DNA from: Thermoplasmata archaeon
GTDB lineage: Archaea; Thermoplasmatota; Thermoplasmata; RBG-16-68-12; JAJISG01
Length of the DNA: 64,000 nt
NCBI GenBank assembly: GCA_046759185.1
Contig: JBHIBO010000002.1
Span: 16,986-80,985, forward strand
Reading direction: 5' to 3'
Shown here: one piece after another, positions 1 through 64,000 of the stretch
How the letters are laid out: every line of letters begins with the position of its first letter
Position numbering within the stretch: position 1 is the first letter of the stretch
Made by a program: the position numbers and the translations under genes
Notes under the pieces: generated by a model
Seen by the model: the letters and a program-made list of their open reading frames with translations, nothing else
What the model was told of the DNA's origin: nothing
Databases searched by the model: none

Positions 1-239
1 TCAACCCGGTTGATCTCCTCCATAGCCAGGGTGTAACTGACGGTGTCCGTCCCCCCGCCCCCGTACTTCTCGGGGACCATCATCCCCATGAGCCCCAGGT
101 CGGTCATCTGGTCGACCAGGTCCCGGGGGAACTCCTCCGCTTCGTCGTAGGCGACCACCTTGGGGGCGACTTCCCTGTCCGCGAACTCCGCCACGGATTG
201 GGCGATGAGTTGCTGCTCCTTCGTCAATGCGAAGTCCAA
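1..239 (-). CDS. Acyl-CoA dehydrogenase, 5' part (runs off the window start)
   Basis: Manual translation from TTG at 239 gives MDFALTKEQQLIAQSVAEFADREVAP...LGLMGMMVPEKYGGGG...LAMEEI, a typical ACAD N-terminus; GGAGG upstream. Confidence 0.9.
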   Translation of the reverse strand, partial: MDFALTKEQQLIAQSVAEFADREVAPKVVAYDEAEEFPRDLVDQMTDLGLMGMMVPEKYGGGGTDTVSYTLAMEEINRV

Positions 240-288
240 GGCTGGCCTCCCTGGAGGCAGGGAAACGGGGTGGTTAAACCCTTGCGCG

Positions 289-843
289 TCAGAAGCTGAG
301 GGTCTGGAAGCCCAGGACGGCGACGAAGAAGAAGAAGATGAGGGCCCGGAGGGTGCCGCCCACGAAGTTGACTAGGAGAAACACCCAACCCCGGATGAGC
401 TGTCCCTGCTTGTTGAAGAGGGAGTAGAGGTAGATGGGGAGGGTGTCAGGAAGGAAGGGGATGGCCAGGAGGATGAAGAGGCCCACCCAGCCCGTGAACC
501 GGACGAAACGGGTCACGTACCCAACGAACTGGCCGAGGATCCGGTAGCGCGCGCTGTAGTACCGGATGGGCCCTTCCACTTTCAGTCCCAGGAGGAAGAT
601 AAGACCCGCGCCGACCATCTTGGAGAGCCCGATGACCAGGGCGATGGTGAAGATGCCAAGGTTCTCCGGCTTGACGAAGAGGGCGAGCTCGATGGGGAAG
701 GGGAGGAAGACGGCCGTGGCGATGCCGTAGAGGAAGAGGACGATCAGGTAGAGAACGGGGTCTGCGGTATAGGCTTCCAGGATGCCCAGGAAGAACTCGA
801 TGAAAGCATCGTGAAAGGTGATGCGAGCCCCTCCGGCTCCCAA
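289..843 (-). CDS. Membrane protein (DedA/YqaA/VTT-like)
   Basis: 184 aa, several hydrophobic segments, LPFPIE and IPFLPD motifs. Confidence 0.65.
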   Translation of the reverse strand: MGAGGARITFHDAFIEFFLGILEAYTADPVLYLIVLFLYGIATAVFLPFPIELALFVKPENLGIFTIALVIGLSKMVGAGLIFLLGLKVEGPIRYYSARYRILGQFVGYVTRFVRFTGWVGLFILLAIPFLPDTLPIYLYSLFNKQGQLIRGWVFLLVNFVGGTLRALIFFFFVAVLGFQTLSF

Positions 844-963
844 TGGCTAACGGAGTTAAAAGAATGAGCCAGCTTGGGGCCGGCGTCCCCGTCCAGGGAG
901 CCTCCAGGGAGCAGCCGAGAACCCTTATATGAGGGCTCCAGTTAGAAGAGCCCGGGGAGCAGC

Positions 964-1746
964 ATGCCTACCTTTGAGTACTCAAGTGAGAGCGAGATCA
1001 CGCGAGCGATTCTCCAGGGTTTCTCCAACGACCTGAACGAATACGCCGAGTCCGACGTCATCGTCGTAGGCGGGGGCCCGAGCGGCCTCATGACGGGAAG
1101 GGAACTGGCTAAGCGCGGCGTCAAGGTCCTGATCATCGAGCGGAACAACTACCTCGGCGGTGGTTTCTGGCTCGGGGGCTACCTCATGAATACGATTACG
1201 GTCCGCGCCCCCGGGCAGGAGGTCCTGGAGGAGCTCGAGATTCCTTACGAAAAGGCGGCCGAGGGCCTCTACACCACGGTCGGCCCCCACGCTTGCTCCA
1301 AGACCATCGCGGCCGCTTGCGACGCTGGAGCCAAGATTCTCAACATGACGAGCTTGGAGGATGTGGTCGTCCGGGACCAGAACCGTGTCGGTGGCGTCGT
1401 AGTCAACTGGACCCCTGTCGGGGCCCTCCCCCGGGAGATTACCTGCGTCGACCCCGTGGCCTTGGAGTGCCGCCTCGTGGTGGATGCCACCGGCCACGAC
1501 GCCGAAGTCGTCTCGGCCCTCGAGAAACGGGGGATAGTGAAGATCCCCGGTGAGGGGGCCATGTGGGTGGAGAAGTCGGAGGATCTCGTCGTCGAACACA
1601 CGGGGCTCGTCCATCCCGGACTCATCGTGGCAGGGATGGCGGTCTCCAGCGTCTACGCCCTCCCCCGGATGGGTCCGACCTTCGGGGCCATGCTCCTCTC
1701 GGGCAAGCGGGCCGCTGAAGTGGCCTATGACATCCTCAAGACCTAG
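964..1746 (+). CDS. thi4: Thiazole synthase Thi4 (Cys-containing type)
   Basis: GGGPSG FAD motif, [35 protein letters not shown]; TATA-like CTTATAT at ~924. Confidence 0.95.
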
Positions 1747-2542
1747 GATTCTGGCGCGACCCGAACGGATCGTCCTCTACGAGGACCCCGCCACCCCCAC
1801 CCTGGATCTCAAGGAACTGGCGGCGTACGTGCGCGAGGCCACGGGGGTTTATGTCGAAACGCGACCCGAGTTCTTTTCCCACCATGGGGTGCCGGACCTG
1901 GAAGATCTGGCCGGGCAGATGGCCCATCTCAAGGTCAAAGACATCTACCACGAGGTGCAGGCGTATCCGCCTCTCCTGGGGGACGTGGACATCGAAAGAA
2001 GGCTCTTGCTCGACCCGCGCAACCGCCTCCCCGGAATCCTCTATGACGGCTTTCGTCTCCAAGCCCTAATGCGCTCCCTCATCCCTGAGGGGGAGCTGAG
2101 CCTTCGGACCGTCCATCTCGCCTTCACCCCCCGACTCATCTCCACGTTCGATCAGGGGGATCGTGTCTACCATGCCCGCGTCATCGTCTGCGGCCTGCCT
2201 GCCGTTGCCTCCACGAGCGGCGTGGTCGAGGGACCGGCAAAACCCAGGGGGTTCTACGCGGCAAAGCGACGGTACAGCACGATGGGAATCACACCACCCA
2301 CCGAGGTCCTGAAGGAGGAGTTCGTGGGCCAATTCATCGATTACGACGACCCGCGACTGACGGAGGTGTTCAAGGGCTACGCCCTTCAGGCCCTCTTCTT
2401 TCACCTTCTCGGGAATCCCTTCTGCGAGGACCGGACCTGCCGACTGTTCAACGCCCACTGGCAGGCGGAGATGATCGGCGCCCAGCTGGAGTCGGGAGCG
2501 CTCTGCGAGGTCCACGCTGGATTCCTGCCCCTCGATTCCTGA
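1727..2542 (+). CDS. Conserved archaeal protein, putative metallopeptidase (DUF6775-like)
   Basis: [35 protein letters not shown] and LCEVH motifs; start uncertain. Confidence 0.7.
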
Positions 2543-2582
2543 CCCGCAAAGGATTCATCCTGGCGCGTCCTACGCGCTCGAG

Positions 2583-3686
2583 TTGAAGCTCCCCCCCTTT
2601 GAGATGGAGCGGTGGCAATCGACCTGGGAGCAGCAGGTGGCGGTCAACCTCTCGGAGAGCGGTGTCGACCCCATCGCCCTGGAAGAGCTCCTGAGCGAGA
2701 ACGACCTGCGGGAGCTCCTGCGGTCACCGCTAGGGTATGCCCCCACCCAAGGCTCAATCGAGCTCCGGGAGGCGGTGGCGGGTCTCTACCCCGACTGCGG
2801 CCCGGAGAACGTCCTGCTAACAACAGGGTCGGCAGAGGCCAACTTTCTTGGGACCCTGGCTACGGCCGAGCGGGGCGCACCCTTCGTCACGGTCCTCCCC
2901 AACTACATGCAAGTCTGGGGACTGGCCCAGACGTGGGGGAAAGCCATCCCGTTGTGGCTGAGGCAGAAGCGATCGTGGCAGCCGGACCCGGAGGAGGTGA
3001 AGGCGGCCGTTTCCCTTGGTACGACGGCCATCTCCCTCAGCCACCCCAACAATCCAACGGGTGTCGCCCTGACGACAGAGACGCGCCGCACACTTCTCGA
3101 GGCCGCCGAGGATGTCGGCGCTTGGATTCTGTCGGATGAGGTGTATCGCGGGGCGGAGCGGGTCGGCAAGGAGACCCCCTCCTTCTGGCGTGCCTCCGAA
3201 AGGGTCCTCGTCGCCTCCGGCCTCTCCAAGGCCTACGGCCTGCCCGGATTGCGCCTCGGCTGGGTCTGCGGACCGGCTGCCTTCGTGGATCGCCTCTGGG
3301 CCCTCCACGACTACACCACCATCGCCCTCAACCAGTTAGCAGACGTCCTGGGGCGGCGCGCGCTAGGACCATGGAGGGAGCATCTCCTCCGCCGAGCCCG
3401 CTCCATCCTTCGCGGCAACTTCCCCGTCCTCGAGTCCTTCGTCCAGGAGAACGACCTGGAATGGATTCCTCCCGCAGCGGGGGCCATCTCGTTCCTCCGG
3501 TACCCGTGGAAGGTCCCTTCGCTGGCGCTCGCCGAGCAGGCCCGAAAGGCAGGTGTCTTAATCGTCCCAGGCACGCACTTCCAGGAGGAGGGCCATCTTC
3601 GCCTCGGGTATGGCATGGACCGCGAGGAGCTCGCGAAGGGACTCGGCCTCCTCCAATCCGTCGTCGATGAGGTCGCGGAGGCATGA
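2583..3686 (+). CDS. PLP-dependent aminotransferase class I/II
   Basis: HPNNPTG, DEVY, SKAYGLPGLRLGW. Confidence 0.9.
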   Translation: MKLPPFEMERWQSTWEQQVAVNLSESGVDPIALEELLSENDLRELLRSPLGYAPTQGSIELREAVAGLYPDCGPENVLLTTGSAEANFLGTLATAERGAPFVTVLPNYMQVWGLAQTWGKAIPLWLRQKRSWQPDPEEVKAAVSLGTTAISLSHPNNPTGVALTTETRRTLLEAAEDVGAWILSDEVYRGAERVGKETPSFWRASERVLVASGLSKAYGLPGLRLGWVCGPAAFVDRLWALHDYTTIALNQLADVLGRRALGPWREHLLRRARSILRGNFPVLESFVQENDLEWIPPAAGAISFLRYPWKVPSLALAEQARKAGVLIVPGTHFQEEGHLRLGYGMDREELAKGLGLLQSVVDEVAEA

Positions 3687-4828
3687 GGGCCGACGTGGTG
3701 GTCGTCGGCGCCGGCATCGCGGGGACGGCGATGGCCTACTTCCTGGCGAAGGGAGGCCTTCGGGTCGCCCTCGTGGATCGAACCTATCCGGGACACGGCG
3801 CAACGGGGCGGTCCGCCGGTTTCCTCGTCTCGCAGCATTGGAACGAACACGATGTTGCCCTTGCCCGCGCATCGCGGGAGATCGCCACGCACGTCCACCC
3901 GGAGGGGGCCTCGGGTTTCACCGCCTCGGGATTCCTCCGCCTCACTGCGAGAGAGGAGGACATCCCCGTGATGCGAGAGCGCTCTCGGGACATCCGCAGA
4001 GACGGCCATCGAGCAGAGGTGCTGACACGCCGAAACCTCGGGCGGCGTTTTCCTTGGCTCCGAACTCCCGGTCTCGCCGGCGGTCTTTTCACCCCCGAAG
4101 ACGGCTACCTGGACCCCTACGAGGTCTCCACCGGCTTTCTGAGTCGGGCCCGCGATCGGGGGGCGGAACTCCTGGTCAACAGCCCGGTGGAGGAACTGAT
4201 GGTCCGAGCCTCGCGGGTGGAGGGCGTCGTGGCGGGGAAGAAGAATATAGAGGCGGACACCGTTGTCCTGACCCTTGGCCCCTGGACCAAACCGTTGCTG
4301 CAGGCCCACGGGGTGGACCTCCCCGTCAAAGGCTACCGGGTCCAAGCCCTGGTGACGGCTCCTATCCCTGACCTACCGTCCCTCCCCATGCTCCACGAGC
4401 TCCCCAACGGATACTATCTCCGACCCGAACAGACGGGCCTCCTTGTGGGGGATGGGACCGAATACACGGAAGCCGATCCGGAATCCTACGACCAAGAGGC
4501 GGGCTTTGCCCTCTACACCGACCTGGCGGCCTGGCTCACCCGGCGCGTCCCCTCCGCCGCCGCGGCCATGGTCACCCGGGGATGGGCGGGTCTCTGCCAG
4601 GCCACGCCGGACCGTCTCCCCCTTGCCGGGGAGCTGAGTGACTGGGAGGGGCTCCACGTCCTGGCAGGATTCAACGGGCTCGGCGTCATGCGGAGCCCGG
4701 CTCTCGCCGAGGCATTAGCTGAGCGTCTTCTCGGACGCGACCCAGCCCTCGATCTGGACCCCTTCCGACCCGACCGGTTCGAGACCGGTCTGGACTTCAC
4801 CATCCACGAGGGGTTCACGCTTCAATGA
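3683..4828 (+). CDS. FAD-dependent oxidoreductase (DAO/sarcosine oxidase beta family)
   Basis: GAGIAG, ATGRSAG, TPDRLP, GFNGLG; ATGA overlap with the upstream gene. Confidence 0.88.
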   Translation: MRADVVVVGAGIAGTAMAYFLAKGGLRVALVDRTYPGHGATGRSAGFLVSQHWNEHDVALARASREIATHVHPEGASGFTASGFLRLTAREEDIPVMRERSRDIRRDGHRAEVLTRRNLGRRFPWLRTPGLAGGLFTPEDGYLDPYEVSTGFLSRARDRGAELLVNSPVEELMVRASRVEGVVAGKKNIEADTVVLTLGPWTKPLLQAHGVDLPVKGYRVQALVTAPIPDLPSLPMLHELPNGYYLRPEQTGLLVGDGTEYTEADPESYDQEAGFALYTDLAAWLTRRVPSAAAAMVTRGWAGLCQATPDRLPLAGELSDWEGLHVLAGFNGLGVMRSPALAEALAERLLGRDPALDLDPFRPDRFETGLDFTIHEGFTLQ

Positions 4829-4877
4829 GGCGCTCGCTTTCTTAGGGAAGGAGCCCTCAATGGAGGGGAGGCTCACC

Positions 4878-5347
4878 ATGGTGGACGAAGGAGAGAAGGC
4901 ACCCGACTTCACGATTCCTAACGAGGACATCAGCCGGTGAATCTGGCGAAGGAGCTCGGCGAGGGCCCCGTCGTCCTCTCCTTCTACCTCTTCGACTTCA
5001 CGACCACATGCACCACGCAGGCGTGCAACTCCCGCGACTCTCCGGGGGCGTTCCAGCAGTACGGCGCCAGAGTCCTCGGCATCAACGGGGATTCCCCGTT
5101 CAGCCACCAGCTGTTCAGGAAGATCAACCACCTCAACTTCCCCCTCTTGAGCGACTGGGGCCGTGTCGTCAGTCGGGCCTATGGGATTCACTACGAGGAG
5201 ATCAACGGCCTTCCGGGCGCCCCGAAGAGATCGGTCTGCGTTCTGGATCGGGACCGGGTCGTCCGGCACAGGTGGGTCCCCGAGGATCCCGACATCCCTC
5301 CCAACACGGAGGCGGTTGCCGCGGGCGTCAGGAAATTGGCGTCCTAG
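4878..5347 (+). pseudogene. Peroxiredoxin (BCP/AhpC-TSA family), frameshifted near 4930
   Basis: ATG 4878 reads MVDEGEKAPDFTIPNEDI, then stops at 4938; the -1 frame continues PVNLAKEL...FTTTCTTQAC...LNFPLLSDW. Confidence 0.75.
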
Positions 5348-5383
5348 GGCACCCTGTGGAAGACCCGCCGTTCTTCGCGACCC

Positions 5384-6034
5384 TCACCCCTTCTCCCCTC
5401 GGGTCACGATGGCGAGGTCCGGCTTCCACGGGGGCCCGGTGTACCCGACACGAACCCGCCGGAACCCCGCTTCCTCGAACATGGCGACGGCCTCTTCCTC
5501 GTCATAGAACAACATCATGTTGTCCGCCAGCAGACGATAGAGCCGGTCCCGCGGTCGAGTGGGCCCGCCCACCATGGCCACGCCGCCCGGTCGGAGAACG
5601 CGGTTCATTTCGTGCAGGGCCCGAACCGGGTCGGGCCAGTACTCGATGGAGCCGGAGGAGACCACCGCGTCGAAGCGTTCCCCCTGGAAGGGCAGATTCT
5701 CCGCATCCCCCCGCACGAGGGGGATCGGAAGCTTCCGGGCCGCCCGCTGGAGCTGCTCGGGGGTAATGTCCAGCCCCCACACCGAGGACGTGGTCTCCAG
5801 GACGCCCTCGCTGAGGAACCCCGTCCCGCACCCCACGTCGAGCACCTCCATCCCAGGGCGGAGTCCCGCCATGTCCAGGCCGAAGGCACGCATGCGCTCG
5901 TCCCAGAACAGGTCCCGGAGCCACGTGTCATACACCTTAGAGAGCTGGCGGTAGAAACGCTGCGCACGTCGCTTATCGCGAAGGAACTCCAGACGGGGGC
6001 CCCCGTCCGTCGCGATAGCCTTTTCCCGCCCCAT
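5384..6034 (-). CDS. Class I SAM methyltransferase, UbiE/VTE3 (MPBQ/MSBQ-MT)-like
   Basis: VLDVGCGTG, GDAENLPF, SSGSIEYWPDP, LADNMMLF. Confidence 0.85.
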   Translation of the reverse strand: MGREKAIATDGGPRLEFLRDKRRAQRFYRQLSKVYDTWLRDLFWDERMRAFGLDMAGLRPGMEVLDVGCGTGFLSEGVLETTSSVWGLDITPEQLQRAARKLPIPLVRGDAENLPFQGERFDAVVSSGSIEYWPDPVRALHEMNRVLRPGGVAMVGGPTRPRDRLYRLLADNMMLFYDEEEAVAMFEEAGFRRVRVGYTGPPWKPDLAIVTRGEKG

Positions 6035-6137
6035 GGTCTTTCCGTCTCGTGCGCCTCAGGGAGGCCGTCTTGGACCTCGGCTACTTCTTCATCACCCTCT
6101 TTCTCGTCAGCTACGGTCTCGTCCTCGTGGTGCGCGG

Positions 6138-7262
6138 CTACCTCGCCCGGGGGCTTTCTGCGTTCACCGCCTCTACCACGGGCAGGTCCTGACACCGGAG
6201 CGCGGCGGCCAACCCTTCCGGCCCCAGGAGTCGAAAGCTCTCCTCCAAGGCCTCGGGGTCGTCAAAGGACGGCGCCAGCATCTGGAAGAGGGCCCGACCT
6301 CGCTCGAACGCGCCGCCCAGGACCCGACGCCATGCCGCTTCATAGTCCGTCAACGGCGCCGTACCTGCTGCGAACCTCGCCGCGGCCTCCCCCGCCAGGC
6401 GGCCGCAGATCATGGCGGTGAAGATGCCACCACCGGAGGTGGAGAGGACATGTCCGGCGGCATCCCCCGCGAGGAGGACGTTCCCTCGAACCGTCTCGGA
6501 AAGGGGGCCGCCCATGGGGACGAAGCCCCCGACGGGGGCCGAGGTTGCCCGGAGACCGCGAGCCTCAAGGAAGGTGTCCAGCGCGGCATGGAGGGGATCC
6601 TGTTTGAGGTCGGGCCGGACCCCGAGACCCACGTTCGCGTCGTGTCGTCGCGGGATGACCCACGCATACCCGCCGGGAGCGGAGCCACCGAAGTAGGCCT
6701 CGAAGACCGGATCAAAGGATCCCGCGAGGGACAGCGAGAGCGCGGGGAAGAGGAGTTCGTGCTCGGGGAACCCCATCTCCCGGGCCACGAGAGAGCGGGG
6801 CCCATCGGCCCCTACGACCACGGAACTCCGGACGCGGGTCCGCGGCGTGATCAGATCCCCGTTCTCGAACCCCAGGAAGGACGTGTCGGTCCACAACTCG
6901 GCCCCCGCATCGACGGCCTGCCGCGCCAGGTAGCGATCCAATCGACCTCTCCAGATTGAATGGCCCTGAAAGTCGACCTCAAAGGCTCGCCCCGAAGGGG
7001 CATGGGCTCGAGCTCGCTCGATGAAACGGCCTAGGACGTGCGTGGGCAGGTCGAAGAGGTCCTCGAATCCCGCCGTGTCCGCGCAGATGCGTCGGATCTC
7101 CTCCAGCGATGGGAGAAACTCGCCGCACCGGACGGGCTCCCCCACGGTCTTGGCCCGCTCCAACATCAAGACCGAGGCGCCCCGGGATGCCGCCGCCGCG
7201 GCGGCCGTCGACCCCGCGGGACCGGCTCCGACGACCACAATGTCATACCGCGGAAGGGTCAG
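6138..7262 (-). CDS. Geranylgeranyl reductase family flavoprotein
   Basis: YDIVVVGAGPAGS, PVRCGE, GADG, PGGYAWVIP, GDAAG...GGGI; probable CTG start at 7262 behind GGAGG, overlapping the upstream stop. Confidence 0.88.
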   Translation of the reverse strand: MTLPRYDIVVVGAGPAGSTAAAAAASRGASVLMLERAKTVGEPVRCGEFLPSLEEIRRICADTAGFEDLFDLPTHVLGRFIERARAHAPSGRAFEVDFQGHSIWRGRLDRYLARQAVDAGAELWTDTSFLGFENGDLITPRTRVRSSVVVGADGPRSLVAREMGFPEHELLFPALSLSLAGSFDPVFEAYFGGSAPGGYAWVIPRRHDANVGLGVRPDLKQDPLHAALDTFLEARGLRATSAPVGGFVPMGGPLSETVRGNVLLAGDAAGHVLSTSGGGIFTAMICGRLAGEAAARFAAGTAPLTDYEAAWRRVLGGAFERGRALFQMLAPSFDDPEALEESFRLLGPEGLAAALRCQDLPVVEAVNAESPRAR

Positions 7263-8041
7263 GGGACGGCCTCCTTCAGGTCGAGGAGATCCCGAGGTGT
7301 CCGGCGTAGGAGACGCAGCAATTCGAGCTGGCCGCCTTCCCACGTGGTAGCCTCTCCTTCCGCCAGCCGAATCTCCGCGCTCATCCGGCGCTTGAGTCGG
7401 GGAAGCCACGGGCCCTCCCAGCCGTCCTGAATGTCGTCGGCCATCTGAAAGGCGTTCCCCAGGTGGAGGCCAAAGCGATAGAAGCTCTCCCCGCCCTGTC
7501 CGGACGCCAGGGCGCCGAAGGCGGCAGCCGCGGCGAAGAGTCGACCGGTCTTGAGCTCGATGTTACGCTCATAGCTTTCCCACGAGGCGGTCTCGGGCGC
7601 CTCCTCGAGGTACACGCCCAGACACATGGATACCCAGGCCTCTGAGAGGGTCTGTGCGGACGCGGCCCCATGGCGCGCAGCGAGGCTGAGGGCGACGCTT
7701 GGGAGAGTGAAGCCGGTGGTCACGGCCTGACGCAGGTCTCCAGCGAGGTGGAGAGCGGTCTTCCCCCGGCGTTCCCCATGTCCATCCAAGATGTCGTCGA
7801 GGCAGAGGGAGGCGCAGTGGGTGAGCTCGGCGCTGCACGCCAGGTCGAGGGCGACGGACCGATCGCCGTTCAGGGCGTCGGCCAGGAGGAGGGTGAGGGT
7901 GGGGCGGAGGCGCTTGCCACCTTCGACGACGTATTGGTAGAGGGGTTGGAGATCCTCCCCGTCCACGGCCTCACGGAGCCCCCCTTCGATGAGGGGGAGC
8001 ACCGAGGCCCGATAGCCCTCGAAGGATCGCTCCCGGCTCAT
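7259..8041 (-). CDS. Polyprenyl diphosphate synthase (short form)
   Basis: GGKRLRP, first Asp-rich motif LDDILD...RRG, KTG, second motif FQMADDIQD. Confidence 0.88.
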   Translation of the reverse strand: MSRERSFEGYRASVLPLIEGGLREAVDGEDLQPLYQYVVEGGKRLRPTLTLLLADALNGDRSVALDLACSAELTHCASLCLDDILDGHGERRGKTALHLAGDLRQAVTTGFTLPSVALSLAARHGAASAQTLSEAWVSMCLGVYLEEAPETASWESYERNIELKTGRLFAAAAAFGALASGQGGESFYRFGLHLGNAFQMADDIQDGWEGPWLPRLKRRMSAEIRLAEGEATTWEGGQLELLRLLRRTPRDLLDLKEAVP

Positions 8042-8170
8042 CACTCCGCCCCAAGCCCTGCCCCCGCCCATCCCGCGAGGGCCGTGTCCGCGGGAGAGGG
8101 CGCCTTACTCTTAAACCCGTTGACCTCGACGCCGGAACCCCTTAAGACCGGGCGGGCATAACTGGGCGCA

Positions 8171-8995
8171 TTGGTGAACCGGGGGATCCTCCGACAAAAG
8201 GCGTCCGCCCTCCGACGGGCGATGCGGGATCGTGAGAGCCTCCTCGTTGCCTTCTCCGGGGGGGTGGACAGCGGCCTGGTGTGCAAGCTCGCGGTGGACG
8301 CCCTGGGTCCCCGCGCCCTGGCCGTCACGGCTCAGGCCGAGAGCCTCCCCGACAGGGAGTTCCAGGCCGCGCGCAGGTTCGCGGCCGAGATGGGCATCCG
8401 GCACCGGATTGTCCGATACTCCGAGCTGGCCAACGAGGCCTACGTCGAGAACCCCACGAACCGCTGCTACTTCTGCCGTCAGGACTTAGGTCGGGCCCTC
8501 TGGCCTGTTGCTGAGGAGGAGGGGATCGACGCGATTGCCGACGGTGTCCTCCTCTCCGACCTCGGTCCATGGCGTCCCGGCATCCGGGCCATGGATGAGG
8601 CCGGATTCTGGCATCCGCTGGTGGACGAGGAAATCGACAAGACCCAAGTCCGTCGGTTGGCCGCGGAGCTCGGCCTCTCCTTTCACGACAAGCCCAGCAT
8701 GGCGTGTCTCTCCTCCCGGATCCCCCACGGACAGGTGGTCACCTTGGAGAAGCTGCAACGGATTGAGCGGGCGGAGAGGGTGCTCTACGACCTGGGCTTC
8801 CGACAGGTCCGGATACGCAACCACGGCGATGTGGCCCGCGTGGAAGTGGCCCGGGAGGAGGTGGGCCGCCTGAGGAGAGGCGCCCTCCGATCCCACGTCG
8901 CTCGGGAACTCGGAGGCTTGGGATACACCCACGTCGAGGTGGATTCCAGGGGCTACCGGACCGGCAGCCTAAGCGAGACGATTCCCAGCTCATAG
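8171..8995 (+). CDS. larE: ATP-dependent sulfur transferase LarE family
   Basis: AFSGGVDS PP-loop, NRCYFC, RPG, KPSMACLSSRIP, GYRTGSL. Confidence 0.9.
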   Translation: MVNRGILRQKASALRRAMRDRESLLVAFSGGVDSGLVCKLAVDALGPRALAVTAQAESLPDREFQAARRFAAEMGIRHRIVRYSELANEAYVENPTNRCYFCRQDLGRALWPVAEEEGIDAIADGVLLSDLGPWRPGIRAMDEAGFWHPLVDEEIDKTQVRRLAAELGLSFHDKPSMACLSSRIPHGQVVTLEKLQRIERAERVLYDLGFRQVRIRNHGDVARVEVAREEVGRLRRGALRSHVARELGGLGYTHVEVDSRGYRTGSLSETIPSS

Positions 8996-9011
8996 GCTCG
9001 CCCTTCACGGA

Positions 9012-9027
9012 TTTAGGGGACCCGAAC
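9012..9027. promoter_or_regulatory. Putative DtxR/MntR-type operator, copy 1 (autoregulatory)
   Basis: TTTAGGGGACCCGAAC, matching the two copies upstream of the FTR1 gene. Confidence 0.55.
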
Positions 9028-9063
9028 AAAGGTTTATCCCCGGCCCCCGGGATTTGGAACCAC

Positions 9064-9522
9064 ATGGCGGTGGCCGTCGAGACGACCGAGAGCGAGGAGA
9101 TGGTCCTCAAGTACACGTGGCTCCTCCAGCACGAGGGCGGGGCGCCCGCCAAGACGGGGCAGCTGGCGGACTACATCCAGATTGCCCCCTCCAGCGTCAC
9201 GGAGATGCTGGACAAGCTCCAGTCGAAGGGGCTCGCGAAGCACCGCAAATACGTTGGCGCCTCCCTCACGAAGGAGGGAGAACGAATCGCCGTGAGCATC
9301 CTGAAGCGCCACTGCGTCATGGAGTGGTTCATGGTGCAGGTTCTCGAGGTCCCGGAGGGCCAGTTCCATGACGAGGCGTGCGAAGTGGAGCACGTCTTGA
9401 CTGACGGGACGGCAGAGAAGCTTCGGGCACTCACGGACCAGCCCGACACCTGTCCCTCCTGCTACGACCTGGAGCGGCTCCACTGCCAGTACCTCGTGCC
9501 CGGCGAGGTGCCTCGGCGCTAG
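9064..9522 (+). CDS. DtxR/MntR family metal-dependent transcriptional regulator
   Basis: HTH with PSSVTEMLDKL, LTKEG, KRHCVMEWF, EACEVEH, CP motif. Confidence 0.92.
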   Translation: MAVAVETTESEEMVLKYTWLLQHEGGAPAKTGQLADYIQIAPSSVTEMLDKLQSKGLAKHRKYVGASLTKEGERIAVSILKRHCVMEWFMVQVLEVPEGQFHDEACEVEHVLTDGTAEKLRALTDQPDTCPSCYDLERLHCQYLVPGEVPRR

Positions 9523-9546
9523 ACCTTGCCTACCTATACAGTATAT

Positions 9547-9615
9547 TTTAGGCGGTCCGAAATCTCTAAATAGGACCCGAATCTCATCGCGGTTGCAGGT
9601 TTAGGCTATCCGAAA
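9547..9615. promoter_or_regulatory. Two putative DtxR-type operators upstream of the FTR1 gene
   Basis: Imperfect palindromes TTTAGGCGGTCCGAAA (9547-9562) and TTTAGGCTATCCGAAA (9600-9615). Confidence 0.65.
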
Positions 9616-9624
9616 ACAAGCGGG

Positions 9625-10545
9625 GTGAGGAAACTGGTTGTGGCGCAATACCTGCTGACCTTCCGTGAGGTGCTCGAAGCATCCTTGCTGACGGCCATCA
9701 TCCTTTCCTACCTCGTGATGACCGGTCGTGCCGGCATGAAGCGGTACGCATGGTATGGCATCTCTGTCGCCCTGGCCGTCAGCCTCCTCCTCGGGGTCTT
9801 CATCTTCCTGCTGTATGGAGGGCTTTCCGAGGCAAACAGAATCCTCTTCGAGGGCGTCGCCGCCCTCATCGCCGTTGCCGTGCTTACATCGATGATCTTC
9901 TGGATGGCCCTCCAGGCCCGAACCATGAAGTCGCGTATCCAAGGACGCGTGGAAGCGGCCGCCACCAGAGGCGCGATCCTGGGAGTGGCTGCGGTGACCT
10001 TCATCCTGGTCTTTCGGGAGGGTCTCGAGACGGTCCTCTTCCTCACCCCCTTCATGGTCATGGAAGTCTCGGAAACCATCCTCGGCGTGGTCCTGGGCGT
10101 CGGAGCCGGCCTCGCGCTGGCCTACGCTGTCTTCCGCTTCGGGATCCGACTTGACCTCCGTAAGTTCTTCTTCTTCACGAGCGTCCTCCTCATCCTTCTC
10201 GCGGGTGGCTTGTTCGGGTACGCCATCCACGAGCTGATGGAATACGCCGCCATCCAGGGCGTGGATGCCGGATGGTGGGGACAGGCGGCGTACGTCCTGC
10301 CCTTCTCCGACGGCAGTCTCCTCCACAACAAGGGCCTCGTTGGCTCGATCCTTGCGGTTCTCTTCGGCTACGACATCGACCCCGAGTGGGGGCGCGTTAT
10401 CGCCCACGTCCTCTATCTCGCGGTGGCCCTTCCCTTGGTCATCTTCATCCACGCCCGTCCCAACGCTGTCGCGATGCTCGGCGCGCGCTTCAGGAGCTTC
10501 CGGCGTTCTCTCGCGGTCCGTGGGCAGACTCCCCACGAGGATTGA
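9625..10545 (+). CDS. FTR1 family iron permease
   Basis: Two RExxE motifs (FREVLE, FREGLE), about 7 TM segments. Confidence 0.92.
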   Translation: MRKLVVAQYLLTFREVLEASLLTAIILSYLVMTGRAGMKRYAWYGISVALAVSLLLGVFIFLLYGGLSEANRILFEGVAALIAVAVLTSMIFWMALQARTMKSRIQGRVEAAATRGAILGVAAVTFILVFREGLETVLFLTPFMVMEVSETILGVVLGVGAGLALAYAVFRFGIRLDLRKFFFFTSVLLILLAGGLFGYAIHELMEYAAIQGVDAGWWGQAAYVLPFSDGSLLHNKGLVGSILAVLFGYDIDPEWGRVIAHVLYLAVALPLVIFIHARPNAVAMLGARFRSFRRSLAVRGQTPHED

Positions 10546-10605
10546 AGGCTTCGATCGCCGGGATTCTCCCCAACGCTTTTCTCGCCCCTTCGTGTCCTCT
10601 CCCGG

Positions 10606-11778
10606 ATGACCATCGACGACTGGAAGGTTGACACGCTTGCCGCGCACTTGGCCCGACGCGGGGAACCGGGGCCCATGGTGGATCCCATCTCCGTGAGCGC
10701 CACGTACCGGTTGCGGGATGTGGAGGAGGGGGCCCGCTTCGCCCTGGAGAAAGCGCCCCTCGGGCTGTACGGGCGGTGGGGCATGCCCACGAATCGGGTT
10801 GTGGAGGACGCCTTGGCGGTCCTCGAAGGGGGAACCCACGCCCTCGTGACAGCCTCGGGTATGGGGGCCATCTCTCCCGCGATCCTGGCGCATGTATCCC
10901 AAGGCGACCACATCGTGGCCGGAAGGAGCCTGTACAGCGGCACCGCCGAGATGATGCTTCATACCCTCCCGCGTTTCGGGGTGGAGACCACCTTTGTCGA
11001 TCCCACCCGTCCCGGCGCGTTTTCGGAGGCGGTTCGTGAGGAGACGGCGCTGGTGTACATCGAGACGCCAGCGAACCCCACCATGTTTCTGACGGACATG
11101 CAGGAGGCGGCCAAGGCGGCCCACGAGGTGGGGGCGGTCGCCATGGCAGACAACACCTTCGCCTCCCCCATCAACCAGAGACCCCTGGACCATGGGGTCG
11201 ACGTCGTCCTCCACTCCGCCACCAAGTATCTAGGGGGCCACGCAGACGTCACGGCGGGCGTGGTGGTGACCGCGGACCAGGGGTTGCATGAAGAGATCTG
11301 GGACATGTACAAGCTCCTGGGGCCCACCCTCGGGGCCGTGGACGCGTTCCTCATCGCCCGGGGCATCAAGACACTCCCTTTGCGCGTGCGCCGAGAGAAC
11401 GCCACCGCGCAGGGGCTGGCCGAGTTCCTGACCGAGGATCCACGCGTGGCCACCGTTCACTACCCCGGCCTCCCCACCTTTCCCCAGCACGACCTCGCAC
11501 GGCGCCAGATGCTGGGCTTCGGCGGTGTGTTCTCCTTCGACCTAGCGGGCGGCTACGAGGCGGCCGTCAGGTTCGCGGAGGGTGTGCAGGTGGCCAGTCT
11601 AGCCGTGAGCCTCGGGAGCGTGGAGACCCTAGTCGAGCACGCCGCGAGCATCACCCATGGGATGCTTACCCCGGAAGAACGTGCGGCGGCCGGAGTCGAA
11701 GACGGTCTCATTCGCGTGAGTGTAGGGCTGGAAGACCTCGAGGACCTGAAGGAAGACTTCGCTCAGGCCTTGGGCTAA
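10606..11778 (+). CDS. Cys/Met metabolism PLP enzyme (methionine gamma-lyase/cystathionine gamma-synthase family)
   Basis: YGRWGMPT, SGMGAI, ETPANP, DNTFASP, HSATKYLGGH, AVSLGSVETL. Confidence 0.92.
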   Translation: MTIDDWKVDTLAAHLARRGEPGPMVDPISVSATYRLRDVEEGARFALEKAPLGLYGRWGMPTNRVVEDALAVLEGGTHALVTASGMGAISPAILAHVSQGDHIVAGRSLYSGTAEMMLHTLPRFGVETTFVDPTRPGAFSEAVREETALVYIETPANPTMFLTDMQEAAKAAHEVGAVAMADNTFASPINQRPLDHGVDVVLHSATKYLGGHADVTAGVVVTADQGLHEEIWDMYKLLGPTLGAVDAFLIARGIKTLPLRVRRENATAQGLAEFLTEDPRVATVHYPGLPTFPQHDLARRQMLGFGGVFSFDLAGGYEAAVRFAEGVQVASLAVSLGSVETLVEHAASITHGMLTPEERAAAGVEDGLIRVSVGLEDLEDLKEDFAQALG

Positions 11779-12239
11779 TCCCCCTTCTCCAGGACCCCCT
11801 CGATCCGGAGGAGGTGGACCTTCCACTCGATGCCCGCGCTGAAACCGCCGAGGCGGCCAGTGCTCCTGATGACACGGTGGCAGGGCACGACCACGCAGGA
11901 CCGGTTCTTGCTCAACGTGTAGGCCACGGCCCGGTGTGCCCGAGGCTGCCCCACCTCCTCCGCGATCTCCCGGTAGCTTCGGACCTCGCCGTAGGGGATG
12001 CGCTGCGTCGCCTGGAGGACGTTCACCTCGAAGGGCGTGTACCCGGAGAAGTCCACCGGGTAGTTGGAGAAGTCCACGGCCTCTCCCGCGAAGTAGCGCT
12101 CCAGGTCACGACTCAGGTCGGTGTCGGGATCGTCCCAGGAGCCGGTCATGTCGTCGGTCAGCACGATGCCCCGGACCCGATCGCCCTCCTCGCATACGTC
12201 CACGCGGCCAAGGTCCGTCTGGAGGGAGGTAACCTTCAT
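11775..12239 (-). CDS. ogt: Methylated-DNA--protein-cysteine methyltransferase
   Basis: IPYGEVRSY, active-site PCHRV. Confidence 0.92.
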   Translation of the reverse strand: MKVTSLQTDLGRVDVCEEGDRVRGIVLTDDMTGSWDDPDTDLSRDLERYFAGEAVDFSNYPVDFSGYTPFEVNVLQATQRIPYGEVRSYREIAEEVGQPRAHRAVAYTLSKNRSCVVVPCHRVIRSTGRLGGFSAGIEWKVHLLRIEGVLEKGD

Positions 12240-12270
12240 CGTTTTTCGTATGTGGGCCCGAGACTTGAGG

Positions 12271-14415
12271 TTAACTGGTTCCCTCCGCGGCAAAGGCGGT
12301 CAGGAGCACTCGGGCGTCCACGACCTTGCATCCCTTCCCCATCTCGAACACCAGATACGGGTTGATGTCGACTGCCTCGATCTCGGGGAAATCCTGGACG
12401 AGCTGCGAGAGGCGCTGCAGGCTCTCTGCCAGCTTCGCCACGTCCGAGGGGGGCTCGCCGCGCACCCCCTCCAGGATCGGGTAGCTCCGAATCCCCTGGA
12501 CCATGCGAAGGGCATCCGCGTCGGTCATGGGGGTGAGCCGGAAGACGACGTCGTTGAGAACCTCGACGTAGATCCCGCCCAGGCCGAACACGAGCATCGG
12601 TCCGAACTTCTCGTCGAGGTTCATGCCCATGATGGTCTCCTTGCCGCCACGGGCATACTCTTGGACGATCCACTCGTGGATCTCGAAGCCCTGGGTCGCC
12701 AACCGACGGGCCAGGGTGCGATGGTGTTTCCTGAGCTCCTCCTCGGTCCGGATGTCCAGCACCACCGCACCGTAGTCCGTCTTGTGGAGGATCTCGGGAT
12801 GGAGGGCCTTGAGGGCCACCGGGTAGCCAATCTCGTTCGCCGCGTCCGCAGCCTCCGAGAGGCCGCCCACGAGGCGGGACTTGACGATTCGGAAGCCGTA
12901 GCACCGCAGGAGCTCCAGGGCTTCCATCTCATGCAGGTGCGTTCGGCCCTCTTGGACGGCGTCCCCGACGATCTCTCGCGATCGCTTCCTTCGGACCCGG
13001 AACTGTCGGTACTCGCCTTCCTCCCGCTCCAGGTACTCCTGGTAGCGCCGCATGGCGGCCAACGCACGGGCCGCGCCCTCGGGGAAGAGGTAGGTGGGGA
13101 TGCCGTTCTCTACCAGCTCCGTCACACCAGGGGACTGTTCCCCTCGCCCGAGGAAGGTGCTGACCACGGGCTTGGCCTGTTTCCGGGCGGTCCGCCAGAT
13201 GGAGCGCGCCACGGCCACCTCGTCCTCCACAACGGGGGGGACGCTGATGGCGAGCAGCGCGTCCACGTTCGTGTCCTTCAGCACCGCCTCCACGGCCATG
13301 GCATACCGCTCCGCATCGGCGTCCGCAATCAGGTCCACGGGATTGACGGGACTTGCCTCCTCGGGAATGCGCGCCCGGAGGTAGTCGGTTGTCTTCTTGC
13401 TCAATTGGGCCGGCTTCATCCCCACGCGCACGAGGGCGTCCATGGCCATGATGCCCGGTCCGCCGCCGTTGGTCACGACGGCCACCCGCCTTCCCTGGGG
13501 GAGCGGCTGCAGCGCGAAGGCGGCCCCCAGGTCAAAGAGCTCCTCGATGGTTTCCGCCCGGAGGACCCCCGTCTGTTCGAAGAGGGCCTGGGTGCCGATA
13601 TCGGGACCGGCAAGGGCGCCCGTGTGGCTCGCCGCGGCGCGGCGACCGGCCTCGGTGCGTCCCGATTTCAGGGCAAGGATCGGTTTCGCCTTCGTCACCC
13701 GGCGGGCAATCGGCACGAACTCCCGTGGTTGCCCGAAGCTCTCGATGTAGAGGAGGATGAGATTCGTCTGTTCGTCGCCCTCGAGGTACTCGATAAACTC
13801 GTTCAAGGCGACGTCGGCGGCGTTCCCCAGGCTCACGAACTTCGAGAGGCCGACCCCCCGGTTCCGAGCCTGTTGCAGGATGGCGACGCCTAGGGCACCG
13901 CTCTGGGTCATGAACGCGATGTTCCCCCGGAGCGGCAGGATGGGCGAGAAGGTCGCATCCATCTGTACGCTGGCGTGGGTGTTGATGACCCCCATGCAGT
14001 TCGGGCCCACCATCACCATCCCATGCTTCCGGACTAGGGCCTCCAGCCTCTCCTCGAGCTCACGGCCCTTCTCTCCGGTCTCGCTGAAGCCGGCGGTGAT
14101 GACGATGAGTCCCTGGACACCCTTCTGACCGGCCTCTTCGACCACCTGCAGGACGTAGGCGGAGGGAACCACGATCACGGCCAGGTCTACGGGGTCTGGA
14201 ATGTCCAAGAGGGAGGGATACGCCCGGATGGAGTGAACGGACGAAGCGCGGGGGTTCACGGGGTAGACGCGCCCCTTGAAACGGTACGCCAGAAGGCTGT
14301 GGAGGATCTCCCAACCCACCTTGCCCTCCGACCGGGAGGCCCCCACCACCGCAATCGACTGGGGGGAGAAGATGCTGTCGAGCCGATTCGCCATCACCGC
14401 TGCCATGGGAGGCAT
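12271..14415 (-). CDS. acd: Acetate--CoA ligase (ADP-forming), fused alpha-beta subunits
   Basis: GASR, GPNCMG, QSGALG, SHTGALAG (phospho-His), C-terminal ATP-grasp with HKTD and DINP. Confidence 0.9.
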   Translation of the reverse strand: MPPMAAVMANRLDSIFSPQSIAVVGASRSEGKVGWEILHSLLAYRFKGRVYPVNPRASSVHSIRAYPSLLDIPDPVDLAVIVVPSAYVLQVVEEAGQKGVQGLIVITAGFSETGEKGRELEERLEALVRKHGMVMVGPNCMGVINTHASVQMDATFSPILPLRGNIAFMTQSGALGVAILQQARNRGVGLSKFVSLGNAADVALNEFIEYLEGDEQTNLILLYIESFGQPREFVPIARRVTKAKPILALKSGRTEAGRRAAASHTGALAGPDIGTQALFEQTGVLRAETIEELFDLGAAFALQPLPQGRRVAVVTNGGGPGIMAMDALVRVGMKPAQLSKKTTDYLRARIPEEASPVNPVDLIADADAERYAMAVEAVLKDTNVDALLAISVPPVVEDEVAVARSIWRTARKQAKPVVSTFLGRGEQSPGVTELVENGIPTYLFPEGAARALAAMRRYQEYLEREEGEYRQFRVRRKRSREIVGDAVQEGRTHLHEMEALELLRCYGFRIVKSRLVGGLSEAADAANEIGYPVALKALHPEILHKTDYGAVVLDIRTEEELRKHHRTLARRLATQGFEIHEWIVQEYARGGKETIMGMNLDEKFGPMLVFGLGGIYVEVLNDVVFRLTPMTDADALRMVQGIRSYPILEGVRGEPPSDVAKLAESLQRLSQLVQDFPEIEAVDINPYLVFEMGKGCKVVDARVLLTAFAAEGTS

Positions 14416-14452
14416 CCGCTTAACCTTAGGGGAATGTGGATGCGGATCGCGG

Positions 14453-16450
14453 TCAGGTCGCCTCGAGCTCCCGAATCAAACGTTCGACCACCGAGGCATC
14501 AGCCAGCGTCGACGTGTCCCCGATGTCGTCCAGTTGCCCCCCCGTCATCTTCCGGAGGATGCGTCGCATGATCTTCCCGGAGCGCGTCTTCGGTAGGTCG
14601 TCACAGAACTGGATCTTGTCCGGCGAGGCGATGGGACCAATGTCGTGTCGCACGGTCCCCACGAGGTCCTTCCGCAGCGCGTCGGAGGGTTCCACCCCTT
14701 CCCGGAGGACGACGTAGGCGTAGATGCCCTGCCCCTTCACCTCGTGCGGATACCCCACCACCGCGGCTTCCACCACGCTGTCGTGGGAGACCAGGGCGCT
14801 CTCGACTTCCGCCGTGGCCAGGCGGTGGCCGGAGACGTTGAGCACGTCGTCAATGCGGCCCATGAGCCAGTAGAAACCGTCCTCATCGAGGCGGCAGCCA
14901 TCGCTGGTGTAGAACGTTCCCGGGAACCGCTCGAAGTAGACCTCCCTGACCCGCTCGTTCTTCGGGTCCCCGTAGACTCCCCGGATCATGCCCGGCCATG
15001 GCTTCGTGATGACCAGGGCCCCGCCTTCGTTCACCTCGGCGGGGGTTCCATCCGAACGAAGGATCTGAGGTTCCACGCCGAAGAAGGGCTTCGAGGCGGA
15101 GCCGGGCTTCGTGGGGATGGCCCCCGGCAAGGGGGTGATGAGGATACCCCCGGTCTCCGTCTGCCACCAGGTGTCCATGATGGGAGACCGCTCCTTCCCG
15201 ATGACCTCGTAGTACCACATCCACGCCTCGGGATTGATGGGCTCCCCCACGGTCCCCAGGACCCGGAGGCTCGAGAGGTCATGCTTGTTCGCCCACTCGT
15301 CCCCTTGCCGCATTAGCGCGCGGATGGCCGTGGGGGCGGTGTAGAACACGGTGACGCCATAGTCCTCCACAATCTTCCAAAACCGATCCGGCTGGGGGTA
15401 CGTGGGCACCCCCTCAAACATGAGGACGGTCGCCCCCAGGGAGAGGGGGCCGTAGACGATGTAGGAGTGCCCGGTGATCCAGCCGATGTCCGCGGTGCAC
15501 CAGTAGACGTCCTCGTCCCGCAGGTCGAAGACGAGCTTTGCCGTGAGGGTCACGTAGACCATGTAGCCGCCCGTGGTGTGCAGGACCCCCTTCGGCTTCC
15601 CGGTGCTTCCGCTCGTGTAGAGGATGAAGAGGGGGTCCTCCGCGTCCATCTCCTCAGGCGGGCATTCCCCCACGGCCCGGTCGCTGGCCATCTCGTCATC
15701 CCACCAGAGGTCCCGCCCCTCCTGGAAGGGGACGTCGAGCCCCAGCCGCCGAACGACGAGGACGTGCCGGACATCCGGACACCCCTCGAGGGCGACCTCG
15801 GCGCTGTCCCTAGGCCGGATGACCTTCCCGGCGCGCGTGTATCCGTCGGTCGTGATGAGGAACGTGGAGTGGCCATCCAGGATGCGGTTCCGCAGGGAAT
15901 CCGCGCTGAAGGCCGAGAAGACGACGGAGTGAATGGCGCCGATGCGCGCGCAGGCCAGCATGGCGATGGCGAGCTCGGGGATCATGGGGAGGTAGATGGT
16001 GACCGTGTCCCCGCGCCGGACCCCACGCCCCTTCAGGATGTTAGCGAGCTTGGTCACCTCCTCGTACAGTTGCTCGTAGGTGAAGGTCCGCCGGTCCTCC
16101 TCCCGTTCACCCTGCCAGATGATCGCAGGCTTCGTTCCTCGTCCCTCCCGGAGGTGACGATCCAGGCAATTGTAGGTCGCGTTGAGCTTGCCGCCGGCGA
16201 AGTAGCGGACAAACGGCCCCTGGAACTCGCCCACCCGCTCAAAGTCGTACCAGAGGACCTCGTCCCACTTCCGGAACCACTCGAGGGTCTCCTCCGCCTG
16301 TCTGGCCCAGAAGGCCTCCGGGGTTTCCACGGAGTCCCGGTAGAGTTGCTCATACTCCTCCAGGCCACGGACGTGGGCCTCGTTGCGCAGCGCTCTGGGA
16401 GGGGGAAAGACCCGCTCCTCCCGGAACATCGAGGCAATCTCCCGTCCCAT
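14453..16450 (-). CDS. acs: Acetyl-CoA synthetase (AMP-forming)
   Basis: [33 protein letters not shown]. Confidence 0.96.
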
Positions 16451-16549
16451 CCGTCGTCCACCAGCGGTCCGCCAACATTTGGGAGGCTACTTGAATCCTT
16501 GGGGGTGCATCATACCCCACTTTAAGGCGGCCGCGCTCATCTCGATCCC

Positions 16550-17713
16550 GTGGCCAAATCCCCCTCCCTCCTCCTCTACGACGAGGGGTACCTGGACTAC
16601 AACTTCGGACCGGCGCACCCCTTCCAGCAGGGCCGCGTCAAACTCGCCCGGGAACTCATCGACGGGGTGGGTCTCCTGGGACATCCGATGGCCCGGGAGG
16701 AGGCGGCCCTCCCCGCTTCCGAGGCACACCTCTTGCTCGCCCACGCCCCGGAGTACCTCGAGGTCGTGCAGCAGGCCGGCGAGAATCCCGCGACGGCGGG
16801 GATGCGCTACCTCGACTACGGCCTCGGGAGCGCCGACAACCCCATCTTCCCTCGCATGTACGAGGCCGCTGCCCTCCCCACAGGAGGTACCCTCGCTGCC
16901 GTCGACGCCGTGCGCCGGGGCGAGGCCCACAACGCCTTCAACCTCGGCGGCGGCTTTCACCACGCCCATCGCGCCCGGGCGTCGGGGTTCTGCATCTTCA
17001 ACGACCTCTCGGTGGCCATCCACCACCTCCTCCAGGAGGGCGTCTCACGGATCCTCTACCTCGACGTCGACGCCCACCACGGGGACGGGGTCCAATACGC
17101 CTTCTACGAGGACCCGCGGGTCCTGACCATCTCGCTCCACGAGGACGGTCGATACCTCTTCCCTGGGACGGGCTCTATCGACGAGGTGGGGGAGGGGGAG
17201 GGTGAGGGATACAGCGTCAACGTGCCCCTGCCCCCGCGGACCGGGGACGAGGCTTACCTCGATGCCTTCCGCGCCGTGGTGCCTCCCCTGGTCGAGGCCT
17301 TCGCGCCTGACCTCATCCTCAACCAGTTCGGGATTGACACCTACGTCACCGATCCCCTGACGCACCTCGGCCTCGGCACGTCCGCCCATCGGGCCATCGC
17401 CCAAGAGGCCCGGGCTCTCGCGGATCGGGTGTGTGGGGGACGATGGGTGGTGACGGGGGGCGGCGGCTACGAGCCCTCGGCCGTCGCGCGTGCATGGGCC
17501 CTCGTCTACGGGGTGATGCTCGGCGCCGGGATGGAGGACGCCATCCCCGAAGACGTGGCTTCGCTCCACCGCACCCTCTTTGGCGGCGACCTCGGGACAG
17601 GGGGCTTGGTCGACGATCCCCAACCCTCGACCCCCGCGGCCGAACGGGCCTTGGAAGGGGTCCTCGATCGGGTGAAAGCAACGGTGTTCCCCTTCCACGG
17701 ATTGGAGTCCTAG
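16550..17713 (+). CDS. acuC: Zn-dependent lysine deacetylase, AcuC/HDAC family
   Basis: HPF, GGFHHA, GFCIFND, DVDAHHGDG, SLHE, DPL, GGGGY. Confidence 0.92.
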   Translation: MAKSPSLLLYDEGYLDYNFGPAHPFQQGRVKLARELIDGVGLLGHPMAREEAALPASEAHLLLAHAPEYLEVVQQAGENPATAGMRYLDYGLGSADNPIFPRMYEAAALPTGGTLAAVDAVRRGEAHNAFNLGGGFHHAHRARASGFCIFNDLSVAIHHLLQEGVSRILYLDVDAHHGDGVQYAFYEDPRVLTISLHEDGRYLFPGTGSIDEVGEGEGEGYSVNVPLPPRTGDEAYLDAFRAVVPPLVEAFAPDLILNQFGIDTYVTDPLTHLGLGTSAHRAIAQEARALADRVCGGRWVVTGGGGYEPSAVARAWALVYGVMLGAGMEDAIPEDVASLHRTLFGGDLGTGGLVDDPQPSTPAAERALEGVLDRVKATVFPFHGLES

Positions 17714-18010
17714 GGGCCGCGGCTCGAGTGGGGAACGGGGTTGGCCTCCCTTGGGACAACGGTTATCGGGGAAAACGGTTAAATAAAAACCTCCGCATGC
17801 GCCGGCCGGGAATGCACTCTACGCGCCCCTCACTATCATCCCTGAGACTGGTGTCTCAACTGCTTTTAACCCCAAGCTTCAACGAGCGGCCCACGAGGCC
17901 GCGAGGCCACTTCATGGACTGGGATGAGATGCGAGAAGGGACCCGTTTTCGGAGCGCCGCCTCGCACGGCGTGACTCCCCGTCTCCCTGCAGCACAAAGG
18001 TTGGTGAAGG

Positions 18011-19606
18011 ATGGAACGAAAGCGCAAGAAGGACGAGGGCGAGGCGGAGAAGGAGCAATCCGAGAAGGTCGCGGATAAGCGAGCGGCGAAGATTCGGGAG
18101 GAGATGGAGGACCGCCTCGAGCGGCTGCGCTACCAGTACGAGCGCGAGCTCAACAACTTCCGCTACGAGATCCAGGAGCGGGATTACCGGCTGAAGGCCT
18201 ACGAGGACAAGTTCAACAAGATCAAGGAGCCGCCCCTCCTCTACGCCTACGTCGTCCGCAAGGGCGGCGAGGACCTCTCGGGGAACCAGGTCGTCGTGGC
18301 CCGGGCCAGCGAGATGCTGAAGGTCTCCGTGGGTTTCATCGACAAGGACGGCCTCGACATCGGCCAGTACGTCTGGGTTCACCCCCAGACCTACGCCATC
18401 GTGGAGGAGAGCCAGGAGGTCCACAAGGGCATCGTCGGCAAGGTCCAGGAGGTCCAAGAGACCAACCTCGTGGTCTCCATGGAGGGGGACCTGGAGAAGC
18501 GGATCATCAAGTGCGACGTCGAGACCGCGAAGACCATCAAACCGGGCTACCAAGTCTCCATCCTTCCACCGACCATGGAGATCCTCCAGGTCATGCCGGA
18601 CGCGGAGGTCAAGAGCCTCCTCTTGGGTGAGAAGCCCAACGTCACCTACGACCGGATTGGTGGGCTGGACGAGGCCATCGAGCGGATCAAGGACGTCGTT
18701 GTCCTTCCCTTCCAGGAGAAGAAGCTCTTCAAGAAGATCGACCTCAAGGCGCCCCGCGGCATCCTCCTCTACGGCCCGCCGGGCTGCGGCAAGACCCTCC
18801 TGGTCCGGGCCATCGCCACGGAGAACAACATGACGTTCTTCAACATCAGCGTGGCGGACATCCTCTCCAAATGGGTGGGCGAGAGTGAGCGGATCACCAA
18901 GGAGATCTTCCGACAGGCCCGGGATAAGAAGCCGAGCATCGTCTTCTTCGACGAGATTGAGGCCCTCTTCACCACCCGGGGCCTCTTGGACACCTCCGGC
19001 GTCCACAAGAACATCATCGCCCAGATCCTGTCGGAGATGGACGGCCTCATCGAGATGGAGGACGTCTTCGTTATCGGGGCCACGAACCGGCCCGACCTCC
19101 TCGACCCGGCCCTTATGCGGCCAGGGCGGTTCGACGAGATCATCGAGATCCCACGACCCGAACGGGACGCGGGGGAGATGATCCTGAGGATCTACCTGAA
19201 GAAGGGCCTCCCCATCGAGAAATCCTTCGTCGACAAGCACGGGGGCTACGACGAGGCCCACCAGAAGCTGCTGTTCTACGTCCTCGAGGAGCTCTACGCC
19301 CAGGACCGCTGGGTGAAGATGAAGGTGGACGCCGAGGCGAAAGAGTCCGTGAAGACCGTCAAACGACGGGACATCGTCTCGGGCGCCATCATCGAGGCCA
19401 TCGTGAAGACCGCGAAGAAGAACTTCGTGAAACGGGCCATCGAGATGCCGGCCAAGAAGCGAAGCGCGGCCGGCCTCTCCAAGGAAGACCTTCGCCTCGC
19501 TATCGAGGAGGAGTGCAAGGAACACGCCATCACGGAGATCTACATCTACGAGAAGCGGCAGCGCGAGGTCCGGCGGCAGAACGGCACCGACCCCATGGTC
19601 GGGTAG
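18011..19606 (+). CDS. arc: ARC/Mpa-type proteasomal AAA+ ATPase
   Basis: N-terminal coiled coil ending KIKEPP, two OB-like repeats, EKPNVTYDRIGGL, Walker A GPPGCGKT, Walker B IVFFDE, SRH TNRPDLLDPALMRPGRFD, and an Mpa-like C-terminal region (YLKKGLPI...ELYA...DIVSGAIIEAIVKTAKK); GGTGA RBS. Confidence 0.85.
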   Translation: MERKRKKDEGEAEKEQSEKVADKRAAKIREEMEDRLERLRYQYERELNNFRYEIQERDYRLKAYEDKFNKIKEPPLLYAYVVRKGGEDLSGNQVVVARASEMLKVSVGFIDKDGLDIGQYVWVHPQTYAIVEESQEVHKGIVGKVQEVQETNLVVSMEGDLEKRIIKCDVETAKTIKPGYQVSILPPTMEILQVMPDAEVKSLLLGEKPNVTYDRIGGLDEAIERIKDVVVLPFQEKKLFKKIDLKAPRGILLYGPPGCGKTLLVRAIATENNMTFFNISVADILSKWVGESERITKEIFRQARDKKPSIVFFDEIEALFTTRGLLDTSGVHKNIIAQILSEMDGLIEMEDVFVIGATNRPDLLDPALMRPGRFDEIIEIPRPERDAGEMILRIYLKKGLPIEKSFVDKHGGYDEAHQKLLFYVLEELYAQDRWVKMKVDAEAKESVKTVKRRDIVSGAIIEAIVKTAKKNFVKRAIEMPAKKRSAAGLSKEDLRLAIEEECKEHAITEIYIYEKRQREVRRQNGTDPMVG

Positions 19607-19615
19607 GAGAACGGA

Positions 19616-20911
19616 ATGCGGCCCCGGATCCAGGGAACGGAACACGAATACACGTTCTATTCGCGCAAGATGAGCCAGATGGGGGTCGATCCCCATATCC
19701 TCGGACTCGACTTGCTGAAGGAGAGCGACCTCCACAGCGCCGGCGAGTGGACCCAGAACGGGTCGCGCGCCTACTACGACGTCGGCCATCTGGAGATCTC
19801 CACCGCCGAGACCACCAACGCCCGGGACGTCGTCGTCTGGGAGAAGGCCGGGGAGAAGATCGTGGACTGGCTCCGGAAGATGGTGGAGGAAAAGTACCTC
19901 GGGCCTGACGTGAAGCTCTGGGCGTTCAAGAACAACACCTCCCCCGACGGGACCTCTTACGGGAGTCACGAGAACTACTGCGTGTCCCGGGACCTCGTCT
20001 TCCCCGAGGCCTTCGCCCGGGAGCTCGTGCCCCACCTGGTGACTCGGTTCACCTACACCGGGGCGGGGGACCTCATCGACCGGAAGTACGTCTTGTCCCC
20101 CATGGCCTATCTGACCTCGTCCTTGGTCAGCGGGGAGACGATGCACTCCACGGGCGTGCTGAACACCCGGGACGAGCCCCATGCGCTGCCCCAGCGATGG
20201 CGTCGGCTCCACCTCCTCGTGGGGGATGCCCTGATGAACGAGACGGCCATCCTTCTGCGCCACTTCACCACCTCCGCCATCCTCGACCTCATGGAGGACG
20301 AGGCCCTGGGGGACGTGCCCCGCCTGGAAGATCCCGTGAAGGACATGTGGCACAACGTGGAGCACATGAACCCGGAGAAGTGGAGGATGACCCTCAAGGA
20401 CGGCTCCCAGGTCTCCCCACTGGATATCCAGCGCTACTACCTGGCGAAGGTGGAGGAGGTTGTGGAGACCGACGAGGAACGGCGGACCCTGCGCCTGTGG
20501 GAGGAGGTCTTGGGTGACCTTGAAGCCCGCAAGTCCAAGGAGCTCGCCTCTAAGGTAGAGTGGCTCGACCGCTACTTCGCCATCGAAGAGGCGGCGGAGG
20601 AGAAGCGCGCCTTCGAGGTGGAGATGATGGCGTGTAAGCAGTACTCCGAGGTCGGCCAGGATCGGGGCCTCTATTACAGCCGGCAAGAGCAGGGGTTGCT
20701 GGATCGAGTCGCTACCGATGAGGAGATTCTGGAGGCGGTGTACGAGCCCCCCACTAACACCCGCGCGGCCCTGCGCCGCCGCCTTTGTGACGAGTACAAG
20801 GTCGTAGCCATCGACTGGTCCTACGTCGTCGTCGACGACGGAGGGCGAAAACGGATCAACCTACCCGACCCGTATGAAACCGAGCTGGAGGAATTGCTTG
20901 TCCCAGCGTGA
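19616..20911 (+). CDS. PafA/Dop family (Pup ligase/deamidase) protein
   Basis: RIQGTEHEY, NGSRAYYDVGHLEISTAE, FKNNT..GTSYGSHENY, NTRDEPHA, RRLHLLVGDA, PPTNTRA, DWS. Confidence 0.93.
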   Translation: MRPRIQGTEHEYTFYSRKMSQMGVDPHILGLDLLKESDLHSAGEWTQNGSRAYYDVGHLEISTAETTNARDVVVWEKAGEKIVDWLRKMVEEKYLGPDVKLWAFKNNTSPDGTSYGSHENYCVSRDLVFPEAFARELVPHLVTRFTYTGAGDLIDRKYVLSPMAYLTSSLVSGETMHSTGVLNTRDEPHALPQRWRRLHLLVGDALMNETAILLRHFTTSAILDLMEDEALGDVPRLEDPVKDMWHNVEHMNPEKWRMTLKDGSQVSPLDIQRYYLAKVEEVVETDEERRTLRLWEEVLGDLEARKSKELASKVEWLDRYFAIEEAAEEKRAFEVEMMACKQYSEVGQDRGLYYSRQEQGLLDRVATDEEILEAVYEPPTNTRAALRRRLCDEYKVVAIDWSYVVVDDGGRKRINLPDPYETELEELLVPA

Positions 20912-21074
20912 AGAAAGACCCCAGAAGAAGAAAAAGAAGAAGGAAGTCAAGGTCGAGTTCGAGGCCGGGAAGGTCTTCAAGCCCAGCGAGGCGAAGGATC
21001 AGGACTTCGAGCTGGACCTGGACTCGGCGAAATTTCAAGCGAGAAAGGGAGAAGGAGGCGACCGGCGAACCTAG
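20898..21074 (+). CDS. Putative Pup/UBact-like small modifier protein (58 aa)
   Basis: TTG start behind GGAGGA, overlapping the pafA/dop 3' end; highly charged and probably disordered; near-terminal FQARKGE aligns with Pup (Y/F)VQKGG(E/Q) and UBact YRQR(S/T)G(E/Q), followed by GGDRRT. Confidence 0.65.
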   Translation: MSQREERPQKKKKKKEVKVEFEAGKVFKPSEAKDQDFELDLDSAKFQARKGEGGDRRT

Positions 21075-21138
21075 CACTATCGCTAACCCCCGTGCCTAGC
21101 CCCTAACCCCTACTCTTGCTGGTCATGGTAGGGCCAGG

Positions 21139-21240
21139 ATGCTTTCTCTTGACTATCTAGCTGGGTTCATTGACAGCGGACGGAGACGCCGAGATTACAT
21201 GACCGCCGGGGACGAGCCCCCCATCCGAAATCGGTTCTGA
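21139..21240 (+). pseudogene. Degenerate LAGLIDADG homing endonuclease fragment
   Basis: ATG 21139 reads MLSLDYLAGFID; removing one base (~21175) continues ADGDAEIT; region is more AT-rich than its flanks. Confidence 0.5.
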
Positions 21241-21406
21241 ATTTCAAAAAACGCTCTACCGAAGAACGAGAGGACTCAACGCTCGGGGGAGTAAGGCCCT
21301 GGGCGGTTAGAGGTGTCACAGCACTGTGCCTCACCCTCCGTGCCCCTTCAATCGTGCCGCCAAATCTTTATTGCTCAGCCTCTCCCTTGAAACCCGAGGC
21401 AGGCTC

Positions 21407-22186
21407 ATGGGAAAGTTCATCGAGTTTGAGGTGGAGGACGGCGTCGGCGTCGCACGCCTGAACAAGCCCCCCGCCAACACGTACGATTATGCGCTCATGC
21501 GGGAGCTGGACGAGATCATCGAGGAGGTCCGTTTCAACGACGACGTGAAAGTGGCCGTCCTCGGCAGCAAGCTGGAGAAGTTCTTCTCCGCCGGGGCGGA
21601 CATCAAGATGCTCCAGCAGAGCGATCCCGATTACAAGGCGATGTTCTGCCTGCATTGCCAGGAGACCCTTGTGAAGATGGAGAACACGCCGAAGATCTGG
21701 ATCGCGGGCATGAACGGCCACGTCGTGGGCGGCGGTCTCGAGATCGCCCTCTCCACCGACATCCGGTTCATGGGCGAAGACAGCGGCCAGATCGGTCTGC
21801 CTGAGGTCACCCTGGGCGTTCTCCCCGGAACTGGAGGAACGCAGCGACTGCCCCGTCTCGTGGGCCGTGCCCGGGCCTTGGATATGATGATCACCGGCAA
21901 AACCCTCTCCCCGGACGAGGCCGAGAAGATCGGGCTCGTAAACTACGTGTATCCTATGGATGAGCTGTGGGACAAGACCATGGAGTACGCGTCCCGACTC
22001 GCCAACGGCCCGAGCCGCGCCGTCGGCCTCATCAAGCGTTCCGTGACGGAAGGCCTAGAGATTCCCCTCAAGCAGGGCCTCGCTCTCGAGCGAGAGCTGC
22101 AAAACCGCCTTTTCGCAACGAAGGATGCCCACGAGGGGCTCACGGCCTGGGTGGAAAAGCGGAAGCCGGTCTTCGAGGGGCAGTAG
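21407..22186 (+). CDS. Enoyl-CoA hydratase/isomerase family protein
   Basis: FFSAGADI, GGGLE, GLPEVTLGVLPGTGGTQRL. Confidence 0.92.
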   Translation: MGKFIEFEVEDGVGVARLNKPPANTYDYALMRELDEIIEEVRFNDDVKVAVLGSKLEKFFSAGADIKMLQQSDPDYKAMFCLHCQETLVKMENTPKIWIAGMNGHVVGGGLEIALSTDIRFMGEDSGQIGLPEVTLGVLPGTGGTQRLPRLVGRARALDMMITGKTLSPDEAEKIGLVNYVYPMDELWDKTMEYASRLANGPSRAVGLIKRSVTEGLEIPLKQGLALERELQNRLFATKDAHEGLTAWVEKRKPVFEGQ

Positions 22187-22189
22187 CCG

Positions 22190-23132
22190 TTATGGCAATT
22201 GGTCCATCACGTGGTCGTGGATGAGTTCCATCGACCGCCGTTCCCACCCCCTGGCGAACGCTAGGATCAGGTGCTGCGCCCCCGCCTCAATGAACTTCTA
22301 CCAAGGCCGAGGCCATCCCCTCAGGCTCCCCGAGGTAGCCGCGGCCCCCGACGGCCCGGATGCGCTCCTCCGGGGCTCCGAGGGTCTGGGCGAAGCTCTT
22401 GACCATGTCGTCCACCTGGGCGGCCTCCGCAACGAGGCCCCACGTGAAGTGGCTCCTGCCCATCTGGGAAAAAACCCGGCCCTCGTCCCTTGCGAACCGT
22501 CGCAGGGTCTCCATGCGTTCCCCGTACTCCTCCGCCGTGGGGAACGCACCAATGTTCACGCCGTCCGCCCAGCGGGCTGCAAGACGGAGAATCCGGTTTC
22601 CGCGGCCGCCGACCCACAGGGGCGGCCCCCCGTCCTGAATGGGCTTGGGGGCACAGACGGCATCTTGGACGGTGTAGTACTCCCCGTCGAAGTTCGCCTT
22701 GTCCTCGGTCCACATCTTCCGCAGGATCTGTAGGGCCTCTCCCATCCGATCGACGCGTTCGCGGTCCGAGGGGAAGGGGTAGCCGTAGGCGTTGTATTCC
22801 AGCTCCTTCCAGCCGGCCCCGATGCCGAACTCCAGGCGGCCGCGCGAGATGACGTCGAGAGAGGCGGCCATCTTTGCGAGGAGGCTGGGGTTCCGGTAGG
22901 AGTTGCTGGTGACCAGGGGCCCGATGCGAACCTTCGACAGGTCCGTCGCCAAGGCGGACATCAGGGTCCAGCATTCCAGGCAGTCCGTGTCCACCGCGTC
23001 CGCATTGAGCATGAAGTGGTCGCTGATGTGGAGGGTCGTGAACCCGAGCTCCTCGCAGGCCCGGCCCGTCTCCAGGACCTCCTCGTAGGTGTACCCGAAC
23101 TGCGGCTCGATCTGGACCCCCAGGGTAACCAT
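22190..23132 (-). pseudogene. LLM-class (putative F420-dependent) oxidoreductase, frameshifted near 22300
   Basis: SDHF, YRNPSLLAKMAASLD.IS.GRLEFGIGAGW; ORF stops at 22287 but an alternative frame continues KFIEAGAQHLILAF...DQLP to TAA at 22190. Confidence 0.75.
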
Positions 23133-23215
23133 GGCCCCGGTACGCCGCCTCCGGCTTAAGGGTCTCTCGACCGGGCGTTGCGGTTAAGTAGCATCCCCGG
23201 CCTCTAATTGATGCC

Positions 23216-24382
23216 GTGCGGAAGGTCGCCGTGGTGGGGACCGGACTCACCCATTGGGGGGTCCGAAAAGCTACCCTGAAGGAACTCGCCCAGGAGGCGG
23301 GCAAGGCCCTCTTCGACGATGTGGACAATCTCCCGAAAGCGGAGGTGGACAGCCTCTTCGTCGGCAGCGCCCTGGCGGAACGTCTCGCCTTCCAGAGCTA
23401 CGTCGCCCCCCTGGTGGCGGAGCAGCTGGGCATCCAGCCGACGCGCATGCTCGCCCGGACGGAGCTCGCGTGCGTCTCCGGCCAGTCGGCCATCAAGATG
23501 GCCTACATGGCCATCGCCACCGGCCTGAGCGACATCGCGGCCGTGGTCGGGGTGGAGAAGATGAACCTCCCAGACATGGCGGAGACCCAGGCGAGCCTGG
23601 CCGCGGTCCTGGATCGGGAGTGGGAGGGTGTGGCCGGCATGACCGCGCCGCCTTACTTCGCCATGGTCGCCCAGCGCCACATGTACGAGTACGGGACCAC
23701 CCGGGAGCAGCTGGGCCTCGTCTCGGTGAAGAACCACCGCTTCTCGGCGACGAACCCCTACGCCCACTTTCCCAAGGAGGTCTCCCTCGACCAGGTGCTG
23801 AACTCGCCCATGGTCTCCACGCCCTTGCGCCTCCTCGATTCCTCGGGGATCACCGACGGGGCCGCTGCCGTGATGTTGGCGGGCGAGGACCGGGCCCGCG
23901 AATTCACGGACACGCCGGTGTACATCGAGGGCCTGGGACAGGCGGCCACGGGCAACCTGACGGTGAACCTACCCAGCCTCACAGAATGGCCTCAGATGCG
24001 CCGGGCGGTGGGGGACGCCCTCGACATGGCGGGGGTCACCATCCAGGACATGGACCTGGCAGAGGTCCACGACTGTTTCAGCATCTCAGAGATCATGGAG
24101 TACGAAGAGTTGGGCCTCGCGGAGAAGGGCAAGGGGGGCCAGTTCATCGAGGAGGGACAGTCGGATATTGGGGGCCAGTTGCCCATGAACACCCGGGGAG
24201 GCCTCCTGGGCTGCGGACACCCCCTCGGGGCGACGGGCGTCGCACAGGTCGTCGAGGTGGTCCAACAGTTCACAGGGCACGTGCCTCGCGAACGGTACGT
24301 GGGTGGCACATGGGCGCTGACCCACAACCTCAGCGGGAACGCGAACAACCACAGCATCCTGGTGCTCCACCGGGCCTCGTGA
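23216..24382 (+). CDS. Thiolase (SCP2-type/archaeal acetyl-CoA acetyltransferase)
   Basis: ELACVSG, GVEKM, KNH, EVHDCF, GHPLGATG. Confidence 0.92.
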   Translation: MRKVAVVGTGLTHWGVRKATLKELAQEAGKALFDDVDNLPKAEVDSLFVGSALAERLAFQSYVAPLVAEQLGIQPTRMLARTELACVSGQSAIKMAYMAIATGLSDIAAVVGVEKMNLPDMAETQASLAAVLDREWEGVAGMTAPPYFAMVAQRHMYEYGTTREQLGLVSVKNHRFSATNPYAHFPKEVSLDQVLNSPMVSTPLRLLDSSGITDGAAAVMLAGEDRAREFTDTPVYIEGLGQAATGNLTVNLPSLTEWPQMRRAVGDALDMAGVTIQDMDLAEVHDCFSISEIMEYEELGLAEKGKGGQFIEEGQSDIGGQLPMNTRGGLLGCGHPLGATGVAQVVEVVQQFTGHVPRERYVGGTWALTHNLSGNANNHSILVLHRAS

Positions 24383-24390
24383 GGGAGGAG

Positions 24391-24846
24391 ATGGGCGAGA
24401 CCAAGGCAGAGGGACGGGTTCCCTACCTCCTGGACTTCTACCCCCTGCAAGGGGAGGAGCACACTCGCATCCACCCCTTCTTCCAGCATCTGCAAGAGGG
24501 TCGCCTGACGACCACCCGGTGTACGGCGTGTGGGGAGGTCCTCTGGCAACCTCGTGTTGTCTGTTCCCACTGCAACGCAGACGAGATGGAGTGGATCGAT
24601 TTGCCCCAGGAGGGCGAGATCTTCGCCTTCACCTCCGTCCAGTTGGGTGCCCCCAAGGGGATGGAAGATGACCTCCCCTTTGTCGTGGGGATTGTCACGC
24701 TCAGAGGAACCGACCTGCGGATCCTCGCCCGCATCGACGGGGACGCGGAGACGCTCCGGATTGGCCAGCCCGTGCGGGTCCTGATCGAGCACCTCCCCGA
24801 CGGACGTGTCTGGTTCCGCTTCCAGGCCATGGAGGCGGAGGCGTAG
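24391..24846 (+). CDS. DUF35 Zn-ribbon/OB-fold protein (thiolase partner)
   Basis: CTAC...PRVVCSHC followed by an OB-fold; GGAGG RBS. Confidence 0.88.
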   Translation: MGETKAEGRVPYLLDFYPLQGEEHTRIHPFFQHLQEGRLTTTRCTACGEVLWQPRVVCSHCNADEMEWIDLPQEGEIFAFTSVQLGAPKGMEDDLPFVVGIVTLRGTDLRILARIDGDAETLRIGQPVRVLIEHLPDGRVWFRFQAMEAEA

Positions 24847-24898
24847 CGCCACCGGCTGCCGCACAAACCTCTTACCCGGCCTCGCCATCGCATCCTCG

Positions 24899-25672
24899 AT
24901 GTACGAGAACATCCTCGTCGAGCGGGAGGAGCCCCTGGCCTTCATCACGTTCCATCGTCCCGAGGTCCGCAACGCGATGAACCGGAAGACCAAGGAGGAG
25001 GTCCTGGCGGCCCTGGGGGAGCTGGAGGAGGACGAGGGGGTTCGCGTCGTCATCCTTCGGGGGTCCGAGGAGGCTTTCGTCGCGGGAGCAGACATCAAGG
25101 AGTTCGCCGACGTGCGGCCCATGGACCAGTGGGAGGACCGAAGGGAACAGGGGTTCTACGAGGCCATACCGTCCTTTCCCAAGCCCGTCATCGCCATGAT
25201 TCGCGGCTACTGCCTGGGCGGAGGGTGCGAGCTCATCCTAGGCTGCGATCTGCGCATCGCCTCCACCACGGCGAAGATCGGCCAGCCGGAGATCAACCTG
25301 GGCCTCATCCCCGGCGGCGGGGGGAGCCAACGCCTGCCCCGTCTGGTGGGCGAGGGCAAGGCCATGCAGCTGATCCTGTCAGGGGAACCGATCTCCGGCG
25401 AGGAGGCGAAGGCCATCGGCCTGGTGGAGGAGGTGTACCCGGACGCGGAGGTGGAGGAGCGCACCCGGGAGATGGCGCTCAAGATCGCAGAGAAGAGCCC
25501 CATCGCGTTGCGCATCGCCAAAGAGGCCATCCGGGCGGCCTCCAAGATGGGGCTGACAGCGGGTCTGGAGTACGAGAGCGCCCTCTTCGCCCTCCTGTTC
25601 TCCACGGAGGACAAGGCAGAGGGGGTGAAGGCCTTCCTCGAAAAGCGCAAGGCGTCATTCAAGGGCCGCTAG
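24899..25672 (+). CDS. Enoyl-CoA hydratase
   Basis: RPEVRNAM, AFVAGADI, GGGCE, GQPEINLGLIPGGGGSQRL. Confidence 0.93.
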   Translation: MYENILVEREEPLAFITFHRPEVRNAMNRKTKEEVLAALGELEEDEGVRVVILRGSEEAFVAGADIKEFADVRPMDQWEDRREQGFYEAIPSFPKPVIAMIRGYCLGGGCELILGCDLRIASTTAKIGQPEINLGLIPGGGGSQRLPRLVGEGKAMQLILSGEPISGEEAKAIGLVEEVYPDAEVEERTREMALKIAEKSPIALRIAKEAIRAASKMGLTAGLEYESALFALLFSTEDKAEGVKAFLEKRKASFKGR

Positions 25673-25836
25673 CCCTCGTCTTCCTTGAAGTGTTTCTCAA
25701 GGAGCATCATCTCGGGAATCATGGCCTGGCCGAGGAGTCGCAGGGTCTCCTCGTTGTGTACCTGATAAAGGTGATCCCGTGCCCCCGACCAGGTGGGGCA
25801 CTTTTCCTGACACACCTTGCAGAGCCAGTAGGGCAT
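25669..25836 (-). CDS. Small C2H2 zinc-finger protein (55 aa)
   Basis: Manual translation MPYWLCKVCQEKCPTWSGARDHLYQVH...; exact C-x2-C-x12-H-x4-H spacing; fills the intergenic gap and shares CTAG with the convergent stop. Confidence 0.7.
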   Translation of the reverse strand: MPYWLCKVCQEKCPTWSGARDHLYQVHNEETLRLLGQAMIPEMMLLEKHFKEDEG

Positions 25837-25942
25837 CCAACGCGGCTAGGGTTCGGATGGGATTAAGGTTTCAGCAGGGACCCGTCAAGGGACGGGAGAA
25901 CGCCTATGTAGCGGGGCGTCCTCCGACGCGCGGAGGCCTGCG

Positions 25943-26335
25943 ATGAAGTTCACGTTTGCCTACACGGGCATACGCACCCGAGACCTAGACCGGTCGATTG
26001 CATTCTATACCGACGTGCTCGGATTGGAGCTCTTCGACCGCAGCATCATCCCCCAGAACAAGGGGGAGCTTGCCTCCGTGGGGAACGATGCCAAGGGTCA
26101 CTCCATCGAGATCAACTGGTACGCCGACGACAGCCCTGTGGCCGGTCCCTACCGAGAAGGGGAGGAGCTCGATCACCTCGCCTTCTACGTGGAGGATTTC
26201 GAGGCGGCCGCGAAGCACTTGGAGGAGCACGGGTATCCCGTCGTCCTTGGACCCATCGAGAGCAAGAATTCCATCTGGGCCTACGTGAAAGACCCCGACG
26301 GCATCTACGTGGAGTTCTTCACGAGCAAGAAGTGA
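25943..26335 (+). CDS. VOC/glyoxalase family protein (copy 1)
   Basis: YTGIR..DLDRSIAFY, ELDHLAF, DPDGIYVE. Confidence 0.9.
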   Translation: MKFTFAYTGIRTRDLDRSIAFYTDVLGLELFDRSIIPQNKGELASVGNDAKGHSIEINWYADDSPVAGPYREGEELDHLAFYVEDFEAAAKHLEEHGYPVVLGPIESKNSIWAYVKDPDGIYVEFFTSKK

Positions 26336-26429
26336 AGGCCTTGATGGCCCCCTTGCAGTTCCAGGACGCCATGGTATCCCCACGGAAGCCTCCAAACTGT
26401 TTTCAGCCCGAACTCCCCCTGAGGCATTC

Positions 26430-26819
26430 ATGTCCCCGAAGTTCACGTTTACGTATACTGGCATTCGAGTGCGCGATATGGACCGCTCCATCGCATTCTA
26501 CAGGGGCGTTCTCGGGATGCAGCTCTTCGATCGAAGCGAAATGCCTGAAACCAATGGTGAGGTGGCAGCCCTCGGAACCGAGGGCAAGGAACACGCGTTG
26601 GAGCTCAACTGGTACGCGGATGATAGCCCGGTGGCTGAACCCTACCGCAGTGGAGAGGAGCTGGATCACCTCGCCTTTGCCGTCGACGACCTAGACGCGG
26701 CCCTAGCCTACTTGGAGAAGGAGGGCTATACGGAGACCCTACGACAGGAACGAGAAGGCGCGATCTGGACCTTCGTGAGAGACCCCGACGGAATCCACAT
26801 CGAACTCTTCCAGGCTTAG
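26430..26819 (+). CDS. VOC/glyoxalase family protein (copy 2)
   Basis: Tandem paralog with the same motifs (NWYADDSPVA, ELDHLAF, DPDGIHIE). Confidence 0.9.
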   Translation: MSPKFTFTYTGIRVRDMDRSIAFYRGVLGMQLFDRSEMPETNGEVAALGTEGKEHALELNWYADDSPVAEPYRSGEELDHLAFAVDDLDAALAYLEKEGYTETLRQEREGAIWTFVRDPDGIHIELFQA

Positions 26820-26865
26820 CCCCTGCTCATAAACCTTTATCCAAGCCCCTCCTCTCGACTGCGCT

Positions 26866-27720
26866 ATGGAAGGCTGGAAGGTCACGGACGTCCACGTCCA
26901 CATCCAGCCCTACGAGCTCGTGAAGCCCGCCGCCTTCGAGCTCTTCAAGAACCTCGGGAAAGAGGACGTTGGCTTCCTGCGCCGGTTGCGGAACGATCCC
27001 GCCCTCTTCATCCAGGTATTGGACGAGGCGGGTGTGTGGCGCGCGGGCCTCATCAACTACGTGGCCGAGGAGGTCCTCGGGTTCACGGAGGAGGTGAACG
27101 CCTTCTCCGCGAACTACGCGAAGGAGTACCCGGACCGCCTGTTCCCTTACGGCGGGGTGGACCCCCGCCGAGAGAACATCCAGGCGGCCATGGAGGAGCT
27201 CCTATCCAAGCACGAGGTCCGGGCCATCAAGCTCCACCCGCCCCATCAGCTCATCGCCCCTGACGCCTACCGCGGCGAGGTCAAGGGGCTGGAGGTCGTC
27301 TACTCCATGGCCCAAGATGCCGGCATCCCAGTTACGGTCCACACCGGGACCTCCATCTTCCCCGGGGCGAGATCCCGGCTGGGGGATCCGCTCGCCCTGG
27401 ACGACGTGGCCGTGGACTTTCCCAAACTGAAGCTCATCATGGCGCACGGGGGCCGTCCCCTATGGATGCAGGAAGCCTTCTTCCTCCTGCGGCGTCACGA
27501 CAACGTCTACCTGGACATCTCCAGCATCCCACCGAAGCGGCTCCTCGATTACTTCCCTCGCCTGGAGATGGTGGCCCACAAGACGCTCTTCGGCTCCGAC
27601 TGGCCTGGGCCGATGGTCCCCGGGATCCGCGCGAACCTGGACGACGTGCTCGCCCTCCCGTTGTCGGAGGAGGCCAAACGAAACATCGTCGAGGGGACGG
27701 CCCGGCGGGTCTTTAGGTAG
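26866..27720 (+). CDS. Amidohydrolase_2 family metal-dependent hydrolase
   Basis: DVHVH, KLHP, HTG, MAHGG, FGSDWP. Confidence 0.9.
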   Translation: MEGWKVTDVHVHIQPYELVKPAAFELFKNLGKEDVGFLRRLRNDPALFIQVLDEAGVWRAGLINYVAEEVLGFTEEVNAFSANYAKEYPDRLFPYGGVDPRRENIQAAMEELLSKHEVRAIKLHPPHQLIAPDAYRGEVKGLEVVYSMAQDAGIPVTVHTGTSIFPGARSRLGDPLALDDVAVDFPKLKLIMAHGGRPLWMQEAFFLLRRHDNVYLDISSIPPKRLLDYFPRLEMVAHKTLFGSDWPGPMVPGIRANLDDVLALPLSEEAKRNIVEGTARRVFR

Positions 27721-27788
27721 GCCCTTCGGGGCTGAGAGGCGTAGCCTCGCCCGGAAAGCTTTGAAGCAGCGGACCGTATGGGTCTACC

Positions 27789-28952
27789 ATGGCAGCGGAG
27801 GTCGCCATCGTCGGTGCGGGGCAGTCGCGTTTCGGCGTCCGTCAGGCGGGGCTGAAGGCCCTCTTCGCGGAGGCCTTCTTCGACTGCCTGGCCAGCGTCG
27901 ACAACGGCGTCGATCGGAGGGACATCCAGGAAGCCTGGGTGGGGAGCATGTCTTACGGGGGCGGCCAGCTCGGCAACCTCTCCGCCCTTATGACCGAGCA
28001 GGTAGGGCTTGCCTACCTCCCCGCCCGGAAGGTCGAGAACGCGTGCGCCTCCAGCTCCTACGCCCTCCGCGACGCCTGCATGGCCGTCCGGAGCGGCCTC
28101 GTGGACCTGGCCCTGGTGGCGGGAGTGGAGAAGATGACGGACCTTCCCGCCGACCGGCGAGGATACTGGCTCGGCGTGAGCGGGGACACCGAGTGGGAGC
28201 GCCTGGCTGGATCCACGTTTGCCGGTCTCTACGCCCTCATGGCGTCGCGGCACATGCATGAGTACGGGACCAAGCGGGAGGCCCTTGCCCGGGTGGCCGT
28301 CAAGAACCACCGCAACGCGAGCCACAACCCCAAGGCTCACTTTCAGAAGGTCATCACAGAGGAGGACGTCCTTCGCGCCCCACTGCTGGCGGATCCCCTC
28401 ACCCTTTATGACTCCTGTCCGATTTCGGACGGGGCCTCGGCGCTTCTCGTCGCGAGCGCGGAGAACGCCAAGCGGTTCACCGATACGCCCATCTACGTTC
28501 AAGCGGCTGCGGCAGCCAGCGATTTCCTGGCCCTCCACGATCGGCCCGAGATCACTCGAGTTGAGGGGACGGTGCGGGCCGGACGGGAGGCCTTCCGTCA
28601 GGCTTCCCTCGCCCCCGAGGACGTGGACCTGGCTGAGCTCCACGATGCGTTTACGATCGGGGAGATCATGGCCCTGGAGGACCTGGGATTCGCCGCGAAG
28701 GGGGACGGAGGAGCCTGGACGCTGGAGGGGCGGACGGACCTGGATGGCGACGTGGCCGTCAACGCGAGCGGCGGTCTGAAGGCCAAGGGCCATCCCCTGG
28801 GTGCCACCGGCGCCGGGCAGGTGGTGGAGGTCTTCCAACAGCTACGCGGCGAGGCCGAACCGAAACGGCAGGTGCCCGACGCGGAGGTCGCCCTGACCCA
28901 CAACGTGGGGGGCTCGGGGGCCACCATCGCGGTCCACGTGTTCTCCCGGTGA
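27789..28952 (+). CDS. Thiolase (SCP2-type/archaeal)
   Basis: ENACASS, KNH, ELHDAF, GHPLGATG, HNVGG. Confidence 0.93.
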   Translation: MAAEVAIVGAGQSRFGVRQAGLKALFAEAFFDCLASVDNGVDRRDIQEAWVGSMSYGGGQLGNLSALMTEQVGLAYLPARKVENACASSSYALRDACMAVRSGLVDLALVAGVEKMTDLPADRRGYWLGVSGDTEWERLAGSTFAGLYALMASRHMHEYGTKREALARVAVKNHRNASHNPKAHFQKVITEEDVLRAPLLADPLTLYDSCPISDGASALLVASAENAKRFTDTPIYVQAAAAASDFLALHDRPEITRVEGTVRAGREAFRQASLAPEDVDLAELHDAFTIGEIMALEDLGFAAKGDGGAWTLEGRTDLDGDVAVNASGGLKAKGHPLGATGAGQVVEVFQQLRGEAEPKRQVPDAEVALTHNVGGSGATIAVHVFSR

Positions 28953-28956
28953 TCCC

Positions 28957-30366
28957 ATGGCCGGCATCGCCTCCTTGGCTTTCCACTTCCCCGTGTACAG
29001 CATCCGAGCCGAGTCATACGCCGAAATGTGGGGGACCTTTCGGGCTCCAGGCATCGCGGAGAAGACGGTGGCGGGGTACGATGAGGACGAGGTGACCCTG
29101 GCGGTGGAGGCCGTGAAGGGGCTCCCCCTCCCGGACGAAGTCGGATACCTGGCGACCGCGACTTTCGGCGGTCCACGCCTCTCCACCACCGTGGCGGTCG
29201 CCCTGGGGTTGGAGGAGGCCCGGAAGGGGGACTTCACCGGGTCGACCAACGCGTCCGGAGAGGCCCTGATGGCCTGCCTGGACTCCGTCCAGACCTCGGG
29301 AAAGCCGGCGATTCTCGTCGCTGCGGATGTCCCACAGGCGGCACCGACCGACCCCATGGAGCATCGCCTGGGGTCTGCCGCGGCGGCCCTCCTTGTCACT
29401 TCCGACGGAGGGCTCCACGTCGAGGAGACAGCCACCCACACCCAGGAGGAGTACGGGGAAGCCTTCGTCGATGCCGACGGTCGACGACGGACCATTGAAG
29501 GCACGGGATTCGCCCATGAGGCAATCCAGACCGGCGCACGTGAGGTGCTCAAGGGGCTTGGGACAGGACGAGTCGCGTCGCATGAGCCGGATGGACGATG
29601 GGCCTACCGTGTCCTGAAGGGCCTCGTGAAACCCAAACAGATTGGCGGCGGCGTCGTTCGTCGTTCGGGGGACACAGGATGTGTCTCCCCGCTCCTTGCT
29701 CTCATGGAGGTCCTCCACAGGGCCCGAAAGGGGAGCCGCCTTGGGCTGGTCACCTACGGCGGGGGATCCACAGTCGCGTTCGCCCTCCGGGTGGCCTCCA
29801 AGCCCGCCGGGATTGCCAGCCCCAGCCAGGCCCTTGCGGTCGATCGATGGTACCTGGACTATCCCACCTACGCCCGCTACCGCCGTTTCCTCACGGGCGG
29901 GGATCCGGCCGGCGAGGTCTCACAAGGAGCCTACGTCTCCCTCCCCACCTATCTCGATTCCGTGGCCGCGCGGTATCGCCTCATGGCCGCTCGGTGCCGT
30001 GGCTGTGATCGCGTGGACTTTCCTCCGCGCCCCGTCTGCCTGGACTGCGGGGGCCACGACTTCGCGCAGGAACCCCTCTCGGGGAAGGGGGAAGTGTACG
30101 CTCGGACCGTCATCGCCCGAGGTAGTTCTCCAACAGAGTTTCACGAGCAACAGGACATCATCGGCTCGTACGCGGTGGCCCTCGTCCAGACGCAGGAGGG
30201 ACCCCGCATCGTCACGCAGTTGACCGACGTGGACCCCGCCACGGTGGAAATCGGGATGCCTGTCAACGCGGTTCTCCGCCGTATCTATCGCCAGGAAGGC
30301 GTCGTACGCTACGGGTACAAGTTCCGTCCCCGCACCCCCCCGCCCGCTGCCATCGAGAGCGCCTAG
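28957..30366 (+). CDS. HMG-CoA synthase-like domain fused to DUF35 Zn-ribbon/OB-fold
   Basis: N-terminal DEDEVTLAVEA, GSAAAALLV, GDTG, TYGGG; C-terminal CRGC..FPPRPVCLDC and OB-fold ending YGYKF. Confidence 0.85.
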   Translation: MAGIASLAFHFPVYSIRAESYAEMWGTFRAPGIAEKTVAGYDEDEVTLAVEAVKGLPLPDEVGYLATATFGGPRLSTTVAVALGLEEARKGDFTGSTNASGEALMACLDSVQTSGKPAILVAADVPQAAPTDPMEHRLGSAAAALLVTSDGGLHVEETATHTQEEYGEAFVDADGRRRTIEGTGFAHEAIQTGAREVLKGLGTGRVASHEPDGRWAYRVLKGLVKPKQIGGGVVRRSGDTGCVSPLLALMEVLHRARKGSRLGLVTYGGGSTVAFALRVASKPAGIASPSQALAVDRWYLDYPTYARYRRFLTGGDPAGEVSQGAYVSLPTYLDSVAARYRLMAARCRGCDRVDFPPRPVCLDCGGHDFAQEPLSGKGEVYARTVIARGSSPTEFHEQQDIIGSYAVALVQTQEGPRIVTQLTDVDPATVEIGMPVNAVLRRIYRQEGVVRYGYKFRPRTPPPAAIESA

Positions 30367-30417
30367 CCGTTCTCGGCCGAGCCTTCGTGGAAACCTAGCC
30401 AGCTTCCAGGTTCACGG

Positions 30418-30642
30418 CTATCCGCCTTCGGGTTGAGGAGCACTCGGCGGCTTCCCGACGTAGCCGAGCAGGGTCACGACGCCGGCAATGATTAAGTACA
30501 ATCCCACCAGGATGCCAACGAGGTCTGGAAGGACGATGATCAGCAGTCCGAAGATGATCATCAGCACAGCGGCGACCTGCAGGGAAACTCCCCTTCGCTG
30601 GAAGAAAGCACGCAACTCGTTTGGAATCAGACCTTCGGCCAA
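30418..30642 (-). CDS. Small membrane protein (DUF3096-like)
   Basis: IIFGLLIIVLPDLVGILVGLYLIIAG helical hairpin. Confidence 0.7.
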   Translation of the reverse strand: MAEGLIPNELRAFFQRRGVSLQVAAVLMIIFGLLIIVLPDLVGILVGLYLIIAGVVTLLGYVGKPPSAPQPEGG

Positions 30643-30742
30643 AGACCTTCCTCAATCCGCCAGATCCGGCCCTGCCGCCATAAGGATTGTGGCTGTATCT
30701 GGCCCCGAACCCAGGGATTCTTCAGAAAACTGTAGGGACAGC

Positions 30743-31387
30743 CTACTCTTCTTTCTTTTTCAAGCTCGAGACGCGCTCCTGGATGATGTGGGCGGCCACT
30801 TCGTTGTGGGTCTTCTTCCCTTGAGCGATCTGCGCCATGAACTGTTCCTTGTCCGCCAAGGCATCTCGCATCTCCTCGATCGACAGGTCGGAACCCGCCT
30901 CAATGATGGCCTCGGTCTCCTCCTCGGCACGGGTCAGGGGCGCCTCGAGCTCGATGGGGAGCCGCTCCACGGGGATCCCGGCCTCCTCCAACAGGACGAG
31001 GCCCATGCGGTCCGGGTAGCCTTCCGCGAAGACCACCCGTCGCACCCCCGCATTGATGATCATCTTGGCGCAGGTGTTGCATGGCACGAGGGTCGTGTAC
31101 AGGACCCCGTCGCGGGCCTCCTTCCCCGCAAAGATGAGGGCGTTCATCTCGGCGTGGACGCCCGTGCAGATCTCCATCCGCTCGCCGGAGGGGATCTTCA
31201 ACTCATCGCGAATGCAGCCGATCTCCTCGCAGTGCGGCATGGCCCGCGGGTTTCCGTTGTACCCCGTACTGACGATGACGTCGTTCTTGACCACGACGGC
31301 GCCAATCATCCGCCGCAGGCACGTGGCCCGTCGCGCAGAGTCGGCCGCCAGGCGGAGATAGTACTCGTCCCGGGGGAGCCGTTCCAT
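30743..31387 (-). CDS. dCMP deaminase family protein
   Basis: RATC.RR.IGA, TGYNG, HAEMNA, PCNTC. Confidence 0.9.
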   Translation of the reverse strand: MERLPRDEYYLRLAADSARRATCLRRMIGAVVVKNDVIVSTGYNGNPRAMPHCEEIGCIRDELKIPSGERMEICTGVHAEMNALIFAGKEARDGVLYTTLVPCNTCAKMIINAGVRRVVFAEGYPDRMGLVLLEEAGIPVERLPIELEAPLTRAEEETEAIIEAGSDLSIEEMRDALADKEQFMAQIAQGKKTHNEVAAHIIQERVSSLKKKEE

Positions 31388-31423
31388 CCTCTGCCACCAT
31401 GTTCCGGGTTGCCTTAAACCCTC

Positions 31424-32389
31424 TCAGGCAGCCCGCTCGACGGGGCGGTAGTAGCGCAATCCGTCCCGCTCGTCGGCTTCCGTCAGGCCCTCCCGTTCCA
31501 GGATCTCCAGGTGACCGAGGACCTCCGTGATGCCCAGAAAGACCTCGTGAATGGGAAGGCTGCCGAAGAGGGCGAGGACGAGGTCGAAGACGGTCCGTTC
31601 CTTCCCGCGGAGCAGATCGAGGATGCGGTCCCTGCGCTCGCCGTAGAGGGCGCGGTAGTTCGCGATGAAGGCGCCGAGGCCGTCCATGGGAGGCCCGTGG
31701 CCCGGATGCACCACGTCGATCTCAAGGTGGCTGAGCCGCTCGAGAGACTCCAGGTAGTCTCCCATGCCGAGGGACTTCCCGTCCGCCCCGCCGAAGGCGG
31801 CGTTCGGGGTGATGTGCTTCAGCACCGTGTCCCCGGTGAATAGGGCTTTGTCCCGAACCAGACAGCTGGAACCGGGCGAGTGCCCGGGCGTGTGCAGGAC
31901 CTCCAAATCCCAGCCACCCGCGGGGATGCGATCGCCGTCTTGAAAGGTACGGGTCACGGGCGTTTCCCGTCCTAGCCCCTTGAGGTAGTCGAAGAAGCCC
32001 CCCACCAGGTTCAGCGTCTCTTCGGGGAACCCGGTAGTCCGCAGGATGTCCCGGTAGTACTCGTTCCGGGTGTCTACGATGGCGATGAACTCTCGGATGA
32101 GATCCCGATCCAGTTCATGGGTCCACACCTCCGCCCCCGAGACGTCCACGATGTCCGCCGCCTGGCCATAGTGGTCCACATGCCCGTGGGTGATCAAGAT
32201 CAAGTCGATGTCCTCGACCCCGAGGCCGTTGGCCCGAAGGCGTCGTTGCAGGTAGTCCCACGCGTCGGGGTGATGCGGGCCTGCATCGACCAGGACGTTT
32301 TCGTCGCCCTGCAGGAGGTACACATTGACGGTGGTCACTGGGAGCTGCGTGGGGACACGGATTCGGACGGGCTCGAAGGGCCTTGCCAT
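31424..32389 (-). CDS. MBL-fold metallo-hydrolase with C-terminal wHTH
   Basis: THGHVDHYG, TPGHS, GD, PGHG. Confidence 0.9.
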   Translation of the reverse strand: MARPFEPVRIRVPTQLPVTTVNVYLLQGDENVLVDAGPHHPDAWDYLQRRLRANGLGVEDIDLILITHGHVDHYGQAADIVDVSGAEVWTHELDRDLIREFIAIVDTRNEYYRDILRTTGFPEETLNLVGGFFDYLKGLGRETPVTRTFQDGDRIPAGGWDLEVLHTPGHSPGSSCLVRDKALFTGDTVLKHITPNAAFGGADGKSLGMGDYLESLERLSHLEIDVVHPGHGPPMDGLGAFIANYRALYGERRDRILDLLRGKERTVFDLVLALFGSLPIHEVFLGITEVLGHLEILEREGLTEADERDGLRYYRPVERAA

Positions 32390-32512
32390 CGCTCCGATTA
32401 GCCCCTGTCCGGCGCATAAACCTTCGCGACTTACCGAGACCGCCCCCTAGGTCGTGGCGGCACGCTTAAGAGCCGCGGGCCGATGATTTGCCCAAAGGCT
32501 GGAGGGAGCCCC

Positions 32513-33763
32513 GTGGCAGAGAAGCTTGTTCACAACTACTTGGTGGAGGAGGGCCTGGCTCCTGGACTTCCCCAGAGGGTCGACTTCTGGGATGAGACGC
32601 TCCGCGACGGGGAGCAGATGCCCGGGCTCCGCTTCACCGTGGAAGAGAAGGTGAAGATCGCCTCCTGGATGGACGAGATCGGCATCCCCATCATGGATGT
32701 GGGCATGCCCGTTGTCTCCGACGAAGAGAAGCGGGCCGTCCGAGCCATCGCGAAGGAGGATCTGGATGCCACTATCATGACGGCGGCCCGGACGGTGAAG
32801 GGGGACATCGATGCCGCCCTCGACGCCGACGCCGATGCCGTGAGCATCTTCGTCGCGTGCAGCGATCTCCACCTGAAGTACAAGCTCCGGATGACCCGCG
32901 AGCAGGTGCTGGCCATCGCTCCGGAGATGGTGGAGTACATCAAGGAGCACGGCCGGAAGGTCGCCTTCGTCACGGAGGACACGGTCCGGGCGGACCTGGG
33001 GTACGTGGAGCAGCTCTACAATGCATCCATCGACGCCGGGGCGGACTGGGCCGTCCTCTGCGACACGGTGGGCGTCCTGACACCCACGACGACCCGCTGG
33101 TGGGTGCGGCGGGTGAAGGAGGTCCTGAAACCGGTGACCCTCAGCGTCCACATCCACAACGACTTCGGCATGGGGGTGGCGAACTCCCTGGCCGCCGTGG
33201 AAGAGGGCGTTGAGGTGCCCCATACGACCATCAACGGGCTCGGGGAGCGGAGCGGGAACACCCCGTTCTCGGAGACCGTCATGGCCCTCGAGTCCCTCTA
33301 CGGGTACGACACGGGCATCAAGACGGAGCGGTTGTACAAGCTATCCCGCCTCGTGGAGGAGCTGTCCGGGGTGCCTGTGGCGGTGAACAAGCCTATCGTC
33401 GGATACAATTCCTTCCGGCACGAGTCCGGCATCCACACCCATGGGGTCCTCATGAACACGTTGACCTACGAGCCCATCCAACCGGAGGTGGTGGGCAACA
33501 AGCGGGTCTTCATCTTTGGTAAGCACACCGGGACGGCCGCCGTGGAGGACCGGCTGAAGGAGGCGGGCGTGGAGGCGTCGGTGGAGGACGTTCGCAGGAT
33601 CGTGGCGGCCATCAAGGACCTCGCAGAGAGCAAGGGGAAGGAGGATCAGACGGCCTTCATCCAGCAGTACCGGGACCGGGAGGAACGCCTGCGGGGGGTC
33701 ACCGAGGTGGAGTTCTGGAGCATCGCGAAGGAGATCGGTCTCCTCCCCGTCGAGGAGACCTAG
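32513..33763 (+). CDS. 2-isopropylmalate/homocitrate synthase family (LeuA/AksA-like, no regulatory domain)
   Basis: DETLRDGEQ, HIHNDFG, GLGERSGN, HESGIH. Confidence 0.9.
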   Translation: MAEKLVHNYLVEEGLAPGLPQRVDFWDETLRDGEQMPGLRFTVEEKVKIASWMDEIGIPIMDVGMPVVSDEEKRAVRAIAKEDLDATIMTAARTVKGDIDAALDADADAVSIFVACSDLHLKYKLRMTREQVLAIAPEMVEYIKEHGRKVAFVTEDTVRADLGYVEQLYNASIDAGADWAVLCDTVGVLTPTTTRWWVRRVKEVLKPVTLSVHIHNDFGMGVANSLAAVEEGVEVPHTTINGLGERSGNTPFSETVMALESLYGYDTGIKTERLYKLSRLVEELSGVPVAVNKPIVGYNSFRHESGIHTHGVLMNTLTYEPIQPEVVGNKRVFIFGKHTGTAAVEDRLKEAGVEASVEDVRRIVAAIKDLAESKGKEDQTAFIQQYRDREERLRGVTEVEFWSIAKEIGLLPVEET

Positions 33764-33805
33764 GAGCCGAGAACGCTTAAGTCGGCCGCGGGCCATGGTT
33801 CCTTC

Positions 33806-35062
33806 ATGGCCGGCATGACCATGGCCCAGAAGGTCCTGGCGAGGGCCAGCGGCCAGGAATCGGTCGAAGCCGGCAAGGAAGTCGACGCCGAGATTGACCT
33901 TCTCTACATGCACGAGATGCTCGCTGTCGCCCTGGAGCCCTTTGGGGCGATGGGGATCGAGCGGGTATGGAATCCCGATCGGATCGTGGTGACCCTAGAT
34001 CACTGGGTTCCCCCGCCCACGGAAGAGATCGCCAAAATGCATCAGGCGATCCGGGAGTTCTGCAGGGCCCAGGGCATCGACCGGTTCCACGACATCGGCG
34101 ACCACGGCATCGTGCATCAGCTGGTTGCCGAGCGCGGGTACGCCCAGCCGTGGGACCTTGTGATTGGCACCGACAGTCACACGAACACAGTGGGGGCGGT
34201 GGGGGCGTTTGCGGCGGGGATCGGGGCCACGGACGCGGCCGCCATCATGGGCACGGGGCGCATCCTGCTACCGGTGCCCGAGACGATTCGCGTGAACATC
34301 GAAGGCACGCTGGGCCGGCGCACGTGGGCCAAGGACGTTATCCTGAAGGTCGTCGGAACCGCGGGGGACGAGGGGGCCCGCGAGAAGGCCATCGAGTTCA
34401 CGGGCCCGACAGTGAAGGCGTTCCCGATGAACGAGCGGCTCACCCTCTCCAACATGACCACGGAGATGGGGGCGACCGCTGGCATGGTGGCCGCCGACGA
34501 CCTGACACAGAAGTATCTGAGCCACGCCGGCCAACCCTTCCGCCCCATCGCCAGCGACGAAGATGCGGTGTATGCGGAGGAGTACACGATCGACGTAGAC
34601 GGCATGGGGCCGCAAGTGGCGGTGCCCGAGAAACCGAGCAACGTGAAGTCCGTCGAGGAGGTCAGCGGGACAAAGGTGGACGTGGCCTTCCTGGGCTCCT
34701 GCACGAATGCTCGCATCGAGGACCTCCGTGCGGCCGCGGAGATCATGCGCGGGGAACGGCTCGCACCCGGCATGCGCATGATTGTCTCCCCTGCCTCGCA
34801 GCAGATTCACCGCCAGTCGGTGAACGAGGGCCTCGCCCAGGTCTTCATGGAGGCCGGGGCGACCTTTGCCAACAGCACCTGCGGCCCCTGCTTTGGCGGT
34901 CACCTGGGCGTTCTCGCGCCTGATGAGGTCTGCATCAGTAGCAGCAACCGGAACTACGCCGGCCGGATGGGAAGCCGCGAGGCCAAGGTCTACCTCGCGT
35001 CCCCGATGACCGTGGCAGCCACCACCCTCCACGGCGAAATCACGGATCCCCGCGAGGTATAG
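33806..35062 (+). CDS. leuC: 3-isopropylmalate dehydratase/homoaconitase large subunit
   Basis: DHW, GIVHQ, DSHT, GSCTN, CGPCFG, NRNYAGR. Confidence 0.9.
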   Translation: MAGMTMAQKVLARASGQESVEAGKEVDAEIDLLYMHEMLAVALEPFGAMGIERVWNPDRIVVTLDHWVPPPTEEIAKMHQAIREFCRAQGIDRFHDIGDHGIVHQLVAERGYAQPWDLVIGTDSHTNTVGAVGAFAAGIGATDAAAIMGTGRILLPVPETIRVNIEGTLGRRTWAKDVILKVVGTAGDEGAREKAIEFTGPTVKAFPMNERLTLSNMTTEMGATAGMVAADDLTQKYLSHAGQPFRPIASDEDAVYAEEYTIDVDGMGPQVAVPEKPSNVKSVEEVSGTKVDVAFLGSCTNARIEDLRAAAEIMRGERLAPGMRMIVSPASQQIHRQSVNEGLAQVFMEAGATFANSTCGPCFGGHLGVLAPDEVCISSSNRNYAGRMGSREAKVYLASPMTVAATTLHGEITDPREV

Positions 35063-35064
35063 TC

Positions 35065-35574
35065 GTGGAGACCCGGCTCAAGGGACGCGTCTGGAAGTTT
35101 GGTGACAATATCACCACGGACCATATCATCGCCGTGAAGTACCTCGGCACGACCGACCCCCAGGTCTTCGCCGATCACGCCATGGAGACCGTGGACCCCG
35201 ACTTCCCGAACAAGGCCAAGCTGGGGGACATGATCGTGGCCGGGCGGAATTTCGGCAGCGGCTCGAGCCGGGAGCAGGCCCCCCTCGCGCTAAAGAGTCT
35301 GGGCATCGCCGCCATCCTCGCGGAGTCCTTCGCCCGCATCTTCTACCGGAACAGCATCAACATCGGACTGCCCGCCGTCGAATGCCACGGCGTTTCCGAC
35401 GCGGTGGAGGAGGGGGAGGTCCTCGAACTCGATCTCGGGCGTGGCGTCGTTCGCGCACCCTCAGGACAGGAGAAGGCAATCTCACCCTTCCCTCCGCGTG
35501 TCCTTGAGATTCTCACGGCCGGAGGCCTTATCCCCAAGCTGAAGCAAGAGGCTGCCGAGAAGGGGAATCCCTAA
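35065..35574 (+). CDS. leuD: 3-isopropylmalate dehydratase/homoaconitase small subunit
   Basis: GDNITTD, NFGSGSSREQA, FARIFYRN. Confidence 0.9.
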   Translation: METRLKGRVWKFGDNITTDHIIAVKYLGTTDPQVFADHAMETVDPDFPNKAKLGDMIVAGRNFGSGSSREQAPLALKSLGIAAILAESFARIFYRNSINIGLPAVECHGVSDAVEEGEVLELDLGRGVVRAPSGQEKAISPFPPRVLEILTAGGLIPKLKQEAAEKGNP

Positions 35575-35687
35575 CGAACCGTAGCAGTACGTCTGGGATT
35601 GTGCGGTGACCTCCGCTTCCAGGAGCACGACGTCTCCACCTCTCACCTCCGAGACGCTTAAGTAGCGAGGTCCGGGTCCATCCGCAG

Positions 35688-36818
35688 ATGGCCTACAAGG
35701 TGGTGGTCCTCGCCGGGGACGGCATCGGTCCCGAGGTCATCCGCGAGGCTATTAAGGTCCTCAGGGCGGTGGAGGACGCCTACGGCCTGGAGTTCGAGCT
35801 TGTCCCGTACCCTGTCGGGGGCAAGCACTACCTGGAGACGGGGGAGGAGTGGCCCGACGGGGCGTTTGAATCGAGTCGGTCCGCCGACGCCATATTGCTG
35901 GGGGCCGTGGGCTACCCTGGTGCTGTCCTCCCGGACGGAAACCTCGCCGGTGTGGGGGTCGTCTTCGGCCTCCGGTTCGGCCTGGATCTTTACGCGAATG
36001 TGCGCCCCGCCAAGCTCTACCCCAATGTGAAGCACAAGGTACACGACCGCTTCCGCAAGGTGTGGGACGCGGAGAAGGTCGATTTCGTCATCGTGCGTGA
36101 GAACACCGAGGGCCTCTATCCCCCCATCCGGGGCGTGTTGGAGCGGGGCGGGACGCAGGAGCTGGCCATCGACAACCGTGTAACCACCCGCAAGGGAGCC
36201 GAGCGGGTGATCCGCTTCGCCTTTGAGCAGAGCGTGAAACGGCAGGGGGCGCCCGGAGACAGGAAGCGCCGGGTCACCTGCGTCGACAAGAGCAACGTGA
36301 TGGACGGAGACCGCCTCTTCCGTCGCATCTATGACGAGGTGGCGGAGGAGTACCCCGACGTGGAGCGGGACTACGCCTTCGTGGACGCCTTCATGCAGTG
36401 GATGATCCGAACGCCAGAGGCCTACGACGTCGCCGTCATGAGCAACATGTTCGGGGACATCGCCACGGACCTGGCCTCCGTCCTTCAGGGGGGCATGGGC
36501 CTCGCCGCCGGAGGGAACGTGGGGGATCACCATGGGATGTTCGAGCCTATCCACGGCAGCGCCCCGAAGCACGAAGGCAGGGACCGGGCCAACCCCACCG
36601 CTGCCGTCCTTGCGGTGCAGATGATGCTTCAGTGGCTGGGCGAAAGCAAGAGGGACGCGACCCTGAGCCAGGCCGCCAAGACCGTGGAGGCGGCGGTGGA
36701 AGCGGTGCTCCAGGAAGGCAGGTACATGACCCGGGACCTGGGAGGCAAGGCCAAGGGCAGCCAGGTCGGGGACGCCCTGGCAAAGCGGGTCACCTCTCTG
36801 GTCTCGTCGCAAGGATAA
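35688..36818 (+). CDS. leuB: 3-isopropylmalate/isocitrate dehydrogenase family
   Basis: GDGIGPEV, RENTEGLY, DKSNV, NMFGDIATD, FEPIHGSAP, ANP. Confidence 0.88.
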   Translation: MAYKVVVLAGDGIGPEVIREAIKVLRAVEDAYGLEFELVPYPVGGKHYLETGEEWPDGAFESSRSADAILLGAVGYPGAVLPDGNLAGVGVVFGLRFGLDLYANVRPAKLYPNVKHKVHDRFRKVWDAEKVDFVIVRENTEGLYPPIRGVLERGGTQELAIDNRVTTRKGAERVIRFAFEQSVKRQGAPGDRKRRVTCVDKSNVMDGDRLFRRIYDEVAEEYPDVERDYAFVDAFMQWMIRTPEAYDVAVMSNMFGDIATDLASVLQGGMGLAAGGNVGDHHGMFEPIHGSAPKHEGRDRANPTAAVLAVQMMLQWLGESKRDATLSQAAKTVEAAVEAVLQEGRYMTRDLGGKAKGSQVGDALAKRVTSLVSSQG

Positions 36819-37488
36819 GTTCCGCGGCCCGCCGGAGATCGGGGGCCGTGAGATCGGGATCGGGTACCCCCTCCCCAAGGGGTCCCGCATGCCGATCGAT
36901 CCATCCCGCCATCATGCCCGTCCGCTTTGCCCCCAGGACGTCGTCCGCCGAGTCCCCTAGGTGCAGGGCCTCCGGAGGTTGGTAGCCCGATCTCCGAAGC
37001 GCTTCGTGAAAGATTCCCACTCGAGGTTTGTAGGTCCGGGCCCCCTCTGAAGTCACGATCACCGCGAACCGGGACCCCAGCCGGGAGCGACGGAGGAGGG
37101 CCTCCAACATGTCCTCATCGATGTTCGAAACGATGCCTAGGTCAAACTCTTCCAAGGCGCCAAGGGCCTCCGACGCTTCCGGATAGGGATCCGTCTCCGA
37201 CCACACCTTCAAGAGCCGTGTGGTGTGTGGCGCCGCGTCGTCCTCGACCCCCCACTCGAGGAAGAGGGACGCGAGGCCCATCCGCGTGGCATCCCGCACG
37301 GTCACGAAGTCTTCGAACGCGATTTCGTGGCTTCGGTCCCACCAGATCTGGGCCAGGTCCTTCGGCGTCAAGCGGAGGTCGTTGCGTTTGACGACGGTCC
37401 CCATCACGTCGAGATCCGCGACACCCTCCGATTGGAAGAGGGTCCCGAAGGCATCAAAGGTGATCAGACGAGGACGCACCAAGGTCAA
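36790..37488 (-). CDS. HAD-family hydrolase (haloacid dehalogenase-like)
   Basis: TFDAFGTL, SN, YKP, GDS..D; TTG start overlapping the upstream stop. Confidence 0.85.
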   Translation of the reverse strand: MTLVRPRLITFDAFGTLFQSEGVADLDVMGTVVKRNDLRLTPKDLAQIWWDRSHEIAFEDFVTVRDATRMGLASLFLEWGVEDDAAPHTTRLLKVWSETDPYPEASEALGALEEFDLGIVSNIDEDMLEALLRRSRLGSRFAVIVTSEGARTYKPRVGIFHEALRRSGYQPPEALHLGDSADDVLGAKRTGMMAGWIDRHAGPLGEGVPDPDLTAPDLRRAAELILATRPER

Positions 37489-38477
37489 CTTGCCCTCTCC
37501 TGTGCCATGTCTCGAAGGCGGGGCATGACGTCGCGCGCGAAGAGTTCCAGCGGCGTGATCTCCCAAGCGTCCGGGAAGTAGACTACGAAGTACGTGACCC
37601 CCACGTCCAGAAAGCGTCCCAGCAGCGCCGCGATGCCCTCGGGGTCGCCGATCATCGTCCGCGCCGCGTACTCCTCCGGGTTCTGTCGGAGCCGCCTGGC
37701 GAAGCCTGTCCCCTTCGCTTGCGCCTCCCTCTTCCCCTCGGCGAGCACCACCGAGCGGTTGTGGCTCCGCTCGATCTCCCCGGGGTCCCGGCCAACGGCC
37801 CTGCAATGGTCATCCAGGATGCGGGACTTTCGCAGGAAGATCTCGGGGTCACCGAAGAAGTTCGAGCGGTCGGCCCACTTCGCCACGGACCGTAGGGTCA
37901 GCTGCTCCCCCCCGCCTCCGATGGTGATGGGGGGATGGGGCTCTTGGACGGGTTTGGGGTCGCAGTAAGCTCCCGCCAGCCGGTAGTGCTTCCCCTCGAA
38001 GTGGACCTGCTCCTCTGTCCAGCATCGCCGGATGATCTGTACGGCCTCGTCCATCATGCCGATGCGGACGGCGGGGGACGGGTATTCGTAACCGTACCCG
38101 AGGTACTCGTGCTCGAACCAGCCCGCACCCAGGCCGAATTCGAGGCGACCCCGGGAAAGCACGTCCACGCACGCCGCCATCTTCGCCAACAGAGTGGGAT
38201 TCCGGTAGCTGTTGGCGGTGACCATCTGCCCGACGCGGAGTCGTTGAGTCAGGGCGGCGATGGCCGTTGTCATGGTCCAGCACTCGAAGACCGAGAGCGG
38301 CGCGGGTTCCGGGACCGGGTGGAAGTGGTCGTAGAACCAGCCGGAGGCGAAGCCGAGCCGATCCAGTGCCTTCGCGACCTCGACGATGAGGTCATACTGC
38401 TCCTCAGGTGCTGCTTCCGAGGGAAGGTCGTAGATCCAGCCCTGGGGGATCATGGCCCCGAAGGTGATCTCCCGCAT
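37485..38477 (-). CDS. LLM-class (putative F420-dependent) oxidoreductase
   Basis: YDHF, YRNPTLLAKMAACVD.LS.GRLEFGLGAGW, GGGGE. Confidence 0.9.
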   Translation of the reverse strand: MREITFGAMIPQGWIYDLPSEAAPEEQYDLIVEVAKALDRLGFASGWFYDHFHPVPEPAPLSVFECWTMTTAIAALTQRLRVGQMVTANSYRNPTLLAKMAACVDVLSRGRLEFGLGAGWFEHEYLGYGYEYPSPAVRIGMMDEAVQIIRRCWTEEQVHFEGKHYRLAGAYCDPKPVQEPHPPITIGGGGEQLTLRSVAKWADRSNFFGDPEIFLRKSRILDDHCRAVGRDPGEIERSHNRSVVLAEGKREAQAKGTGFARRLRQNPEEYAARTMIGDPEGIAALLGRFLDVGVTYFVVYFPDAWEITPLELFARDVMPRLRDMAQERAS

Positions 38478-38500
38478 GCCGCCCGCAACGGGAGTCCCGC

Positions 38501-39586
38501 TTAATTCCCTTCTCCCCGGTCCGCCAATTCCGAGAGTTCCTCCCGTTGCTCCCGGAGATTCCACGTCTCCTCGGCGTAGACGTCCTCGAGGAGGGTCTCC
38601 CACCGGAGCGGGCCGGAAGCTTCCGCCTGCTTGATGGCGTCCGAGATCTCCTGGTCGACCTTCATCTGCATGGCGTCATCCTGCACCTCGTCCAAGACAC
38701 CGCGGTTCCGGAGGTAGACCCGAAAGCGATCCAAGGGGTCCTTGGCCCGCCACTTCTTCACCTCCTCCTCGTCCCGGTAGCGGCTGGGGTCGTCCGCCGT
38801 GGAGTGGGCGCCGATGCGGTAGGTTACCGCCTCGATGAAGCTCGGCCCCTTGCCCGTGCGCGCTAGGTTGACCGCCCGCCTGGCGGCCGCATAGACGGCG
38901 AAGATGTCGTTGCCGTCCACACGGACCCCGGGGAAGCCGTAGGCCTTGGCCTTGATGTGGAGGGTCTTGGTCGCCGTCTGGGCCGAAACGGGCATGGAGA
39001 TGGACCAGTGGTTGTTCTGGCACAGGATGACGACCGGGGGCCGGAAGACACCCGCGAAGTTCATGGCGACATGGAAGTCGGAGGTCGAGGTCCCGCCGTC
39101 GCCCACGTAGCCCAGCACCACCGCGTCGTCCCCCCGGTACTTGGCCGCCATAGCCGTGCCGACCGCCTGGGGGAGCTGGTTCCCGACAACGCTCGACCAG
39201 GACACGATGTTCGCTCCGCGGAAGGCGTAGTGGGAGGGTTGCATGTGCCCCTTGAGCACGTCGTCGCTACTCCCCATGAGCTGGGCGATGTATTTGGTCA
39301 ACGGGTAGCCCCGGAGGAGGGCGGCGCCCCCCTGGCGGAGGGCCGGATAGATCCAGTCCTGCTCCTCGAGGGCGAAGGCGCTCCCGACCACGGAAGCTTC
39401 CTCACCCGTCGACGTGCCGTAGAAACCGATGCGCCCCTGCCGTTGCAGGGCCATCATCCGGTCGTCCAGCAGCCGCAGCTGCAACATGCGGCGGTAGAGG
39501 GTGCGGAGGTCGTCGTTGGAGAGGCTGGGGGTCTTGCCCTTGACGGCCCCCGAGGGGGTGAGAATCTGGAAGGGTTCCTTGGCCAA
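38501..39586 (-). CDS. pdhA: 2-oxoacid dehydrogenase E1 alpha subunit (PdhA/BkdA-like)
   Basis: LQRQGR, GDG...QNN TPP motif, HSTADDPSRYR. Confidence 0.9.
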   Translation of the reverse strand: MAKEPFQILTPSGAVKGKTPSLSNDDLRTLYRRMLQLRLLDDRMMALQRQGRIGFYGTSTGEEASVVGSAFALEEQDWIYPALRQGGAALLRGYPLTKYIAQLMGSSDDVLKGHMQPSHYAFRGANIVSWSSVVGNQLPQAVGTAMAAKYRGDDAVVLGYVGDGGTSTSDFHVAMNFAGVFRPPVVILCQNNHWSISMPVSAQTATKTLHIKAKAYGFPGVRVDGNDIFAVYAAARRAVNLARTGKGPSFIEAVTYRIGAHSTADDPSRYRDEEEVKKWRAKDPLDRFRVYLRNRGVLDEVQDDAMQMKVDQEISDAIKQAEASGPLRWETLLEDVYAEETWNLREQREELSELADRGEGN

Positions 39587-39692
39587 GGGCTCCTCGGGCG
39601 CGCTAGGCGGCTTCGTCGCTTAAAGGTTGCGCGGTCGGTCGGGCCTGCCCCCTTCGGAAACTAGAAGATGGGCGGGGCCAGATAGGGATAGG

Positions 39693-41303
39693 ATGCCCTC
39701 CCCAGGTGGGCCCGATACGCCTTTGCAGGCCCTGGTCGAGGTGGCGGAGGCCCTGGCGGCCACGCGTAGCCGACTCCAGAAACGGGAGATTCTCGTAGAG
39801 TTCCTGACGGGATTGAAACACGAAGAGGTCGCCCCCGCTGTCCGCATCCTTACCGGCCGTCTCCTTCCGGAGTCGCAGGATCGGACGCTGAACCTGGGGT
39901 GGACCACCGTCCGTCGAGCCCTGGAGGCCTCGGGTCAGGCGACGCTCCTTGGAGAGGACCTGACCCTCCTCCAGGTGTACCGGGCCTTCCAGGAAATCGC
40001 CCGCGTGGAGGGCAAGAACTCCGTGAAGAAGAAACGGTGGCTGCTGCAAGCCCTCCTCGCCCAAGCCTCGGACGCGGAGAAGGACCTCCTCCTCCGGGCC
40101 ATCGGCCGCGAGATGCGCATCGGGGTCCATGAGGGGGTCATGCTGGAGGTCCTTGGCGACGCCTCCGGGGCCAACCTGGCCACCGTTCAGCGGGCCAACA
40201 TGTTTCTGGGGGACCTGGGACGGACAGCCCGCCTCGCCCTGACGGAGGGCGCGGAGGCCCTTGCCGCCCAGAAGCTCCAGCTTTTCACCCCCGTCAAGCC
40301 CATGATGGCAGAGATGGCCGACGACCTGGAGGCGGCCCTCGAGGCCCATGCCGAAGGGGCGGCGCTGGAGTTCAAGCTAGATGGTGCGCGCATCCAGATT
40401 CATCGGCGTGGGGGGGAGATTCGGATCTTCACCCGCCGCCTTACGGAGGTCACGGAGAGCCTCCCCGACGTCGTCTCCTGGGTGCGCCGTTTCGATGGCG
40501 GTGACCTCCTCGTGGAAGGCGAGGTCGTGGCCCTCGGCGAGGACGACCGTCCCTTGCCCTTCCAGGACCTCATGCGACGGTTCCGACGCATCCACGATCT
40601 GGAGGCGTTGGTGGAACGCATCCCCCTCCGACTGTATCTCTTCGATGCGCTCCTGATGGATGGGACCCTCCTCATCGATCTGCCCTACGAGGAACGCTGG
40701 GCGCGACTGGCCGACGCTGTGCCTGAGGAGGTCCTCGTCCCCCGCCTCGTCCGCCCAAGTCTGAAGGAGGGTCAGACCTTCTATGAAGAGGCCACCGAGG
40801 CCGGCCACGAAGGGGTGATGGCCAAGGACCTGCGGAGTCCCTACACCCCGGGCAAGCGAGGGAAGCGGTGGTTGAAGGTGAAGCCGGCCGACAACCTCGA
40901 CGTGGCCATTGTCGCCGCGGAGTGGGGCCACGGACGCCGCCAGGGATGGCTGAGCAACTACCACCTGGGGGTCCGGGACGAGCTGGAGGGAGGCTTCGCG
41001 ATGATCGGCAAGACCTTCAAGGGGCTCACGGACGAGGAGTTCCAGGCGATGACCCGACGTCTTCTCGAGCTCAAGGAACGGGATGATCGGTACGTGGTGA
41101 CCGTGAAGCCCCGGGTCGTCGTGGAAGTCGCCTACAACGAAATCCAGCGAAGCCCACACTATAAATCGGGGTACGCCCTCCGTTTTGCTCGAGTCACCCG
41201 GATCCGAGACGACAAGTCCTGGGAGGAGACCGACACCCTCCAGGGCCTCGAGGCGCGCTACCAGAAGCAGTTTGAGCGCAAGGGCAAGTTGCGGGATGCG
41301 TAA
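39693..41303 (+). CDS. lig: ATP-dependent DNA ligase
   Basis: DNA-binding domain, EFKLDGAR, EGVMAK, WLKVK, LRFAR. Confidence 0.93.
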   Translation: MPSPGGPDTPLQALVEVAEALAATRSRLQKREILVEFLTGLKHEEVAPAVRILTGRLLPESQDRTLNLGWTTVRRALEASGQATLLGEDLTLLQVYRAFQEIARVEGKNSVKKKRWLLQALLAQASDAEKDLLLRAIGREMRIGVHEGVMLEVLGDASGANLATVQRANMFLGDLGRTARLALTEGAEALAAQKLQLFTPVKPMMAEMADDLEAALEAHAEGAALEFKLDGARIQIHRRGGEIRIFTRRLTEVTESLPDVVSWVRRFDGGDLLVEGEVVALGEDDRPLPFQDLMRRFRRIHDLEALVERIPLRLYLFDALLMDGTLLIDLPYEERWARLADAVPEEVLVPRLVRPSLKEGQTFYEEATEAGHEGVMAKDLRSPYTPGKRGKRWLKVKPADNLDVAIVAAEWGHGRRQGWLSNYHLGVRDELEGGFAMIGKTFKGLTDEEFQAMTRRLLELKERDDRYVVTVKPRVVVEVAYNEIQRSPHYKSGYALRFARVTRIRDDKSWEETDTLQGLEARYQKQFERKGKLRDA

Positions 41304-41339
41304 TCGAATCGGTCCCCGCGGGACGACAGGGAAGATCGG

Positions 41340-42773
41340 ATGGACCGGGCACCAGATTCCGCCGCAAGAGGCCCACCCGGTGGAATGACGCAGGGCGTCC
41401 AGACGCTGCTGGGCGATCCAAAGCGGGCCATCATTCGTCTCGCCCTGCCCATGATCGCCGCCTTCTCCCTCCAGACGATCTACAACTTCGTCGACGCCAT
41501 CTGGGTCGCGGGCCTCGGGCCTGACGCCCTGGCGGCTGTGGGCTTCTTCTTCCCCTTCTACTTCATCTCCTTGGCTATCGGCCTGGGCATCGGCACCGGC
41601 GGTGGGGCCGCGATCTCACGACGCATCGGGGCTCGAGACCGTGAGGGGGCAGGCCGGGTGGGGTCGCACACCTTCGTGCTCATGCTCCTCTCCGCCGTCG
41701 CCTTGGCGATCCCCTTCTTCCTCTTTGCGCGACCCCTCTTCGAAGCCATCGGGGCCGGCGGGACGACCGGGCTCGTGGTCGCGTACGGACAGGTCCTCTT
41801 CGCCGCCACCCCCATCATCTTCTTCACCAGCGTCGGCAACGCCGTTCTCCGGGCGGAGGGGGACGCTCGGCGCGCCATGTACGCCATGGCCTTTGGCGCC
41901 GTGTTGAACATCATCCTCGACCCGATCTTCATCTACCCCCTCGGTCTCGGGGTTGCGGGGGCGGCATGGGCGACGGTCCTGAGCCTCGCTGCCACCTCCA
42001 TCCTCATGGCCAACTGGCTGTTCTTCCGCAGGGACACCTACGTCCACTTCGCCTTTCGGGGCTTTCGGTTCGAGCGGGCCATCCTCCGGGACATCCTCCG
42101 TGTCGGGCTCCCCGCCTCGGTCATGTTTCTGACCATGTCCTTCGCCATCCTGGCCCTGAACCTGATCGTCGTGGCGGTGGACAGCACGGACGGAGTGGCC
42201 GTGATGACCGCTGGATGGAGGGTCCTCACCCTCGCTCATCTGCCGGTCTTTGGGCTGAGCACCGCCGTCGTGTCGGTCATCGGTGCGAGCTACGGGGCCC
42301 ATGCCTACGGGAAGTTGAAGACCGCTTATCTCTACGGAATTCGGGTCGGGTTGTACATGGAGATTCCGGCGGCGATTGCCATCTTCTTTCTGGCGGGACC
42401 CGTCGCAGCTCTCTTTACGTGGTCGGCGGCCTCGGCCGGCATCACCGGGGATATCATCACCTTCCTCATGATCGCGGCGCCCTCCGTGCCCTTCATGGCC
42501 CTCGCCGTCCCGACCTCCACGATGTTTCAGGGAACAGGCAGGGGCAACAGCGCGCTTCTTGTGACCCTCGTCCGGACGGTGATCCTGATGCCCCCCCTCG
42601 CCTACCTGTTCGCGGCCTCCTTCGGCCTCGGGTTGACGGGGGTCTGGTGGGGCATCCTGGCCGCGACCTCCGTGGGGGCGACGGTGGCCTTCATTTGGGG
42701 TCGAACCTACGTTAACGCCCTCGTGGCTTCCGAGGTCCCACGGCCCGAGGAGGGCCCCGCCGAGGCCTCGTAG
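41340..42773 (+). CDS. MATE family efflux transporter
   Basis: RLALPM, D.IWVAGLG..ALAA, NIILDPIFI, G.GVAGAAWAT; about 12 TM segments; start may be 41385. Confidence 0.93.
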   Translation: MDRAPDSAARGPPGGMTQGVQTLLGDPKRAIIRLALPMIAAFSLQTIYNFVDAIWVAGLGPDALAAVGFFFPFYFISLAIGLGIGTGGGAAISRRIGARDREGAGRVGSHTFVLMLLSAVALAIPFFLFARPLFEAIGAGGTTGLVVAYGQVLFAATPIIFFTSVGNAVLRAEGDARRAMYAMAFGAVLNIILDPIFIYPLGLGVAGAAWATVLSLAATSILMANWLFFRRDTYVHFAFRGFRFERAILRDILRVGLPASVMFLTMSFAILALNLIVVAVDSTDGVAVMTAGWRVLTLAHLPVFGLSTAVVSVIGASYGAHAYGKLKTAYLYGIRVGLYMEIPAAIAIFFLAGPVAALFTWSAASAGITGDIITFLMIAAPSVPFMALAVPTSTMFQGTGRGNSALLVTLVRTVILMPPLAYLFAASFGLGLTGVWWGILAATSVGATVAFIWGRTYVNALVASEVPRPEEGPAEAS

Positions 42774-42821
42774 CCGGGGCAAATCCTTTTACATCGCCCC
42801 GCGTGAAATCAGGGGATTCCC

Positions 42822-43601
42822 ATGGAGCCGAGAGCCATCTGGTCCGGGGCCATCCAATTCGGCCTTGTGAACATCCCCGTCAAGCTCTACGTGGCGACCA
42901 TGCGGAGGAACGTGTCCTTCCGCAGCCTACACCCGAAGTGTGGGAAGCCCCTCAGGCGGCCTTACTTCTGCCCCACCGACGAGGAGCAGGTCGAGTACAA
43001 GGAGGTCGTGAAGGGGTACGAGTACACCAAGGACAAGTACGTCACCCTGACCAACGAGGACTTTGAGAAGGTGCCCCTCAAGAGCAGCAAGGCCCTCGAG
43101 GTCCTGGGGTTCGTGGAGCGGGAGGAGGTGGATCCCCTCCTGCAAGATTCCAGCTACTACCTTGGACCCACGGAGCTGAGCGCGAAGCCTTTCGAACTAT
43201 TCCGCCAAGCGCTCGACCTCACGAACCGCTTGGCTCTTGCCCAGGCGGCCATCTGGAAGAAGGAGCAGGTGGTCTCCCTGCGTCCCCACGGGGAAGACCT
43301 GATCCTCTCCACACTCTTCTACGAAGACGAGGTCCGTCCCGCTCCGAGGGTGCCCTTGGAGGAACCTGTGACGGTCTCCAAGGCGGAGCTCGACCTCGCC
43401 TTGGACCTCGTCAAAGCCCAGACCATCCCCTACGACATCAGCCAGTACACGGACCACTACCGGGAGGCCCTCCTTGAGGTCATCAAGGCCAAGGTCGAGG
43501 GCAAGGAGATCGAGGCGCCGGTCGTGGAGACCCGCGAGACGCCGGAGGACCTGATGGCGGCCCTGAAGGCCAGCCTCCAGGCCGTCGAGAAGCCCACGTG
43601 A
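42822..43601 (+). CDS. ku: Ku protein (NHEJ)
   Basis: RAIWSGAIQFGLVNIPVKLY, VKGYEY, YYL.P, D.YRE, DLMAALKASL. Confidence 0.95.
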   Translation: MEPRAIWSGAIQFGLVNIPVKLYVATMRRNVSFRSLHPKCGKPLRRPYFCPTDEEQVEYKEVVKGYEYTKDKYVTLTNEDFEKVPLKSSKALEVLGFVEREEVDPLLQDSSYYLGPTELSAKPFELFRQALDLTNRLALAQAAIWKKEQVVSLRPHGEDLILSTLFYEDEVRPAPRVPLEEPVTVSKAELDLALDLVKAQTIPYDISQYTDHYREALLEVIKAKVEGKEIEAPVVETRETPEDLMAALKASLQAVEKPT

Positions 43602-43602
43602 C

Positions 43603-44562
43603 ATGCCCCTTCCGCGCGGCCCCATCCAACCCATGCTGGCCTACTCCCGGGACGACCCCTTCGACTCGGACGAGTTCTCCTTCGAGGTCAAGTGGGACGG
43701 GACCCGGACCGTCGCCTGGGCGGGGGAGGGCGATCGCCGCTTCCAGAACCGTCGCCTTCGAAGCATCGCGTATCGCTATCCGGAGATCGATCCGGAGGTG
43801 AAGGTCCCCGCCATCCTGGACGGGGAAATCGTCGTCATGGACCAAGGCAAGCCCTCGTTCGCGCGGCTTCAGCAGCGGGAACATGTGAGCGAAGCCTTCC
43901 GGGCGGGGCTCCTGGCCGAGCAGCTACCGGCCACCTACGTGGTGTTCGACATTCTGCATTGGAAGGACCGCAGTCTCCTCAGACTGCCATTGGAGGAGCG
44001 ACGCGCCATCCTGGAGGAGGTGGTCGAGCCGAACGAGCACGTCTACCTCAGCGAGCCCATCCGGCGGACCGGGATCGCCCTCTTCGAGGTGGCAAAGGCC
44101 CGGGGCTTGGAAGGCATCATGGCCAAGAAGCTCGGGACGCCCTACGAGGTCGGGAAGCGGGTGGACTACTGGCTGAAGATCAAGACCTACGTGCCCCAGC
44201 TGTGCGTCGTTGCGGGTCTCACCCTCGGCACGGGATGGCGGGCGCCATATTTTGGCGCCCTCATCCTGGGGGCCTATTGGGGCGAAGAACTCCGGTTCAT
44301 CGGTCGCGTAGGGACGGGCTTCGACCAAGCGAAGCTGGAGGAGATCCAGGCCCTGGCGCGTCCTTACGAGGGAACCGTCCCATTCCCGGAGGAGCCTGAA
44401 GGCGAACCGGTCAAGTTCTGGTTGCGACCCGCTCTGGTGGCGGAGGTCAAGTACCTGGAGTTCACCTCAGAGGGTAAGCTGCGGGCCCCCGTGTTCGTCC
44501 GGATGCGCCCCGATCTCACGCCGGCCGATTGCGTGCTCCCCGAAGAGTACCCGGGCAATTGA
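43603..44562 (+). CDS. ligD: LigD-type ATP-dependent ligase domain protein (NHEJ)
   Basis: PMLA, FEVKWDG.R, LDGEIV, FDIL, EGIMAKK, WLKIK, GRVGTGF, LRAPVF; directly follows ku. Confidence 0.9.
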   Translation: MPLPRGPIQPMLAYSRDDPFDSDEFSFEVKWDGTRTVAWAGEGDRRFQNRRLRSIAYRYPEIDPEVKVPAILDGEIVVMDQGKPSFARLQQREHVSEAFRAGLLAEQLPATYVVFDILHWKDRSLLRLPLEERRAILEEVVEPNEHVYLSEPIRRTGIALFEVAKARGLEGIMAKKLGTPYEVGKRVDYWLKIKTYVPQLCVVAGLTLGTGWRAPYFGALILGAYWGEELRFIGRVGTGFDQAKLEEIQALARPYEGTVPFPEEPEGEPVKFWLRPALVAEVKYLEFTSEGKLRAPVFVRMRPDLTPADCVLPEEYPGN

Positions 44563-44600
44563 TTAGTAGCGCGGCCGGCTTGGCCAGCCCGAGGGAGGCC

Positions 44601-45470
44601 ATGCGGGTCAAAGATGTGCAGCGCATTTGTGTCCTGGGCGCGGGGACCATGGGGGCGGGCATCGCCCAAACGTGCAGTGTGGCGGGGTTCTCCGTCGCCA
44701 TGCGGGACCTGACCGAGGAGCTCGTCGAAGGCGGCTTCCAGCGGATGCGGATTCCCCTGGAGAAGCGGGTGGCGCGGGGGAAGATGACCCAGGAGGAGGT
44801 GGAGACCATCCTGGGACGCATCGAGGGCTATACGGAATTAGACAAGGCCCTGGAGGGCGCGGACCTGGTCATGGAAGCCGTGTTCGAAGACATGGCGGTG
44901 AAGAAGGAAGTGTACGGGGAGGTGGACCGGCTCACCACGGACCATGTGGTCTTTGCCTCCAACACATCCTCCCTGAGCATTACCGAGATGGCCGCCATCA
45001 CGGGTCGCCCGGACCGCTTCGTCGGGATGCACTTCTTCAACCCCGCACCCGTCATGAAACTCGTGGAGGTCATCCGCGGATCCGAGACGGCGGAGGAGAC
45101 CGTGGAGCTGGCCATGGAGCTGTCCCGCCGGTTGGGGAAGGAACCGGTGGAGGTGAGGGAGTCGGCCGGGTTCGTGGTGAACCGTCTCCTCGTCCCCATG
45201 ATGAACGAGGCCTTCAACCTCCTCCTGGAGAACGTGGCGTCGGTGGAGGATATCGACAAGGCCATGAAGCTGGGCACGAACATGCCCATGGGCCCCTTCG
45301 AACTGGCCGACTTCACGGGCCTGGACGTGGGTCTTGCCGTGATGGAGGTGCTCCAGCGGGAGTCGGGGGACCCAAAGTTCCGCCCGAGCCCCCTCCTCCG
45401 CCAACTCGTGCGGGCGGGGCGCTTGGGCCGCAAGACGGGACGAGGCGTGTACGATTACAGGGGCGGGTAG
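44601..45470 (+). CDS. hbd: 3-hydroxyacyl(butyryl)-CoA dehydrogenase
   Basis: GAGTMGAGIA, SNTSS, HFFNPAP, GFVVNR, PMGP, LGRKTGRG. Confidence 0.92.
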   Translation: MRVKDVQRICVLGAGTMGAGIAQTCSVAGFSVAMRDLTEELVEGGFQRMRIPLEKRVARGKMTQEEVETILGRIEGYTELDKALEGADLVMEAVFEDMAVKKEVYGEVDRLTTDHVVFASNTSSLSITEMAAITGRPDRFVGMHFFNPAPVMKLVEVIRGSETAEETVELAMELSRRLGKEPVEVRESAGFVVNRLLVPMMNEAFNLLLENVASVEDIDKAMKLGTNMPMGPFELADFTGLDVGLAVMEVLQRESGDPKFRPSPLLRQLVRAGRLGRKTGRGVYDYRGG

Positions 45471-45498
45471 GACGGCCGCCTCGCACGTCCGCCTGGAT

Positions 45499-46254
45499 GT
45501 GGAGGACGGAATCGCCACCGTCACCCTGGATCGCCCCGAGGCTTTGAATGCCCTCAACTCCGAGGTGCTCCAGGAGTTGCGGCAGGTCCTCCGTGAGGTC
45601 GAGGGGCGAGAGGACATCCAGGTCCTGATTCTCACCGGTGCGGGGGATCGGGCCTTCGCCGCGGGTGCCGACATTCGGGAAATGTCCGACCAGCGACCCA
45701 TGGAGGGCCGGACGTACGCCGCCCTGGGCCACGAGGTCGCCCGCCTGTTGGAGCGGATGGGGAAGCCAGTCATCGCTGCGATCAACGGATACGCCTTGGG
45801 GGGTGGAACGGAGCTGGCCCTCGCTTGCGACGTGCGCATCGCCTCGGATCGGGCGCAGATCGGGCAGCCGGAGGTGAAGCTGGGCATCCCCCCGGGGTTC
45901 GGCGGCAGCCAGCGCCTGACCCGCCTCGTGGGTCGAGGGCGTGCCTCTGAGCTCATCTTCCTCGGCGAGCCCATCGGCGCCGCCGCGGCCGAACGCATGG
46001 GCCTTGTGAACCGGGTGGTCCGCCACGATCGGCTCCTGGAGGAGGCGAGGGGGTGGGCCCAGCGGATGCGAGAGCGGGGGCCCCTCGCTCTCAGGTTGGC
46101 CAAGACGGCCATCCACCAGGCCCAGGAGACGGGCCTCTCCGCGGGGCTGGACTATGAGGTGGAGTTGTTTAGTCTAGCCTTCGCCACCGACGACCGGGAC
46201 GAGGGCATGAAGGCCTTCCTGGAGAAGCGCAAGCCGGAGTTTAAGGGGACCTGA
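45499..46254 (+). CDS. Enoyl-CoA hydratase (crotonase)
   Basis: RPEALNAL, AFAAGADI, GGGTE, GQPEVKLG; true start may lie slightly upstream. Confidence 0.92.
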   Translation: MEDGIATVTLDRPEALNALNSEVLQELRQVLREVEGREDIQVLILTGAGDRAFAAGADIREMSDQRPMEGRTYAALGHEVARLLERMGKPVIAAINGYALGGGTELALACDVRIASDRAQIGQPEVKLGIPPGFGGSQRLTRLVGRGRASELIFLGEPIGAAAAERMGLVNRVVRHDRLLEEARGWAQRMRERGPLALRLAKTAIHQAQETGLSAGLDYEVELFSLAFATDDRDEGMKAFLEKRKPEFKGT

Positions 46255-46425
46255 CTAGGCGCTGGACTCGAACTCCTCTTGCAGGTCGATGATGACCTGC
46301 TCGAGGACCTCTTCGAAGGTCGAACTCCGGTACTCCCGGACCCCACCGAGCTCGCTCTGCACGCGGGCAATGTAGGTGCTGGAACTCTTCAGAAACTCCA
46401 CGTTGCAGAGAGACTCTTCGACCAT
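46255..46425 (-). CDS. Small acidic hypothetical protein (56 aa)
   Basis: MVEESLCNVEFLK...GGVREY...FEEVLEQVIIDLQEEFE; host-like codon usage; TATATAA about 20 nt upstream. Confidence 0.7.
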   Translation of the reverse strand: MVEESLCNVEFLKSSSTYIARVQSELGGVREYRSSTFEEVLEQVIIDLQEEFESSA

Positions 46426-46640
46426 CGGTCCGACGCCCCCCCTTATATAGGGCTGGCCTCCGCCCACCTGTCAAATGAGAACCCTATTTAAGCGTTGTTC
46501 CGTGGTTGCCAAAACCTGCACAATCGGACGCGGGAGGCTAGAATCTGCCATATGGGTGCCCCTCGGTTCGACCGAGCCAGTAAGCTTTATCTACGGACGG
46601 GAGGTCATCTCGACTTGGCTTTCCCCCCGGAGTGGGCATC

Positions 46641-46832
46641 ATGGGGAACATCCGACCAACCTACATCAAACGAGTCGCTCTCGAGCTGATTCGGCGGCAT
46701 TCGGATCGGTTCAGCGAGGACTTTGAGGCCAACAAGCGCACTGTGCAGGAGCTGACGGACGTCAGCTCGTCGACCATGCGGAACCGGATCGCGGGATACG
46801 TCACACGCCTGAAGCGAGCCCAGGAGACGTGA
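46641..46832 (+). CDS. rps17e: 30S ribosomal protein S17e
   Basis: [11 protein letters not shown]...DFEANK...RNRIAGYVT. Confidence 0.96.
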
Positions 46833-46857
46833 GCGAAGCGGATCGACTTTTTGGGGC

Positions 46858-47859
46858 GTGGCTGTGAAGGACGCGATCCGAACCAAGGAGTTGACTCGGG
46901 TTTTTGGCGGAAAGAAACGCCGCCTCCGTCCACGCGATGAGGCGGAGAAGCGCGTCGTCGCCCTGGATCGCGTGGACACCCAGGTCGATGAGGGCGAGCT
47001 CTTCGGACTTCTGGGACCCAACGGAGCCGGGAAGACCACCCTCATCAAGATCCTCGCCACCCTCCTCCTACCCACCTCCGGGCTGGCCACGGTGGCTGGC
47101 TATGACGTCACGAAGGACCCCCATCCCATCCGCCAGCGGATCAACATGGTCTCCGGGGGCGAGACGAGCGGCTACGGCCTCCTCACGACACGGGAGAACG
47201 TTTGGATGTTCTCCCAGTTCTACGGCATCCCCTCCAAGGCGGCGAAGCGGGAGATTGACCGGCTGCTGGAGGAGTTCGAGCTCTGGGACCGCCGCGACGC
47301 CAAGGTGCGCACCCTCTCCACGGGTGAGCGACAGAAGATGAACATGGTTCGGGGGTTCGTGACGGATCCCGACATCATCTTCCTCGACGAGCCCACGCTG
47401 GGCCTGGACGTGTCGGCGGCTCGGGCCATCCGCCAGTTCATCCGTGCGTGGATTCAGGAAGACCGCGCCAAGACTGTCCTCCTCACCACCCACTACATGA
47501 TGGAGGCGGACGAGCTTTGTGACCGCATTGCCATCATCGACAACGGCCGGATCCTGGCCTGCGACACGCCGGACCGGCTGAAGGGGATGGTGAAGCGAGA
47601 CGTCACGGTTAAACTTGAGACGGATCGACTGAAGGACCCCAAGGCCTTCGACGTCATCGAGGGGGTCCAGAACTTCGCGGTCAAGGAAAATGCGCAGACC
47701 AACAGCACCTCCCTGACGTTCATCCTGGAGGACGACGCCCCCATCGGGGACATCATGTCGGAGGTGTTGAAACAGGGGAGCAAGGTCCAGGCCATGCAGA
47801 AAATCGACCCGACGTTGGAGGAGGTCTTCATCAGCCTCGTGGGGAGGGGGCTGGGTTGA
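46858..47859 (+). CDS. ABC transporter ATP-binding protein
   Basis: GPNGAGKTT, LSTGE, FLDEPT, TTH. Confidence 0.93.
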   Translation: MAVKDAIRTKELTRVFGGKKRRLRPRDEAEKRVVALDRVDTQVDEGELFGLLGPNGAGKTTLIKILATLLLPTSGLATVAGYDVTKDPHPIRQRINMVSGGETSGYGLLTTRENVWMFSQFYGIPSKAAKREIDRLLEEFELWDRRDAKVRTLSTGERQKMNMVRGFVTDPDIIFLDEPTLGLDVSAARAIRQFIRAWIQEDRAKTVLLTTHYMMEADELCDRIAIIDNGRILACDTPDRLKGMVKRDVTVKLETDRLKDPKAFDVIEGVQNFAVKENAQTNSTSLTFILEDDAPIGDIMSEVLKQGSKVQAMQKIDPTLEEVFISLVGRGLG

Positions 47860-48713
47860 ACCGGGAGGGAACGCGGGTCAGCAACCCGCTGGTCCTCAAC
47901 TTCCGCGCCTTTATCGGACGGGCCTACCCCCGGGTCGTCGGGACCCATAGGGAGCTGAGCTGGATCTTCTTCAATACAGTCCTGCCGCTGCTTACCATCG
48001 CGGCCTACGTCTACATCTACACGGCCCTGGACGTCCCGCAGTTCATCGGCTTCGTCATCCTCGGAGGCACGATGGTCGCCTTCTGGATGAACGTCCTGTG
48101 GAGCATGGCGGCCCAGCTGTACTGGGAGAAGGAAATTGGGAACCTCCAGCTGTATATGATGGCCCCCATGTCTCGCATGGCCCTCCTTGGGGGCATGGCC
48201 GTGGGGGGTATGGTGATGACCTCTACCCGGGCGGCCGCGACCCTGGTTCTGGGCATCCTCATCTTCCAGATCGCCATCGTCGTTGTCGACCTCCCGCTTC
48301 TCCTCGCCATCTTCTTCACCACGCTCATCGCCCTCTACGGCATGGGGATGCTCTTCGCCTCCGTCTACCTCCTCTACGGCCGCGAGGCCTGGAACATCTC
48401 CAACCTGCTTCAGGAGCCCGTCTTCCTGGGCGCCGGCTTCTACTTTCCCGTGCGTGCCTTCCTGGGCATCCTAGGTCCCGCGGGCTTCTGGGTGGCCGTC
48501 GGGGTCAGTCTCATCCCCATGACCCTGGGCCTCGACGCCATGCGGCAGCTCCTCTTCCCCGACCTCCTGGAGTGGGGCCTCCTGAACCCCCACTGGGAGC
48601 TCCTCATCCTCGTCGCCTTGGCGGTTGCCTTCGTGTTTCTAGCCCGGCGAGCGCTAGCATACCTTGAACGCCTTGCGATGCAGGAAGGGAGGCTGACCCA
48701 ACGCCATCTCTAA
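47856..48713 (+). CDS. ABC-2 type permease
   Basis: About 6 TM segments, EKEIGNL, GFYFP. Confidence 0.88.
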   Translation: MNREGTRVSNPLVLNFRAFIGRAYPRVVGTHRELSWIFFNTVLPLLTIAAYVYIYTALDVPQFIGFVILGGTMVAFWMNVLWSMAAQLYWEKEIGNLQLYMMAPMSRMALLGGMAVGGMVMTSTRAAATLVLGILIFQIAIVVVDLPLLLAIFFTTLIALYGMGMLFASVYLLYGREAWNISNLLQEPVFLGAGFYFPVRAFLGILGPAGFWVAVGVSLIPMTLGLDAMRQLLFPDLLEWGLLNPHWELLILVALAVAFVFLARRALAYLERLAMQEGRLTQRHL

Positions 48714-48748
48714 GCACGCACCTTCGGACGCTGAGGACTGCCGCTTGG

Positions 48749-49567
48749 TTGGGCTGGCAGTACAGCTCCAACTGGACGGAGCCCTGGCTCTTCGCCATCT
48801 ACTCCGTCATCAAGCCGGTGGCGGGGACCCTCATCCTGGTCGCCATCTTCTTCGTGGCCACGCTGGCGGGCGGGGCCGCCTCCTTCTCGATGCTCGCCTA
48901 CATCTTCGTCGGGAGTGCCTTCTACATGTTTGTCTTCCAGGCGTTCTTTGGCATGTTCGAGGTCATCCAGGGCGACCGGGAGTGGTTCCAGACCATCCGG
49001 TACATCTACATCTCCCCCATCAGCTACTACGCCTACGTCATCGGCCGGGGTTTCACCCAGATGATAGTGGCAGGGATTGGCGTCCTCGTCGTCCTGACCA
49101 TCGGCAGGGGGCTCTTGGGCATCCCCATCGGCTTCAACCTGACCCTGTTGCCTTTCTTCATCGCTGTTCTCCTTCTCGGACTCTTCGTCACCATCGCCAT
49201 CGGCGTGGCCATCGGAGGCATCACCTTCCTGACCGCACGTCACGGCGGCGGCATGAGCGAGGGCATTGCGGGGGTCTTCTACGTCTTCACCGGCGTGATC
49301 TTCCCACTGTCGGTCCTGCCCATCTGGGGCCAAGTCTTCGGACAGTGGATCCCCCTGACCTACTGGTTCGAAGGCCTTCGGCGCGTCCTCCTCACGAACC
49401 CTCCTCCCCAGGCGGACGCCTTCCTGCTTGCGATGCCAGAGACCACGCTCCTTCTCATCCTGGCCGTCTCGGCCGTGATCGTGGGCCTGATCTCGCTGGC
49501 GGTGTTCCGGTACGTGGAGCACCTGGCCCGGAAGAAGGGCAAAATCGACATGACCACGGCCTACTGA
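48749..49567 (+). CDS. ABC-2 type permease
   Basis: About 6 TM segments, GVIFPLSVLP.W...PLTY; real start probably slightly upstream, possibly non-canonical. Confidence 0.85.
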   Translation: MGWQYSSNWTEPWLFAIYSVIKPVAGTLILVAIFFVATLAGGAASFSMLAYIFVGSAFYMFVFQAFFGMFEVIQGDREWFQTIRYIYISPISYYAYVIGRGFTQMIVAGIGVLVVLTIGRGLLGIPIGFNLTLLPFFIAVLLLGLFVTIAIGVAIGGITFLTARHGGGMSEGIAGVFYVFTGVIFPLSVLPIWGQVFGQWIPLTYWFEGLRRVLLTNPPPQADAFLLAMPETTLLLILAVSAVIVGLISLAVFRYVEHLARKKGKIDMTTAY

Positions 49568-49899
49568 CGCCGCCGCCGTGCCTGGGCTTCCCGGCGGTAA
49601 GGGTAGCGGGAGATCCTTCCACAGGCTCTGCAGGTGACGATGACCCGGGATCTCCGGAAGCGAACGCGAGCAGCCGCCCCTGGGGCTAGGTACGCACCGC
49701 ATGCCCGGCAATAGCGACGCCGATGGGGGGCGGGGAGGGGGACGTTGTACCGCATGCCGAGGCGGCGAGCCAAGCGGGCGTATCGATCGGCCCGGGGCAG
49801 GTTTCCCCGCCGGGCCTCCTCCTCGGCGAGATCGAAGAGGATGCCCATGCGTTCCCGGGCGATCCGTCGCTCCAGCCCCTTCCTCCGGCGGCGACCCAC
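49561..49899 (-). CDS. rnp4: Ribonuclease P protein component 4 (Rpp21)
   Basis: IARERM..LF..A, RYARLA, YCRAC...L.PG...RVR...VTCRACG...RYPY. Confidence 0.92.
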   Translation of the reverse strand: MGRRRRKGLERRIARERMGILFDLAEEEARRGNLPRADRYARLARRLGMRYNVPLPAPHRRRYCRACGAYLAPGAAARVRFRRSRVIVTCRACGRISRYPYRREAQARRRRQ

Positions 49900-49966
49900 G
49901 GACTCCCCGAGGCCTCCTTGCCCTCCCGCCTCATAAGCTTTATTCCCGACCCGCGTAGACCCTGGC

Positions 49967-51055
49967 ATGGAGGCCCGGGTCCGACGGATCTTCGACGCGT
50001 TGGAGGACCCCATGGACGCGGTCGTGTTGATAAACGGGACCGAGCCGCAGATCGACAAGACCTTCTTCTACGCGACCGGGATCCAAGGCGGCATCTTCGA
50101 GGGCTGTGCGGCCGTCCTGCGGCCCGATGGGAGCTCCTCCGTTCTCTCCTCCCCCCTGGAGGCCGACATCGCCCGGTCCCAGGGCGTTACGGTGGATGTG
50201 TTCACCGGGAAGGAGGAGAAGGCTGAGGCCCTCCAGCAGCTTCTGCAGGACGCGAAGGCGATCGGCGTCAACGGCAACGAGCTGACCTACGCGAACTATC
50301 AGCTGATCCGCAAATCCGGCCCCGATGCAGAGATCCACGATGTGTCCGAGGCCGTGGCGAAGGCCCGTCAGGTCAAGGACGCCGAGGAGCTCCAGGCCAT
50401 CCGAGAGGCCTGCCGTATCGCGGTGGAGGCCTTCGAGGAACTCTTGCCCACGCTGCAGGTCGGACGGACCGAGGCAGAGGTCGCAGCCGAACTCAACTAC
50501 CTCACGCAGTCCAAGGGGGCGTCGGGTCCTGCATTTGCGCCCATCGTTGCCTCGGGCCCCAACGCGGCCCTCCCTCACCATGCCACAGGGGATCGGCGCC
50601 TCCGAGAGGGGGACTTTCTCCTGATTGACTTCGGGGCCCGGTACCGTGGCTACGTTTCCGACGTGACCCGAACCATGGTGCTGGGGAAGGCGGAGGACAG
50701 GCAGCGGCGGATGCACGAGGTTGTCCTCGACGCCGAGCAGGCGGCCATGGACGCCATGAAGCCCGGTGTCGACGGCAAGGCGGTCCACGAGATCGCCCGG
50801 GACGTCATCGACCAGACGGAGTTCAAAGGACGTTTCATCCATGGCCTGGGTCACACCATCGGGCTCGCTGTGCACGACGGCGCGGGTATGGGCCCGGCCT
50901 CCGGGGCAGCCCTCGAGGAGGGCATGGCCATGACGGTGGAGCCGGGTGTATACGTCCTGGACTATGGCGGCGTCCGCATCGAGGACGACGTGCTCGTAAC
51001 GGCCAACGGCATCGAGATTTTGACGCCCGCCACGCGGGAGTTCCTGGAACTCTAA
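49967..51055 (+). CDS. Xaa-Pro aminopeptidase (M24)
   Basis: PHH, DFGA..GY.SDVTRT, HGLGH.IGL.VHD, EPGVY, RIEDD. Confidence 0.93.
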   Translation: MEARVRRIFDALEDPMDAVVLINGTEPQIDKTFFYATGIQGGIFEGCAAVLRPDGSSSVLSSPLEADIARSQGVTVDVFTGKEEKAEALQQLLQDAKAIGVNGNELTYANYQLIRKSGPDAEIHDVSEAVAKARQVKDAEELQAIREACRIAVEAFEELLPTLQVGRTEAEVAAELNYLTQSKGASGPAFAPIVASGPNAALPHHATGDRRLREGDFLLIDFGARYRGYVSDVTRTMVLGKAEDRQRRMHEVVLDAEQAAMDAMKPGVDGKAVHEIARDVIDQTEFKGRFIHGLGHTIGLAVHDGAGMGPASGAALEEGMAMTVEPGVYVLDYGGVRIEDDVLVTANGIEILTPATREFLEL

Positions 51056-51171
51056 TCAGCGTGGGTGTGGGATTTCCTGTCCTCGAGGCAGAGGGTCCGA
51101 CCGCACGTGGGACAGAAGTAGAACTCGTCCGGGTTCCCTACGTTGACACCGCACTCGACGCACTTGGGCAT
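51052..51171 (-). CDS. Micro zinc-finger protein (39 aa, AN1/B-box-like)
   Basis: Manual translation MPKCVECGVNVGNPDEFYFCPTCGRTLCLEDRKSHTHAD; GAGGCG RBS; stop overlaps the convergent gene's stop. Confidence 0.7.
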   Translation of the reverse strand: MPKCVECGVNVGNPDEFYFCPTCGRTLCLEDRKSHTHAD

Positions 51172-51313
51172 AGCTCGCCTCGGGGACGAATGAAATCTAG
51201 ACGCCGAGCCCTCAAGAAACTATCGGGGCCACTGTCCAGACGTGCGCGCCGATTATCAGCGCAGAAAATGGCCTCATAGGGACTTTAAGCCGCCTCGGGT
51301 AGGAATCACCGCC

Positions 51314-52072
51314 TTGATCCGTTTCCCTTCCCCCAACGCCACGGGGCTCTTCGCCCTGGTGTGCCTCTCCGCGTTGCTCCTCTCCACCATCGTGCCCGAT
51401 GGTGGCGTGCCAGCGTTGGCCGTCCTCGAGGTGGCCGGGAGCGGAACCCTGCAGATCGGTGGGAACGGCACCCTCGACGCGGAACGCGTTGCGACGATGT
51501 TCCTCCTCCTTTTCGTGACGTCCCTCGTGGGTCTTTACCTCGCCTCCCGCTATCTCAAGAAGAAGGGAAGCGGGTTCTCCAAGGAGGCCATGGGCCGGAC
51601 CAAGCCGGTCTCGGAACGGGTTCCCGAGCTGGAACCGGGAGAGGCCTACCTGGTCACCCAGGGGCAGAACCGGGCCATGAAGGTCTTCACCCAGGCCATT
51701 GCCAAGGGCCACCCGGGACTCTGTATCACACGCACGTATCCCGACAAGCTGAAGGAAAGTTGGGACCTGGACGGGGCGCAGGTCTACTGGCTCACCGACG
51801 ACGGGACGAAGGCCAAGGGGGCCGTGCAGTCCCTCGCGGACATGGAGACGCGGGTGAGCAAGTTCCTGGACGGCGGGGAGAAGGGGGTCATCCTCTTGGA
51901 TGGGCTGGAGTACCTGTTTGTCCAGTACAGTTTCACGGAGGTCATGAAGCTCCTCCAGGGGCTGCGGGACGCCATGCCCTCGAGCGGTGCGAAGCTCATC
52001 ATCCCCATCGACCTGCTGGCGCTGGTGCGGCGGCAGCGGGCCCTCCTCACGCGGGAGTTCCGCCAGCTCTGA
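51314..52072 (+). CDS. Membrane-anchored DUF835 domain protein
   Basis: GLCITR..P, YWLT, VILLDGLEYL; N-terminal TM segments; start uncertain (TTG about 25 nt after CTTTAAG). Confidence 0.85.
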   Translation: MIRFPSPNATGLFALVCLSALLLSTIVPDGGVPALAVLEVAGSGTLQIGGNGTLDAERVATMFLLLFVTSLVGLYLASRYLKKKGSGFSKEAMGRTKPVSERVPELEPGEAYLVTQGQNRAMKVFTQAIAKGHPGLCITRTYPDKLKESWDLDGAQVYWLTDDGTKAKGAVQSLADMETRVSKFLDGGEKGVILLDGLEYLFVQYSFTEVMKLLQGLRDAMPSSGAKLIIPIDLLALVRRQRALLTREFRQL

Positions 52073-52081
52073 CCCGGATCC

Positions 52082-53230
52082 TCAGGACCCCTGCCCCTTA
52101 CGAAGGGCCACGTTGCGGTCCTTCTCCTGCTTGATCCGGCGCTCGAGTTGCGCCATCACCTTGTGCATGGCCTGGCCGGCATCCCAGTCGTAGTCGTGGG
52201 CGATGAGGAGGCCGTGCTCCGTCCCGAGGCGGGCACGGATGGAGTACTTGGAGCGGTCCCCCTTGTTCCGGTGGGTGACCACATGGACGTTGAAGACCGT
52301 GGGTCGGGTGATGTCCCGGATCTTCCGCAGTCCCCGGCCGATGATGGCGTAGAGGGTCTCGTACGTCCACCAGTCATCCTCATCCAGGCCCGAGATCTGG
52401 ACGAGGATCTCCTCTCGCCGACGGACTGCCACGACCTGCTCCAGGAGGTCGACCTGGGTGACGATGCCCACCGGCGACCCGTCCTCCACCACGACGACGG
52501 TGGAGATGTTGTGTTCCTGCATGAGGGCCGCCGCCTCGGCCCCGGTCCCATCAGGGCCGATGGTGATGGCTGGCGCGTTCATGACACTCCGCACCTCCAC
52601 CGCGAGGGAGATCTTCCGGCCGGCCCGCTCGCCCTGGGTGGCCCGACGGGGCCGGCCCTTGGTCAGGGCCTCGACCATGTCCTTGAGCCCCACGACGCCC
52701 GTCAACCGGCCCTGGGCGTCGACCACGGGCACGGACCGTTCGTCCAATGACCGCATCAGGTCGCGTGCCTTATCGAGGGACTCCCCCTCCTTCACCGTCT
52801 GCGGGTCCGGGGTCATGATGTCCCCGATGGGGAGCTCGGCAAACTCCTCGGCGCCGGCCAGAGCCCCCACGACGTCGCTACGCGAGATGAGGCCGACGAG
52901 GGTGTCGTCCTCCACGACCGGGAGGCCCCGGTAGCCGGAGGCGATGAGGAACTCGGCAATCTGGGTCAAGGGGTCCTCGGCCTCCACGCGCGGCGGCCTG
53001 ACGAGCACGCTGTCCACCCGGGTCGTGAGGGGCAGGTTCCTCCGCTGAAGAATGGTTGCGTAGGAGATCATCCCCACAAACTCGCCGTCCCGGGTGACGG
53101 GCATCTCGTGGAAGTCGTGGCGGCGCATGACCGCCAAGGCATCGGAGAGGGTCTCCCCCGGCTCCGTCGTGCGAGGGTCCGTGGACATCACATCCCGGAC
53201 GCGGAAGTCGTGGATGCTTCGCCGTTCCAT
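52082..53230 (-). CDS. Four-CBS-domain protein with C-terminal HPF/RaiA-like domain (HibA-like hibernation factor)
   Basis: Four CBS repeats, then VQISGL...YSIRARL.T..G...A.DYDWD...A...LERRI. Confidence 0.75.
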   Translation of the reverse strand: MERRSIHDFRVRDVMSTDPRTTEPGETLSDALAVMRRHDFHEMPVTRDGEFVGMISYATILQRRNLPLTTRVDSVLVRPPRVEAEDPLTQIAEFLIASGYRGLPVVEDDTLVGLISRSDVVGALAGAEEFAELPIGDIMTPDPQTVKEGESLDKARDLMRSLDERSVPVVDAQGRLTGVVGLKDMVEALTKGRPRRATQGERAGRKISLAVEVRSVMNAPAITIGPDGTGAEAAALMQEHNISTVVVVEDGSPVGIVTQVDLLEQVVAVRRREEILVQISGLDEDDWWTYETLYAIIGRGLRKIRDITRPTVFNVHVVTHRNKGDRSKYSIRARLGTEHGLLIAHDYDWDAGQAMHKVMAQLERRIKQEKDRNVALRKGQGS

Positions 53231-53310
53231 CCCGAGCCCTCTGCGACGGGCGGGGAGCCGAGTCGATCGGAGTCGACATCATCATATGGTCCCCTCCCAT
53301 CAAGTTTGTG

Positions 53311-53586
53311 ATGGAAACGCGAGCCCACGTCCTCTTTTTCGGGCAGGTCCAGGGCGTGTATTTCCGGGACAACACCCGTCGCAAGGCCGAGGAATTGGGT
53401 GTGCTCGGATGGGTCCGAAACCTGCGCGACGGTTCCGTCGAGGCGGTGATGGAGGGGCCCCGAGAGCGGATTGAGACTCTCATCGATTGGTGTCGCACGC
53501 GCCAACCCTATGCTCGCGTGTCGGAGGCCAAGGTCTCCTGGGAGCCGTCCGAGGGGGCCTTTTCCGATTTCTCTGTCCGCCGCTAA
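53311..53586 (+). CDS. acyP: Acylphosphatase
   Basis: GQVQGVYFR, GWVRNLRDGSVE. Confidence 0.95.
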   Translation: METRAHVLFFGQVQGVYFRDNTRRKAEELGVLGWVRNLRDGSVEAVMEGPRERIETLIDWCRTRQPYARVSEAKVSWEPSEGAFSDFSVRR

Positions 53587-54443
53587 GGACGCTCGCCGTA
53601 GAGGGCCACGATGTTGTCCTCGTGGATCCGTCGCACGTCGTCCCGGGTAATGTGTTCCTCCCGAAGGAGGGCGGCCGTGCGCTTCGGAATCGTCGTCGGG
53701 CCCAGGACCGCCCCGGGGCGTCGGGGATCGTCGAGGTAATCCGTCTCCATGAGGAACCGCGTGCCCTTCGAAGCCGCCTCGCGCACGCGTCCTCCCCTCG
53801 CAATGACCGAGGGGAAGATGCCCAGGTTCTCCGCCAGGAGGACGGACGCGTCTGCATAGTGTTTCACCACCCGTCCCCGGGCGAGGTCTACTCGATCCGC
53901 CGCGGCGGCGAGGTCTTCGAACAACCGTTCGGAGGGTGCTTCCGTGTGTAGGATGACGGGACATCCGGCATCGCGGGCAAGCTCGATCCCGTACGCCATG
54001 AGCTCGTTGGAACGCGACCAGAAGTCCTCCTCCACGGGCCAATGCGGCCGGCCGATCTCCCCGATCGCGTTCGCCTCGCCTTCCAGGACATGGGCGTGGG
54101 CGATTTCGAGGGCCGTTCGCATGACGTCTGTCCCCTGCTCGAGGCCGAACCGATCGCTGAGGGGCACGAGCTCGGCGGGATGGGGTCCCAAGGCCACCAA
54201 CACCTCCACCACCCCGAGGGCGCGTACCCGCTCGGCCATGCGCAGGGTTCGTCCGTAAGAGGCCTCGAAGTCCTGGGGGGCACGGGCCGGCAGGTCCTCG
54301 TACGGTACATGCACGAGAAGGATGCAGGTCCCACCGGCGCGGGCAAACTCCTGAACGGCCTCCACCCCTCGACCTGACGGCCGAAGGTGAACGTGATGAT
54401 CCGTGACGGGAAGACCCTTCAACTCCCTCTTGAGCGTCGTCAA
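53583..54443 (-). CDS. TatD-related archaeal deoxyribonuclease/hydrolase
   Basis: DHHVH, GPHP, GEIGRPH, LHTE, KHY, METDYLDDP.RPGAVLGP. Confidence 0.9.
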   Translation of the reverse strand: MTTLKRELKGLPVTDHHVHLRPSGRGVEAVQEFARAGGTCILLVHVPYEDLPARAPQDFEASYGRTLRMAERVRALGVVEVLVALGPHPAELVPLSDRFGLEQGTDVMRTALEIAHAHVLEGEANAIGEIGRPHWPVEEDFWSRSNELMAYGIELARDAGCPVILHTEAPSERLFEDLAAAADRVDLARGRVVKHYADASVLLAENLGIFPSVIARGGRVREAASKGTRFLMETDYLDDPRRPGAVLGPTTIPKRTAALLREEHITRDDVRRIHEDNIVALYGERP

Positions 54444-54466
54444 GGGCCCTCCGGGAGGGCGCCGCT

Positions 54467-55015
54467 TCAGCGGAGTAGGCCCGCCGCCTGAAGTTCCTCG
54501 GTGATCCGTTCCACTGCCCGCTCCACGTCGGACGGCTTACGCGCTCCCGTGCACACGAGCTTCCCGCTCCCGAAGAGGAGAACGACCACCTTCGGTTCGT
54601 CCAACCGGTATACGAGACCCGGAAACTGCTCCGGCTCGTACTCCACGCGTTCCAGGCCCAGGCTGATGGCGATGGCGTTGAGGTTGATCTCCTGCTCCAG
54701 GTCGGAAGAGGCGACGATATTCTGAACCTCAATGTCGGGGTCGGTGTTGATCTCAAGGCCCGAATCCTTGATCTGCCCCGCGACCGTCCGAATGGCCGTG
54801 CCAACGTCCTCCAAGCTCTTGGCGCCCGTGCAGACCACCTTGCCGCTGCGAAAGAGGAGAGTCGCCGTCTTGGGATCCTTCAAGCGATAGATCAGGCCCG
54901 GAAACTGCTCCGGCTCATACTCGGCCCCGCCCAAGGCGAGGGCGATGGCCTGCAGGTCCAGTTCTCCACCCAGCGAGGTGGACGCCACGACGTTCTCAAT
55001 CTTGATTTTTGCCAA
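54467..55015 (-). CDS. tbp: TATA-box-binding protein
   Basis: Two repeats of NVVAS/NIVAS...YEPEQFPGL.YR...LF.SGK.VCTGA. Confidence 0.97.
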   Translation of the reverse strand: MAKIKIENVVASTSLGGELDLQAIALALGGAEYEPEQFPGLIYRLKDPKTATLLFRSGKVVCTGAKSLEDVGTAIRTVAGQIKDSGLEINTDPDIEVQNIVASSDLEQEINLNAIAISLGLERVEYEPEQFPGLVYRLDEPKVVVLLFGSGKLVCTGARKPSDVERAVERITEELQAAGLLR

Positions 55016-55155
55016 TTGATTTCCTCCTAAACGTAAGCAGCCCTCCTTCCCCCCTTTATGTACTATTTAAAGGGCCCTTATAAAGCTTAGTCCCTCGGGC
55101 CCCTTCCGAGGGAAGGGAGAAGTACTGTCATCCCGTCGAGTGTCGGGGGAATGCG

Positions 55156-56265
55156 GTGGCCGAAATCGACTACGCGCGTCGTTGGAAGCGGTGTAGGGCT
55201 TTCATGGAGGAACAGGCCATCGACCTCCTAGCTTTGACCCCCGGTCCGAACATGACCTACATGACCGGGTTCCTCGAGACACCCGGCGAACGTCTCTTGA
55301 CCGCCCTCTTCCTCCGGGACGGGGACCCGCGGATGGTCGTGCCAGCCCTCTACGAGGAGCAGGTGGGCCGGGAAGGGTGGATCGAAGACGTTCGCGCCTG
55401 GAAGGACGGCGACGATCAGGCCGCGTTCTTGAAGGAGGCGTTGGCCGATGCGACGGGCGTGGAAAGCGTGGCCCTGGACCCGCGCATGTGGGCTCGCTTT
55501 GTCCTCATGTTCCGAGGCGCGCTACCTGGTACCGTCTTCCGGGATGCGGAGACGCTCATGCAGGAGTTGCGGATCGTGAAGGGGCCCGAAGAGGCGGCGA
55601 TTCTGCGGCGTGCCCACGAGGCCACGGACCGGGCCATGGAAATGGTGGTGAACTCGCTGAAGGCGGGCCAGCGGGAACGCGAGGTGGCCAACGCCATCCG
55701 CAATGCCCTCATGGCCGCCGGGGCCGATGCGGCCTCCTTCCGACCCATCGCCGCCTCCGGCCCCAACGGCGCGCAACCCCATTACCGGTTCGGGGATCGG
55801 AAGCTACGGCGGGGCGACCCGGTGGTCCTGGATTTCGGGGGGATGTTCGCCGGGTACTACACTGACGTGACCCGCACGGTCTTCCTCGAGAGGGCGGACG
55901 ATGAACAGCGAAGCGTCTATGAACTCGTAAGGGAGGCGAACGAGAGGGCGGTGGACGCCGCCCGAGCGGGGACCCCGGCCGAGATGGTGGACCGAGCGGC
56001 GCGAGAGGTGATCGTCGCAGGAGGCCACGGTGACGCCTTCATCCATCGCACGGGCCACGGTATCGGGCTGGAGGTCCACGAGGAGCCGTACATCGTGGAG
56101 GGCAACGGCCGGCCCCTCGAAGAGGGGATGGCCTTCAGTGTCGAGCCCGGCATCTACTTGCCTGGGCGGTTCGGGGTGCGCATCGAGAACATCGTCCTGA
56201 TGGAGAACGGCCGGGCGCAGCGCCTCGACCGGTTCCCACGGGACCTTCTGGTCATCCGGCCTTAG
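55156..56265 (+). CDS. Xaa-Pro peptidase (M24)
   Basis: PH, DFGG...TDVTRT, HRTGHGIGLEVHE, EPGIY, RIEN. Confidence 0.93.
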   Translation: MAEIDYARRWKRCRAFMEEQAIDLLALTPGPNMTYMTGFLETPGERLLTALFLRDGDPRMVVPALYEEQVGREGWIEDVRAWKDGDDQAAFLKEALADATGVESVALDPRMWARFVLMFRGALPGTVFRDAETLMQELRIVKGPEEAAILRRAHEATDRAMEMVVNSLKAGQREREVANAIRNALMAAGADAASFRPIAASGPNGAQPHYRFGDRKLRRGDPVVLDFGGMFAGYYTDVTRTVFLERADDEQRSVYELVREANERAVDAARAGTPAEMVDRAAREVIVAGGHGDAFIHRTGHGIGLEVHEEPYIVEGNGRPLEEGMAFSVEPGIYLPGRFGVRIENIVLMENGRAQRLDRFPRDLLVIRP

Positions 56266-57157
56266 GCGTCCCTTCCGCCGCTCTGACAAGCCGGGCAAGG
56301 AGCTCATTTCGAGGAGCCGGCCTCCCGGCCTCTTGGCCAAGGCGGGCAATGGCGCCGTTGATGGCTTCGATCTCCGTCCGCCGGCCCCGCTCGAGGTCTT
56401 GGAGCATGCTGGACCGATTCGCCGCCGTTCCTTGGACGACGGCGGCGACCCGCTCGAAGACAGCATCCTCCGCGAGGTCCACGTCGTAGCGCGCAGCGAC
56501 CTCCACTCCTTCTTGGATGACATTCCTGACGACCTGCTCGGTCGCTTCCGTCTGGAGCACGTAGCCGTTCGGGACCCGGAGGAGGGCCGTGAGGGGGTTG
56601 ATACAGGCATTCACGATAGCTTTCAGCCAAAGCTCCGACCGGATGTCATCCACACGGTGACTCGGCAGCCCGCTCTCGGCGAACGCCGCCACGACGTCAT
56701 CAGCGTCTTCGGGGCCGATCCCTTCGAAGGGTCCGATGTAGGTCTCCCCCTCCCCGGCATGGTGCACCTCTCCCGGTCGCACCCAGGTGATGCCCTGGTT
56801 GGTTACGCCCCCCAAGACCCGGGCCCCCGCCGCTGCCAGGGTCTCCTCGTTGCCGAGGCCGTTCTGGAGGGATAGGAACAGCGCCTGTCCCGTCAGGGGT
56901 GCGAGGGTACGGGCGGCATGCTCCGTGTCGTAGGCCTTGACAGCGACGATGACCACGTCTGGGTCCGCGTCGGGGGGGATGCCCTCCTCGGCCGTTGGAC
57001 GTGCGATCAGCTGGGTTTTCCCTGTGATCTGCAGCCCTCGCTCGCGAATCGCCTCCACGTGGGCTCTCCGCCCTACAAGGACGGTTTCGTGTTGCTGAGA
57101 GAGAAGTCCCCCTACCAGGCTTCCCATTGCCCCGGCTCCAAACACCAGGAAGCGCAC
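56252..57157 (-). CDS. panE: 2-dehydropantoate 2-reductase
   Basis: GAGAMG, VKAYD, LQNG, W.K..VN..INP, SSMLQD...GRRTEIE. Confidence 0.93.
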   Translation of the reverse strand: MRFLVFGAGAMGSLVGGLLSQQHETVLVGRRAHVEAIRERGLQITGKTQLIARPTAEEGIPPDADPDVVIVAVKAYDTEHAARTLAPLTGQALFLSLQNGLGNEETLAAAGARVLGGVTNQGITWVRPGEVHHAGEGETYIGPFEGIGPEDADDVVAAFAESGLPSHRVDDIRSELWLKAIVNACINPLTALLRVPNGYVLQTEATEQVVRNVIQEGVEVAARYDVDLAEDAVFERVAAVVQGTAANRSSMLQDLERGRRTEIEAINGAIARLGQEAGRPAPRNELLARLVRAAEGTPKAG

Positions 57158-57188
57158 GGCGTTCCATCCCCCCGGGTGATAAAAAGGC

Positions 57189-58112
57189 TCAACCCTCGTG
57201 GCTCAAACGCTGACGGCGGGCGGCCCTGTCAGCCAGGCGGAGAGGTTCCGGGATCCGCGTCCGACAGAGCCGTCGAATGAGGCGTAGGGCCGTGTCGGCA
57301 CTCACCCGGTGCCCCGGCGAGACGTAGATGGGTTTCCCCGAAGGCGGCCGGAAGGCGTGGCCCGCCAACGCCCCACCCATCCGTACCGGGGCGCTCTCAC
57401 CGGGCGCCAGGTGGACCCGATCCGGTCGACCCGTCAACAGACTCTTCGCGACGCCGATGGTGGGGCGATCGAACTTGAGGCCCACGTAGCACGCCACGCC
57501 CAAGTGGTGAGGATGCAGCGCCCCGTTCCCGTCCACCAGGAGCAATGAGGGTGCCATCTCGAGCAGGGAAAAGCAACGTGCCACAGCGTCGAATTCGCGA
57601 TATGCGAGGTACGTTGAGATGTAAGGAAACTCCACCGGTACCGTCAGCCGGATCTCTTGCTGGACCTCGAGGCTCTCCCAATCCAAGAGGACCGCGGCGG
57701 CATAGGCCCTGTCGTCGCCGTACGAGACGTCGAACCCCGCCACACTGAGCAGCTCATCGAATCGGTCTTCAAAGACCACCTGGGAAGCGAGAGATCGCTG
57801 CTCTTCGCGGAGGGCCTCGAGGGGCCTGCTGGAGCGAAAGCCTTGGAAGCAGATTTTTCGGAAGTTTCTTATCCTTCCGCCCTGGAGCCGAACGCCCTCC
57901 TTCTCGAGGGGCGGGGCTGCCCGTTGGAAGGCCAGCGAGCCGTCCCTTCGGACCACGCGGTACCATCCTGGCGGACGATTCCGGCGCAGGACCCGGAAGA
58001 CCGGGACGGCGGCCCGAGCGTCTCCGAGCGCTTGCGCCAATGCTCCGAACGTGGTAACCTGGCCGACCGGGACCTGAGCCAGGAGCAAATCGAGTTCGTG
58101 GCCAAACCGCAT
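57189..58112 (-). CDS. nfi: Endonuclease V with N-terminal Ogt/ATL-like DNA-binding domain
   Basis: N-terminal VP.GQVTTFG.LA..LG...GWYRVVRRDG...LEKEG; C-terminal AGFDVSY, FPYI..YLAYRE, VDGNG.LHP, IGVAKS, VSPGH, RIPEP.R.AD. Confidence 0.88.
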   Translation of the reverse strand: MRFGHELDLLLAQVPVGQVTTFGALAQALGDARAAVPVFRVLRRNRPPGWYRVVRRDGSLAFQRAAPPLEKEGVRLQGGRIRNFRKICFQGFRSSRPLEALREEQRSLASQVVFEDRFDELLSVAGFDVSYGDDRAYAAAVLLDWESLEVQQEIRLTVPVEFPYISTYLAYREFDAVARCFSLLEMAPSLLLVDGNGALHPHHLGVACYVGLKFDRPTIGVAKSLLTGRPDRVHLAPGESAPVRMGGALAGHAFRPPSGKPIYVSPGHRVSADTALRLIRRLCRTRIPEPLRLADRAARRQRLSHEG

Positions 58113-58184
58113 GCCGGCACCCGTTCCGTGGGTCGCCTGTCATCGTCCCGTACCCATTAATATCCCTCGTCGATTGGCGAGCCA

Positions 58185-59441
58185 GTGTCCCTTCTCGTCA
58201 CTGACGGTACCCTTCTTACGCAGGACGACGAGCGACGGGTGGTCAAGGGCAACCTCCTCACCGAGAAGGATCGAATTCGAGCGGTCGGGGGGGCCGAGGG
58301 TTCGGCCGATCGGACCCTAGACGCTACCGGCTGCCTCGTCATCCCCGGACTGGTCAACGGGTACACCCGCGCCGCCCACGTGCTCCTGGGGCCACCCCAG
58401 GACCAGCCTTGGGGCGACATGGCGGAAGCCATGGCCAGCCTCCAGTCCAACCTAACCAAGCGGGACCTAGAAGTGGCCGCCGCCCTCGCTGTGACGGAGA
58501 TGCTAGCCAGCGGGACCACCTGCTTCCTCGACCTCTTCGTGTGGGAGGAGGAGGTCGGACGGGCCGTTTCCCAGGCAGGGATTCGCGCGCATCTCGCCTG
58601 GGCCGTCACGGCAGACGAGGACCTCCCCCTCGCGCGCCGTTTCCTTCACAAGATGCAGGGTCGCGACCGCATCCAGGCTCTCGTGGGGGCGACGGAACTC
58701 TCCCAGCCTCAGCAGATCAAGGCCCTGGCCGTCCTGGCGCGGGAGGAGGGTACTCGCTGGTGTCTCCCTTTGTCGGAGCGTCGATCCGACGTGTACGGCT
58801 TCCAACGGGCGACGGGGAGGCGACCCGTGGAATGGCTGGAGAGGGAGGGGTTCCTCTCGCCAGAGTTCCTCGCGTTCCACGGCGTTTGGCTCACCCTGAA
58901 TGAAATCCGCGCCCTTGCGCGGAACCAGGTCCCCGTCATCCATTGCCCCGGATCCAACCAGATGACGGGTGCCGGGGGCCCGATGCCGCTCCCGGAGATG
59001 CTTCGTGAGGGGGTCGTGGTCGGATTGGGCACCGACTCCCCTTTCCTTAGCGGGAGCCTCAGCCTTCGAGCGGCCATGGGCACGTGTGGCCACATCCACC
59101 GGGGAACCCGAGGGGACCCTACGGTTCTTCCCGCGCAGACGTTGTTGGATCTGGGAACCCGCGGTGGAGCGCAGGCCTTCGGCCTTAGGACCGGGCACCT
59201 CCAGAGGGGCGCGCCGGCGGATTTCGTCGTGCTGGAGACCGGGATGACGTCCTCGGACCCCGTCGAGGAAAGCTTATCCCTCCTGGCGTATGGAGGTCGG
59301 GCCCTCCGGGTCCGGGATGTTGTCGTGGCGGGAAAGCTGGTCGTGGAGGGAGGAAGGGTGATGGCGTTTGACTTGGCTGACCTCCAGGCGCGCGTGGGAG
59401 AGGTGAGGAGGGAGCTCGGGCTTGCGCATTCTAGGGATTGA
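58185..59441 (+). CDS. Amidohydrolase family protein (MTA/SAH deaminase-like) with degenerate metal ligands
   Basis: PGLVNGYTR in place of PGLVNxHxH, SGTT, HGVWL, HCP.SN, LGTD, ADF. Confidence 0.8.
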   Translation: MSLLVTDGTLLTQDDERRVVKGNLLTEKDRIRAVGGAEGSADRTLDATGCLVIPGLVNGYTRAAHVLLGPPQDQPWGDMAEAMASLQSNLTKRDLEVAAALAVTEMLASGTTCFLDLFVWEEEVGRAVSQAGIRAHLAWAVTADEDLPLARRFLHKMQGRDRIQALVGATELSQPQQIKALAVLAREEGTRWCLPLSERRSDVYGFQRATGRRPVEWLEREGFLSPEFLAFHGVWLTLNEIRALARNQVPVIHCPGSNQMTGAGGPMPLPEMLREGVVVGLGTDSPFLSGSLSLRAAMGTCGHIHRGTRGDPTVLPAQTLLDLGTRGGAQAFGLRTGHLQRGAPADFVVLETGMTSSDPVEESLSLLAYGGRALRVRDVVVAGKLVVEGGRVMAFDLADLQARVGEVRRELGLAHSRD

Positions 59442-60069
59442 CGAGGCGGGTCGGGGCCCGGTACTGGGCCCCCTTGTCGTGGCGGGGGTCGTTGCCGAAG
59501 ACCAGGAGGTGTTGCGGGATCTCGGTGTCCGAGACTCCAAGAAGCTAACGGCGCCTCAGCGCGTGGCCCTGGTGTCAGAAATCGAGAAGGTGGCGGTGGC
59601 TCGGGTCCATCGTATTGACGCTGCCGAGCTGGACGCCTCGATGAAGGAGGAGTCCCTGAACCGCGTGGAGGCACGGTCCTTCGCCGAGCTGATCCGGGAG
59701 CTGGCGCCGGAAGAGGCCATCGTGGACTGCTGCGACACGGACGAGAGGCGCTTCGCGTCGCGGATCCTTCAGGACCTCGGATATGACGTGCCTTTGCGGG
59801 CGGAGCACAAGGCGGACGAGCACCATCCCATCGTCTCCGCCGCCTCCATCATCGCCAAGGTGGCCCGGGATGCCGAGGTGCGGAGTATCGGTCGCGAGCT
59901 GGGGATGCCCGTGGGCAGTGGGTACGCCCACGACCCCATGACCCGCGCCTTCCTCAAGCACTGGGTCGCCGTCCATGGAGAGATGCCACCGCACACACGG
60001 CTGGCCTGGAAGACGAGCCAGGACCTGCTGTCCAAGGCCCACGCTGGGAAGCTCACGGAGTGGGAGTAG
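59422..60069 (+). CDS. rnhB: Ribonuclease HII
   Basis: GIDEAGRGPVLGP, DSKKL, HKAD, SAASIIAKV.RD, GSGY..DP. Confidence 0.96.
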   Translation: MRILGIDEAGRGPVLGPLVVAGVVAEDQEVLRDLGVRDSKKLTAPQRVALVSEIEKVAVARVHRIDAAELDASMKEESLNRVEARSFAELIRELAPEEAIVDCCDTDERRFASRILQDLGYDVPLRAEHKADEHHPIVSAASIIAKVARDAEVRSIGRELGMPVGSGYAHDPMTRAFLKHWVAVHGEMPPHTRLAWKTSQDLLSKAHAGKLTEWE

Positions 60070-60070
60070 G

Positions 60071-60409
60071 ATGCGGGAGACCATCGAGGACCTTATCTCC
60101 ACCTTTAACGCCCGTGCCCAGAAGGAGGCCCAGCTCCATGCGGAGATTGGAGGGATGGAGAGGACCATCCAGCTCGTCACGGACAAGGGCGCGTACCACA
60201 TGACCCTCCGGGACGGCCAGATCGGAGGGTTAACCGAGGGGCCGCTGGAGGGGGCCGACGTGACGATTCGGTGTAGCGAAGCGACCTTCTACGGTCTCGT
60301 TGAGGGCCGTATGGCTCCCTTCAAGGCCCTGGCCCTGGGGAAGCTGAAGCTGAAGGCCTCTCTGGAGGACGCGCTTCGACTGCGGAAGTTCCTCACCGCC
60401 CGCCGGTAG
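60071..60409 (+). CDS. SCP2 sterol-binding domain protein
   Basis: ADVTI...F..LV.G...PFKA...GKLK. Confidence 0.8.
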   Translation: MRETIEDLISTFNARAQKEAQLHAEIGGMERTIQLVTDKGAYHMTLRDGQIGGLTEGPLEGADVTIRCSEATFYGLVEGRMAPFKALALGKLKLKASLEDALRLRKFLTARR

Positions 60410-60449
60410 ACGATATCCTTAATATTGGCCGCGCGGTGGCCTCGCCGGT

Positions 60450-60601
60450 AGCGGGGTGGGGTAGCTAGGAAACCCCGGGTCTCCGCATCGACGGAGACCG
60501 GAGCCTAAAATCCCGTCGGGCTCATAACCCGGAGATCCCTGGTTCAAAGGGCCGGGGGCGGTAAGACCGTAATCCCCGGGCTGGATTTCCAGGCCCCGCT
60601 A
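60450..60601 (+). tRNA. Initiator tRNA-Met(CAT) with two BHB introns (60472-60509 and 60549-60587)
   Basis: Acceptor stem AGCGGGG/CCCCGCT (A1-U72), anticodon arm TCGGG-CTCATAA-CCCGG with three G-C pairs, T-stem CCTGG/CCAGG; spliced length 75 nt; TTAATA about 26 nt upstream; no encoded CCA. Confidence 0.92.
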
Positions 60602-60635
60602 TCCCCCTCTTCCTCGGTCGAAGTCCAATCACAAA

Positions 60636-61601
60636 ATGATTAAGTACGCCCCCCTTCGTCCGAGAGCCACGACCTCCAATAGCAGCCTCTCCGTCTCCAG
60701 TCTGTCGAAGACATTCAACGGCCTGCGGGCCGTGGATTCTCTCTCGTTGGAGGTCGAGCACGGCGAGATCTATGGCTTCCTGGGTCCGAACGGGGCCGGG
60801 AAGACGACCACCATCAAGATGGTTCTCGGGCTCACGTACCCTGATGCGGGCGAGGTCCTCATCGACGGTCTCGACCTCTCCCAGCGGCCCCACGAAATCA
60901 AGCGCCGCATCGGGTTCCTGCCGGAACGTCTCGCCTTCTACGACAACCTCACGGCCCTGCAGACCCTCGAGTTCTATGCGAGCCTGAAGGGGCACACCAA
61001 GGATGGACTCTCAGAGCTCCTGGAATCCGTCGGCCTGCGGCAGTTCGCGGACAAGAAGGTCGGGACTTACTCCAAGGGGATGATCCAGCTCCTCGGGGTC
61101 GCGCAGGCCCTCATGGGAAGCCCTAGCCTTCTTCTCCTGGACGAGCCGACGACGGGCCTGGACCCGAACTGGACGCGTGTCGTGAAGGATCGCATCCTGC
61201 AAGCAAACCAGGAGGGTGCCACCGTGTTCTTCTCCTCCCACATCCTCACCGAGGTCCAGGAACTCGCCGGTCGTGTGGGCATCCTCAACAAGGGCAAGCT
61301 CCTGGCGGAGGACACGGTGAGCAACCTGGGGAGCCGCCTCGAGATCAAGCCGCGTCTCCACATCACCGTGACCGGCGAGCTCGAGGCCGCCGCCGGAGTC
61401 CTCCGAGATGTGGATGGCGTCGACGAGGCCAGGGCATCCGGCGGGGAGCTTCTCGTGACCCTAGACGCGAGGGCGAAGACCAAGGTCCTCAGCCGCTTGG
61501 AGGAGCGAGGAGTCACCGTCCAGGATTTCCGGACCGAGGAACCGTCCTTAGAGGAGGTCTTCCTGAAGTTCACGGAAGATGTCCGGAGGGAAATCCGGTG
61601 A
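60636..61601 (+). CDS. ABC transporter ATP-binding protein
   Basis: GPNGAGKTT, YSKGM, LDEPT, SSH. Confidence 0.92.
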   Translation: MIKYAPLRPRATTSNSSLSVSSLSKTFNGLRAVDSLSLEVEHGEIYGFLGPNGAGKTTTIKMVLGLTYPDAGEVLIDGLDLSQRPHEIKRRIGFLPERLAFYDNLTALQTLEFYASLKGHTKDGLSELLESVGLRQFADKKVGTYSKGMIQLLGVAQALMGSPSLLLLDEPTTGLDPNWTRVVKDRILQANQEGATVFFSSHILTEVQELAGRVGILNKGKLLAEDTVSNLGSRLEIKPRLHITVTGELEAAAGVLRDVDGVDEARASGGELLVTLDARAKTKVLSRLEERGVTVQDFRTEEPSLEEVFLKFTEDVRREIR

Positions 61602-62476
61602 GCTCCTCCGAATCCCCCCGGCGCCCCCTTGACCTTCGCGCCGTGTGGGCCCTTCTAAAGAAGGAATTCCTGGACAACGTGAGGAATCGGTGGATCATAG
61701 CCCTCTCTGCGATCTTCATCGTTCTGACCTTAGTGGTCTCCTATTTTGGGGCCGCCCAGGGGGGCGGAGGGACGGGCTTTCAGGGCCTCGTCGAGACGGT
61801 AATCGGCATGACGACCATCGCGACGGTTCTGATTCCGATCCTCGGGCTGATGGTCAGTTATGCCGCGGTCGTGGGGGAGAAGGAACGAGGCTCGATTCTC
61901 CTCCTCCTCTCCATGCCCATCACCCGCCTCGAGACCATCCTCGGCAAGTTTCTTGGCTTGGGCGCGGTCATGCTAACGGCAGTCCTTTCCGGCTTGGGAA
62001 TCGGCGGAATCGTCATCATGGCCTTCACTGGCACGGAGGGATGGGAGAATTTCGTCGTGTTTCTCCTGGGCGCTGTCGTGTTCGCTCTAGCCTTCCTGAG
62101 CATCGGCCTCCTCCTGTCCTCCCTCACGAAACGGCGAGGTGTGGCCATGGGTCTCGCGGTCTTTCTGTGGTTCTTCTTCGCGTTCATGTTCGACCTGGTC
62201 CTTGCGGGGGTGTTGGTCGCCACCGGAGGAAGCCTTCTTCCCGTCCCCGGTGACCCGTTCGTCATCCCCGACTGGTTCTATGCTGCTTCCCTGGCCAACC
62301 CTCCGGACGCCTTTCAGTCCTTCGCGTTCCGGGCCTTCGATCTCTCAGGTGCCTTTGGCATTCCCCTCGAACTGCCGGACTTCGTGACGACTGGTACGAC
62401 CAGCCTCTCGATGACGCTGTGGGCCGCCGTCCCCCTCGCCATAGCCATCTGGCGGTTCCGACGCCAGGATCTGTAG
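61598..62476 (+). CDS. ABC transporter permease (NosY/ABC2-like)
   Basis: KEF.D..RNRW, GEKERGS..LLLSMP.TR...LGKFLG, NP. Confidence 0.88.
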   Translation: MSSSESPRRPLDLRAVWALLKKEFLDNVRNRWIIALSAIFIVLTLVVSYFGAAQGGGGTGFQGLVETVIGMTTIATVLIPILGLMVSYAAVVGEKERGSILLLLSMPITRLETILGKFLGLGAVMLTAVLSGLGIGGIVIMAFTGTEGWENFVVFLLGAVVFALAFLSIGLLLSSLTKRRGVAMGLAVFLWFFFAFMFDLVLAGVLVATGGSLLPVPGDPFVIPDWFYAASLANPPDAFQSFAFRAFDLSGAFGIPLELPDFVTTGTTSLSMTLWAAVPLAIAIWRFRRQDL

Positions 62477-62584
62477 CGGGACCCTGCGAGGCACCTGCCC
62501 CCAGCGGGTTCACCGGCCTTATCATCGGAAAGAATCGGAAAGATACGTTTATCAGCCCCGTACGGAACGAATCGCTGGGTCCTG

Positions 62585-63634
62585 ATGCAGCGCCTTTCCA
62601 CCGGGATTGAAGGCCTAGACAAGATGCTCTACGGCGGCCTCGTCCCGGGCCGGTCCTACGTCCTCACCGGGCCGCCTGGCTCGGGGAAGAGCATCATGGG
62701 CATGCACTTCCTCTTGGAGGGCATCAAGAACGGAGAGAGCGTCATCCTGGTCTCGGTGGACGAGCCGCCCAACGAGATCAAGGCGAACATGGCCCATTTC
62801 GGCTGGGGCCTCGACCGCCTCCGCATTCTCGACGCCACCCCCGACATCCGGGCTCACTCCAAGTCGAAGTCCATCATTGACGTGGGGACCACCCTCGACG
62901 TCCGGGACATGGAGCAGGTCTCCGAGATGCGGAAGAGCCAGCAACGCATCATGGAGGTCTCCGTCCACTCCGTCCAGAAGATGCTCAGGCAGGAGTTCAC
63001 AGAGCACTTCAAGCTCACGGGCAAGCGCTACACCCGCGTCGTCCTCGACTCCCTGACCAGCCTCAAGCTCTTCGGCATGCGGGGGGAGGACAGCAGCATT
63101 CTCATCCAGTCCTTCATGCGCTTCCTCTCCGAGCTGGAGGCGACCATCATCATCACCACGGACCTCCCCTCCCGGGAGACCTTGGAGACGGAGTTCTTCC
63201 TGGCCCGCGGAGAAATCCGGCTGCACAAGTGGTACGAGTCCGGCATGGTGCGGCGCGCGGTTTCCGTCGAGAAGCTGCGCGGGTCGGCCTTCGATGACAG
63301 CTACCGGCCGATGATCATCGGAGACCGGGGCCTCTACGTCCAAGGGGAGGGCGAAGTGGCTCTCCATGGGCAGCGTACGGACGGCGTCGTCGAGAGCTTC
63401 ATCGAGGACATCCAGACGGAAGAGCTCTTTGAGGCCATGGAGGAGGTCCTGCGGCTCTGGGAGCGGTGCGAAGCGGAGAAGCTCAACATCAGCGACCTGC
63501 GGCCCCGCATCTACCGGGCCTTCATCCACTGGCAGATGGGACTGCGGAACGAGGCCCTCCAGCAGGCCATCCTGCTCCTGGATCAACTGCGAAAGCGGCG
63601 ACAGCGGCCGTCCCCCCAGGTCGTCTCGAGGTAG
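62585..63634 (+). CDS. KaiC/RAD55-like RecA-superfamily ATPase with C-terminal helical extension
   Basis: STGIEGLD.ML.GG, GPPGSGKS, VVLDSL, VEKLRGS. Confidence 0.88.
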   Translation: MQRLSTGIEGLDKMLYGGLVPGRSYVLTGPPGSGKSIMGMHFLLEGIKNGESVILVSVDEPPNEIKANMAHFGWGLDRLRILDATPDIRAHSKSKSIIDVGTTLDVRDMEQVSEMRKSQQRIMEVSVHSVQKMLRQEFTEHFKLTGKRYTRVVLDSLTSLKLFGMRGEDSSILIQSFMRFLSELEATIIITTDLPSRETLETEFFLARGEIRLHKWYESGMVRRAVSVEKLRGSAFDDSYRPMIIGDRGLYVQGEGEVALHGQRTDGVVESFIEDIQTEELFEAMEEVLRLWERCEAEKLNISDLRPRIYRAFIHWQMGLRNEALQQAILLLDQLRKRRQRPSPQVVSR

Positions 63635-63637
63635 ACC

Positions 63638-64000
63638 ATGGAAGAGGAACGTATCCGCACGGGAATCGAGGGACTGGACCAAATGCTAAACGGGGGTCTC
63701 ATCCCGCACCGGCCCTACATCGTCTCAGGTCCGCCCGGCAGCGGAAAGTCCACGCTATGCTTTCAGTTCCTCCTTCAGGGGCTCCGGGAGGGACAGCACG
63801 GTCTCTTCGTGGCCTTGGAGGAACCCCCCAATGAGGTACGTCACAACGTCGAGTCCTTCGGCTGGAAGGCTGGGGATGTGGAGATCCTCGATGCCAACTC
63901 CGACATCCGGCGTTTCGAGCCGAACCCCACCCTCGAGATCTCCTCCGAAATCGCCCCCGTGGCGATGAAACACGTCCCGGCCAAGATCCGCAAGACCCCC
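63638..64000 (+). CDS. Second KaiC/RAD55-like ATPase, 5' part (runs off the window end)
   Basis: MEEERIRTGIEGLDQMLNGGL...SGPPGSGKSTL..QFL. Confidence 0.88.
   Translation, partial: MEEERIRTGIEGLDQMLNGGLIPHRPYIVSGPPGSGKSTLCFQFLLQGLREGQHGLFVALEEPPNEVRHNVESFGWKAGDVEILDANSDIRRFEPNPTLEISSEIAPVAMKHVPAKIRKTP

What the first reader, a model, noticed from the sequence alone, without database searches (positions are those of the whole stretch)
18011..21074. Candidate archaeal pupylation-like protein-tagging system: arc/mpa - pafA/dop - Pup/UBact-like ORF
Seen: three tightly coupled same-strand genes (9-nt gap, then a 14-nt overlap, each with an RBS) embedded among clearly archaeal genes. They encode an ARC/Mpa-like ATPase, a PafA/Dop-family enzyme and a 58-aa charged peptide. 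Established: Pup/UBact conjugation by glutamine-synthetase-fold PafA/Dop enzymes, with ARC/Mpa as receptor, is characterised in Actinobacteria and predicted in some Gram-negative phyla, usually with both dop and pafA plus prcBA in the locus. Characterised archaeal tagging uses SAMP/Urm1/ubiquitin-like modifiers with PAN or Cdc48/VAT. Inference: this is a minimal ATPase + one enzyme + tag module that could feed the host's own archaeal 20S proteasome. Codon usage looks host-like by eye, suggesting long residence rather than contamination. I cannot tell whether homologous archaeal loci have already been noted.
Basis: partly seen in the sequence, partly recalled or inferred. Interest (0 to 1): 0.93.

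Follow-up and report, generated by a model that had tools for sequence, protein, structure and literature searches.

The report
Pup-like protein-tagging operon in archaea
A group of uncultured archaea carries a conserved three-gene set that looks like the bacterial "Pup" system for marking proteins for destruction, but its small tag protein is of a new kind, with the reactive residue set six residues in from the end.

Summary
Window 18011-21074 (+) encodes three coupled genes.

- **ATPase:** a 531-aa Mpa/ARC-like AAA ATPase.
- **Enzyme:** a 431-aa PafA/Dop-family enzyme (Pfam Pup_ligase, E 1.7e-88).
- **Small protein:** 58 aa, starting at TTG 20898.

The locus is not a chimera. The enzyme gene occurs in 41 of 61 genomes of the same order. 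It also occurs in 67 loci whose GenBank titles all name archaea (Thermoplasmata and allies). Contigs from three runs bridge both flanks.

The small ORF follows the enzyme in 58 of 58 loci that reach far enough. Its dN/dS is 0.09. A complex prediction supports binding to the enzyme (ipSAE 0.73, best control 0.00).

It is not a canonical Pup system.
- Pup models do not match the tag.
- The conserved G[E/Q] lies 6-9 residues before the C-terminus (…KG[E/Q]GGDRR[T/A/S]).
- Each genome has one enzyme. It lacks the Dop loop and branches outside bacterial PafA and Dop (100% support).
- Two basic residues kept in 132-133 of 133 other family members are replaced.
- The ATPase ends in DPMVG, not GxYx.

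Best reading: an archaeal variant of pupylation that uses an internal Glu/Gln side chain. Conjugation and hand-over to the proteasome are inferred, not shown. I found no paper describing it.

The parts
18011..19606 (+). Mpa/ARC-like AAA+ ATPase, 531 aa. It has an N-terminal long helix (coiled-coil candidate), two OB-like beta blocks, one AAA module and a C-terminal helical/hairpin domain. It ends in DPMVG.
   Evidence: Sequence: NCBIfam pup_AAA TIGR03689 is the best full-length match (340.6 bits, residues 54-505 on profile 24-482 of 512; below the 504.75 cut-off). PAN scores 273.5.

Structure: the AF2 model (pLDDT 65.6) has a helix at 2-71, strands at 77-195 and AAA from about 205 to 400. Foldseek PDB: every chain shown up to rank 18 is M. 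tuberculosis Mpa (E about 1e-28, 30-33% identity over about 450 columns). The first other protein shown is a 26S proteasome chain at rank 31, E 1e-19.

Context: it lies directly upstream of the enzyme in 44 loci. The C-terminus is DPMVG in 42 of 42. The OB region is found in 42 of 61 kin genomes, in the same families as the enzyme.
19616..20911 (+). Single PafA/Dop-family (glutamine-synthetase-fold) enzyme, 431 aa. It has no Dop loop and belongs to an archaeal-type lineage.
   Evidence: Family: Pfam Pup_ligase 1.7e-88. PafA scores 261.4 and Dop 243.6 bits, both under their cut-offs. Against PDB, Dop gives 1.4e-54 and PafA 1.6e-43.

Conserved residues: 51 of 63 family-wide conserved columns are kept. 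These include E9, E11, D55, E60, H118, E119, R185, R197, H199 and D204.

Dop loop: the spacing from GxExE to NGxRxYxD is 41 residues. A named PafA has 43 and a named Dop 75.

Phylogeny: it branches outside the PafA-like and Dop-like groups at 100%.

Clade-specific changes: the basic residues aligned to Dop R205 and R221 are replaced by M/S/C and T in 11 of 11 clade members. They are R/K in 133 and 132 of 133 other members.
20898..21074 (+). Candidate tag protein, 58 aa, TTG start. It has an N-terminal Lys-rich stretch, a conserved core LEFEAGKVF.P.E.K..DF.LDL.SA.F and a C-terminus KG[E/Q]GGDRR[T/A/S]. The window copy ends KGEGGDRRT.
   Evidence: Conservation: it follows the enzyme gene in 58 of 58 loci with enough DNA, with dN/dS 0.088.

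Reactive position: it holds E in 35 and Q in 23 of the 58 loci. Among 120 cluster representatives it holds Q in 60 and E in 60, and nothing else.

No known family: none of 26 members matches a Pup, UBact or any other model. The profile gives 0 PDB hits at E<=10.

Spread: 481 protein clusters at E<=0.01. The names shown are 'hypothetical protein' and, where an organism is given, '[Thermoplasmata archaeon]'.

Binding: predicted complex with the enzyme has ipSAE 0.73/0.73/0.74 against a best control of 0.00.
17714..18010 (+). Upstream intergenic region of the operon. It holds an A/T-rich box (TTAAATAAAAA, 17779-17789) about 220 nt before the ATPase start, and a GGTGA Shine-Dalgarno-like site just before the ATG.
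   Evidence: Read directly from the sequence. No Rfam family matches here. The promoter role is not tested.

Best explanation
The three genes form an archaeal variant of the pupylation system.

Proposed steps:
1. The single PafA-type enzyme binds the small, largely disordered protein through its conserved central segment.
2. Using ATP, the enzyme activates the gamma-carboxylate of the conserved Glu in KG[E/Q]GG. When the gene encodes Gln, deamidation comes first.
3. The enzyme joins that side chain to lysines of target proteins by an isopeptide bond.
4. Because the reactive residue is internal, the 6-9-residue tail (GGDRRx or AGTRT…) stays on. The enzyme has lost the basic residues that in bacterial enzymes face the free C-terminal residue of Pup.
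5. The Mpa/ARC-like ATPase recognises the tag, probably on its coiled coil, and unfolds the tagged protein. It may hand it to the host's own 20S proteasome.

Shown here: the gene identities, conservation, co-occurrence, E/Q-only variation, active-site retention and loss, and predicted enzyme-tag binding.

Inferred: covalent conjugation, the use of the internal residue, a combined deamidase and ligase activity, recognition by the ATPase, and the link to the proteasome.
For: 1. The enzyme is a PafA/Dop-family member and looks active. Pup_ligase scores 298 bits. It keeps 51 of 63 family-wide conserved columns, including the residues aligned to Dop's phosphate-binding R227 and H241.
2. It has no Dop loop: the spacing is 41 residues against 43 in a named PafA and 75 in a named Dop. 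The Dop loop is reported present in all Dop and absent in all PafA (PMC8599861, passages read).
3. The tag is always next to the enzyme (58 of 58 loci) and under strong purifying selection.
4. One tag position holds only E or Q: 35 E and 23 Q in loci, 60 and 60 in 120 cluster representatives. This is the same dichotomy as the terminal residue of Pup (G[EQ] signature, PMC2588565; PupQ/PupE, PMC8599861).
5. Q-type tags occur in genomes with a single enzyme gene, for example G023 (98% complete) and G051 (91% complete).
6. The complex prediction supports enzyme-tag binding. ipSAE is 0.73 against a best control of 0.00. That mark was reached by 58 of 80 solved complexes and 2 of 110 mismatched pairs. 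The runs agree in at least 66% of their contacts, and the partner's pLDDT is 51-54.
7. The contact residues on the enzyme (33, 36-40, 81-89, 338-376) include many that are invariant in the clade but not conserved family-wide.
8. Clade-specific loss of two near-universal basic residues at the pocket for the tag's reactive residue. PafA R201 makes a salt bridge with Pup's C-terminus (PMC8599861). I equate PafA R201 with Dop R221 and with window T179. This rests on the paper's statement of the equivalent alpha-loop ranges and on the alignment.
9. The ATPase is Mpa-like over its full length. It shares the enzyme's phyletic pattern: both are present in 39 genomes and both absent in 17 of 61, and the 5 discordant genomes are 73-86% complete.
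Against: - No experiment or proteomic datum shows a conjugate.
- The tag has no detectable sequence relation to Pup.
- In every Pup ortholog described, G[EQ] is the very C-terminus (PMC2588565). Here it never is, so the chemistry may differ or need a processing step.
- The confident predicted contacts involve tag residues 15-37, not the KG[E/Q] segment. Placement of the reactive residue in the active site is therefore not shown.
- The two lost basic residues could equally mean a changed or lost activity.
- The ATPase lacks the GxYx tail (42 of 42 end in DPMVG), and no proteasome gene is linked.
- In a divergent clade the ATPase is not adjacent (7 loci). It was not found in 2 of 5 such genomes (their completeness is not given).
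- A PafA-Pup complex has been solved, so part of the complex score could reflect likeness to it.
Confidence: 0.45

Rival explanations
1. This is canonical pupylation after processing. The tag is made as a precursor. A peptidase removes the 6-9-residue tail to expose a terminal G[E/Q]. The enzyme then ligates it as PafA ligates Pup, and the ATPase acts as receptor.
For: Every described Pup ends in G[EQ] (PMC2588565). Ubiquitin and other modifiers are made with C-terminal extensions that are cut off (general knowledge). The genome holds JAMM/MPN-type peptidases. One database variant, P0313, carries about 60 residues after KGQAGTR, which would be easier to reconcile with cleavage.
Against: The tail is conserved in sequence. 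In the main clade it is also fixed in length: it follows [GA]G[DT]R… in 58 of 58 loci, and it is exactly 6 residues, GGDR[RK]x, in 120 of 120 cluster representatives. That is unlike a disposable propeptide. No peptidase gene is linked to the operon. The enzyme clade has lost the basic residues that face the free C-terminal residue in bacterial enzymes, which is not expected if a free terminal Glu were the substrate.
Confidence: 0.2
2. The small protein is not a covalent tag. It would be a non-covalent partner of the enzyme or the ATPase, such as a regulator, adaptor, inhibitor or substrate mimic. The enzyme would then act on something else, for example as an amidase or ligase for another gamma-glutamyl compound or protein.
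For: The confident predicted contacts are with the central segment only. Two near-universal active-site-proximal basic residues are lost. The ATPase lacks the proteasome-docking motif. In one clade the enzyme-tag pair stands without the ATPase.
Against: The strict E/Q-only variation at one position in 178 sequences is hard to explain without chemistry on that side chain. The catalytic and nucleotide/phosphate residues of the enzyme are kept. The tight translational coupling of tag and enzyme and the 1:1 co-occurrence mirror pup-pafA/dop (PMC2588565).
Confidence: 0.2
3. The small ORF is a precursor peptide that the enzyme modifies within the peptide itself, RiPP-like. For example, its Glu/Gln and one of its many lysines could form an internal isopeptide or lactam.
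For: The peptide carries about 10 lysines and one invariant Glu/Gln. Carboxylate-amine ligases can form such bonds (general knowledge).
Against: No transporter, protease or other RiPP-type gene is linked. The partner is an Mpa-like unfoldase. The peptide is highly conserved over a whole phylum-level spread, unlike typical RiPP cores.
Confidence: 0.05
4. The locus is a bacterial contaminant or an assembly chimera inside an archaeal bin.
For: The PafA/Dop and ARC families are known mainly from bacteria. GC is slightly lower here (0.62 against about 0.66 in the flanks).
Against: The enzyme is found in 41 of 61 genomes of the order and in 22 of 401 genomes sampled across the phylum. All 67 loci found in genome contigs have archaeal titles, and some lie on contigs of 388 kb to 1.1 Mb. 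The flanking histone-deacetylase-family gene is syntenic in 26 loci. Contigs of three runs bridge both junctions at even depth. The enzyme clade is separate from all bacterial members sampled.
Confidence: 0.01

Closest known systems
Actinobacterial Pup-proteasome system (Pup, PafA, Dop, Mpa/ARC, PrcBA)
   Same: It has an enzyme of the same Pfam family (PF03136) with the catalytic motifs kept. The ATPase is most like Mpa in sequence and predicted fold. The small charged protein of about 60 aa is encoded beside the enzyme. One residue is only ever Glu or Gln and is preceded by Gly.
   Different: - One enzyme instead of the PafA plus Dop pair. It has no Dop loop and lies outside both clades.
- Pup models do not recognise the tag.
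- G[E/Q] is internal and followed by a conserved tail.
- Two near-universal basic residues of the enzyme are replaced.
- The ATPase ends in DPMVG, not GxYx.
- No proteasome genes are in the locus.
- The host is an archaeon with its own PAN, Cdc48 and SAMP-type system.
UBact loci of Gram-negative phyla (Nitrospirota, Verrucomicrobiota and others)
   Same: A Pup-like module outside Actinobacteria, with a tag that is divergent from Pup. This is recalled, and partly supported by PMC2588565, which reports sporadic Pup systems in such phyla.
   Different: I could not read the UBact paper, and I held no UBact sequence or model that I could name. No NCBIfam or Pfam model matched any of the 26 tags. 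As I recall, UBact ends in [E/Q] and its loci carry two PafA/Dop paralogues and prcBA. The archaeal loci do not.
Archaeal SAMP/Urm1-type tagging (beta-grasp modifier, E1-like UbaA, JAMM peptidase)
   Same: A small-protein tagging system in archaea. The same genome carries a JAMM-ThiS-ThiF gene cluster.
   Different: The fold and chemistry are unrelated: a beta-grasp modifier is activated at a terminal Gly by an E1-like enzyme. The module here is additional to that cluster, not a replacement.
PAN (archaeal proteasome-activating nucleotidase)
   Same: It has a coiled coil, an OB region and an AAA module. The same genome has a PAN-like gene.
   Different: The window ATPase scores higher on the Mpa/ARC model than on PAN models (340.6 against 273.5 bits). 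It has a longer beta-rich region (strands 77-195) and an extra C-terminal domain, and its top structural matches are all Mpa.

Membership tests
PafA/Dop family (Pfam Pup_ligase PF03136) | Match to the family model above its gathering score | tested here: met
   298 bits against a cut-off of 25, E 1.7e-88. The genome-wide search gives 297.3 bits and a single copy.
PafA/Dop family (Pfam Pup_ligase PF03136) | Conserved nucleotide, metal and phosphate residues of the beta-sheet cradle | tested here: met
   51 of 63 columns conserved in at least 85% of 133 other members are identical. These include GxExEY, NGxRxYxD, HENY, NTRDE and RxH…GD. The residues aligned to Dop R227 and H241 are kept.
Pup ligase PafA (NCBIfam TIGR03686 equivalog) | Score over the equivalog cut-off, and placement inside the PafA clade | tested here: not met
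   261.4 bits against a cut-off of 551.3. The tree places it outside the PafA-like group at 100% support.
Depupylase/deamidase Dop (NCBIfam TIGR03688 equivalog) | Dop loop of 40-65 residues before strand beta2 (PMC8599861), and score over the cut-off | tested here: not met
   The spacing from GxExE to NGxRxYxD is 41 residues in 10 of 10 archaeal rows shown, against 75 in a named Dop. The score is 243.6 bits against a cut-off of 492.3.
PafA/Dop family | [quoted passage not shown] | tested here: not met
   The 11 clade members have M/S/C and T at these positions. Other members have R/K in 133 of 133 and 132 of 133. The mapping of PafA R201 is my inference.
Pup (Pfam PF05639, NCBIfam TIGR03687) | Match to the Pup models | tested here: not met
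   None of 26 tags matches. Neither model hits the tag locus in the genome at E<=10. The tag profile gives 0 PDB chains at E<=10, although the PDB holds Pup chains.
Pup | G[EQ] as the very C-terminus (PMC2588565) | tested here: not met
   G[E/Q] is present in 58 of 58 loci and 120 of 120 cluster representatives. It is always followed by 6-9 further residues before the stop.
Pup | Small protein (50-90 aa) encoded next to a PafA/Dop gene; the reactive residue is Glu or Gln | tested here: met
   56-60 aa, overlapping or abutting the enzyme gene. The position holds E or Q only.
Pup | Covalent attachment to lysines of target proteins | not testable with these tools
   This needs biochemistry or proteomics.
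Mpa/ARC proteasomal ATPase (NCBIfam TIGR03689) | Full-length likeness: coiled coil, tandem OB domains, one AAA module and a C-terminal domain | tested here: inconclusive
   It is the best-matching model and covers profile positions 24-482 of 512, but scores 340.6 bits against a cut-off of 504.75. The model's secondary structure fits, though mean pLDDT is only 65.6. Mpa chains are the top Foldseek hits.
Mpa/ARC proteasomal ATPase | C-terminal GxYx motif for docking on the 20S alpha ring (PMC6466877) | tested here: not met
   42 of 42 ATPases end in DPMVG.
UBact | Match to UBact sequences or a UBact model | not tested
   I held no UBact sequence or named model. The primary paper is not in the library. 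Generic Pfam and NCBIfam scans gave no match.

The most novel reading that the evidence does not exclude
Thermoplasmatota carry an ancestral-type, single-enzyme tagging system. One Dop-loop-less PafA/Dop enzyme both deamidates and ligates a modifier through an internal Glu/Gln side chain, giving a mid-chain branched conjugate that no known protein modifier forms. An Mpa-like unfoldase reads the tag. The enzyme clade includes a Nitrososphaerales sequence and splits from all sampled bacterial PafA and Dop. The Pup-ARC machinery may therefore have arisen in archaea and reached bacteria together with the proteasome.
Probability: 0.25. Interest if true: 0.92.

Novelty: new variant of a known kind. 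Interest (0 to 1): 0.82.

Why it matters
Pupylation is treated in the literature I could read as a bacterial trait, mainly of Actinobacteria, and archaeal tagging as SAMP- or ubiquitin-like. A conserved Pup-type module in a widespread group of soil, sediment and vent archaea would add a second, unrelated tagging route to archaeal protein turnover.

It would also give a natural test case for three questions:
- how a single PafA/Dop enzyme can serve both E- and Q-type tags;
- whether the reactive glutamate must be C-terminal;
- where the Pup-ARC-proteasome partnership arose.

A compact ligase that tolerates residues after the reactive Glu could also widen proximity-labelling tools that use PafA and Pup. 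All of this rests on conjugation being shown at the bench.

Tried and rejected
Relation of the tag to known families:
- Scanned 26 tags against NCBIfam and Pfam at E<=10. There was no Pup or UBact hit. Only chance-level FecR, NUC153, FKBP_C and RDD1 appeared.
- The tag profile against PDB sequences at E<=10 gave 0 hits.
- The Pfam Pup and TIGR03687 models against the window's genome gave nothing at the tag. One E 0.5 hit elsewhere is noise.
- The ESM Atlas gave no usable hit.

Fused or longer tag forms: 14 proteins were found, and the 8 I read look like miscalled extended ORFs. P0313 is the exception, with a real-looking extension of about 60 aa.

Tags beside the nearest outgroup enzymes: two scans of metagenome contigs, with P0139 and with P0130, found no relative. 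Whether those lineages have terminal G[EQ] tags stays open.

RNA evidence: no RNA holder was listed for the locus. X13, guessed to be RNA, gave only short 90-95% pieces of relatives. I draw no conclusion from either.

Rfam over 16500-22500 gave only two sub-threshold chance matches.

Literature: searches found no paper describing PafA/Dop, Pup or ARC in archaea.
- I read passages of PMC2588565, PMC12288473, PMC11354881, PMC6466877, PMC8599861 (including its section 6), PMC12053664 and PMC10465538.
- Term searches in PMC7203096 and PMC9287336 returned nothing.
- The UBact paper was not available.
- Supplementary files were not consulted. Additional file 1 of PMC2588565 holds the Pup alignment and may bear on the G[EQ] claim.

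Idea considered and left as speculation: the conserved upstream histone-deacetylase-family amidohydrolase could be the de-tagging enzyme. The synteny is real, but the gene also sits beside acetyl-CoA synthetase, its usual partner.

The second structure job and the third protein search were not used.

Full report
**What is there.** On the + strand of the window lie three coupled genes (sequence).
- An ATPase gene, 18011-19606, 531 aa.
- An enzyme gene, 19616-20911, 431 aa, starting 9 nt after the ATPase stop.
- A small ORF that overlaps the enzyme's end by 14 nt if it starts at TTG 20898 (58 aa, stop at 21072-21074).

GGAGG lies 6 nt before that TTG.

Pfam gives AAA (7.4e-42) for the first gene and Pup_ligase PF03136 (1.7e-88, 298 bits) for the second. 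It gives nothing for the third. NCBIfam ranks the Mpa/ARC model pup_AAA first for the ATPase: 340.6 bits over residues 54-505, against 273.5 for PAN. For the enzyme it gives PafA 261.4 and Dop 243.6 bits. All are well under the equivalog cut-offs.

**It is archaeal and long resident.** The window lies in a 1.81-Mb genome of 79 contigs, 95.8% complete and 2.8% contaminated, with one PF03136 gene.
- PF03136 is found in 41 of 61 genomes of the same order, counting the window's own. By family the counts are f1 10/13, f4 2/2, f5 24/26, f6 1/1 and f7 3/4, but f2 0/6 and f3 0/8.
- In an even sample of the phylum it is in 22 of 401 genomes. The 21 others all belong to another class, and none of the same-class genomes listed has it.
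- A scan of species-representative genomes returned 67 loci. Every one has a record title naming an archaeon: Thermoplasmata, Methanomassiliicoccales, Thermoplasmatota, Methanobacteriota, Euryarchaeota, Thermoplasmatales, and one Halobacteriales MAG. Some lie on contigs of 388 kb to 1.1 Mb.
- Logan contigs of three runs labelled hydrothermal vent metagenome bridge both junctions of the operon with its flanks. On the left these are X2 (15500-18223) and X3 (15975-18223). On the right they are X1 (19766-21654), X2 (19790-21700) and X3 (20198-21524). Depth is even. Two of the runs may be the source sample.

A chimera or contaminant is excluded.

**The small ORF is a real, conserved gene.**
- Its frame, and only that frame, is conserved after the enzyme gene in 20 of 20 kin loci.
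- It is found in 58 of 58 named loci that reach beyond the enzyme gene. The other 9 of 67 end within 68 nt of the match.
- In the 41-codon core, variable sites by codon position number 20/11/41. Mean dN/dS is 0.088 over 209 pairs, and the two other frames give ratios above 2.
- A profile search finds 481 protein clusters at E<=0.01. The names shown for the best 120 are 'hypothetical protein' and, where an organism is given, '[Thermoplasmata archaeon]'.

The protein has three parts:
- a Lys-rich N-terminus;
- a conserved core, LEFEAGKVF.P.E.K..DF.LDL.SA.F;
- an end, KG[E/Q]GGDRR[T/A/S].

A more distant clade, whose enzyme is 52-55% identical, has KKGQAGTRT plus 2-4 more residues.

**The E/Q position and the tail.** The residue after the conserved KG is E in 35 and Q in 23 of the 58 loci. 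Among the 120 best cluster representatives it is Q in 60 and E in 60, and never anything else. Close relatives differ at this position: L026 has E and L031 has Q, and both enzymes are about 90% identical to the window's.

This is the pattern of the terminal residue of Pup. All bacterial Pup orthologs have a G[EQ] signature at the C-terminus (PMC2588565, passage). PupQ must be deamidated by Dop before PafA ligates the gamma-carboxylate of PupE to a lysine (PMC8599861, passages).

The difference is that here G[E/Q] is never terminal. It is always followed by a conserved tail. In the main clade the tail is 6 residues, GGDR[RK]x, apart from one GGDRRQALA in L067. In the distant clade it is 8-9 residues.

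Pup models do not see the protein. None of the 26 tags matches in NCBIfam or Pfam at E<=10. The profile finds no PDB chain. The two Pup models find nothing at the locus.

**The enzyme.** It keeps 51 of the 63 columns that are conserved in at least 85% of 133 other family members. These include the GxExEY, NGxRxYxD, HENY, NTRDE and RxH…GD motifs and the residues aligned to Dop's phosphate-binding R227 and H241.

It lacks the Dop loop. That loop is reported in all Dop and in no PafA (PMC8599861). The spacing between the first two motifs is 41 residues, as in a named actinobacterial PafA (43) and unlike a named Dop (75).

A search of 1.84 billion representatives found 4506 relatives at E<=0.001. 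The archaeal family scores 682 bits and P0130 scores 331; the next hit scores 245.

Trees place the Thermoplasmatota enzymes in one clade (100%). Its nearest rows are P0130, then P0139 and P0141. This 12-row group is split from all 42 PafA-like, Dop-like and other rows by a branch with 100% SH-aLRT support (FastTree on 144 rows; IQ-TREE quick with a mixture model on 54 rows that I chose from those 144). The root is unknown.

P0139 is annotated 'PafA2 family protein [Nitrososphaerales archaeon]'. Another cluster near this part of the tree mixes KSB1 bacteria and a Hadarchaeum. The enzyme is therefore a member of the PafA/Dop family, but of neither named subfamily.

**A clade-specific change at the tag pocket.** Two positions are R or K in 133 of 133 and 132 of 133 other family members. 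Those members include the three nearest outgroup rows. In all 11 Thermoplasmatota rows the same positions are M/S/C and T (window M163 and T179).

By the alignment they correspond to Dop R205 and R221. The paper gives the alpha-loop as F208-K220 in Dop and H188-S200 in PafA. It also says that Pup's C-terminus makes a salt bridge with PafA R201. By position, R201 is the residue after that loop, so it equals Dop R221 and window T179. That last step is my inference.

Losing the residues that face a free terminal carboxylate fits a tag whose reactive Glu is in mid-chain. It could also mean altered chemistry.

**Predicted binding.** A complex prediction was run with my own alignments of enzyme (19 rows) and tag (26 rows).
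- It gave ipSAE 0.73, 0.73 and 0.74, against 0.00 for all three controls.
- That mark was reached by 58 of 80 solved complexes and 2 of 110 mismatched pairs.
- The runs agree in at least 66% of their contacts.
- The partner's pLDDT is 51-54.

Confident contacts join tag residues 15, 17-23, 25-35 and 37 to enzyme residues 33, 36-40, 81-89 and 338-376. Many of those enzyme residues are invariant within the clade but not conserved family-wide. [quoted passage not shown] That is near the aligned position of window residues 33-40.

The KG[E/Q] segment is not among the confident contacts. PafA-Pup and Dop-Pup complexes have been solved, so likeness may add to the score, although the tag shares no detectable sequence with Pup.

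**The ATPase.** The AF2 model (mean pLDDT 65.6, so of moderate value) shows a helix at 2-71, strands at 77-195 in two blocks, an AAA module and a C-terminal helical part with a hairpin. In Foldseek against the PDB, every chain shown up to rank 18 is M. tuberculosis Mpa (E about 1e-28, 30-33% identity over about 450 columns). The first other protein shown is a 26S proteasome chain at rank 31 with E 1e-19.

The gene lies directly upstream of the enzyme in 44 loci. Sixteen loci have too little upstream DNA to tell. Seven loci with 1.2-4 kb upstream lack it, and all seven belong to the 52-59% identity group. In L076 the upstream gene is a CBS-domain gene on the other strand.

In five genomes of that group, a full-length Mpa-like gene lies elsewhere in two and in pieces in one, and was not found in two.

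Within the order, the ATPase's OB region is found in 42 of 61 genomes, in the same families as the enzyme (f2 0/6, f3 0/8). Both are present in 39 genomes and both absent in 17. The 5 discordant genomes are 73-86% complete.

All 42 ATPases read end in DPMVG. They lack the GxYx motif through which Mpa docks on the 20S core (PMC6466877).

**Host machinery.** The genome also has:
- three proteasome-family genes, none linked; the nearest is 46 kb away on the same contig;
- a PAN-like gene ending in TMFA;
- two Cdc48-like genes, one ending in AYYR;
- a JAMM-ThiS-ThiF cluster of the SAMP type.

**Reading.** The anatomy is that of pupylation: a PafA-type enzyme, a small tag beside it with an E/Q-only residue, and an Mpa-like ATPase with the same phyletic pattern. 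It departs in four tested features:
- a tag family unrelated to Pup by sequence;
- a reactive residue that is internal and followed by a conserved tail;
- a single enzyme with two pocket residues lost;
- an ATPase without the docking motif.

I therefore file it as a new variant that works like pupylation, not as a member of the Pup, PafA, Dop or Mpa equivalogs.

| Reading | Odds |
|---|---|
| Side-chain conjugation through the internal Glu with the tail kept. Q-type tags coexist with a single enzyme (for example G023 and G051), so that enzyme would also deamidate. | 0.45 |
| The tail is removed first, then canonical pupylation. | 0.2 |
| A non-covalent role for the small protein. | 0.2 |
| An intramolecular, RiPP-like modification. 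| 0.05 |

None of the covalent steps has been shown.

**Novelty.** Automatic annotation already calls some archaeal enzymes 'PafA2 family protein', while the tag is 'hypothetical protein'. Eight full-text searches found no paper describing such a system in archaea. The reviews I read in passages treat pupylation as bacterial. The library lacks many subscription papers, including the UBact paper, and supplements were closed, so prior mention cannot be excluded.

Noticed in passing
window 21139-21174 (+); intact copies e.g. L026:1616-2569, L043:5514-6443: A double-motif LAGLIDADG endonuclease-like gene of about 310 aa (Pfam LAGLIDADG_1 and LAGLIDADG_3) starts 60-71 nt after the tag gene in 30 of 55 loci that have at least 600 nt of DNA there. 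Its presence is patchy among close kin, and copies are 42-60% identical. The window keeps only a 12-residue remnant (MLSLDYLAGFID). A fixed site with patchy presence suggests a homing element that targets the spot just after the tag gene.
   Followed up: partly
window 16550-17713 (+): A histone-deacetylase-family amidohydrolase (Pfam Hist_deacetyl, 1.3e-90) lies upstream on the same strand in 26 loci across families (45-80% identity). It also sits back to back with acetyl-CoA synthetase (14453-16450, minus strand). Enzymes of this family cleave N-epsilon-acyl-lysine amides, so a de-tagging role is conceivable. Ordinary synteny is just as likely.
   Followed up: partly
G000:C9:21517-22999 (minus strand): A tight cluster of a JAMM/MPN peptidase, a ThiS/MoaD-like small protein and a ThiF/E1-like enzyme. 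This is the canonical archaeal SAMP-type toolkit, so the genome has two unrelated candidate tagging systems.
   Followed up: no
G000:C3:14969-16228 and the window ATPase end (19589-19603): The genome's PAN-like ATPase ends in TMFA and the Mpa-like ATPase in PMVG. Both have Met, then a hydrophobic residue, then a small residue, and neither has the Tyr of the HbYX/GxYx motifs. One Cdc48-like protein ends in AYYR. This may point to an unusual docking motif in this lineage.
   Followed up: no
window 22300: Contigs of all three DNA runs that were laid leave out one base here relative to the window. The site is near the 3' end of the luciferase-like oxidoreductase gene (22287-23132, minus strand). 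It may be an assembly error in the window.
   Followed up: no
window 17779-17789: TTAAATAAAAA is the only A/T-rich box in the GC-rich spacer before the operon, about 220 nt upstream of the ATPase start. It is a candidate archaeal TATA box that would give a long leader.
   Followed up: no
protein P0313 (121 aa, from a 3139-nt contig): A tag variant of the distant type in which KGQAGTR is followed by about 60 further acidic residues rather than 2-4. If real, the reactive residue lies far from the C-terminus in that lineage.
   Followed up: no

Follow-up and report, generated by a model that had tools for sequence, protein, structure and literature searches.

A putative tag with an internal Glu/Gln motif beside a single PafA/Dop-family enzyme in Thermoplasmata and related archaea

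A small gene found in Thermoplasmata and related archaea is tied, by adjacency as well as by co-occurrence, to the gene of a single enzyme of the PafA/Dop family. We propose, with a probability of about 0.4, that its product is the tag of an archaeal counterpart of pupylation, and that this tag is joined to its targets through an internal glutamate or glutamine (E/Q52) and retains the tail that follows this residue. The main point, namely an archaeal host with only one enzyme, had escaped the initial annotation of this DNA.

The reviews and surveys that could be searched describe pupylation as a bacterial invention and assign to archaea only tags of the SAMP or ubiquitin type. Our search of the full-text literature, the coverage of which was incomplete and did not extend to supplements, retrieved neither a PafA/Dop-type enzyme nor a Pup-like tag from archaea. 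In the accessible parts of three relevant sources, a minireview from 2025 mentions archaea once, in its introduction and with regard to proteasome components (PMC12288473), one article speaks of actinobacteria (PMC6466877), and another covers bacterial phyla only, the word archaea being absent (PMC7947786). The variant of pupylation outlined here would be new in being archaeal, in relying on one enzyme, in using a new tag family, and in having an attachment motif that is never terminal.

The small gene and its link to a PafA/Dop-family enzyme

The features of the module are compiled in Table 1, in which all positions refer to the window, i.e., the whole stretch of 64,000 nucleotides that was analysed. 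Translated from TTG 20898, the product of the small gene reads LSQREERPQKKKKKKEVKVEFEAGKVFKPSEAKDQDFELDLDSAKFQARKGEGGDRRT. The letters and coordinates of the ORF, as well as the residues GGDRRT behind Glu52, were all found as the initial annotation had described them. The start of the small gene and the stop of the enzyme gene overlap by 14 nt. Within the core motif, F46 is encoded by positions 21033-21035, G51 by 21048-21050, E52 (GAA) by 21051-21053, and G53 (GGA) by 21054-21056. The automatic list of ORFs opens the frame further upstream, at ATG 20874, which gives a product of 66 aa. This upstream ATG is absent from three of the five loci of the window's genus. The position homologous to 20898 is ATG in 23 of the 28 related loci and TTG in the five loci of the window's own genus, which supports 20898 over 20874 as the start.

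Table 1. Features of the putative tagging module and of the small protein, in window coordinates
Feature	Position	Strand	Remarks or basis
Histone-deacetylase-family gene	16550-17713		upstream of the ATPase gene
ARC/Mpa-like AAA ATPase, 531 aa	18011..19606	+	TIGR03689 is the best model; N-terminal coiled-coil-like stretch; C-terminal DPMVG
PafA/Dop-family enzyme PafL, 431 aa	19616..20911	+	Pfam PF03136 (Pup_ligase), 298 bits
Small tag-like gene	20898..21074	+	58 codons, TTG start, TAG stop at 21072-21074
Lysine run K10-K15	20925..20942	+	within the basic N-terminus kept family-wide
Block EFEAGKVF, E20-F27	20955..20978	+	invariant in close alignment A1; F27 nearly invariant family-wide
Acidic block DFELDLD, D36-D42	21003..21023	+	alignments
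Core motif F46-x4-G51-E52-G53-G54-D55-R56	21033..21065	+	G51, G54, and R56 invariant or nearly so in the family
Six-residue tail GGDRRT	21054..21071	+	loci, clusters, contigs

Twenty-nine loci besides that of the window were fetched, and the small ORF is present, in frame and directly 3' of the enzyme gene, in all 28 with sufficient downstream DNA. In the 29th locus (L026), 53 bases are left downstream of the enzyme gene, in which the first 20 residues of the small ORF are visible. Compared pairwise with the window, the last 40 codons of the 28 ORFs gave a median pN/pS of 0.18 and a maximum of 0.33. Further relatives of the small protein were collected in 93 clusters at 90% identity by a word-indexed search, and in 93 clusters at 50% identity, 42 of them with E <= 1e-10, by a profile search of 1.84 billion representatives. 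Identical or near-identical proteins are publicly named 'hypothetical protein', and the ESM Atlas contained no usable match. The small gene is real and under purifying selection, far beyond what chance would produce.

Of the 61 genomes of the order, 43 contain the enzyme gene, pafL. At the level of the phylum, 401 genomes were sampled evenly; they are related to one another, so that the counts do not represent a statistical test. The tag gene was found in 22 of these 401 genomes, the enzyme gene in 22, and both together in 21. Both exceptions involve a fragment of the enzyme gene located where a contig ends: G188 (L065) has the tag gene together with such a fragment, and G183, with a completeness of 75%, has a fragment and no tag gene. 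The carriers span nine families of the phylum, the window's own counted. The initial annotation had associated the ORF with a PafA-like enzyme and an ATPase; that it is a small partner of a PafA/Dop-family enzyme accompanied by an ARC-like ATPase is supported.

The order ATPase gene, pafL, small gene is kept in all 10 extended loci of the order. In other classes, the enzyme gene lies directly upstream of the tag gene in 13 of 21 loci; the ATPase gene is often non-adjacent, and a small gene for a winged-helix regulator is found upstream instead. One family of these classes has the enzyme gene elsewhere, on the same or on another contig. No protease gene was found to be conserved beside the module in the 10 loci of the order or in six annotated loci of other classes.

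The core motif and the residues behind it

The initial annotation had emphasized a G-E motif, and G-[E/Q] indeed lies at the heart of the most conserved motif of the family, with E and Q alternating as in Pup. In all 93 close clusters this motif reads [F/Y/W]-x-A-x-[K/T]-G-[E/Q]-G-G-D-R, and the E/Q position is occupied by E in 81 clusters, by Q in 12, and by nothing else. Family-wide, the core takes the form aromatic-x4-G-[E/Q]-[G/A]-G-x-R, which was detected in 85 of the 92 distant clusters. Of these 85, 25 have E and 60 have Q, again with no other residue. A switch between E and Q was seen even between clusters that are 97% identical (P0002). The distant clusters with the motif carry G (43 clusters), A (39), S (2), or N (1) at position +1 behind the E/Q; G at +2 throughout; D (42), T (21), N (11), S (9), or G (2) at +3; and R at +4 in 84 cases. 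The sole conserved carboxylate or carboxamide of the putative tag is located in G-[E/Q]-[G/A]-G-x-R, at least six residues before the end of the chain, and E52 is predicted to be the site of attachment. A Q-only form of the tag, ...DFDLDLDAAKFQGKKGQAGTRTKAxx, occurs in other classes of the phylum.

Seven of the 92 distant representatives lack the motif. Two of them break it in a way that speaks against the tag reading: P0100 has Pro at the E/Q place, and P0132 has no preceding Gly. Three of the other five appear truncated or frame-shifted, one is cut short, and one is an unrelated repeat protein.

The poly-Lys N-terminus noted in the initial annotation proved to be a real feature, a basic N-terminus occurring family-wide: the first 25 residues hold a median of eight K+R in 135 family proteins. 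Modelled alone, the small protein is mostly irregular, with two short helices and a pTM of 0.23; in the model, then, it appears largely unstructured.

All 93 close clusters and all 28 loci carry the tail GGDR[R/K]x. Exactly six residues follow the E/Q in 92 of the 93 close clusters, the exception being a read-through of 18 residues. In the distant clusters, 6 to 77 residues follow (median 13), which corresponds to 2 to 73 residues beyond the +4 Arg. A terminal G[E/Q] occurs in none of the 185 family proteins. Four distant clusters have Cys-rich tails, which look functional.

Among the alternatives offered by the initial annotation was that the tail reflects a stop-loss or a base error. A chance frame, or a tail created by the loss of a stop or by a sequencing error at 21054, would agree with the shortness of the ORF, its TTG start, and the fact that GGA is one substitution away from TGA. 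The tail is conserved without exception in the 93 close clusters and the 28 loci, which speaks strongly against an artefact, as do the pN/pS of 0.18 and the contigs of three public runs, which concur in GGA, and not TGA, at 21054-21056. The depth across the ORF was 37-43 in these contigs, which mask rare variants, and this DNA may itself derive from two of the runs (X1 and X2). The sole difference within the ORF among the three runs was a synonymous CAA to CAG exchange at 21038 in run X3. We rejected the stop-loss or base error on these grounds and regard an artefact of any of these kinds as exceedingly improbable.

Ligation through Asp55 was considered as well and was rejected because the +3 position is not conserved family-wide, with D in only 42 of 85 clusters and T, N, S, or G in the others. 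Trimming of the tail to GG or GGD, a further proposal of the initial annotation, is weakened rather than dismissed, since neither a di-glycine end nor the Asp is conserved across the family (at +1, 43 clusters have G and 39 have A).

Relation to the bacterial pupylation systems

Proteins identical or nearly identical to PafL carry the public name 'proteasome accessory factor PafA2 family protein'. The host genome contains one match to PF03136, and one enzyme copy per genome is the rule also in the clade with Q-only tags, the two matches in G173 being fragments. PafL scored 261.4 bits on the PafA model TIGR03686 (cut-off 551.3) and 243.6 bits on the Dop model TIGR03688 (cut-off 492.3) and hence remained below both cut-offs. 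Six archaeal members including PafL reached about 223-262 bits on both models, far below either cut-off, whereas the same NCBI models split 20 bacterial proteins cleanly into 12 Dop and eight PafA. Against the solved structures, PafL scored higher with Dop (189 and 185 bits) than with PafA (153 and 150 bits). When 16 archaeal, 12 Dop, and eight PafA sequences were placed in one tree, each group formed one side of a branch (100/100, 98/98, 95/90), and the archaeal clade, which sits on a long branch, was separated from PafA and Dop with a support of 100/100; the tree is unrooted and gives no order of events.

GTEHEY, D55, SHENY, TRDEPH, and RRLH are invariant in the 16 archaeal sequences, and to judge from its residues the archaeal enzyme looks active. 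In the alignment, PafL has about 40 fewer residues than Dop ahead of residue 39, and the Dop-loop is absent. According to PMC8599861, this loop occurs in all Dop and in no PafA proteins. The same source describes a PafA-Pup structure in which Pup has a poorly ordered C-terminus, anchored by no more than a weak salt bridge to R201 (PMC8599861). A profile alignment places T179-G180 of the archaeal enzyme at R201 of Corynebacterium glutamicum PafA and R221 of Dop. At the R201-equivalent position, all 17 distinct bacterial contexts have Arg, and all 17 archaeal ones have Thr-Gly. This suggests that the handling of the tag end has changed in the archaeal enzyme, an argument that combines one sequence alignment with the description in one paper. 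Complex predictions of enzyme, ATP, Mg, and tag, run without control folds, scored 0.01, 0.73, and 0.00.

The ATPase matched the Mpa/ARC model TIGR03689 with 340.6 bits over residues 54-505, including the N-terminal domains. This value is below the cut-off of 504.75 and above the 273.5 bits on the PAN model, which matched the AAA core only. The ATPase of the window ends in DPMVG, as do those of 11 of the 13 related loci, and the remaining two, from other classes, end in GVEVM; a docking end of the HbYX or GxYx type was found neither in the window nor in the 13 related loci. The host genome (a Thermoplasmata archaeon, 1.8 Mb, 95.8% complete) additionally encodes a true PAN (559.8 bits) and two Cdc48-type ATPases. 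It has three matches to proteasome subunits, none of them near the tag gene.

The initial annotation had called the ORF a Pup/UBact-like tag; membership in the sequence families of Pup or UBact is not supported. The small ORF had no match in Pfam or NCBIfam at E values up to 10, and PF05639 (Pup) had no match in the whole host genome. The close-tag profile (A1) retrieved no Pup chain from the PDB, its best match being unrelated (E 1.1), and hhalign gave a probability below 1% for either tag alignment against 19 real Pups. Hence, by every profile test the tag appears to have no sequence homology to Pup, and the match is confined to the motif register and the gene context.

This register, aromatic-x4-G-E, was correctly noted for Pup in the initial annotation: F46 to E52 correspond to the spacing in the Pup ORFs beside bacterial enzyme homologues. 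Bacterial Pup ORFs have [F/Y]-[V/I]-Q-[K/R]-G-G-[E/Q], with the aromatic residue at -6 from the terminal E/Q; they were taken from 50 distinct bacterial small ORFs chosen by their ending in Q[K/R]GG[E/Q] or VEGE, so that they represent no census of Pup ends. According to PMC2588565, bacterial Pup genes adjoin a gene of the PafA family, and the Pups described so far all terminate in G[E/Q].

The archaeal module resembles the Pup/PafA/Dop/Mpa-ARC system of Actinobacteria in that a small disordered protein is encoded beside a PafA/Dop-family gene and not far from an ARC-like ATPase. Like Pup, the small protein has an aromatic residue six places ahead of the E/Q of G-[E/Q], alternating E and Q forms, an acidic, helix-prone block before the motif, and a basic, low-complexity N-terminus. 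It differs in that its E/Q is never terminal, being followed by [G/A]-G-x-R and at least two more residues. Moreover, the host is an archaeon, one enzyme takes the place of two, Thr-Gly stands where PafA has R201 and Dop R221, the ATPase ends in DPMVG instead of GxYx, and the proteasome genes are unlinked.

UBact is a family of Pup-like tags from some Gram-negative phyla and is encoded in PafA/Dop loci. Like the archaeal tag, it occurs outside Actinobacteria; it is bacterial, however, ends in G[E/Q], and is accompanied by both enzymes. Ubiquitin, SAMP, and the other ubiquitin-like precursors are beta-grasp proteins whose terminal Gly is activated by E1-type enzymes, and in the precursors a variable C-terminal extension, which is discarded, comes after the conserved motif. 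The archaeal tag shares the arrangement of a motif and a variable extension, whereas its enzyme has a glutamine-synthetase fold and the di-glycine is not conserved family-wide. Some Planctomycetes, according to PMC7947786 and PMC2588565, have a single-copy PafA/Dop homologue that forms the outgroup in a published tree and is unlinked to proteasome genes; for these organisms, Iyer et al. give trans-membrane inserts in the ligases and Pups with a terminal G[E/Q]. Compared by description, these Planctomycetes, which are bacteria, have in common with the archaea a single enzyme that is related to PafA as well as to Dop.

Possible modes of attachment

In the reading that we prefer, the enzyme would activate E52 at its side chain, and the resulting gamma-glutamyl phosphate would be attacked by a lysine of the target protein. 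The Glu form would depend on ATP, as with PafA, and the Gln form on phosphate bound to the enzyme, as with Dop; one enzyme would serve both forms alike. Bound phosphate has been trapped as the intermediate in Dop (PMC8599861). The glycines flanking E52 would allow its side chain to loop into the pocket; the tag would keep its tail, which here reads Gly-Gly-Asp-Arg-Arg-x. The tagged protein would be passed to the ATPase of the operon and from there perhaps to the 20S proteasome, a delivery that is conjectural, given that the ATPase lacks an HbYX or GxYx end and the proteasome genes are unlinked.

The closest competitor of internal ligation, and like it one of the alternatives listed in the initial annotation, is a pro-form, from which a protease would remove the tail to expose E/Q52 as the C-terminus, ligation then proceeding as in bacteria. 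The protease could be a housekeeping enzyme, the proteasome, or the PafA/Dop-type enzyme itself. Maturation of this kind would bring the archaeal protein into line with the known Pups, all of which end in G[E/Q] (PMC2588565) and share its register; the conserved [G/A]-G-x-R could represent the primed side of a cleavage site, and the distal tails, with 6-77 residues, vary in length and sequence as in ubiquitin-like precursors. This variability also fits discarded pro-peptides and hence counts against retention of the tail. Furthermore, we know of no experiment in which a PafA-family enzyme has been shown to use an internal Glu. On the other hand, the surroundings of the module contain no conserved protease gene (10 + 6 loci), and all archaeal enzymes examined have Thr-Gly in place of the Arg that meets the free C-terminus of Pup. 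At least six residues always follow the E/Q, and none of the 185 proteins, and thus no lineage, has shed its tail. Since the loss of a tail that is merely removed would be harmless, its conservation argues against a pro-form. For these reasons, and because the Cys-rich tails of the four distant clusters look functional, internal ligation with retention of the tail is favoured, and the pro-form is considered the less likely of the two.

Less likely again is that the small protein does not serve as a tag at all and is instead a cofactor, regulator, adaptor, or dedicated substrate of the enzyme and the ATPase. The enzyme might, for instance, amidate or deamidate the small protein at E/Q52, or the small protein might be a peptide precursor. 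Such a role would be compatible with the missing homology to Pup and with the neighbourhood in other classes, where the ATPase is often non-adjacent and a winged-helix regulator is encoded upstream; the enzyme clade, moreover, lies equally far from PafA and Dop on its long branch, so that its reaction cannot be deduced from its position. Speaking against it are a gene order and a co-occurrence that are the same as those defining Pup in bacteria. The basic disordered N-terminus, the acidic block, and the C-proximal G-[E/Q] repeat the layout of Pup, and an ARC-like ATPase that exists in addition to PAN and Cdc48 would fit the role of a tag receptor.

If attachment through the internal Glu/Gln is extended to the entire pathway, Thermoplasmata and related archaea would possess a one-enzyme pupylation-like system, in which branched conjugates that keep their tails are handed to the ARC-like ATPase and on to the proteasome. 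We put this complete scheme forward only tentatively, as it is doubtful that all of its parts apply. In such a one-enzyme system, the conserved +4 Arg of the tag would replace, in trans, the Arg lost from the enzyme, and the archaeal clade could resemble an undivided ancestor of PafA and Dop. The idea that this ancestor was bifunctional has been published (PMC7947786), and the archaeal system, if true, would provide a natural test of it. Archaeal proteostasis would then also gain a second route of protein tagging. Should the enzyme indeed use the internal Glu/Gln, the PafA/Dop fold would be able to ligate from within a chain, which would widen the targets of proteome searches and might yield a ligation tool.

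The gene upstream of the ATPase gene, which encodes a member of the histone-deacetylase family, was considered as a candidate for a de-conjugating enzyme. A gene of this family lies within 3.3 kb upstream in eight of the 10 loci of the order and in none of eight loci of other classes. It also adjoins genes for acetyl-CoA synthetase, the usual partner of histone-deacetylase-family genes.

Neighbouring genes of the tag locus

Among 10 loci from the window's order, 8 have a gene of the histone-deacetylase family at most 3.3 kb upstream, whereas none of 8 loci from other classes of the phylum does. Its product may serve the adjoining acetyl-CoA synthetases; more speculatively, it might instead take the tag off lysines. 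In five of the six annotated loci of the other classes, the gene for the PafA/Dop-family enzyme is immediately preceded by one that encodes a winged-helix protein (MarR/TrmB/IclR-like) with about 110 residues. This arrangement resembles that of actinobacteria, where regulator genes adjoin pafA.

A homing-endonuclease-like remnant of 34 codons directly follows the tag gene and derives from a double-LAGLIDADG gene, an intact relative of which encodes 310 residues in locus L019. By pattern search, a LAGLIDADG motif was detected 3' of the tag gene in 18 of 30 fetched loci of this order, a count based on a pattern that the window's own locus fails.

Features of the window and of related loci (L numbers)
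Feature	Location	Strand	Remark
Histone-deacetylase-family gene	window 16550-17713	+	5' of ATPase gene
ATPase C-terminal DPMVG	window 19592-19606		end of ATPase gene
LAGLIDADG remnant	window 21139-21243	+	reads MLSLDYLAGFIDSG...
Intact LAGLIDADG relative	L019:3014-3946		PF00961 and PF14528 matches
Winged-helix gene	L161:7184-7513
Winged-helix gene	L162:7425-7766
Winged-helix gene	L164:7024-7374
Winged-helix gene	L166:9451-9798	-
Winged-helix gene	L167:6109-6429

C-termini of the ATPase and the tag

Of 13 related loci, 11 share the DPMVG end of the window's ARC/Mpa-like ATPase, and the remaining two have GVEVM there. The PAN protein of the window's genome terminates in GTMFA. DPMVG is a possible new docking motif of the ATPase. 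Four distant clusters of the tag family (P0113, P0117, P0128 and P0171) carry Cys-rich tails C-terminal to the G-[E/Q]-x-G-x-R core, and these tails could bind zinc.

Records labelled as bacterial

An archaeal-type enzyme (53% identity) is encoded at the start of a contig (locus L085) whose record is titled 'Proteobacteria bacterium'; the label or the binning may be wrong. A Pup-like ORF from Syntrophaceae (L127:2546-2746) ends with FRQVEGE and has a lysine run, KKKKVK, near its N-terminus. Thus, a basic N-terminus is not exclusive to the archaeal tags.
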